A stretch of DNA of 20,339 nucleotides. Source: Nitrososphaeraceae archaeon. Its GTDB lineage: Archaea; Thermoproteota; Nitrososphaeria; Nitrososphaerales; Nitrososphaeraceae. The notes beneath the pieces were generated by a model. That model made no database searches. It saw nothing but the letters and a program-made list of their open reading frames with translations, and had not been told where the DNA came from. Below, one piece after another: positions 1 to 20,339 of this stretch. Where the stretch lies: positions 1 through 20,339 of the forward strand of contig DATFEP010000021.1 of the NCBI GenBank assembly GCA_035250975.1. The letters are read 5' to 3'. The translations under genes were made by a program, and so were the position numbers. Position 1 is the stretch's first letter. Every line of letters starts with the position of its first letter.

Positions 1-111
1 TGTGCTATTATTATTATTATTATTATTGTTATTATTGTTATTACCACTACCTGTACTGCCAGTACCGGAACCACCACTACTAACACTACTACCCGGCAAA
101 TTACTATTCAC
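1..111 (-). CDS. 5' end of a gene running off the window; N-terminus is Gly/Ser-rich followed by poly-Asn
   Basis: The minus frame is open from a GTG at 111 to the window edge and reads MNSNLPGSSVSSGGSGTGSTGSGNNNNNNNNNNNNST. It is divergent from the GT2 gene. The start codon is uncertain (a TTG at 99 is also possible). Confidence 0.6.
   Translation of the reverse strand, partial: MNSNLPGSSVSSGGSGTGSTGSGNNNNNNNNNNNNST
7..42. repeat. (ATT/GTT)12 trinucleotide microsatellite encoding 12 Asn on the minus strand
   Basis: Direct reading: att x7, gtt, att x2, gtt, att. Confidence 0.9.
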
Positions 112-268
112 GTCAAGTATTTTGAAACGACTACATATACATTTTTTTCTTTTTATAGTTAATTAAAAAAAACAGATATGAATTATTAACAGCTATTTTA
201 ATTGAAATCACTATTAAAAGAATAAATTGAGTGAAAATTTTATTATAGAGTAATTTACAGGATTTGTA

Positions 269-1684
269 TTGGAGATACTAAATTATACATTATATATTAT
301 GCTCTTAACATTTTGGTTTTCTACTATACCAGTAGCATTTTTAACCTTAATTAGATTTGTAAGAAATAGAAAAACTCTAATCGAAAAAGATCTTCGTAGA
401 ATATACAATGATCCTATAATAATATTTCAGATCACTACAAGATCCGCTACCAAGACAAAGGTCGTGGAAAGAGGGATAAACTCTATTATTAGAGCTTCTA
501 ATGAGATCAACTACAGTAATTATAAAATTTCAATAGTTACAGAAGATGAAAACGATAGAAAAAATGTGTGCAAATTTAAAAATTCTGAGATAATAGTTGT
601 AAAAAGAGAATATAAAACAAATGCCATAAAGAAATCCAGAGCACTGCAATATGCAGTAGAATATAGAAAAAATACTAGTGAGAATACTAAAAATTTTTGG
701 ATATTTCATATGGATGATGAGAGTTACGTTACAAACCAAACATTATTGTCATTATTAAAGTATATACGAGAAGGAAAAGGTGTTGCCTCTGAAGGTCCTA
801 TAGTATATCCCCTAAAATTTGAAAGTGCCAATCCCATAACTGCCCTTGCTGAATCTGTTAGACCATTTGGCTGTTATGATTGCGTTTCTCAAATGACAAA
901 TCCTCCTCCTCTTCATTTGCATGGAAGTAATTTACTCGTAAGGTCAGATATAGAAGACTCCGTAGGATGGAATTTTGGTGAAACTCTTGCAGAAGATCAA
1001 GTCTTTGGATACAAGATTTACGAAAGATATGGGGCAAATGCTCTGGGATGGCATGGAGGTATACTTTTAGAACAACCTCCGTTAAATATTAAAGACCACT
1101 TTATGCAGAGAAGGAGATGGATATTGGGAACCTTACAAAATATGAATAATTTTCCGTTTTGGCATAAATTCAAAATTGGATTCAAGTTAGCTAGTTATTT
1201 CATGGGCTTTGTATCAGGGATAGTCTCAACAATTCTATATATAATTACAGTTGTTCCCTTGTTTACAGCTTCAATACAAATATTGATCGACAAACTTGAA
1301 TATAATCCATTAACGTGGATACAATATATTATTTCTTCTTTTTTTCCAACGGTTTTTCCAGAAATTACTAATCAAATAAATTCTATTACTGGTAACAACA
1401 TTTATAATCCCGTTGATTTAGGATCTTTGTCATTATTATTATTATTTCCTTATATTATGTGGTTGTTATCATATCAAATAGGATTAACCTTAAATTTAAG
1501 GTACAACAAGTTTACTCTATTAAAGAAAATAACTTTCCACTCCTATGCATTGATTCTCTCACTCATATTAGGATTAATTGAAACATTTCCAGCATTTGTT
1601 GCCATATTAGAATATCAATTAAGAAAAAGAATTAAGTCTATGAAAGGAATCCCAGATTATGACTTCTATGTAGTTAACAAATGA
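269..1684 (+). CDS. Membrane-bound family 2 glycosyltransferase (egghead/BRE-3-like, Glyco_trans_2_3)
   Basis: N-terminal TM helix, HMDDES (DxD-type), HLHGS, AED, QRRRW (QxxRW) and several C-terminal TM helices. Confidence 0.88.
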   Translation: MEILNYTLYIMLLTFWFSTIPVAFLTLIRFVRNRKTLIEKDLRRIYNDPIIIFQITTRSATKTKVVERGINSIIRASNEINYSNYKISIVTEDENDRKNVCKFKNSEIIVVKREYKTNAIKKSRALQYAVEYRKNTSENTKNFWIFHMDDESYVTNQTLLSLLKYIREGKGVASEGPIVYPLKFESANPITALAESVRPFGCYDCVSQMTNPPPLHLHGSNLLVRSDIEDSVGWNFGETLAEDQVFGYKIYERYGANALGWHGGILLEQPPLNIKDHFMQRRRWILGTLQNMNNFPFWHKFKIGFKLASYFMGFVSGIVSTILYIITVVPLFTASIQILIDKLEYNPLTWIQYIISSFFPTVFPEITNQINSITGNNIYNPVDLGSLSLLLLFPYIMWLLSYQIGLTLNLRYNKFTLLKKITFHSYALILSLILGLIETFPAFVAILEYQLRKRIKSMKGIPDYDFYVVNK

Positions 1685-2278
1685 ATGGCAGACAAACAAT
1701 ATCAATCAATACAATTTTCAAAATGCAATATGATAGGAATTAATAAAAAATTAGTTCAATCAAAAAAACTTGTAATAACGTGCTTTTATCTTAGCGTAAT
1801 CGTAATGCTAATAATTTCGGGGTATGGTTTGTATATGAGTGCGGATAATTACAAAAAGAACCAAAAAATAATTATTGGAGATGTATTAGTCAATACTGAA
1901 TTTCCCTTTAAAGGTTCCATTAACTTGGTGACTTATTTAATGATATTCTCACTGGTATCATGGTTTACTGCAATAAAAATTTTTGAAGATAACATCATAA
2001 ATATACAGACACATATAAAAACAATATTACAAATTATAAGTTTAGTTTCTATAATTATTTGCGCTTACGAGTTATTTTATAATTTTACAGTTTGGAACTC
2101 GATAATAACTGATAATCTGATAAGCGGTTATTTTGAACCTAATAAGGAATTGATTAATTATCCTAAACCAGATACTCCATGGAATTTGTCATTTGCAACT
2201 CAAATGTTTTTAGCTGCTCTTATAATTACAAGTCATAGTTTTTACACCATGACGAAATCAAAAAATTCGGAATTATGA
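1685..2278 (+). CDS. Hypothetical membrane protein with about 4 TM helices, probably co-transcribed with the GT2 gene
   Basis: 197-aa ORF whose ATG directly follows the GT2 stop (TGA-ATG); four hydrophobic stretches. Confidence 0.75.
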   Translation: MADKQYQSIQFSKCNMIGINKKLVQSKKLVITCFYLSVIVMLIISGYGLYMSADNYKKNQKIIIGDVLVNTEFPFKGSINLVTYLMIFSLVSWFTAIKIFEDNIINIQTHIKTILQIISLVSIIICAYELFYNFTVWNSIITDNLISGYFEPNKELINYPKPDTPWNLSFATQMFLAALIITSHSFYTMTKSKNSEL

Positions 2279-2377
2279 ATATTAATGCAAAAATAAAGAT
2301 ATCAAATTAGAACTAAAGAAAATTCTTTATAAATTTACAATTACATTTATAACATTTAAGACCTAAGATAATTATAA

Positions 2378-2983
2378 ATGAATAGATCTATTGTTCTAAG
2401 AAATAAGAAAAAAGAAAAAGTGTTATTCATAAAATGCAAAATTTTCACCTTTTCGATTGCATTGTTAGTTGGAATGGCTTTGATTTTAGGTAATGTCTTT
2501 TCCTTGAATGAAGTAATAGCACAATCTACAAATACAGACAATAAAAATAATAAACCTCTAAAAAATTTTGAAAAAGAGGTTCCATCTCTAAAAGTGTCAT
2601 TTGAAGAAAAAGATCTTGATTTAGATCCGTACATACATAAAGAGAATGAAATTATTACACAAATAGGAATACCACAATTCTTTGAAACTCAAACCAACGA
2701 CAAACCAGAATTTACTGTAAAACAAGGTGACAAGTTAACTTTAGAATATGGAAAACAGCCCCTAGAAATGAAAGCTTTTATTATTGATTACGATTCAGAT
2801 GTAAATGAAATATATCCAGTCAAACAATTAGATTATTCGACCATAATGATTCCAGACGATGCACCACAAGGGTTAAAAAATCTGGAAATAAGATGTACAT
2901 ATGATAATAACGAACAAGTTTCATATACAACATCGATGTTTATTGGAACGACTGAAGATAATGATGATGAGAGAAAAAAGTAA
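2378..2983 (+). CDS. Secreted or membrane-anchored hypothetical protein
   Basis: Basic N-region, hydrophobic segment and VIA-Q signal-like site, followed by an acidic, beta-rich-looking domain. Confidence 0.75.
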   Translation: MNRSIVLRNKKKEKVLFIKCKIFTFSIALLVGMALILGNVFSLNEVIAQSTNTDNKNNKPLKNFEKEVPSLKVSFEEKDLDLDPYIHKENEIITQIGIPQFFETQTNDKPEFTVKQGDKLTLEYGKQPLEMKAFIIDYDSDVNEIYPVKQLDYSTIMIPDDAPQGLKNLEIRCTYDNNEQVSYTTSMFIGTTEDNDDERKK

Positions 2984-3507
2984 CAATCTTTCGACAGTAG
3001 AAAAACGAAATAAGTGTGAAATTTAAAAACATGTTGCGGTGATAAATATACCTAAAGGGTTGTTTTGATTTTTTACCAAATTTTGTAAAGGGGTACTACA
3101 ATGCAATATCCGGATGATGTTAATTCTGCCTACTCAGAATTATATTTAGGAACATATCGTTCCATACAAATATTCATCGCCTAAAAATCTACAATCACAA
3201 TGAAAATTTACCGTGCGATAAGAATGTCAAAAAAAATAGTTTTGGCGAACCTGAATATGACGAAATTTATTTATAAAATCAAGTAGATGCTTTAATAAAA
3301 TTCATCAGATAATAAACAGAAATCTCTTTTAAAGACACATACATAAAAAGAGTAGTAGCTTAAAAAATGAGAAATTTTAACTGACTGATAGTTCTATTTT
3401 TTAATTAATAAATATGTCAAACCCTCTAGAAATAATTTCATATAATCCGTATTAACATGATCAACTAAGAATATGGAATTTTCTATTCAAAAGAGTATAA
3501 AAAAAGA

Positions 3508-3732
3508 TCAAGAGGTGCGGTTAGCCCAAGCAATAACGGTGACTGTACTTAAAACTGAACCAATTATTCCTGCAATTAACGCACCGAGTAGTGACTCATC
3601 AAGAAATTGCGGTACCATCGTTTCAAACCAAGATGTAATATTCGGAAAAGAGATATAACTTCCGAATCCGATAGTGAATCCTACAAGCCAAAACAGGAAT
3701 ATCGCTAATTTCCTGGACATTTTAATCACCAT
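3508..3732 (-). CDS. Small two-TM membrane protein
   Basis: 74 aa with two clear hydrophobic helices containing GxxxG-like motifs; more plausible than the overlapping + strand ORF. Confidence 0.65.
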   Translation of the reverse strand: MVIKMSRKLAIFLFWLVGFTIGFGSYISFPNITSWFETMVPQFLDESLLGALIAGIIGSVLSTVTVIAWANRTS

Positions 3733-3951
3733 AGGATGAAATCAATTTTTTTTCTATATCAGAAAGAAAAACGTTATTTATCATTTTTAGGTTATTAATG
3801 AAGAGGATATTAAGATAGTTTGTTAACATTCATATAATCTAAGGTATAATAAATTTATACTAGTTCAGCTTCCCTAGATTAAATCATGACTGTCTAGCAT
3901 ATAATAAAAAAAATAAAGTAGCGTAAATTTAAGCATTAGAAAGTAATAATA

Positions 3952-3957
3952 TTTATA
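3952..3957 (+). promoter_or_regulatory. Archaeal TATA box for a probably leaderless transcript of the 3982 ORF
   Basis: TTTATA ends 24 nt upstream of the ATG at 3982. Confidence 0.45.
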
Positions 3958-3981
3958 GTAACAATAACTATTTGTTCTTGT

Positions 3982-4194
3982 ATGGAACGGATAAACGGAG
4001 AAACAATCACGGGAATAGCGCTTGTAATCTTGTCACTTCTTTTCATATTTGCGGGATCGGTGAACGAGGTTTGGGCGATAATACTTCCAGGCGACTATCT
4101 CATTTTAATACTAGGTTTAGCGTTTATAGCATTAGGAGTTGTAACAATCATAAGGAATAAAAATCTTCCAGAAGAAACTAGCATTCATCACTAA
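3982..4194 (+). CDS. Small two-TM membrane protein
   Basis: 70 aa with two hydrophobic helices and a TATA box at the expected distance. Confidence 0.7.
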   Translation: MERINGETITGIALVILSLLFIFAGSVNEVWAIILPGDYLILILGLAFIALGVVTIIRNKNLPEETSIHH

Positions 4195-4277
4195 TTTTCA
4201 GCAAAATAACAATTCCAATTTATTTAACCATTTTCAGAAGTTTTATTAATAGTAATAGTAAATTTCTTATTCATATT

Positions 4278-4982
4278 TTGAGTCTCTATTTTCTTTTAAT
4301 AATTCTGGCAACGTCTTCTATTGGAATAATAAATAACATTCTTGATTCTATTGCAAAGCTAATATATGAATTTGGGTATTTGGGAATTTTTATTGCAGCG
4401 CTAGTAGAAACCTTGTTTCCTATAATACCGAGTGAACTAATTTTTCCTCTAGCAGGTTACGTTGCACAAAGCCAGAATCTTGGAATAATTAGTGCAATTA
4501 TGTTCGGTTTGATTGGATCAATAGGCTCGACAGTTGGAGCTTTAATTATTTATACGGCAGCATGGAAAGTCGGGAGAAAAGTATTATTAAAAATAGGGAG
4601 ATACTTTTTGATTAATGAGAAAAAACTCGAAAAATCTGAAGTATGGTTCAAAAATCATGGCAAACTTGCAGTATTTTTAGGAAGACTTGCACCGGGAGTA
4701 AGAGAACTGATCTCAATTCCTGCTGGACTTTCCAGAATGAATATTATTGAATTCACTTTTTTTACATTCATAGGGTCTTTTGTTTGGAGCCTTTCTCTTA
4801 CTTTGGTAGGCTATTATCTTGGAGAAGCATGGAATAAATTTTCAAAAGAATCTTCACCCATATTTAATATTCTTGCAGTCATAATTATTTCCATACTATT
4901 TGGTATTATAGTTTATAGATACTTTAGAAAAAGAAAAAATAAAGGTGAGAAAATGGGTGACCCTACAGGTCATTCTACATAA
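4278..4982 (+). CDS. dedA: DedA/SNARE-associated family membrane protein
   Basis: ETLFPIIPSELIFPLAG and FLGRLAPGVRELISIPAG motifs, typical of DedA. Confidence 0.92.
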   Translation: MSLYFLLIILATSSIGIINNILDSIAKLIYEFGYLGIFIAALVETLFPIIPSELIFPLAGYVAQSQNLGIISAIMFGLIGSIGSTVGALIIYTAAWKVGRKVLLKIGRYFLINEKKLEKSEVWFKNHGKLAVFLGRLAPGVRELISIPAGLSRMNIIEFTFFTFIGSFVWSLSLTLVGYYLGEAWNKFSKESSPIFNILAVIIISILFGIIVYRYFRKRKNKGEKMGDPTGHST

Positions 4983-4999
4983 TAATTTTAAGAAATCTT

Positions 5000-6028
5000 T
5001 TAGATGTGACTGACAATTTTTTTTGCTTGTAATTCTCTGCGTAATTCTCTGTAATCTCTATACATCACGTCTACTTCCATTGCGGATTGTAAGAGTTTAC
5101 TTTTCATTTTTGGGGAAGAATTTAAGAACATTTTTGTATCTTTTGGCAAACAATGTCCACCTATTCCATCTCTTGGTTCCAGAATTTCGACGTTCCATTT
5201 AGTATTTAATGCATCTCGTAATTCAGAAAAATGAACACCAGTTGCTTGACAATATAAATATAATTCCTCAGCAAACGCTATCTGAAGATATCTATGAGAA
5301 TTTTCTATAATTTTTGTCAATTCGGCAATTTCTATAGAAGAAACAGGATGCATTTTTATGTGCAAGCCATCTTTTGAATATATCAAATTTTCTGCAGCAT
5401 TTTCCTCATATTTATTAGATTCTGAATCTAGCAGGTCTCGCCTTAATGAAAAATCCATCTCGTTATAGATCTCATATCGCGAAGAGAGGCACCTCTTTTC
5501 TTGAGATGGTAGATTATTGTCGACAGTTCCGGTGTAAAAATCTAAACCAGCTTTTAAACAGCAGGGATTAACTCCTCCGATTACGCGTAATTGATTTACA
5601 CCATATTTTTCTTCTTCAAGTGAGTACCACCTATGAGGAGCATGAACTACATGAAACCGATGCCCTAACAACTCGAATATTCTCCGAGAGGTACCTTTAG
5701 GAACAGTACTCTCAATTGAGACCAAGGCGCCAATCTTACCTTCTACGGATATTCTGCTGACTATTGAAAATAAGCTATCTATTTGTGGAGAATAAATATC
5801 GTTTGCTTTGTGAGTGGATATACATATGATATATATATCAAAATCTTTGAAACTTTCTGTTACCTTGATACCATGAATTTGTTCAGCCATAACCACTGCT
5901 TCTTTTTTTATATCATAGCCATACACATCAAAACCATTAGCTTTTACAAATTTAGCAACAGGTAAACCCAATTGACCTAATCCAATAACCAGAACCTTAT
6001 TTTCTCGGATAAGAGACATATCAGACAT
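5000..6028 (-). CDS. UDP-glucose/GDP-mannose (WecC/WbpA-type) dehydrogenase family protein lacking the C-terminal UDP-binding domain
   Basis: GLGQLG Rossmann motif, IESTVPKGT, AELTKIIEN and GGHCLPKD with the catalytic Cys; only 342 aa long. Confidence 0.85.
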   Translation of the reverse strand: MSDMSLIRENKVLVIGLGQLGLPVAKFVKANGFDVYGYDIKKEAVVMAEQIHGIKVTESFKDFDIYIICISTHKANDIYSPQIDSLFSIVSRISVEGKIGALVSIESTVPKGTSRRIFELLGHRFHVVHAPHRWYSLEEEKYGVNQLRVIGGVNPCCLKAGLDFYTGTVDNNLPSQEKRCLSSRYEIYNEMDFSLRRDLLDSESNKYEENAAENLIYSKDGLHIKMHPVSSIEIAELTKIIENSHRYLQIAFAEELYLYCQATGVHFSELRDALNTKWNVEILEPRDGIGGHCLPKDTKMFLNSSPKMKSKLLQSAMEVDVMYRDYRELRRELQAKKIVSHI

Positions 6029-6272
6029 TCGAAAGAAAATTCAATTTTTTTATTATATATATTGGCGAAAAGAGATACTATGAATTTGTATAATAATTTT
6101 AAATTATATTTTTAGGTAGACCTTTTTTTTATAAATTTTGACATATCAATTGCTAAGAATGCATCTGTTTTACAAATTCAGAGTGAAAAATTTATGGATA
6201 AATCTCATGTAAAGAAAATCAATTTTGTTATTTAATATAACAATTATAAAAGAAAATAAATTGATTAGAATC

Positions 6273-6294
6273 TATATCTATTGTATATCTATTG
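6273..6294. repeat. Perfect 11-bp tandem duplication (TATATCTATTG x2) overlapping the rhodanese TTG start
   Basis: 6273-6283 is identical to 6284-6294. Confidence 0.8.
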
Positions 6295-7092
6295 ACATTA
6301 TTAATTTCTACACAAAAATTAGATGAATTAATTCAAAAAAAGGATAAAAAGTTAAGGATAATCGATACTAGGTCTTTTGGTGAATATGTTTTGGGACATA
6401 TTCCAGGTTCTATAAACACAGAATTAATGCAATTTCATTGGAGTGATACAACAAAAAATGGCATTAAACAGTTCAATAAACAGAATACCAAGTTATTTTC
6501 TAATTTTGGGATAAAAAAGAATACTTTTCTTGTTTTTTATGAAAACATTTCTGGGCCTTCAGCTGGAAGAGGAGTCTGGCTTTCATTATATTTTTCACAT
6601 AAGAAAGTCGCTATGTTAGACGGAGGATTTGATAAATGGAGAGTTGAAAATAGAGTAATCGACACAGAAAGTGAGAAATTTCAACATAGACGATTTGAAG
6701 GTAAACCTAATTCGTCTATACTGGCGGATTTAAATTTTATGAAGAAAGTGATTAAAAAGAAGAAAGATTTTCAGATTATTGATGTACGTACTTCTGATGA
6801 ATTTTCAGGACAACAGGTTAGAGCATGCAGGAGAGGACATATACCTTTGTCTCGGAATATTGACTGGAATACAAATGTTAAGGATGGAAGATTTAAGTCG
6901 TTAAATGAACTAAAAAAAATATACTCAGAACTTCCAACTGACAAAGAAACAGTTACATATTGTCAGGGTGGATATAGAGCGGCAAATACATTTGTTATAT
7001 TAAGCGAACTTGGGTTTAAAAAGGCGAAATTATATCTTGGATCATGGAATGAATGGGGGAACGATATGAGTCTACCAATTGAAAATAATTGA
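6292..7092 (+). CDS. Two-domain rhodanese / thiosulfate sulfurtransferase
   Basis: GHIPGS, LDGG, GHIP, active-site loop YCQGGYRA and C-terminal YLGSWNEW. Confidence 0.93.
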   Translation: MTLLISTQKLDELIQKKDKKLRIIDTRSFGEYVLGHIPGSINTELMQFHWSDTTKNGIKQFNKQNTKLFSNFGIKKNTFLVFYENISGPSAGRGVWLSLYFSHKKVAMLDGGFDKWRVENRVIDTESEKFQHRRFEGKPNSSILADLNFMKKVIKKKKDFQIIDVRTSDEFSGQQVRACRRGHIPLSRNIDWNTNVKDGRFKSLNELKKIYSELPTDKETVTYCQGGYRAANTFVILSELGFKKAKLYLGSWNEWGNDMSLPIENN

Positions 7093-7247
7093 AGTCGTTT
7101 TTAGTAGAATTTATCAATTTTCTATAGCTTTTATTCTTGAACGGATTCTATACTTGATACAATAGATATATGATTATATATTACTATGAAAACTATAGAG
7201 AAATTGTTTATTTAGAGTTATAAGATATTATAGATAGAGATTATAGA

Positions 7248-8068
7248 TTGATCTGAGACGACAAGGAAGATTGAGACAACTAGTGACATTAACGAAATCA
7301 GGTTTTCTAGAAGCAATAGAAAATTAATCGTAAGAGACTTAAACGCAGCATTGTATAAAAAACAAACTTTAAAAAAAATGAATCTAGACGTGACGGAAAA
7401 AAAGTAACGGCATTTATTGGTCCATCCGGATGTTCTAAAACGACATTAATAAGGTGTCTTAATAGAATGCATGAAATGACGCCAGGTGCTTATGTAAATG
7501 GTGAAGTAAACCTAGAAAATATTAATATTTACGTCCCAAAAGTAAATCCGGTTATCATAAAAAGAAAAATAGGAATGGTATTTCAAAAACCCAATCCTTT
7601 TGCTACGATGAGTATTTTCGACAATGTGGCAGCAGGCTTGAAACTAAATGAGGTAAGAGATAAGAAGTTGATAGAACAGATAGTAAAAGAAAGTCTTGAA
7701 AATGCTGCATTATGGAAGGAGGTCAAAAATGAATTAAATAAACCTGGAATGAGTTTGTCAGGAGGTCAACAACAAAGACTTTGTATTGCACGAGCTCTAG
7801 CCATGCATCCTGAAGTATTACTAATGGACGAACCTACTTCTGCATTAGATCCCATAGCATCATCTAAGATAGAAGATTTGTTCATTATCTAAAAAAATAT
7901 TTGACCGTAATAATAGTTACACATAATATGCAACAGGCTGCAAGGATATCAGATTAAACTGGTTTTATGTACTTCGGAGAATTGATCGAATTTGGAGAAA
8001 CAAAAGAAATTTTCGAAAACCCTAGTAAAGAATTCACTGAAAGATATATCTCTGGAAAATTTGGATAG
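7248..8068 (+). pseudogene. pstB: Phosphate ABC transporter ATPase PstB pseudogene
   Basis: Reconstruction: ...KLIVRDLNA...LDVTEKK / frameshift in A7 at 7397-7403 / [24 protein letters not shown]...[15 protein letters not shown]...[11 protein letters not shown]...IEDLFI / frameshift near 7887 / [22 protein letters not shown](TAA 7955-7957)[13 protein letters not shown]...ERYISGKFG* (TAG 8066-8068). Walker A carries G->S. The 5' boundary is approximate. Confidence 0.93.
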
Positions 8069-8193
8069 TAATTCAAGGGTTATTTTTTGCAACAACAAAA
8101 CAGTAAAATTTGCTTTATTAATTCTACCAATTCCCTATACTAATTATTTTATATTTACAATAAAAATTCTATATAATAAAAATCTGAAAAAAA

Positions 8194-8861
8194 TTGACAA
8201 AGCTTCTAGATTTATACATTGAACGAATAAATAAGATATTAAAAGACATCATATGTCTTGCCAAAATATCTTTTATAAATGCCATTGATTCTTACAACAA
8301 CGATATTAGCTCAACGAAAAATAGTTACAGGTATTCAGAGAAATTAAGAATATTGTAACATGAGATTTCCGAAATAGAAATAGAGCTCATTACGCGATAT
8401 CAGTTAGTATCTACAGATTTGAGATTTACCAAATCATCGCTTGAAATTTCATACAATATATCAAGATTTGGACAATATTATTTTGATATTGTTGTTTTAA
8501 TACGAGAAAGCGGTTGTTCGGAGGATTGCGAGAAAGCTAGATTATTAGAAATCTCAAAATTGTCAGAGAGACGATCACAATTTGTTCCGATGTTATCCCT
8601 ACTAGCGATGTTGGAGCAGTTAAAGAAGTATACGAACTAGAAGATAATATTGACAGAGAATATAAAAAATATCTGAGAGAAATAATTCAGTCTACTGAAT
8701 TTTCCTTAAACAGGACCGTAACGAAAGAGAGCTTAAATTGTTATCTTACCAGTTTGCTTATTCTACAATACCTTGAAAGAATTTCCGATCATGTATGTAG
8801 TATTGGTGATTCTATTAATTTTATAAAATCTGGAAAATCTAGTTTAGGCTCTAACAAATAA
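8194..8861 (+). pseudogene. phoU: Phosphate uptake regulator PhoU pseudogene
   Basis: From TTG 8194: MTKLLD...EKLRIL*(TAA 8356-8358)HEI...RYQLVSTDLRF...EISYNISRFGQY... then a frameshift near 8560, then ...ELEDNIDREY...YLERISDHVCSIGD...* (TAA 8859-8861). The Q-x-V-x-x-DLR and LERIxDH motifs are PhoU signatures. Confidence 0.88.
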
Positions 8862-8933
8862 AATTATATAATTATGACATGACATTACTAAATCAAATGT
8901 TAAATATTTAGAATAATTTATTAAAAATAATAA

Positions 8934-9398
8934 ATGGAAAATATTAACAATAAGTTAGTGATAAGGGAATTAGAGGAAACTCACCTTGGAAAAGATTTCC
9001 TAGACACTCTTTCAAATTTGGGGGATGTTAGAAAATTAAAAAACGATCATAAACACATCTTAAAAATTTTTAAAAATATAAAAGAAAAATCAAATTCAAG
9101 AATTTTTGTAGCATTAATTGATAATAAAATAGTAGGAGTAATTACGACAATTATTGAATACAAGTTTATTCATAATGGTGGAAAAGTCTGCCACATTGAA
9201 GATGTTGTGACAAGAAAAGGATATGAAAAATTAGGTATTGGGTCCAGTCTTATAAGACAGGCTATAGATTTTTCCACCAAAGAAGATTGTTATAAGGTAG
9301 TACTAAATTGCTCCGACAAAAATATCCTATTTTATGAAAAAAATGGATTTCATAAACATGAGATCGAAATGAGATTCGACATCAACAAGAAAGGTTAA
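8934..9398 (+). CDS. GNAT acetyltransferase, glucosamine-6-phosphate N-acetyltransferase (GNA1-like)
   Basis: IEYKFIHNGGKVCHIEDVV, CYKVVLNC and FYEKNGF match the GNA1 family pattern. Confidence 0.85.
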   Translation: MENINNKLVIRELEETHLGKDFLDTLSNLGDVRKLKNDHKHILKIFKNIKEKSNSRIFVALIDNKIVGVITTIIEYKFIHNGGKVCHIEDVVTRKGYEKLGIGSSLIRQAIDFSTKEDCYKVVLNCSDKNILFYEKNGFHKHEIEMRFDINKKG

Positions 9399-9429
9399 TA
9401 GTTGACATCAACAAGAAAGGTTAATAGTT
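9378..9429. repeat. Perfect 26-bp tandem duplication spanning the GNA1-like stop codon
   Basis: GACATCAACAAGAAAGGTTAATAGTT at 9378-9403 and again at 9404-9429. Confidence 0.95.
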
Positions 9430-10225
9430 GCATTGTTTTAATTATCTAGAGTTTGAAATAACTAAAAGGATAACATTTTTGTTTATAATTTACAATACTG
9501 AAATTCGAAATTCTAATAAATCCCGTACGTAGGATACCACAATTAAGAATTTCCAAGACATATCTTTGCAATTTTGCTGTGTGAATATTCCACCAATATA
9601 GTGAAAGTTAATTAGTTGATTTTGTTGATTCCTTAATTTACCAATAATGCAATACACAAGTTGTCTGACAAAATTGTGAAGATGATTTGTTGAAATTAAA
9701 ACAACCTCTTTTTGAACTATGTAGATTGCTCTTTTTATAGACACATTGACAAATAGGATTAAATTCACAGAACACATTAAATTCAATATGATCGTACTTT
9801 ATAAATAGAAAATAGATAAAAATGAAAAAACATAATAGGAATCCCTACTTTGTGATTAATTTAATAAGTCTACTCAAGTAATTAATGAATGAAGAATTTT
9901 GTCCTTAAGAGAACAAATGGGATTTGCTTCAAAATAGGCTAAATTAATAAAACTTGAAGGTCATCCGACTTTTATTGAATTTAGTTTCTATTATGAAGAA
10001 AAGGTCCTTTTAATAGCTGCAACTGTTTCTTTGACAAAAATATTGCAGGTTGTTTGAGTTTAAAAAAGTATAAACATATATTCCATTGAATCTATACAAA
10101 CAAATTGCATAAGGTTTATAAAGAAAATTATTTTTTGTTGGTAACACCATTACAGACTATATTTAGCAAAATATCAGACTAGTGAGGAAGTAATATTAAT
10201 ACGTCCTTTGTTTGTTTTTTATAAT

Positions 10226-11017
10226 ATGTCAAATACACCTATCATGGTTTTTGATTCTGGAATAGGTTCTATGTCTATAATCAAGGAACTAAGAATGGAA
10301 TTACCAAATGAAAATATATTATATTTCGCAGATAGAGCAAATTTTCCATATGGAAACAAGTCACATAAAAGACTTTTAGAAATTATGAAGAATACTATTC
10401 AATACTTGGAGAGATTCAAACCAAAGATAATAATAATAGCTTCCAATACCCCTTCACTTCAGATTTTAGATGAAATTAAAGATATAGTGAATGTTCCTTT
10501 ACTAGGTGTGAGACCTCCACTAAGAGAATCAGTAAAGCTAACAAAAAATAATCACATCGGAATAATGGCAACAGAATCCGCTATCAATAGTAAGGAGATA
10601 GATAAACAAATAAACGATGAAATTCCTCAAAAGATATTTGTTAATAAGTATAACGCATCGCCCTTAATAGCCTTGATTGAAAATGGAGATTTTATCAAAA
10701 GCAGAAAGAAGATCAGAAAACAAATTCATAGAATTCTAGGGAACATTGAAGATATAGATGTTATAACATTATCAAGTACGCATCTTCCTTTTATCTTGGA
10801 TCAATTATCTGAAGAGTTCCCATCTGTTAAATTTATCGATTCTGCAAAAACGACAGCAAAAAATGTAAAACAAATTTTGACAGACAACGGATTGCGTAAC
10901 AAAAATAACACTGGAAGGATGAGAATTCTTGTATCGGATGGAAAAAATGAATTTCAGGAAATGTTAAGATATTTGGGTATAAAGGAAAATGTACAAGAAG
11001 TTTTTTGGTCAATTTAG
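10226..11017 (+). CDS. murI: Glutamate racemase (MurI) homolog with both catalytic Cys replaced by Ser
   Basis: VFDSGIG, YFAD..NFPYG, IASNT (canonical IACNT) and LSSTH (canonical LGCTH). ATG 10226 is preferred over TTG 10208 because an AT box lies at 10191-10200. Confidence 0.85.
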   Translation: MSNTPIMVFDSGIGSMSIIKELRMELPNENILYFADRANFPYGNKSHKRLLEIMKNTIQYLERFKPKIIIIASNTPSLQILDEIKDIVNVPLLGVRPPLRESVKLTKNNHIGIMATESAINSKEIDKQINDEIPQKIFVNKYNASPLIALIENGDFIKSRKKIRKQIHRILGNIEDIDVITLSSTHLPFILDQLSEEFPSVKFIDSAKTTAKNVKQILTDNGLRNKNNTGRMRILVSDGKNEFQEMLRYLGIKENVQEVFWSI

Positions 11018-11087
11018 GTAATAGTCAACGAACAAAATATATAATATAAAATTAATCAAATTAGGCAAACCTAATGTGTATTAATTA

Positions 11088-13208
11088 ATGATTAGGAAAA
11101 TAAGACTCGGCATAGACGTTGGAGGAACTTTCACTAAAGCTGTTGCTATTGATATTTTAACGGGAGAGTTATTGGGTAAAATGACGGTTCCCACTACACA
11201 TAATGCTGATAATGGCGTAGCGGAAGGTATTGTCTTAGCACTTAAAAATTTAATGGAAACATATAGCATACAAAAATCTGAAATAGAATTAATTTCACAT
11301 AGTACTACTCAGGCAGTTAATGCGCTTCTTGAAGGAGACACTGCCAAAGTTGGGATTATTGGGATGGGGGTAGGCCTAGAAAAGTCTAACGTTGTCAAGA
11401 GGACTAATATAAAAAATATTGAATTATCTTCAAATAAATATCTGCATACATGTTTTAGATTTTTAGATACATCAAAATATTTGGAAAAAGAAGAAGTGGA
11501 AGAAATAATATCATCGCTAAAAAACGAAGGTGCGGAGGTTTTGGTAGTCAGTGAAGCGTATGGTGTGGATGATCCTAGCAACGAACAATACGTGATGTCG
11601 TATTCGGATTTTCCTATAACTGGAGGTCATGAGCTTACTGGAATTTATGGTCTTGAGATTAGAACTTTGACTGCTGCGATAAACGCAGGCATAATGCCAA
11701 AGTCAATAAGTACGGCAAGATATGTCGAGTCTGCGGTAAGGAACGAGAATATAATTTGTCCTATCATGATAATGAAGGGGGACGGAGGAGTGACAGACAT
11801 CGAAACTTTTAAAAACAAACCTATTTTGACAATACTATCAGGACCTGCGGCAAGTGTCGCGGGAGCATTATTACACTCTCATATTTTGCGTGGAGTATTC
11901 ATTGAAGTTGGAGGAACGTCAACTAATATCTCGATTATAAAAAATGGAAAACCTGAAATTCGATATGTTACCATAATGGATCATCCGACTTGTATTCGTT
12001 CGGTGGATGTCAGAGTTGCAGGAGTAGCAGGAGGTTCATTAATAAGAATTTCAGGCAAAAAAATTATTGATGTAGGTCCTAGGTCAGCTCATATTGCTGG
12101 TTTGAGGTATTCCTGTTTTGTCGATCCCACAGAACTTGATAACTCAAGGTTAATAACTTTTAAACCTAGTGAAAATGATCCAGATAACTATATTTGTATA
12201 GAAACAGAGTCAAAAAAATTGATAGCAATAACCAATACCTGTGCAGCAAATGCGCTAGGATTGATAAAGGAAGGAGATTATGCATCAGGAAATAAGGACG
12301 CAGCTAAAAAGGCACTAAACCTTTTGGCAAAAAAAATAGGAGTGAGTAACTACAACGAAGCGGCACAAATAGTATTAGATTTTTCTATTAAAAAAATTCA
12401 AAGGATAATTGAACCGATGATTAAGGAATATCAGATAGAAACAGATCAGATGTTCCTAATCGGGGGAGGCGGCGGAGCCTCTGCTTTGGTTCCGTATATG
12501 GCAAAGAAGCTAAAATATCAGTTCGAATTAGCTCAAAATGCGGAGGTTATATCATCTATAGGAGTGGCTGCAGCAATGATATATGAGGAAATGGAAAAAA
12601 CCATAAATCAGCCGAAACCCGAAGACGTTTCATTATTAATTGACGAAATTAAAAAAAGAGCCCTCGAAAGAGGAGCAGCACCAGAATCAATTTCAATCCA
12701 AACTGAATATATCAATGAGCGTTCATTATTAAGAGCAACAGCATCAGGAAACGTTGAGTTAGATATCGGAAAAAGTAACAAAAGAGAACTGAATTTTGCA
12801 GAAGTAGAGAATATTGCAATAAAGGTTCTAGGAAGTAACGAAGTGAAACAAATTCTGAATATGAAAAATTATTATGGATTTACCTGCGAAATAATAAAGA
12901 AGAATTTTTTTGTCAAAGTAAGGAGGACCCCGATTGTAATTTTAGATAAACTAGGCAGAATAAGATTAATGCTAGAAAATGCAGAAATAATTAATGGAAC
13001 GAGAGATTTAAAAAGCAATATAGGATCATTAGTATATAAATTTAGTAACAAAAATAAAGACGACTTAGCCCCACAAATCCATATTTTGGATGATGTAAAG
13101 ATTATAGATTTTTCAAGTTTAAGCTCTCCTGAACATCTAATCGAGGCCATAAAAAAAGAATTCGATAAATTAACTGTCGAAGCCGTAACTATTATTATAA
13201 AAAAATAG
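11088..13208 (+). CDS. Hydantoinase A / 5-oxoprolinase family ATP-binding protein with C-terminal extension
   Basis: GIDVGGTFT, HSTT.A.NALLE, ILSGPAAS, EVGGTST and GGGGG motifs. Confidence 0.88.
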   Translation: MIRKIRLGIDVGGTFTKAVAIDILTGELLGKMTVPTTHNADNGVAEGIVLALKNLMETYSIQKSEIELISHSTTQAVNALLEGDTAKVGIIGMGVGLEKSNVVKRTNIKNIELSSNKYLHTCFRFLDTSKYLEKEEVEEIISSLKNEGAEVLVVSEAYGVDDPSNEQYVMSYSDFPITGGHELTGIYGLEIRTLTAAINAGIMPKSISTARYVESAVRNENIICPIMIMKGDGGVTDIETFKNKPILTILSGPAASVAGALLHSHILRGVFIEVGGTSTNISIIKNGKPEIRYVTIMDHPTCIRSVDVRVAGVAGGSLIRISGKKIIDVGPRSAHIAGLRYSCFVDPTELDNSRLITFKPSENDPDNYICIETESKKLIAITNTCAANALGLIKEGDYASGNKDAAKKALNLLAKKIGVSNYNEAAQIVLDFSIKKIQRIIEPMIKEYQIETDQMFLIGGGGGASALVPYMAKKLKYQFELAQNAEVISSIGVAAAMIYEEMEKTINQPKPEDVSLLIDEIKKRALERGAAPESISIQTEYINERSLLRATASGNVELDIGKSNKRELNFAEVENIAIKVLGSNEVKQILNMKNYYGFTCEIIKKNFFVKVRRTPIVILDKLGRIRLMLENAEIINGTRDLKSNIGSLVYKFSNKNKDDLAPQIHILDDVKIIDFSSLSSPEHLIEAIKKEFDKLTVEAVTIIIKK

Positions 13209-13536
13209 AAGAACAGAATAGAACATCATCATATGAGAGATTTCTTTAATCAACAAAAATCCTTTTTAAAATATTCCAATTCTTAATTTCTATTATCAGG
13301 TGTTTGATTAATCAATAATTGTTTTAGAGAAATGGACAATTACTAGTACATTTACCCTTAATTAGATATAGTCTTATTTATTTAATTATAATTTCAAAAA
13401 CTATTTTTAACAAATTTCTACTCTTCTGTTCAATAAAAAAACTGTAGATAAGAAAAAATTGAATAAAATAGTGATTAACTAGAATATAGCGGACCTCATA
13501 AGGTTTTTATGATTCGATTAGTTTTATTGCTATTAT

Positions 13537-14430
13537 TTGTTAAGGGATAGTGTGGTTATCGCAGGGCCAGCATCAGAACAGTTAGCATCTAATATTGCAA
13601 AAAGATTAAACATAAAAGTCATAAAACCTGAGCTCATGATATTTGCAGACGGGGAAAGTAAAATAAAGATAGAATCTGTAGAGAATAAACAATGCATAAT
13701 TATTCAATCTCTTTATCCCCCTATCGACAGGCACATAATCCAATTATTAATGATGATCCAAAAGTGTAGAAAAGACAAAGCATTAAAAACTATTGTAGTG
13801 ATTCCATACATGGCTTACGCAAGACAGGATAAAGCATTTCTGGAGGGTGAAGTGATAAGCATATCAATCTTGGCAGAAATTATAGAATATTTTGGAGTTA
13901 GTAGAGTAATAACGGTCGATATTCATAGTGAATCATCGTTATCTTATTTTGGAAATATTATCAAAAACATTTCGGCAATTCCAATATTAGCAGAATACGC
14001 TCTGCAGAACATATTTCTTAATAATGCCATAATTATTTCTCCGGATTTTGGTGGATTAAAAAGAGCACAAAAATTCGGGCAAATAATACAAAGAGAAGTA
14101 ACTTTTCTAAAGAAAACACGTGACAGACTAACAGGAATAGTCTCGATTGAGGATGTATTGGATTTTAATGTAAAAGATAAAGACGTAATTTTGGTTGATG
14201 ATATGATTAGCACAGGTAATAGCATAATAAAGGCTTGCGAAGTGCTAAGAAATAATGGAGCTGAAAGCATTTTTGTAATTTGTTCTCATGCATTACTGCT
14301 TGATAAAGCGTTAGACAAAATAATACGAGCTGGCGCAACAGAGATAATCTCTACAAATTCCATTCCCAACAGTTGTTCCAAGGTTGATCTGTCGAAAATT
14401 ATATCTGAAGTAATTAGTGAGAATAGCTAA
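13537..14430 (+). CDS. prs: Ribose-phosphate pyrophosphokinase
   Basis: FADGE, PYMAYARQDK, VDIH, SPDFGG and VDDMISTG PRPP-binding motif. Confidence 0.95.
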   Translation: MLRDSVVIAGPASEQLASNIAKRLNIKVIKPELMIFADGESKIKIESVENKQCIIIQSLYPPIDRHIIQLLMMIQKCRKDKALKTIVVIPYMAYARQDKAFLEGEVISISILAEIIEYFGVSRVITVDIHSESSLSYFGNIIKNISAIPILAEYALQNIFLNNAIIISPDFGGLKRAQKFGQIIQREVTFLKKTRDRLTGIVSIEDVLDFNVKDKDVILVDDMISTGNSIIKACEVLRNNGAESIFVICSHALLLDKALDKIIRAGATEIISTNSIPNSCSKVDLSKIISEVISENS

Positions 14431-14476
14431 TTGGATTATTGTAAAGTATTAGCAGGTATAATTGGAAATGATATAA

Positions 14477-15397
14477 ATGACTGACATGAAACTTGTTTTT
14501 TTAGGTACGTCTGCAGCGATCCCTACGTTGCAACGTGGACTATCATCCCTAGCTATCGTTAGAGGAAACGAGATTTTAATTTTCGATGCCGGAGAAGGAA
14601 TGCAAACAAGATTTATTGAATCAAAGATTGGGATGAATAAGAAAATGAAGATTTTCATAACTCATATACATGGTGATCATTGTGTAGGATTGCTAGGTTT
14701 ACTGCAAACTCTTTCTTTAATGGGAAGGAACAAGCCTATAGAAATTTTTGGAGAACCAACGATCGGAGAATTTTTAAAACAAAATATAAGAATAATTAAT
14801 TTCAAATTAAGTTACGATGTTATTATTCATAAAATATCGGGAGAGGGAATAGTAATCAGTGAAAAAGATTATAAAATTACCAGTTGTTTTGCGGATCATT
14901 CGAAGTTAGCTTATTCTTTTTGTCTCGAAGAATTTGATAGGCCTGGAATTTTTCATTTAGATGCGGTAAAACGTTTGGGGATTCCAGAGGGAAAGATTTA
15001 TAGTGATTTACAACACGGAAAAGATATAAGCTTTAAAGGAGAAAAAATATATTCAAAAGGTATTACAGGGCCACCGCGACCTGGAAGAAAAATAGGAATA
15101 TCAGGAGACACGAGACCTACATTAAAATTGACAAATTTCTTCAAGAATTCAGATGTTTTAATATTTGAAGCGACTTTTTTACACAAGGATATTGAGAAGG
15201 CAAAAGAAAGTTTTCACTCAACTGCTTTCGAAGCTGCTTTGCTGGCGAAGAACTCTAATATTAAAAAACTAATATTAACACATTTTAGTGCAAGATACAA
15301 GGATATCGCTCCGATAGAAAGCGAAGCTAGAAAGATCTTTGAAAATGTATATATTGCAAACGATTTGGATGTTTTTATAGTTCCCTATATAAAATAG
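14477..15397 (+). CDS. rnz: Ribonuclease Z (tRNA 3' endonuclease)
   Basis: FLGTSAAIP, DAGEG, THIHGDH, flexible-arm GP-rich segment, SGDT and THFSARY. Confidence 0.96.
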   Translation: MTDMKLVFLGTSAAIPTLQRGLSSLAIVRGNEILIFDAGEGMQTRFIESKIGMNKKMKIFITHIHGDHCVGLLGLLQTLSLMGRNKPIEIFGEPTIGEFLKQNIRIINFKLSYDVIIHKISGEGIVISEKDYKITSCFADHSKLAYSFCLEEFDRPGIFHLDAVKRLGIPEGKIYSDLQHGKDISFKGEKIYSKGITGPPRPGRKIGISGDTRPTLKLTNFFKNSDVLIFEATFLHKDIEKAKESFHSTAFEAALLAKNSNIKKLILTHFSARYKDIAPIESEARKIFENVYIANDLDVFIVPYIK

Positions 15398-15453
15398 GGA
15401 GAAAAATAATAAAATAGCAATCAGATAAAAATCGATGAAAAGAAAAAATAATA

Positions 15454-15852
15454 TTATTCGATCTGATTATTTTGTAAAACGCTGGCTTTTGTTGCGTTAA
15501 GAACGTATTCTGCCACAATACTTGAAGCATTTGTATTCTTCAACGTTTCGATTAATAGTGGGATTCTTTCCTGTGCTAATTGTTGCAGTATTGAACTATC
15601 TACTACACTACTATTTACCTCATCGATAACGAAATCGATAACTGTATCTGTAGCATTAGAATTCTTCGTAATATTTATTACCAATGGCAAATTAGCTAGA
15701 ACATTTTCAAACGAATCAGAAGTATTTTTAATAGATTTCGTTGTAGTATTATTTGGTATTTCTGCAAATACATCATTTAATAGAGTCAAATTTGAGAGCA
15801 GAGACCATATTGCAACCATGACAATTAATTTATGTATTACTCGCATGTTCAT
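15454..15852 (-). CDS. Secreted hypothetical protein with an internal repeat and many N-glycosylation sequons
   Basis: Signal-like N-terminus ending VFA-E; eight N-x-S/T sequons after the signal; duplicated PL.I...KN.NA...V..(F/Y)V unit. Confidence 0.7.
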   Translation of the reverse strand: MNMRVIHKLIVMVAIWSLLSNLTLLNDVFAEIPNNTTTKSIKNTSDSFENVLANLPLVINITKNSNATDTVIDFVIDEVNSSVVDSSILQQLAQERIPLLIETLKNTNASSIVAEYVLNATKASVLQNNQIE

Positions 15853-16817
15853 TAAGGTATTACTAATTTAGAAATTTATTAATTTTTCTAATTTATTTTT
15901 TGACTATGTGGTAACATAATTTTAACACTTCTTAACGCTAAGAACAATTTTAATATAAGGTTTAACTTTTTATACATTTAGTGATGACAGTCTAGTGCAG
16001 AATTTTATATATTCTTATCTAAACCAAAGAAAATTCACCTTAGTATAAGAAATGTGAAAAATAAGATGAATTATTCAATCTGAAGTTATAGTTTTTTAAT
16101 TAATTAATTAGAAATTATGTTGAAAGGAAGAAAAGTTGTCATCTTATCATCATTCCAAGATCAAACCCACTGTTAAGAATCAAAATGTAGCATATCTCAG
16201 GTAATAAGACATAATACACCAGAAAAATGCTATTGAATTATATCATAGAACTTGTCCGAGTCAAGTTATTCGACTCTCTTGCATTGAAATTGCGAAATAA
16301 CAATTTTTATCGGAATTTTTTTACGGGTATCGGGAATTTAGCATTTTTGGTTGATATACAATGTTCAATGAAAATTCTTAAATTCGGATTGTTCATTAAT
16401 GATTTGGTTTATCAAAGCAGCGATAGAAGAACCATATTTTGAAATACAATGTTCTGAAATAAAATTCCTAAAAACATTTCTAACACTTCGTTAACGCCTT
16501 GATCAATACGCTGTGATCCAGTAAACTTCGTAATTGGCAGATAAATAGTATATTGAAATTAATAAAAGATGAGACAGATAACGGTATGCGTCATTCTTAA
16601 AGCTGGCAAATCATATTGATTGAACGATGCCATCAATTTGAAAGTTGGCTATTTTTGGCATCAAGTTCTAAGTAGCAATTAGTAAAAAGAATTAAACTGA
16701 AGGAATAATCAAGTAGTGATATTGCAATAGACCGACTACATTGTAGAAAATGCAAAAAACTTCAAGATCTAGATAAAATGCAAAAATATAATTATTAAGA
16801 ATTATTGCGTGGTTTAT

Positions 16818-17234
16818 TTATGGATAGCTTCCCTTTTTGTCTCGTTCATCGAATACATTTTTCATGACTTCCAATCCATTTAAAGCAGCAGGAAATCCAG
16901 AATACAAAGATATCTGGATCATTATTTCTAGAATTTCTTCACGGGAGCAGCCAATATTTAAAGCACCATGAATATGTGACTTTAATTGTGGCTTTGCATT
17001 ACCCATGGTTAAAAGAGAAGATATTGTAACAATTTCTCTTGCTTTGAGATCCAAACCTTTTCTATTATATATTTCTCCAAAAGCGAACTCTATGATATAT
17101 CGAGACATGTCTGGTGAAATATGATTTAAATTCTCTAATACTTTAGTCCCAATTTCTCCATAAATTTCTTTAAAATGTTTAAGTCCTAGCTCATATCTAG
17201 ATCTATTCACATAATAAAGTAGTCTTCTAATCAT
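16818..17234 (-). CDS. Carboxymuconolactone decarboxylase (CMD/AhpD-like) family protein
   Basis: EFAFGEIYNRKGLDLKAREI, QLKSHIHGALNIG and YSGFPAALN. The true start may be the GTG about 8 codons inside. Confidence 0.9.
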   Translation of the reverse strand: MIRRLLYYVNRSRYELGLKHFKEIYGEIGTKVLENLNHISPDMSRYIIEFAFGEIYNRKGLDLKAREIVTISSLLTMGNAKPQLKSHIHGALNIGCSREEILEIMIQISLYSGFPAALNGLEVMKNVFDERDKKGSYP

Positions 17235-17327
17235 ATATTAAATTATAATAAATCATATCATAATTCAAGTAGCAAATATTAATAACTATAATAACAACCA
17301 AGTTTAATAAGGTATACAAAAATTATA

Positions 17328-17516
17328 TTATGTTCTAGTTTGTGCAGAGGTAAGATCAGGATGTTCTTTTCTTAAATGAATCTTGAGATCTTTCTTATTA
17401 TAACATATTCTATTACAAATTTGACAGGTTATTTTTTCATAGGCTTCGTCGGATTTATTATTGGTCATCTTGATTTGATCAATTATTTTTGAGAAATAAT
17501 CTTTTAGACCAAACAT
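17328..17516 (-). CDS. C2H2-type zinc-finger microprotein
   Basis: CQIC-x12-HLRKEH fits C-x2-C-x12-H-x4-H; a TATA box lies upstream. Confidence 0.75.
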   Translation of the reverse strand: MFGLKDYFSKIIDQIKMTNNKSDEAYEKITCQICNRICYNKKDLKIHLRKEHPDLTSAQTRT

Positions 17517-17538
17517 ATTTCTAATATTATTTTTTCAC

Positions 17539-17546
17539 TTTATAAA
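17539..17546 (-). promoter_or_regulatory. Archaeal TATA box for the zinc-finger gene
   Basis: TTTATAAA lies 22 nt upstream of the ATG at 17516. Confidence 0.5.
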
Positions 17547-17695
17547 GTTATTCATACGAAACGAATTCTTAGAACAAGTTAAGAATACAAAACCAACATT
17601 GATTATTCCAGATGTTTAAACAACGAAAACAATATAAAAATCCCAGTTTATACCAGCACAATAAGTAATATACCAGATATTTTTTAGTAATCTAG

Positions 17696-18457
17696 TTGAA
17701 GATTGAAGAATTTCTTTCCACACTTCCCACTGGGATAATTTCTGGAAAGGAAATAAATATTTCAGACAATGTCTTTAGAAATATTTTCAGGTTTGCAGAT
17801 CTTTCTTCTAGAGATATTTTTTTTTATCTAGGATTTGGAAATAATTCAAATGCATTGAATATTGCTAAGAGGGAATTTAATACAAAACAGGTTTTTGGAA
17901 TTGATGATAGGAGGAAATTTACTGATAAGGCAAAAATGGAATTACAAAGTGATGAAATAAATATCATCAACAGAAATATTGACGAAGTCGATTTATATAA
18001 GGCCACAATAATCTTTTTTTGGTTTAGTAATATCAACCAGATAGACCATCTAGTAACAAAATTTGAAAATGAATTGATGAAAAATACAAGAATAATAACA
18101 GTATTATCACCTCCAGGATTATTGCTTCCTTTGAAAGTCGAGTTTCCATTCATATTGTGTAAAAAACCATTCAAGTATGCAAATAACATAAAAGAACAAA
18201 TTAAGGCGATTTATGGAAATGAATGTTTAGATTTTACCGCCTGCTGGTTGTTATCAGAAAAATATATTAAAAAAATGGAAATAAATGAAGAATATTCAAG
18301 ATTTACAAATATGTTGATGAGTATTATAATATGGATTAATGCATGGAATATGAAAGCGACTTGTGAAGAAGAGATTCCTCCACCAGTACAAAGTTATGTA
18401 GGAATTCTCCGCACATTCTTTAACATCGATCTTAAAGAAATGATTGTTAGGAAATAG
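17696..18457 (+). CDS. SAM-dependent methyltransferase-like protein with a degenerate motif I
   Basis: DIFFYLGFGN motif-I-like segment, then VFGIDD and ATIIFFWF, consistent with a class I methyltransferase fold; extra C-terminal helical domain. Confidence 0.6.
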   Translation: MKIEEFLSTLPTGIISGKEINISDNVFRNIFRFADLSSRDIFFYLGFGNNSNALNIAKREFNTKQVFGIDDRRKFTDKAKMELQSDEINIINRNIDEVDLYKATIIFFWFSNINQIDHLVTKFENELMKNTRIITVLSPPGLLLPLKVEFPFILCKKPFKYANNIKEQIKAIYGNECLDFTACWLLSEKYIKKMEINEEYSRFTNMLMSIIIWINAWNMKATCEEEIPPPVQSYVGILRTFFNIDLKEMIVRK

Positions 18458-18591
18458 AACAATAATTAAAGATAAAAACTTTCTACTTACAGTTCTGTCC
18501 TATATGCGAGGAAAATTAAAATGAATTACACTGAATTGGTTCAAAGGAAATCAATTAAATAATGCTAACAATTATTCGTTAAGTTATCATC

Positions 18592-20199
18592 ATGGCCAAG
18601 GATCCAGAGAAGACAAATTTAAAAAGTTTAGCTGTGATAAAGAAGATGGGATTTGAACCTAAAAAAATTTGTGCCAATCTATCTGTGCCAGAATTAGTAG
18701 AATTTGCAGTCATACGTAAAGAAGCTAATATGTCCTCAACAGGAGCCTTATCTGTATTTACTGGAAAATTTACTGGAAGATCCCCGGATGATCGATATAT
18801 TGTTGAAGATAATATAACTAAAAAAAATATTAATTGGGGAAAAGTGAATCATCCAATTTCAGAACAGAATTTTGATAAAATATTTGAGCGAATGAAAAAG
18901 TTTGTAAGAAACAAGGAATTATTCTTATTTAATGGATATGTAGGAGCAGATGAAGAGGCAAGGTTTCCTGTAAGTGTAATTACAGATAAAGCATGGCAAT
19001 CTCTTTTCGCTAACCAAATTTTGATAAAATCAAAGCAAAATGAATTAAAAAATTTTTCACCGAAATTGGTTCTCTTTTCTTTAAATGATTTTAAAGGGAT
19101 GCCGAAAAAAGATAAAACTGAGTCAGAAACATTCATTATTATTAACTTAAAAAAGAAGATTGTTTTAATAGGATCCACTTCGTATGCTGGAGAAATAAAA
19201 AAATCGATATTTTCTGTTATGAATTATTTCTTACCTGCAAAAGACATTTTTCCTATGCATTGCTCTGCAAATGTTGGTAAAAATGGAGACACTGCACTAT
19301 TCTTCGGATTATCAGGAACTGGCAAAACAACGTTGTCTGCTGATTCTGATAGATGTTTGATTGGAGATGACGAACATGGATGGTCCGCAGATGGAATATT
19401 CAATTTTGAGGGAGGATGTTATGCAAAATGCATAAACCTGAAAAGGGAAACAGAACCACAGATCTGGAACGCAATAAAATTTGGATCAGTTATGGAAAAT
19501 GTCATTATTTCAAATAATAAAAGGGTACCCGACTTCAGTGACAATTCATTAACGGAAAATACCCGTGTTGTATATCCTTTAGAATTCATACCACGTGCAG
19601 TAATACCTAGTGTAGGTAATCATCCAAATGTGATAATTTTTCTTACTGCTGATGCTTTTGGGGTATTGCCACCCATCGCAAAATTGACAAAAGAAGGAGC
19701 AATGTATCATTTTATGTCTGGCTATACCAGTAAATTAGCCGGTACTGAAAGAGGAATTACAAAACCCAAAGAAACCTTTTCCCAATGCTTTGGTGCACCA
19801 TTCATGCCCCTGCATGCTATGAGATACGCAGAAATGTTAGGACGAAAAATGACCGAGCACAATTCAAGAGTATATTTGATTAATACTGGATGGCATGGGG
19901 GTCCTTATGGGATAGGCAAGAGGATTGATCTTGGATATACGAGAGCAATGGTGACCAATGCCATAAGTGGAGAAATAGATAAATGTTCATTTAAATTACA
20001 TCAAATTTTCAATTTCCAGATTCCAACATCATGTCCGGGTGTACCTGACGAGCTACTTGATCCCAGTCAAACATGGAAAGATAAAAAAGATTACAATATT
20101 GCAGCTAGGAAATTAGCAAGATTATTCACACAAAACTTTGAGAAATTCGGGCGACTATCTAAAGAAATTGTTGATGCTGGTCCAAAACCAGATGTATAA
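18592..20199 (+). CDS. pckA: Phosphoenolpyruvate carboxykinase (ATP)
   Basis: TGRSP, YAGEIKKS, MHCSAN, FGLSGTGKTTLS, LIGDDEHGW and NFEGGCYAK. Confidence 0.98.
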   Translation: MAKDPEKTNLKSLAVIKKMGFEPKKICANLSVPELVEFAVIRKEANMSSTGALSVFTGKFTGRSPDDRYIVEDNITKKNINWGKVNHPISEQNFDKIFERMKKFVRNKELFLFNGYVGADEEARFPVSVITDKAWQSLFANQILIKSKQNELKNFSPKLVLFSLNDFKGMPKKDKTESETFIIINLKKKIVLIGSTSYAGEIKKSIFSVMNYFLPAKDIFPMHCSANVGKNGDTALFFGLSGTGKTTLSADSDRCLIGDDEHGWSADGIFNFEGGCYAKCINLKRETEPQIWNAIKFGSVMENVIISNNKRVPDFSDNSLTENTRVVYPLEFIPRAVIPSVGNHPNVIIFLTADAFGVLPPIAKLTKEGAMYHFMSGYTSKLAGTERGITKPKETFSQCFGAPFMPLHAMRYAEMLGRKMTEHNSRVYLINTGWHGGPYGIGKRIDLGYTRAMVTNAISGEIDKCSFKLHQIFNFQIPTSCPGVPDELLDPSQTWKDKKDYNIAARKLARLFTQNFEKFGRLSKEIVDAGPKPDV

Positions 20200-20201
20200 A
20201 A
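20198..20201 (-). terminator. Possible oligo-T terminator of the tRNA gene, overlapping the pckA stop codon
   Basis: After the discriminator base the minus strand reads CTTTTA. Confidence 0.35.
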
Positions 20202-20237
20202 GTAGCCCGGAGCAGATTCGAACTGCTGTCTCCAGGT

Positions 20238-20251
20238 TTCTTCTCAGAGAT
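20238..20251 (-). other. tRNA intron 3, 14 nt, canonical position 37/38
   Basis: CUCU(32-35)/GAAG central helix with a C34-A mismatch; bulges GG^A and AA^A; removal restores a 7-nt anticodon loop. Confidence 0.82.
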
Positions 20252-20267
20252 CCAGAGCCTGAAATCC

Positions 20268-20285
20268 CTAGCCCTACCAAGGAGT
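20268..20285 (-). other. tRNA intron 2, 18 nt, position 21/22
   Basis: GGCU/GGCU central helix (2 G-C plus 2 G-U); bulges AA^A and AG^G; removal restores the D-loop AGCGGCTAA and the GGAT D-stem strand. Confidence 0.82.
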
Positions 20286-20297
20286 TTAGCCGCTAGA

Positions 20298-20329
20298 TTC
20301 GGCATCAGCCATCTCAAGGAAAACTGATT
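20298..20329 (-). other. tRNA intron 1, 32 nt, position 10/11
   Basis: CGGU(5-8)/GCCG 4-bp central helix; CG^A bulge; 7-bp intron helix AUCAGUU/GGCUGAU; 3' junction AA^U. Confidence 0.88.
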
Positions 20330-20339
20330 CGACCGGGCT

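Follow-up and report, generated by a model that had tools for sequence, protein, structure and literature searches.

Textbooks present glutamate racemase (MurI) as a two-thiol enzyme, and it is also a drug target. What, then, should be made of a protein that has the MurI fold but carries no cysteine at all? This question is posed by an open reading frame at positions 10226-11017 (+ strand) of a 20,339-nucleotide stretch of DNA from a Nitrososphaeraceae archaeon (GenBank assembly GCA_035250975.1, contig DATFEP010000021.1), which is referred to here as the window. The frame begins with ATG at 10226, ends with a stop codon at 11015-11017, and encodes 263 amino acids, none of them Cys, without an internal stop. 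A TTG codon at 10208 offers a possible alternative start farther upstream, yet 263 residues is the length of most homologs. An earlier note on this DNA had described an intact gene with MurI motifs and a Cys-free product, and its coordinates, codon assignments, and motifs all proved correct when the frame was translated and aligned to solved MurI proteins.

Cofactor-independent amino-acid racemases are described as using a thiolate/thiol pair, which in the enzyme from B. subtilis consists of Cys74 and Cys185 (PMC8142540). Cysteine is thought to be favored over serine or threonine for this role since its desolvation is easier and its pKa lower (PMC8142540; PMC12838360). The window protein aligns over nearly its full length with solved glutamate racemases (E values of 1e-30 to 1e-15, 24-30% identity), and in phmmer alignments with 2jfu, 1zuw, and 2gzm (E 1e-30 to 8e-29) its Ser73 and Ser184 face the Cys residues of the iaCnt and lgCth segments. 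Codon 73 is TCC (10442-10444) and lies within an A-S-N-T motif, and codon 184 is AGT (10775-10777) within S-S-T-H. The motifs DSG (residues 10-12), PYG (41-43), NT (74-75), and TH (185-186) are retained, and the two-Cys feature that defines MurI is absent.

Profile searches indicate where such a protein belongs. A match to the PF01177 superfamily is clear (49.7 bits, gathering cut-off 31), and the glutamate racemase model TIGR00067 is passed marginally, by about 10 bits (156.9 bits, cut-off 146.65). The two Cys/Cys proteins scanned with the same model score 239 and 256 bits, and of 10 other Ser/Ser proteins, seven miss the cut-off (87-122 bits) and three clear it (146.7-165 bits). The window protein fails the stricter models NF002035 (136 bits, cut-off 328) and NF002034, and TIGR00035, the model for aspartate-type racemases (EcL-DER/YgeA/RacX), yields only 37 bits when 93.1 would be needed.

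Structural comparison gives a similar picture. An AlphaFold2 model prepared with 55 subfamily sequences (mean pLDDT 94.4, pTM 0.90) predicts the two-domain alpha/beta fold of MurI, with the active site between the domains. When this model was submitted to Foldseek, the top 44 ranks were all occupied by MurI structures (TM-scores of 0.86-0.90, reaching 0.90 for 2dwu), and aspartate racemases reached about 0.59 at best. Matches in the ESM Atlas were to 'putative glutamate racemase' clusters only. By these measures, MurI appears to be by far the nearest branch of PF01177 to the window protein. Since its fold is MurI-like but the defining chemical feature is missing, it is not classed here as a glutamate racemase.

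To what extent is the rest of the active site preserved? When 1.84 billion representative proteins were searched, 11,972 of them matched at E <= 0.001. Among the full-length sequences found in the query (P0001) and the best 150 of these 11,972 matches, 49 are Ser/Ser and 89 are Cys/Cys, and there is a single Cys/Ser hybrid (P0229). The Ser/Ser sequences read A-S-N-T-P and T-L-S-S-T-H-L at the two sites, and the Cys/Cys sequences, which are the nearest canonical relatives and have Cys at both positions in 89/89 cases, read A-C-N-T-A and L-G-C-T-H-Y. Both sets keep Phe9, Asp10, Gly12, Gly14, Asp36, Pro41, Tyr42, Gly43, Asn74, Glu152, Asp178, Thr185, and His186.

Several of these residues can be placed on the + strand of the window by their codons. 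The D10-S11-G12 motif (10253-10261) includes Asp10, which we take to be the helper of the first catalytic residue in MurI, and this Asp is present in 49/49 Ser/Ser and 89/89 Cys/Cys sequences. The P41-Y42-G43 loop (10346-10354) is presumably part of the MurI ligand cage, as contacts in solved MurI complexes indicate; within the Ser/Ser set, Pro41 and Tyr42 are invariant and Gly43 is conserved in 96% of sequences. S73-N74-T75 (10442-10450) carries Ser73 in place of the first catalytic Cys. The active-site residue Glu152 (10679-10681) is conserved in 49/49 Ser/Ser and 88/89 Cys/Cys sequences. In S183-S184-T185-H186 (10772-10783), Ser184 stands in for the second catalytic Cys, Gly183 has also become Ser, and His186 is, like Asp10, 100% conserved.

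The differences between the two sets are equally consistent. Gly15, Cys73, Gly183, and Cys184 are all switched to Ser in the Ser/Ser sequences, A76P and Y187L are further regular departures from canonical MurI, and a 2-residue insert follows position 156. Residues conserved solely in the Ser/Ser set are Ala35, Pro76, Pro98, Phe156, Leu187, and Pro206, and those conserved solely in the Cys/Cys set are Glu29, Lys67, Thr119, and Thr116 (99% versus 65%). Position 119 is Thr in 92% of the Cys/Cys sequences, Leu, Ala, or Val in the Ser/Ser sequences, and Ala in the window protein; it matches a Thr proposed to bind substrate in RacX and EcL-DER (PMC12838360). Compared with the MurI/RacE proteins (TIGR00067; 2dwu, 1zuw, 2gzm, 2jfu), therefore, the window protein shares the two-domain fold and the DSG, PYG, NT, Glu152, and TH elements, and of the presumed MurI helper and cage set (Asp10, Ser11, PYG, Asn, Thr, Glu152, Thr185, His186, and Thr116/Thr119) it lacks only Thr119. 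It is unlike them in its Ser pair, in G15S, A76P, Pro98, G183S, Y187L, and the insert, and in belonging to a subfamily from which Thr119, Lys67, and Glu29 have been lost.

A maximum-likelihood tree of 133 sequences (quick search, midpoint rooted) places 47 Ser/Ser sequences, the window protein among them, on one side of a branch with SH-aLRT support of 99. Three Ser/Ser groups can be distinguished: one that holds the window protein, one of Nitrosopumilus type, and one of 18 sequences, among them proteins listed publicly under Mammaliicoccus sciuri and Taylorella. The motifs D-[SA]-G-x-G-S, A-D-x(4)-P-Y-G, [AG]-S-x-x-P, and [SGAC]-S-T-H-L describe the subfamily, and the window protein carries all four. 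Scanning a single genome for each prokaryote species, with the motifs as a guide, recovered 553 confirmed bacterial stretches, 80 of which were kept, from Halomonadaceae, Cupriavidus, Bradyrhizobium, Brucellaceae, Phyllobacteriaceae, Nocardia, Mammaliicoccus, and others. Position 73, which lies outside the scan pattern, is Ser in 80/80 of these loci; S-S-T-H-L was part of the pattern, so the scan is no test of Ser184.

In five bacterial genomes searched with TIGR00067, a canonical Cys/Cys MurI was found beside the Ser/Ser copy in every case. In four genomes the canonical copy scores 182-259 bits, and in Nocardia it scores 111 bits; these copies contain CTH in 5/5 and ACNT in 4/5 (the simple pattern missed the first motif of the Nocardia protein). 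The Ser/Ser copies score 92-123 bits and read A-S-N-[AV]-P and S-S-T-H in 5/5. Given this coexistence, the bacterial Ser/Ser protein is a paralog distinct from the enzyme of peptidoglycan synthesis. In the 94.6% complete genome of the window, TIGR00067 matches the Ser/Ser gene alone. As far as sequence comparison can establish, the window protein belongs to a distinct Ser/Ser subfamily, old and widespread, within the MurI branch of PF01177.

The two halves of this subfamily differ near the predicted ligand site. D-S-G is found in 50/50 loci of ammonia-oxidizing archaea (AOA) versus D-A-G in 79/80 bacterial loci, and the bacterial branch has S-N-A-P or S-N-V-P in 80/80 loci where archaeal proteins mostly have N-T. 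These differences, at Ser11 and Thr75, suggest that the ligand may differ between the branches. Furthermore, Thr119 is lost from the subfamily, and Ser11 and Thr75 are lost from its bacterial branch as well, so the ligand may not be glutamate.

Among AOA, the paired serines are a fixed trait. The query and its 120 best matches (54-98% identity), whose named sources are Nitrososphaeraceae or Nitrososphaera, are Ser/Ser in 121/121 proteins, and 83 of these are Cys-free. At the level of genomic loci, 50/50 AOA loci from four families are Ser/Ser (15 from family f1, the window's own included, 28 from f2, 5 from f3, and 2 from f5), or 49/49 if locus L025, from a genome marked unpublished (G132), is set aside. 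This tally includes 28/28 Nitrosopumilaceae-family loci, and both positions are Ser across a span of about 30-98% identity. The gene is present in 128 of 201 Nitrososphaeria genomes, all within the four AOA families. Apart from the window's genome, it occurs in 14/14 genomes of f1, 106/114 of f2, 5/5 of f3, and 2/2 of f5 (127/135 together), and it was not found in the 65 genomes from the remaining Nitrososphaeria families (0/65). This distribution agrees with a published account in which the gene is common among ammonia oxidizers and nearly missing from other Nitrososphaeria (PMC12363236).

The gene is also under purifying selection across the four AOA families that carry it. Pairwise Nei-Gojobori estimates of dN/dS range from 0.055 to 0.23 in the 11 of 15 pairs with finite dS, and synonymous sites are saturated in the other four. 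The earlier note had mentioned similar serine motifs in other thaumarchaeal homologs and had proposed that selection retains the Ser pair in an undamaged gene. The shared motifs are confirmed by the protein and locus counts above, and the proposal is supported by close and distant orthologs that are uniformly Ser/Ser with dN/dS well below 1. The opposite pattern, in which close orthologs keep Cys/Cys and selection on this copy is relaxed, was not what the comparisons revealed.

Gene decay and an error in sequencing or assembly were also considered and rejected, with nothing to be found in favor of either. The frame is open, homologs are of equal length, dN/dS is well below 1, and the Ser codons recur in 50 AOA loci. 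Also, metatranscriptome contigs from four libraries in two studies (151-488 nt, mostly 95-99% alike) cover 10261-11029 and parts of the neighboring gene, and codon 73 still specifies Ser in them. Near-identical contigs from independent runs thus keep Ser73, with TCC replaced by TCA in one of them (X10), and the probability that the Ser pair reflects damage or error is practically nil. Because DNA can occur in such RNA libraries, these contigs do not establish transcription.

Codon usage offers a further view of the same sites. Each of the two Ser codon families is one base from the Cys codons TGY, and the TCN and AGY families are two steps from each other, so that no single change leads from one to the other while Ser is kept. 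Ser73 is encoded by TCN in 130/130 loci (50/50 from AOA and 80/80 from bacteria). Ser184 is encoded by AGY in 50/50 AOA loci, and in the bacterial loci by AGY in 62/80 and by TCN in 18/80. The use of both codon families at position 184 within one clade argues for selection on serine itself, and several origins from Cys are the alternative.

Could the protein still racemize glutamate in AOA, as a source or a sink of D-glutamate, with two serines taking over the role of the two cysteines? The TIGR00067 equivalog cut-off is passed, the MurI fold is matched at a TM-score of 0.90 with nearly all cage and helper residues in place, and the gene follows the four AOA families, for which use of D-Glu has been proposed (PMC12363236). 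However, both of the defining catalytic Cys residues are absent, Thr119 is lost, and the Nitrosopumilaceae-like and bacterial Ser/Ser proteins mostly score under the same cut-off (7/10). The separate Cys/Cys MurI in 5/5 bacterial genomes indicates that the copies are non-redundant there, and the Ser/Ser proteins differ from true MurI in forming a separate tree branch and in having no peptidoglycan context among the genes found. In the window's genome (94.6% complete), neither TIGR01087 (MurD) nor PF08245 (Mur_ligase_M) was found, which speaks against a role in supplying D-Glu for peptidoglycan, with the limited weight that attaches to all genome-wide family negatives here because a PF01177 search of this genome missed the very gene that TIGR00067 found. 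On balance, an ordinary racemase role in AOA seems rather unlikely.

If the chemistry is gone, the protein might instead be a noncatalytic binder of glutamate or another ligand, serving in regulation or sensing. The loss of the catalytic thiols together with retention of the binding cage fits such a role, and there is a precedent in the MurI proteins that moonlight as inhibitors of DNA gyrase, independently of catalysis (cf. PMC1635304). Indeed, the invariant Ser, Asp, and His residues could serve ligand binding alone. Against this, Ser at both former Cys sites, Asp10, and His186 are invariant over the distance between bacteria and archaea, whereas a simple binder would be expected to tolerate Ala or Gly. 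Moonlighting on gyrase in particular was rejected for want of a target, since a search of the window's genome (94.6% complete) yielded nothing from the GyrA family, a negative that carries the same limited weight. A pseudoenzyme is accordingly regarded as distinctly unlikely.

In the window, the next gene downstream encodes a hydantoinase/oxoprolinase-A family protein of 706 amino acids (11088-13208, + strand; Pfam Hydantoinase_A 3.7e-51, Hydant_A_N 2.1e-21). The two proteins might act jointly on a cyclized form of glutamate, for example 5-oxoproline or hydantoin-5-propionate, whose alpha proton would be acidic enough for Ser bases. The genes lie on the same strand 70 bp apart and adjoin in 9/15 Nitrososphaeraceae loci at 43-70% identity of the MurI-like protein, and RNA-library contigs that span the junction (X8, 11012-11217; X13, 10978-11134) are a weak hint in the same direction. 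Characterized hydantoin racemases are understood to use two Cys. They share the PF01177 fold, and their type of substrate, with its acidic alpha proton, might suit Ser bases, but the window protein is much nearer MurI in the TIGR00067, solved-structure, and Foldseek comparisons. Hydantoin racemase, a member of the same superfamily, is described as proceeding through an enolate intermediate (PMC8142540), which makes the proposed chemistry plausible.

Most of the distributional evidence runs counter to this partnership. The two genes adjoin in 0/15 loci of other AOA families, and a homolog of the neighbor occurs in just 59/201 genomes of the class (44/114 in f2, 0/5 in f3) versus 128/201 for the Ser/Ser gene. 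There is no Hydantoinase_A among 81 immediate neighbors of bacterial loci, and a HyuB-type partner was not seen within the window. The link between the two genes is therefore doubtful, its patchy distribution weakens it as a functional clue, and joint action on a cyclic derivative is judged very unlikely.

Other neighbors vary from lineage to lineage. Upstream of the gene in the window is a GNAT acetyltransferase gene (8934-9398, + strand; Pfam Acetyltransf_1 9.6e-17), an arrangement confined to the window's genus (loci L001, L002, L003, and L007 only), and in one Nitrososphaeraceae genus the upstream gene encodes a DtxR-type repressor. In Nitrosopumilaceae, the gene converges with two tetrapyrrole methylase genes and diverges from a gene for an unnamed protein of ~213 amino acids, with a UDG gene nearby. 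The 81 bacterial neighbors scanned are heterogeneous, and the sole family common to unrelated bacterial taxa is a LysE-type exporter (8 genes no more than three genes away, in 5 genera and 2 families). These recurring exporters are a weak hint of an amino-acid-like product. LysR regulators sometimes lie beside the LysE-type exporters at bacterial loci. At three Mammaliicoccus loci, a 4HBT thioesterase gene is located 7-18 bp upstream. With no consistent partner across lineages, gene context was set aside as a guide to function.

The best explanation for the evidence as a whole is that an old Ser/Ser subfamily with the MurI fold probably still acts as an enzyme on glutamate or a glutamate-like molecule, a reading to which we give about an even chance. 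Retention of the helpers Asp10, His186, and Glu152 and of most of the cage leads us to infer that the protein still binds such a molecule as an enzyme. Had the site died, replacement of its serines by Ala, Gly, or Thr would be expected, so their invariance argues for function. Together with purifying selection, the strict conservation of Ser, Asp10, His186, and Glu152 makes a proton-abstracting enzyme the most likely outcome, although our confidence in it goes no further than an evenly balanced judgment.

In the mechanism that we favor, glutamate or a glutamate-shaped small molecule would be held in the preserved MurI cage, and a proton would be moved at its alpha carbon. On one face Ser73 would be activated by Asp10, and on the opposite face Ser184 would be activated by His186. 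The rate, direction, or substrate would presumably be unlike those of canonical MurI, with either a modest turnover of glutamate or the use of a glutamate-like compound in its place. The comparisons themselves establish the sequence, the fold, its conservation, the selection on it, and the paralogy; catalysis, the use of the Ser pair as bases, and the identity of the substrate are all proposals that derive from them. The most far-reaching version of this proposal is a tentative possibility: the subfamily may represent the first natural cofactor-independent racemase or epimerase that works with two serine oxygens (Ser-Asp and Ser-His), or else a Ser184-His186-Glu152 hydrolase or cyclase that acts on a glutamate derivative.

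Existing data on thiol replacement bear on how well such an enzyme might perform. The single mutants C73S and C184S of a Lactobacillus enzyme reportedly suffer a roughly thousand-fold loss of rate. Changing the one remaining Cys to Ser is described as abolishing activity in EcL-DER and lowering it in RacX (PMC12838360). From such losses in relatives, a double-Ser enzyme acting on glutamate could be very slow. Nonetheless, natural proteins of the superfamily with a single catalytic Cys are described as remaining enzymes with altered, partly one-directional activity or changed specificity, as is the case for EcL-DER/YgeA (Thr/Cys), MMP0739, and RacX (Ala/Cys) (PMC8142540; PMC12838360). The window protein resembles these PF01177 members in its natural replacement of catalytic Cys but differs in that they belong to the aspartate-racemase branch and retain one Cys, whereas it has none. 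No superfamily example in which both Cys residues are replaced appears in the accounts given by PMC8142540 and PMC12838360.

These findings also affect how the archaeal genes are named. In annotation pipelines the archaeal proteins are named 'glutamate racemase', a label carried over, unverified, from a profile match of borderline strength. Doubt about the label had been raised from the sequence of this one gene, and it is strengthened by the narrow margin of the TIGR00067 pass and by the existence of the protein as a second copy beside a Cys/Cys MurI in 5/5 genomes. Full-text searches on glutamate racemase in AOA, on serine-replaced catalytic Cys, and on paralogs, with a coverage that mostly excludes subscription journals, turned up no paper that describes the Ser/Ser state or a test of such a protein, and hence none that characterizes the clade as ordinary glutamate racemases. 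A 2025 study proposes that deep-sea carbon and nitrogen cycling receives D-glutamate from AOA, an argument built on the gene label, and credits the N. maritimus protein with the catalytic sites that it needs (PMC12363236).

The consequences depend on what the Ser/Ser protein does. If it does not racemize glutamate, the claim made in PMC12363236 would lose its gene, and if it does, new enzymology would be at hand. A natural and strongly conserved thiol-free form provides a test of the thiol requirement on the MurI scaffold, and its recognition exposes a large uncharacterized family of paralogs. On the sequence evidence, both the name and the D-glutamate role that depends on it call for a bench test. 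Should the tentative reading of a two-serine racemase or epimerase, or of a hydrolase or cyclase, prove true, every ammonia-oxidizing archaeon and many bacteria would carry an unrecognized reaction, and the 'AOA glutamate racemase' that figures in arguments about D-amino-acid cycling would be misassigned.

The gene next to the Ser/Ser gene, which encodes the cysteine-free MurI-fold protein, lies on the same strand and specifies a stand-alone 706-aa protein assigned by profile match to the hydantoinase/oxoprolinase-A family (11088-13208, +). Its N-terminus gives weak additional matches to MutL/GlmL-type models, and no HyuB-type partner for it was seen within the window. Homologs of this protein are strongly conserved in sequence (46-76% identity) and patchily distributed across the ammonia-oxidising archaea (AOA), being found in 59 of 201 genomes of the class Nitrososphaeria. 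The Ser/Ser gene also has ordinary housekeeping genes around it, all on the forward strand, namely those for a double rhodanese (6292-7092), ribose-phosphate pyrophosphokinase (13537-14430), an RNase Z-like protein of the metallo-beta-lactamase fold (14477-15397) and ATP-dependent PEP carboxykinase (18592-20199). Also present is a 141-aa ORF (7467-7892, +) that matches the ABC_tran ATPase profile over profile positions 39-137 only. Locus L005 has a 75%-identical counterpart, about 139 aa long, close to its own Ser/Ser gene. The ORF in the window has the appearance of a short, conserved piece resembling an ABC ATPase, not of a gene broken at random.

A search of the window's genome with PF01177, the Asp/Glu/hydantoin racemase model, returned no candidates, though the Ser/Ser protein itself scores 49.7 bits with that model. 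Because this search missed the Ser/Ser gene, which was recovered with the glutamate racemase model TIGR00067, negative family searches of genomes by the same method need caution.

In the Nitrosopumilaceae loci (L018-L030), the layout around the Ser/Ser gene is conserved, with two tetrapyrrole (corrin/porphyrin) methylase genes convergent to it, a divergent gene for a protein of about 213-216 aa without a Pfam match, and a UDG-family gene close by. A UDG gene also adjoins the Ser/Ser gene in L016, from another AOA family, and in L006, from Nitrososphaeraceae. Among the bacterial loci, those of all three Mammaliicoccus species (L031-L033) have an operon-like appearance, with only 7-18 bp between the end of a 4HBT-type thioesterase gene and the start of the Ser/Ser gene; in L031, a LysE-type exporter gene begins 66 bp downstream.

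Certain homologs differ at or beside the catalytic positions. The sole Cys/Ser hybrid seen is the metagenome protein P0229, which reads ACNTA at the first site and LASTHY at the second, and whose position in the tree is within the canonical Cys/Cys clade, beside P0230. In three AOA loci of a single Nitrososphaeraceae genus (L013, L014 and L015), codon 183 is TGC or TGT, which places a Cys immediately ahead of the invariant Ser184 in the motif LCSTHL. A thiol beside the lost thiol site might mean that cysteine chemistry has been partly regained in these proteins, or it might be incidental.

Follow-up and report, generated by a model that had tools for sequence, protein, structure and literature searches.

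The last 137 nt of a 20,339-nt stretch of Nitrososphaeraceae DNA (analysed over its whole length and hereafter termed the window) very probably encode, on the minus strand at positions 20203-20339, a functional tRNA-Gln(CUG) interrupted by three protein-spliced archaeal introns at sites 10/11, 21/22, and 37/38, an arrangement best read from comparative sequence data as an old trait common to Nitrososphaerales, with no recent local gain. Conservation and covariation far beyond chance identify this locus as a genuine four-exon tRNA-Gln(CUG) gene with three short introns.

The window is the entire contig C79, one of 91 contigs in the assembly, and base 1 of the tRNA is the terminal base of that contig. 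By inspection, the minus strand read from 20339 to 20203 opens with AGCCCGG, closes with CCGGGCT-A, and contains the T-loop GTTCGAATC. A sequence-only reading of this DNA had proposed that taking out inserts of 32, 18, and 14 nt would leave a 73-nt tRNA-Gln; ARAGORN does call the joined exons (10 + 12 + 16 + 35 nt) as tRNA-Gln(ctg), with a 7-bp acceptor stem and an intact T-arm, and a recount returned the same figures for the further statements that almost half of the gene is intron (64 of 137 nt) and that exon 2 spans only 12 nt. The inserts lie at positions 11-42, 55-72, and 89-102 of the minus-strand gene. Exon 1 (20330-20339) holds positions 1-10, i.e., the acceptor 5' strand, U8, C9, and the first base of the D-stem. 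It is followed by the 32-nt intron 1 (20298-20329; site 10/11), in which an inner hairpin ATCAG/CTGAT precedes the GCCG that pairs with exon bases C5-U8, leaving the bulges C-G-a and a-a-U. Exon 2 (20286-20297) supplies positions 11-21, comprising the remainder of the D-stem 5' strand and the D-loop, after which the 18-nt intron 2 (20268-20285; site 21/22) forms a central helix of exon GGCU with intron GGCU, an inner helix of 2 bp, and the bulges A-A-a and a-g-G. Positions 22-37 are provided by the 16-nt exon 3 (20252-20267), which contains the D-stem 3' strand, position 26, the anticodon-stem 5' strand, and the part of the loop up to the anticodon CUG and G37. The 14-nt intron 3 (20238-20251) sits at the canonical site 37/38, with a central helix of C32:G, U33:A, C34xA, and U35:G flanked by a 2-bp inner helix and, on the outside, by the anticodon stem. 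Exon 4 (20203-20237; 35 nt) completes the molecule with positions 38-73, i.e., the anticodon-stem 3' strand, a 4-nt variable region, the T-arm, the acceptor 3' strand, and the discriminator A73; CCA is not encoded.

A second copy of the gene is present elsewhere in the assembly, at C89:511-643. We lean towards the view that this contig end is an assembly chimera, in which the 137-nt body derives from a co-occurring relative and the organism's own copy is the 133-nt three-intron gene on C89, which is 92% identical to the window's body. The 137-nt body matches that of genome G018 (L002) at 137 of 137 positions, as well as being 100% identical to a record titled Nitrososphaerales archaeon TH1177, whereas the 15 nt after the gene match another group (L020 and L021). 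Similarly, the downstream flank of L020/L021 (genomes G019/G016) shares 94% identity with C79:18703-20202, and that of L002 only about 75%. The C89 copy has the upstream flank of the L020/L021 group, with 94.8% identity over C89:644-2200; the end of C79 and C89 match opposite flanks of one locus and the two contigs therefore meet at this gene, the copies not being paralogues. Moreover, the contig ends exactly at tRNA base 1, with the two groups differing at position -1 (A or G), contigs from 4/4 RNA-library runs have the body attached to the other flank and diverge from the window at 20203/20202, and the loose end of run X15 is the reverse complement of the flank of L002. These features would probably reflect an assembly switch inside the identical 3' exon, i.e., a conserved tRNA at which the assembly of a mixed population became entangled. 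However, real recombination or gene conversion within that exon would look the same, the RNA-library runs examined may not contain this organism, and C89:1-510, beyond the second copy, finds no good match in relatives (67-74% over 129-170 nt). The three-intron Gln(CUG) gene is real at the locus either way, since a chimera changes only whose gene it is.

Upstream of the gene, in the 70 nt compared between C89 and L002-L024, there is a conserved A/T-rich box (gataaaat.aaatat) at about 32-47 nt, together with a conserved leader ending in tagctcgag(a/g) directly 5' of tRNA base 1; a T-run lies 3' of the gene. The window itself stops short of the upstream part, i.e., of the A/T-rich box and the leader.

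Splice-site geometry was evaluated with a rule in which a 4-nt exon strand ending two bases short of the exon's 3' end pairs with a 4-nt intron strand ending two bases short of the intron's 3' end, such that each bulge measures 3 nt and is cut following its second base. The sequence-only reading had held that each splice site follows this rule, and at all three sites the 4-nt strands, the 3-nt bulges, and the cut after the second base are indeed as described; this needs qualifying in that intron 3 attains only 3/4 central pairs and that introns 1 and 2 are of the relaxed kind. At intron 1, the central helix CGGU/GCCG has 4/4 pairs, one of them U-G, and the inner hairpin stem is of 5 bp. The central helix of intron 2 (GGCU/GGCU) likewise has 4/4 pairs (two G-U and two G-C), with an inner stem of 2 bp, and that of intron 3 (CUCU/GAAG) has 3/4 pairs owing to the C34xA mismatch, again with a 2-bp inner stem. 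An intron-side helix is thus present at all three introns in the window (5, 2, and 2 bp), and it covaries at intron 1. No exon-side outer helix of at least 2 bp was found at introns 1 and 2, which are therefore relaxed motifs, the anticodon stem at intron 3 being the only such helix; relaxed motifs are said to require a broad-specificity endonuclease in the accessible portions of PMC4090602 and PMC4033280. In the part available of a 2026 preprint (bioRxiv 10.64898/2026.10.13.758758), a boundary with 3/4 central pairs is also classed as "relaxed", a class described as often arising by chance; the 3/4-pair boundary of intron 3 in the window lies at the canonical site and has helices on both flanks. 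The central helix of intron 1 competes with the acceptor stem, and in the minimum-energy fold of the 137 nt the acceptor stem is kept and the intron 1 motif is absent, with a z of -1.81 that is not clearly better than shuffles; this single fold carries no information on other folds that the precursor might adopt.

When the 137 nt were searched by BLAST against 40 related genomes plus the window's own (41 in total), matches with 84-100% identity were recovered in 24/24 same-genus genomes, 23 at full length and one truncated by a contig end. Across the 25 genus sequences, 3 of the 73 exon columns are variable versus 38 of the 68 intron columns (23/33, 7/19, and 8/16 for introns 1, 2, and 3, respectively); exons 1, 3, and 4 are invariant in 25/25, all three variable exon columns fall in the D-loop portion of exon 2, and intron 1 ranges in length from 26 to 33 nt within the genus. 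The exons thereby appear to be under selection and the introns free to vary. Beyond the genus, a scan of one genome per species, using a pattern that fixed exon motifs only, returned at least 118 stretches. Among the matches listed (150 loci plus contig C89), 143 of 151 sequences parse as three-intron Gln(CUG) genes, corresponding to 118 distinct sequences among those matches, with introns of 15-37, 12-26, and 12-24 nt.

Pairing was then counted in the 112 distinct listed genes with intron 2 at 21/22, over seven pairs per intron (four central, three inner) placed by reference to the intron ends. Standard pairs fill 99.4%, 91%, and 82% of the cells for introns 1, 2, and 3, respectively, compared to 18-35%, 38-59%, and 50-71% in a control for which the 3' partner was slid by 1-2 bases, and the observed value was reached by 0/200 column shuffles for each intron. 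Double-sided compensatory changes occur at 4/7, 4/7, and 1/7 pairs of introns 1, 2, and 3. For intron 1, the central pairs are retained in 109-112 of the 112 listed genes, five of them with a double change from G6:C to C6:G, and the inner helix shows 4-5 standard pair types per position among the listed genes. The central pairs of intron 2 are retained in 111-112 of 112, with the fully Watson-Crick GGUC/GACC found in three records. At intron 3, the central pairs are C:G in 112/112, U:A in 110/112, and U:A or U:G in 112/112, with the C34xA mismatch present in 108 of the 112 distinct listed genes and replaced by C:G in only two; such retention argues that the mismatch is tolerated or selected, and would make it no local accident. 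This covariation was not built in by the search, since the pattern fixed exon motifs and left the intron bases free. The helices demanded by the bulge-helix-bulge rule are preserved via compensatory change, and the gene, its exon/intron boundaries, and its conservation are shown.

These same data bear on whether a real gene might be cut at other boundaries, for instance with intron 2 excised elsewhere in the repeated GGCTA so as to leave G instead of A at position 21. The repeat does permit 18-nt removals that differ at position 21 only, and intron 3 can be shifted by one base with an identical product, because the intron and exon 4 each begin with A; however, the cut chosen by the earlier reader fits the helix and bulge geometry in 111-112 of the 112 listed genes and keeps A21, and we regard other boundaries as very unlikely. 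To our knowledge, A21 is near-universal in tRNAs. Least probable of all is a decaying tRNA pseudogene or tRNA-derived remnant with CAG read by another tRNA, for which one might invoke the score under the Rfam cut-off, the heavy interruption, and the intronless CUG gene of two genomes from another family (G047 and G041), but which is at odds with near-invariant exons beside introns that vary and covary, with the gene's presence in all 24 genus genomes searched, and with the finding of no alternative CUG gene in this genome.

As for the age of the functional three-intron gene, the architecture occurs in at least 118 species-level genomes, in records titled Nitrososphaera, Nitrosocosmicus (cultured strains included), Nitrosopolaris, Nitrososphaeraceae, Nitrosopumilales, Nitrosomirales, and Nitrosothermus, these labels being the record titles. 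It is therefore a normal trait of the group, with no lineage-specific burst. Among 12 other-genus genomes of the order, the CUG genes of which were parsed by eye, a D-arm intron (at 21/22 or 24/25) and a 37/38 intron are present in 12/12, and the 10/11 intron in 3/12 (G027, G030, and G038). Such a distribution favours retention over a long time, intron 1 having been gained or lost on some occasions, and it speaks against the suggestion in the sequence-only reading that this lineage may have undergone its own wave of intron gain. Intronless tRNA-Gln(CUG) genes are found in G047 (L172) and G041 (L190); these have a different body with the acceptor AGCCCCG, and belong to the same family as the genomes with a four-intron gene described below. 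Three records titled Bathyarchaeota/-eia (L039, L055, and L146) also hold a three-intron gene, with an intron 2 central helix that is fully Watson-Crick; either the architecture predates Nitrososphaerales or these bins are mislabelled. Far from a recent local burst, the three introns are an old interruption that has been stably inherited and maintained through compensatory change in many genera, which makes the gene well suited as natural material for learning what features the thaumarchaeal EndA demands.

The gene is readily overlooked. The earlier reader had anticipated that default annotation could miss it, and this proved correct for both tools applied to the unspliced form: ARAGORN makes no call on the 137 nt or on the window, and Rfam at the gathering threshold gives no match on the window, the tRNA model in E-value mode yielding only a misaligned match of 18.4 bits versus a cut-off of 29. 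At the level of the whole genome, ARAGORN with intron search returns 32 calls with no Gln(ctg) among them, and the Rfam tRNA model returns 40 matches at E <=10, of which 31 exceed the cut-off and nine, including both CUG copies, fall below it. BLAST of the joined exons against the genome recovers the copies on C79 and C89 and, beyond these, nothing but the T-arm and acceptor portions of the UUG gene. To the proposed check that this be the sole tRNA-Gln(CUG), the answer is divided: neither ARAGORN with intron search nor BLAST revealed an intronless CUG gene in this genome, but a second three-intron copy is present at C89:511-643.

The tRNA-Gln(UUG) gene lies on the minus strand of C12 at about 48574-48702, where ARAGORN reports an intronless 72-mer. 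The AGCCCGG strand of this gene is in fact 28 nt further upstream than that call, and the gene has an intron at 10/11 with the same site and geometry as in the CUG gene (central CGGU/GCUG and inner GGGA.../...UCCC); no 37/38 intron was found in it. Copying of intron 3 from the UUG gene, which would explain C34xA, was considered and set aside, there being no evident local donor because the genome's UUG gene is devoid of a 37/38 intron; older events of this type may have occurred. As a separate observation, several Gln genes with a 10/11 intron, namely the C12 UUG gene and the Gln genes of L027, L153, L160, L161, and L163, have an extra GCCCGG placed 1-4 nt upstream of their first tRNA base, a feature that the CUG genes of the genus to which the window belongs do not have. 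This upstream GCCCGG could pair with the acceptor 3' strand while intron 1 engages exon bases 5-8. On ARAGORN/Rfam annotation, the genome is left with no tRNA for CAG codons and with a mis-called tRNA-Gln(UUG); inference of completeness or codon usage in these abundant soil archaea therefore needs an intron-aware tRNA search.

With respect to the splicing machinery, profile search detected two proteins in the genome with the PF01974 (EndA catalytic) domain. The first, α-like protein (184 aa) contains both EndA domains and matches the crenarchaeal chains 2cv8_A (E 3e-44), 3p1z_B, 3ajv_B, and 2zyz_B over its full length. The second, β-like protein is divergent and has no His at the site aligned by eye with that of the α-like protein. 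From these two sequences we infer an EndA of the two-subunit type, along with the presumed roles of its subunits, their assembly, and their activity. This agrees with the contention of the sequence-only reading that non-canonical introns need a broad-specificity EndA, the genome encoding a full-length α-like protein and a divergent second EndA-domain protein. A heterotetrameric EndA is assigned to Thaumarchaeota by reviews (available portion of PMC4090602), and a specific loop with a conserved Lys is described as required for relaxed motifs in the accessible text of PMC2724299 and PMC5829648. The β-like gene (C81; L032:1190-1812) is present as two overlapping open frames, of which one (86 aa) covers the N-domain and the other (113 aa) the C-domain. 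In 12 matches from other genomes of the genus, the C-domain open frame is of 203-208 aa in five and of 124-133 aa in four, the remaining three matches comprising a 198-aa frame interrupted by a stop codon and a pair of fragments from G003. A frameshift, gene splitting, or a faulty assembly might each account for the two-frame state. RtcB is present as well (C51:28921-30228; 582 bits; open frame of 493 aa).

We propose the following sequence of events, in which the cutting, the joining, and their order are putative. Transcription of the 137-nt precursor would start from a promoter situated upstream, past the end of the contig. Pairing of four exon bases with four bases near the intron 3' end would present two 3-nt bulges at every intron, with a two-subunit EndA cutting after the second base of each. 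RtcB would then join the four exons into the 73-nt tRNA, and the introns would probably be circularised by the same enzyme. In four of the six RNA-library runs listed (X15, X16, X17, and X20), assembled contigs gave seven records on the stretch, all of which are intron-bearing with no exon joints listed; in such contigs, DNA carry-over and precursor RNA would look alike and rare forms are dropped.

Relatives of the gene provide two further leads. In six distinct genes among the matches listed (L027/L117, L072, L092, L119, L124, and L142; from deep-branching lineages whose record titles include Nitrosomirales and Nitrosothermus), the intron of the D-arm is at 24/25, i.e., 3 nt downstream of 21/22, with a perfect CAAG/CUUG central helix. 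Five of these six introns equal intron 2 of the window (20268-20285) in circularly permuted form, with 16/16 bases identical after rotation and one 2-nt gap, the two 8-nt blocks being in swapped order; none of 2000 shuffles (0/2000) equalled this match. No such rotation was seen in the sixth gene, from a record titled Nitrosothermus. Each form also carries the block needed for the central helix only by the other form. It is conceivable, though on present sequence comparison doubtful, that the Gln(CUG) locus records intron movement, with an excised and circularised intron having been re-inserted at a neighbouring site competent for a bulge-helix-bulge; if true, this would be a concrete footprint of reverse-splicing-like mobility of a tRNA intron. 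Convergence is possible instead, as both blocks resemble or complement the neighbouring exon.

The second lead is a four-intron Gln(CUG) gene, found in G030 (C77:11421-11639 = L161:222-440; inserts of 38/19/45/44 nt), in G049 (C182:7916-8123 = L163; 40/17/37/41 nt), and as a third variant on the minus strand of L193:415-618 (31/23/29/48 nt). The four-intron pattern was detected in 2 of 401 genomes of the order, at full length only in G030 and G049, and in three metagenome contigs, i.e., L193 and two near or exact copies of the G030/G049 forms (L194 and L195). The sites are 10/11, 21/22, 25/26, and 37/38, with a 4-nt exon GGAT, and about two thirds of the gene is intron. Removal of the four inserts leaves 73 nt, which ARAGORN, run on two of these genes, calls as tRNA-Gln(ctg). 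At the additional 25/26 intron there are 3/4 central pairs, and the inner helix differs in each of the three variants. A register giving this intron a strict central helix (GGGA/UCCC) was rejected, as the product would then be 75 nt long and three bases would separate the D stem from the anticodon stem; a register shifted by one base is preferred, since it yields a length of 73 nt and leaves the inner helix uninterrupted in each variant. A four-intron archaeal tRNA gene was found in the literature searched only in the Asgard preprint (bioRxiv 10.64898/2026.10.13.758758), the available part of which reports up to five intervening sequences per gene; four are therefore not unprecedented. Both the permuted intron and the form with four introns provide starting points for tests of intron movement and accumulation.

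Finally, the three-intron gene can be set against known systems. The sequence-only reading had regarded triple-intron tRNAs as rare and mainly a matter of Thermoproteales, a view that is not borne out by the literature, in which multiple non-canonical introns in Thaumarchaeota are already published. In its available text, PMC8450103 describes tRNA genes with multiple non-canonical introns in Crenarchaeota and Thaumarchaeota, with an archaeal maximum of three introns, and states that a Thaumarchaeota-specific intron model in tRNAscan-SE 2.0 raised the count for this clade to 107 non-canonical introns; as far as that text goes, these are the same phenomenon in the same clade as the window's gene. 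The phenomenon is thus already published for Thaumarchaeota, and this particular gene was not found described in text searches: the literature text returned no description of a three-intron tRNA-Gln(CUG) in Nitrososphaerales, although the supplements of PMC8450103 or GtRNAdb may list the gene.

Further afield, the tRNA genes of Thermoproteales (Pyrobaculum and Thermofilum; Sugahara et al. 2008, as cited in the accessible portions of PMC4033280 and PMC8450103) resemble that of the window in having up to three short introns at canonical and non-canonical sites, strict or relaxed bulge-helix-bulge boundaries, and a heterotetrameric EndA in the host. They differ in belonging to another phylum-level lineage and in that their introns are described as a rapid recent spread, whereas the window's gene keeps the same three sites across an order, which points to inheritance. 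Closer in phylogeny is the tRNA-Gln(CUG) of Caldiarchaeum subterraneum (PMC3082918), where, in the part of that source available, the same isoacceptor, multiple introns, and a heterotetrameric EndA are reported from a sister lineage; this likeness covers no intron positions. The Asgard archaea (bioRxiv 10.64898/2026.10.13.758758) share introns missed by standard annotation, with several per gene and up to five in one according to the portion of the preprint available. They represent another phylum, however, and repeated independent gains are argued there, in contrast to the long retention suggested here for the tRNA-Gln(CUG) of Nitrososphaerales.

Follow-up and report, generated by a model that had tools for sequence, protein, structure and literature searches.

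An intron at position 10/11 of archaeal tRNA-Gln, its predicted splicing helix and a leader copy of the acceptor strand

The end of a contig from a Nitrososphaeraceae archaeon, an ammonia oxidiser of soil, raises the question of how a tRNA intron can be removed when the helix expected to present it for splicing is built from nucleotides of the acceptor stem. The window (the whole stretch of DNA that was analyzed, 20,339 nucleotides) is contig C79 (1-20339) of a 2.49-Mb genome assembled in 91 contigs, with a completeness of 94.6% and a contamination of 2.6%. At its end the minus strand reads AGCCCGGTCG / 32-nt AATCAGTTTTCCTTGAGATGGCTGATGCCGAA / TCTAGCGG..., and the 3' end of the same gene reads ...GCAGTTCGAATCTGCTCCGGGCTA.

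The tRNA-Gln(CUG) gene and the splicing motif of intron 1

The gene and its parts were placed as follows.

20203..20339, minus strand: tRNA-Gln(CUG) gene, 137 nt, with three introns; A1 is position 20339, the contig end, and the discriminator A73 is position 20203
20330..20339, minus strand: exon 1, nucleotides 1-10 (AGCCCGGTCG), from orthologue comparison and in-silico splicing
20298..20329, minus strand: intron 1, 32 nt, at G10/U11, from 8 orthologues without it, 39 with it and covariation
20332..20335, minus strand: C5 G6 G7 U8, which supply the 5' side of the 4-bp central helix, called H; in the mature tRNA, C5-G7 belong to the acceptor stem and are paired with 66-68
20300..20303, minus strand: intron GCCG, the 3' strand of helix H, an RCCR kept inside an otherwise variable intron
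20322..20328, minus strand: 5' strand of the inner helix h' (ATCAGTT), which starts 1 nt past the 5' splice site, from RNAfold of the inner part
20304..20310, minus strand: 3' strand of the inner helix h' (GGCTGAT), from orthologue parsing and covariation
20286..20297, minus strand: exon 2, U11-A21 (TCTAGCGGCTAA); orthologue L106, without intron 2, reads AGCGGCCAA-GGAT
20268..20285, minus strand: intron 2, 18 nt, in the D-loop at about 21/22, from by-eye comparison with orthologues
20252..20267, minus strand: exon 3, G22-G37, with the anticodon CTG; the anticodon loop of orthologue L111 is uninterrupted (CTCTGGA)
20238..20251, minus strand: intron 3, 14 nt, at the canonical 37/38, from in-silico splicing and orthologues
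20203..20237, minus strand: exon 4, A38-A73, with CCGGGCT (66-72) at 20210..20204

The coordinates and letters of intron 1 in the initial annotation (20329..20298, 32 nt) are exact, and the junction of intron 2 is ambiguous by a few nucleotides because of a GCTA repeat. The adjoining gene encodes PEP carboxykinase (PF01293, 724 bits) and is convergent, with 3 nt between its stop codon and A73.

When the three inserts are cut out by coordinates, 73 nt remain and ARAGORN calls tRNA-Gln(ctg), with the cloverleaf and CUG anticodon of an archaeal tRNA-Gln. A1-U72 and A73, which are typical of archaeal tRNA-Gln, can be read directly from the window gene. With intron 1 left in, ARAGORN calls nothing, and the raw window yields no tRNA by ARAGORN or by Rfam at the gathering threshold. 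In a scan of the whole genome the Rfam tRNA model finds only the 3' part of the window gene, at 18.4 bits against a cut-off of 29, and a second copy of the gene on contig C89 is aligned, at E values up to 10, in its 3' part only (18.9 bits). The gene is therefore missed by standard tRNA finders, and genomes of this clade can seem to be without tRNA-Gln(CUG).

The position of intron 1 was fixed by comparison with orthologues. The gene was searched by BLAST against 61 genomes (the source genome and 60 relatives) and was matched in 54 of them, including all 24 of the genus and 35 of the 36 of the family. Forty-seven genes, from the BLAST-matched genomes and 20 further stretches, were parsed. Eight of these, all belonging to other families of the order, lack intron 1 and read continuously AGCCCGGTCG-TCTAGCGG (GGTCG/TCTAG; two read GGTGG-TCTAG). 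Since the insert in the window both starts and ends with A, only a cut at G10/U11 yields the sequence of the intron-less orthologues, and the predicted spliced product is that sequence. The uninterrupted orthologues, together with an ARAGORN call that appears only after removal of the insert, bear out the initial annotation of an intron at 10/11.

The other 39 genes (the window gene is one of them) carry an insert of 15 to 37 nt at the same site, and all 39 have the same plan: C5-U8, an unpaired N9 G10^A (the caret marks the splice site), a hairpin, RCCR, and A R^U11. The pairing of the intron's GCCG with C5-U8, also proposed in the initial annotation, is complementary in the window gene and is kept, with helix H fully paired in 35 of the 39 genes and a single C-A opposition at C5 in the other 4. 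Within 27 genes of the tRNA-Gln(UUG) type, helix H is paired in 27/27 and in 100% of cells, and the sole change is one-sided, from U-G to U-A. A larger set was derived with a search pattern that fixes G6-C and G7-C, so that helix H can be judged without bias only in the 39-gene set.

The inner hairpins are diverse in sequence yet paired (ATCAG/CTGAT, ACCTG/CAGGT, ATTGATC/GGTCAAT, GAC/GTC and others). Across 105 distinct introns, 937 of 1005 pair cells (93%) hold a standard pair, a share that drops to 25-38% on shifting the 3' partner by 1-2 nt. Two-sided changes occur at all three h' pairs that were counted in the alignment of the 27 UUG-type genes, and the second h' pair (h'2) appears as six pair types in the 105 introns. 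The 5' bulge N9 G10^A and the 3' unpaired triplet A-R^U11 are each present in 105/105. Splice sites in BHB motifs fall after the second nucleotide of 3-nt bulges. The features of a BHB found here are thus a 4-bp central helix, splice sites placed in bulges and an intron-internal h' beside the 5' bulge.

A strict hBHBh' motif was not found, in that A1, G2, C3 and C4 are unable to pair with 12-15. An outer helix h made from 1-4 or from the spacer with 11-16 was sought by eye, and the only candidate, a genus-specific 3-bp AGA/UCU, was rejected as unconserved. All bases of a possible G2-C4 / G18-G19-Y20 pairing are invariant, so this pairing cannot be tested. Because no outer helix is conserved, the motif falls in the relaxed HBh'/BHL class, as the initial annotation had it; the weak outer helix that it drew between A1G2 and C12U13 does not hold up, since G2-C12 is unconserved and position 12 is G in UUG genes. 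Judged by comparative sequence data, intron 1 is a genuine, old, relaxed HBh'/BHL intron of BHB type and of a known kind.

The source genome encodes likely machinery for the removal of such an intron. Two ORFs with an EndA domain (PF01974) were found as open frames of 188 and 132 aa (101 and 74 bits), which is consistent with an endonuclease of the broad-specificity alpha/beta type, and the genome also encodes an RtcB ligase and an RNase P RNA.

Spread of the intron and the copy of the acceptor strand in the leader

The intron is neither confined to this gene nor to this genus. The tRNA-Gln(UUG) gene of the source genome (contig C12) is interrupted at this site too, by a 28-nt intron whose GCUG, compared by eye, lies opposite C5-U8, and no intron-less tRNA-Gln(CUG) was found in the source genome. 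A pattern scan of one genome per species returned at least 118 stretches, at least 83 of which are complete tRNA-Gln genes as judged with a regular expression; among the matches listed, the other 35 are chance matches in bacteria or incomplete genes. The matches include Nitrosocosmicus (among them Ca. N. agrestis strain SS), Nitrososphaera, Nitrosopumilaceae, Bathyarchaeia and 'Sifarchaeum'. When the phylum was sampled evenly, the strict pattern hit 15 of 401 genomes and its reversed control 0; the strict pattern undercounts, as the source genome's own UUG gene is missed by it. The presence of the same intron in the CUG and UUG isoacceptors and in several classes indicates that it is old.

The literature says little about this site. 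The non-canonical positions listed in the excerpted part of a review (PMC4090602) are 20/21, 22/23, 25/26, 29/30, 30/31, 45/46, 53/54, 56/57, 59/60 'etc.', with 3/4 named as an 'extreme case'. According to excerpts of a recent census (bioRxiv 10.64898/2026.10.13.758758), insertions in the D-arm of Asgard tRNAs are numerous and are missed by tRNAscan-SE. The part of the tRNAscan-SE 2.0 description that was available reports an intron model specific for Thaumarchaeota and a count of 107 non-canonical introns, and the remaining literature, as excerpted, specifies only the D-arm or acceptor-stem region. Neither an intron at 10/11 nor a leader copy of the kind described below is mentioned in the excerpted passages of PMC4090602, PMC4033280, PMC8450103, PMC3082918, PMC3293823 and PMC4390854, or in those of PMC3218864, PMC12397907, PMC5829648, PMC3239211, PMC2237900 and the Asgard census (bioRxiv 10.64898/2026.10.13.758758). 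Literature searches likewise returned neither, a result to be read with the fact that a site number is not searchable as text. The initial annotation had called the position unusual. This stands insofar as 10/11 is absent from the review list (20/21 to 59/60, and 3/4), but the intron is common in public genomes, including that of a named Nitrosocosmicus strain, so that the site is rarely discussed rather than unseen; it is probably already present in tRNA databases.

Since A1 is the last base of the contig, the window itself shows no leader. Nearly all other genes that carry the intron have an inexact repeat of the acceptor 5' strand a few bases ahead of A1; this repeat, the leader copy, is complementary to the 3' acceptor strand. 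In the genus it reads gtAGCTCGaga, in Bathyarchaeia AGCCCGGaa, and in UUG genes either GCCCGGa or GTCCGGc. A contiguous helix of at least 6 between the leader (20 nt upstream) and nucleotides 66-73 is possible in 103 of 110 distinct intron-bearing genes and in 1 of 8 intron-less genes; shuffled leaders give a mean contiguous helix of 4.3. Two of the seven misses, L106 and L139, are parsing artefacts in which the copy abuts A1, and in L087 the copy lies 17 nt or more upstream of A1. The copy is truly absent from L038 and L107, which belong to one clade and have the intron, and L049 has the element without the intron. None of 29 other tRNA genes of the source genome reaches a helix of 6, the maximum being 5.

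The core of the element (positions 2-6) reads G-Y-Y-C/U-G. Pairing is preserved in 105/105, with variation only between C and U opposite G70, G69 and G68; the bases at the edges of the element are free to vary. Most elements lie 1-5 nt from A1, the full range being 1 to 19 nt, and complementarity to the 3' strand is kept throughout.

A family of Nitrosopumilaceae-like genomes (f13) contains both states. A pattern for the 3' half of the gene matched in 22 of its 46 genomes and gave 22 tRNA-Gln(UUG) genes. Of the 16 with the intron, 14 have a helix of at least 6 and in the remaining 2 the copy is one base shorter, and none of the 6 without the intron has the leader element (0/6); the genomes are related, so these are counts of genes and not of independent events. 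At the level of sequence, the counts show that the leader element is coupled to the presence of the intron.

CUG genes (...CAAATATC...) and UUG genes (ATTATAA) alike have a conserved TATA-like block that ends about 30 nt upstream of A1. The usual archaeal spacing from TATA to start is about 26 nt. From the position of the block and this spacing, transcription would start at or just before the leader element; a start displaced downstream by at least 3 nt would leave part of the element out of the transcript. The other tRNAs of the source genome, considered for the same promoter reading, are too AT-rich for confident placement of a TATA block.

Folding, order of processing and competing explanations

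The clash between splicing and the acceptor stem is built into the geometry. With the 5' splice site after G10 and a bulge of 3 nt, the exon strand of helix H must be 5-8, and the mature tRNA uses three of these nucleotides, C5, G6 and G7, to pair with G68, C67 and C66. The mutual exclusion of the splicing fold and the acceptor stem put forward in the initial annotation follows from this arrangement (5-7/66-68), and cleavage has to act on a conformer whose acceptor stem is at least partly open. When the precursor is modelled without its leader by nearest-neighbour energies, the H fold beats the acceptor fold in 0/104 genes, with a median of +5.5 kcal/mol. Since the leader-less H fold is never favoured, a conformer other than the cloverleaf, probably formed during transcription, is a reasonable inference, and it is plausible, with some backing from the conserved leader element, that cleavage precedes both closure of the acceptor stem and RNase P.

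The models that include the leader divide by isoacceptor, in favour of a stand-in role in UUG genes but not in the CUG type. In UUG genes, helix H together with a stem formed by the leader copy (the stand-in stem) beats the acceptor fold in 37/39, with a median of -3.4 kcal/mol, and the native leader gives a mean P(H) of 0.75, compared with 0.14 for a shuffled leader and 0.00 when there is no leader. In CUG genes, the type found in the window, the same combination lies a median of 2.9 kcal/mol above the acceptor fold and is favoured in 8/65, and native and shuffled leaders alike give a P(H) of 0.03. The CUG genes have two further introns and a weaker leader copy with a G-U pair. For precursors that were spliced in silico and still had their leader, the true and stand-in stems differ little in energy, a result that speaks neither for nor against a switch between them. 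No variation occurs on the exon side of helix H or in the 3' acceptor strand, so that neither H nor the stand-in helix can covary on two sides.

A mechanism that would reconcile these observations can be sketched. The first 6 to 7 nt of the transcript would repeat the acceptor 5' strand (in CUG genes as AGCUCG, in UUG genes as GCCCGG or GUCCGG) and would pair with the 3' strand (C66/C67-C71/U72) as a stand-in, or surrogate, stem. The cleavable fold would consist of the 4-bp C5-U8/RCCG helix, the 3-nt 5' bulge N9 G10^A and the hairpin h', with the 3' site A R^U11 in an open junction that has no conserved outer helix; most simply, the hairpin would form once the first 45-55 nt are transcribed. 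As long as the intron is present, the stand-in stem would prevent displacement of helix H by the 3' strand; once the intron is out, the true 5' strand would take over and RNase P would trim the leader. We infer the transcription start, the pairing of the leader with the 3' strand and the order of events. Taken as a whole, the account of intron 1 as a relaxed HBh'/BHL intron at G10/U11, cut from the C5-U8/RCCG fold with the leader copy as a likely helper, is one that we hold to be probably correct. For the leader copy as a splicing helper, taken by itself, the chances appear to be about even. The wider proposal, that a cis-acting mimic of the tRNA 5' end enforces splicing before RNase P and that its retention or loss has followed that of the intron in Nitrososphaeria, Bathyarchaeia and an Asgard-labelled MAG, can be offered only tentatively.

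The most serious competing explanation accepts the intron and its excision from the C5-U8/RCCG fold but gives the leader copy no part in splicing. The copy would instead serve as a promoter or initiator, or be a duplication in slow decay, and the BHB would form during transcription or be captured by EndA. The equivalence of native and shuffled leaders in the equilibrium model of CUG genes, where the H fold is the less stable one, fits this explanation, as do the genes that have the intron without the element (L038, L107) or the element without the intron (L049). In addition, the start is placed only by TATA spacing, and the element lies at a fixed distance from the TATA-like block. Against it, the element is GC-rich within AT-rich leaders and specific for tRNA-Gln (0/29 other tRNAs), its variation is limited to C or U opposite G in 105/105, its gain or loss goes along with that of the intron within one family, and it stays complementary to the 3' strand over distances from A1 of 1 to 19 nt. 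A leader copy without a role in splicing is therefore a possibility to be taken seriously, if somewhat on the unlikely side.

A second explanation is that the acceptor stem stays closed and that EndA cuts some other structure, such as RCCG paired with the CGGY of the D-loop, or a junction shifted to 9/10. The RNAalifold consensus of 27 UUG precursors does in fact keep the true acceptor stem and pairs RCCG with the D-loop bases C16-G18-G19-Y20 (22-27/27 per pair), and for introns ending in G the 9/10 and 10/11 junctions give an identical product. However, the D-loop pairing leaves no 4-bp helix between the splice sites, so the structure would be neither a BHB nor a BHL, and one of its pairs is broken in 5/27 precursors, whereas C5-U8/RCCG is kept at 100% in the same set. 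On these grounds the D-loop pairing in the model is read as a non-productive competitor. The window intron ends in A, and only the 10/11 junction reproduces the intron-less orthologues. Cleavage with the acceptor stem closed, or at 9/10, is accordingly rated as improbable.

The assembly of the window also bears on the finding. In the two nearest genomes (94-95% identity), the PEP carboxykinase gene (PEPCK), the tRNA gene and the upstream region form one locus, and in the source genome this locus is divided between the end of C79 and C89 from position 506. The body of the window tRNA gene is 100% identical over 137 nt to that of a species-level genome (G018), while the flanks are 77% identical, and its trailer is of the nearest-relative type. 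RNA contigs X15, X16 and X17, from three runs in three studies, join the end of the window PEPCK gene to a tRNA gene of the C89 type. Thus the last 137 bases of the window are probably a cross-strain assembly join, and the copy expected from the nearest relatives is that on C89, which has a 28-nt intron 1. The finding of the intron stands, as both copies bear it. That the insert is non-functional, as a pseudogene or a contig-end artefact, would fit a gene that terminates exactly at the contig end, has such unequal identity to G018 and is missed by standard tRNA finders, but it is close to negligible as an explanation given more than 100 distinct genes in many genomes that have the same intron with compensatory changes, a second intron-bearing copy of closest-relative type (C89) and the failure to find an intron-less tRNA-Gln(CUG) in the source genome.

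RNA data cover the locus. Six RNA data sets hold part of L002:380-780, and the contigs of four were examined. These four metatranscriptome runs gave 5 contigs, all unspliced, with no joints and no listed starts or ends; as exon 1 is only 10 nt, too short for the scoring of a joint, the lack of spliced contigs says nothing about splicing. Contig X16 (153 nt) spans the tRNA gene together with 7 nt upstream of A1 and 13 nt beyond the 3' end. Because contigs cannot show ends and other RNA contigs extend further upstream, X16 says nothing on the start of transcription.

Taken alone, the intron is an element of an ordinary kind at an awkward site. It indicates that an archaeal tRNA can retain, for a very long time and in two isoacceptors, an intron that needs a fold excluding the acceptor stem. 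If the stand-in role of the leader is true, the leader would be a simple encoded device that orders splicing before 5' trimming, and it would explain the persistence of introns near the 5' ends of tRNAs. The conserved leader copy, coupled to the intron, is the part of the finding most deserving of bench work.

Comparison with known systems

The closest known systems are the non-canonical tRNA introns with a relaxed BHB (HBh'/BHL) in archaea that have EndA of the alpha/beta type. A cut after the second nucleotide of the bulge is common to them and intron 1. As described in excerpts of PMC4090602, PMC5829648 and PMC3239211, they share with intron 1 the 4-bp helix, the 3-nt bulge and the h' helix, and one bulge or the outer helix is degraded in them, as it is here; the same excerpts assign an (alpha-beta)2 EndA to Thaumarchaeota. 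Intron 1 differs from them in that the exon strand is made of acceptor nucleotides 5-7 and U8, and in that 10/11 lies outside the positions listed in the excerpted review (PMC4090602). The intron at 3/4 in some Thermoproteales tRNAs (Sugahara 2008, as cited in the excerpt of PMC4090602) likewise has a motif that uses nucleotides of the acceptor stem. Its position, lineage and tRNAs, as given there, are other than those of the tRNA-Gln intron at 10/11 (PMC4090602).

The leaders of split and permuted archaeal tRNAs provide a parallel for the leader copy. In the excerpts of PMC4390854 and PMC3218864, RNA that flanks the tRNA pairs in order to form a BHB and is then discarded, as is proposed here. 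Those leaders form the BHB themselves, whereas the leader of tRNA-Gln would compete for the 3' strand and so free the true 5' strand (PMC4390854, PMC3218864).

The D-arm insertions of Asgard tRNAs resemble the tRNA-Gln case, as far as the excerpts go, in the D-arm site, the relaxed motifs, the presence of several introns and the failure of tRNA callers (bioRxiv 10.64898/2026.10.13.758758). The census describes recent and repeated gains, in contrast to an intron common to two isoacceptors and several classes, and the word 'leader' is absent from the portion of its text that was available (bioRxiv 10.64898/2026.10.13.758758). For a stand-in acceptor strand, no published description was found in the excerpts of the literature searched.

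The proposed arrangement also resembles an attenuator, since the leader copy (segment 1) and the true 5' strand (segment 2) would compete for the 3' strand (segment 3), and segment 2 could alternatively pair with RCCG (segment 4). Attenuator-style control likewise depends on competition among four RNA segments. By this analogy the outcome would differ: in tRNA-Gln, the competition would set the order of RNA processing rather than the termination of transcription.

Contig end and convergent gene at tRNA-Gln(CUG)

Contig C79 terminates exactly at A1 of tRNA-Gln(CUG) (window 20203-20339), and the window's tRNA body is identical to that of G018, another species-level genome, in sequence comparison (137/137). 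Unlike the tRNA body, the trailer and the flank formed by the neighboring gene agree with those of G016 and G019, the nearest relatives. This neighbor is the following gene:

Window 18592-20199, plus strand: ATP-dependent PEP carboxykinase (PEPCK; PF01293, 724 bits)

PEPCK is convergent with tRNA-Gln(CUG) and the end of its stop codon lies 3 nt short of the discriminator base, which leaves the tRNA with a trailer antisense to the 3' end of PEPCK. A second tRNA-Gln(CUG) gene of the same genome (G000:C89:506-643, L002) is of the relatives' type and is accompanied by the upstream region, and in RNA-library contigs the window's PEPCK end is joined to a tRNA gene of this C89 type. The end of C79 at tRNA-Gln(CUG) is probably a cross-strain chimera.

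Introns in tRNA-Gln and other tRNA genes

Window 20268-20285: intron 2 of tRNA-Gln(CUG), D-loop, about 21/22
G000:C12 about 48571-48671 (L003), minus strand: tRNA-Gln(UUG), from sequence reading
G000 C89:10170-10270, C88:4500-4620, C40:11749-11850, C89:172310-172400 and C61:9348-9470: tRNA genes with D-loop or T-loop inserts

The tRNA-Gln(UUG) gene carries a single intron, 28 nt long, at 10/11, the site used in the window's tRNA-Gln(CUG). This intron contains the hairpin GGGAAAA/TTTTCCC and places GCTG opposite C5-U8. In intron 2 of tRNA-Gln(CUG), the presumed central helix pairs GGCU (18-20a) with GGCU of the intron and includes two G-U pairs; its junction is ambiguous because of a GCTA repeat. 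Intron 2 is missing from the tRNA-Gln at locus L106. Among other tRNA genes of G000, non-canonical D-loop inserts were seen by eye in Arg-CCU, Asp-GUC and Glu-UUC, and non-canonical inserts also occur in the T-loop. Several of these genes match the Rfam tRNA model only partially, and none of the five insert-bearing loci has an insert at 10/11.

Leader copy and upstream elements

Nearly all tRNA-Gln genes carrying the 10/11 intron have, 1-5 nt 5' of A1, a leader copy (an imperfect repeat of the acceptor 5' strand, complementary to the 3' acceptor strand) that reads AGCTCG, GCCCGG or GTCCGG. The leader of the tRNA-Gln(UUG) gene at L003 is GCCCGGA. The leaders covered are those of L006-L198 and of the C89 gene, whose copy lies here:

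L002:644-655, minus strand: leader copy

The copy was not found in 29 other tRNAs of G000 or in intron-less tRNA-Gln genes, except L043 and L049 (both CUG), where it may be a remnant left after intron loss. In L049 the copy, AGTCTGGA, adjoins A1. In L043, AGCCCGG lies about 21 nt upstream and is followed by GGGCT, with which, judging by sequence, it could form a small acceptor-like hairpin.

Farther upstream, about 48 to 31 nt from A1, the tRNA-Gln(CUG) genes of the family (L006-L037 and others) share a conserved block, GATAAAATCAAATATCGG, and the UUG genes have ATTATAA(G/A)G at a similar distance. Both blocks are probably BRE/TATA elements.
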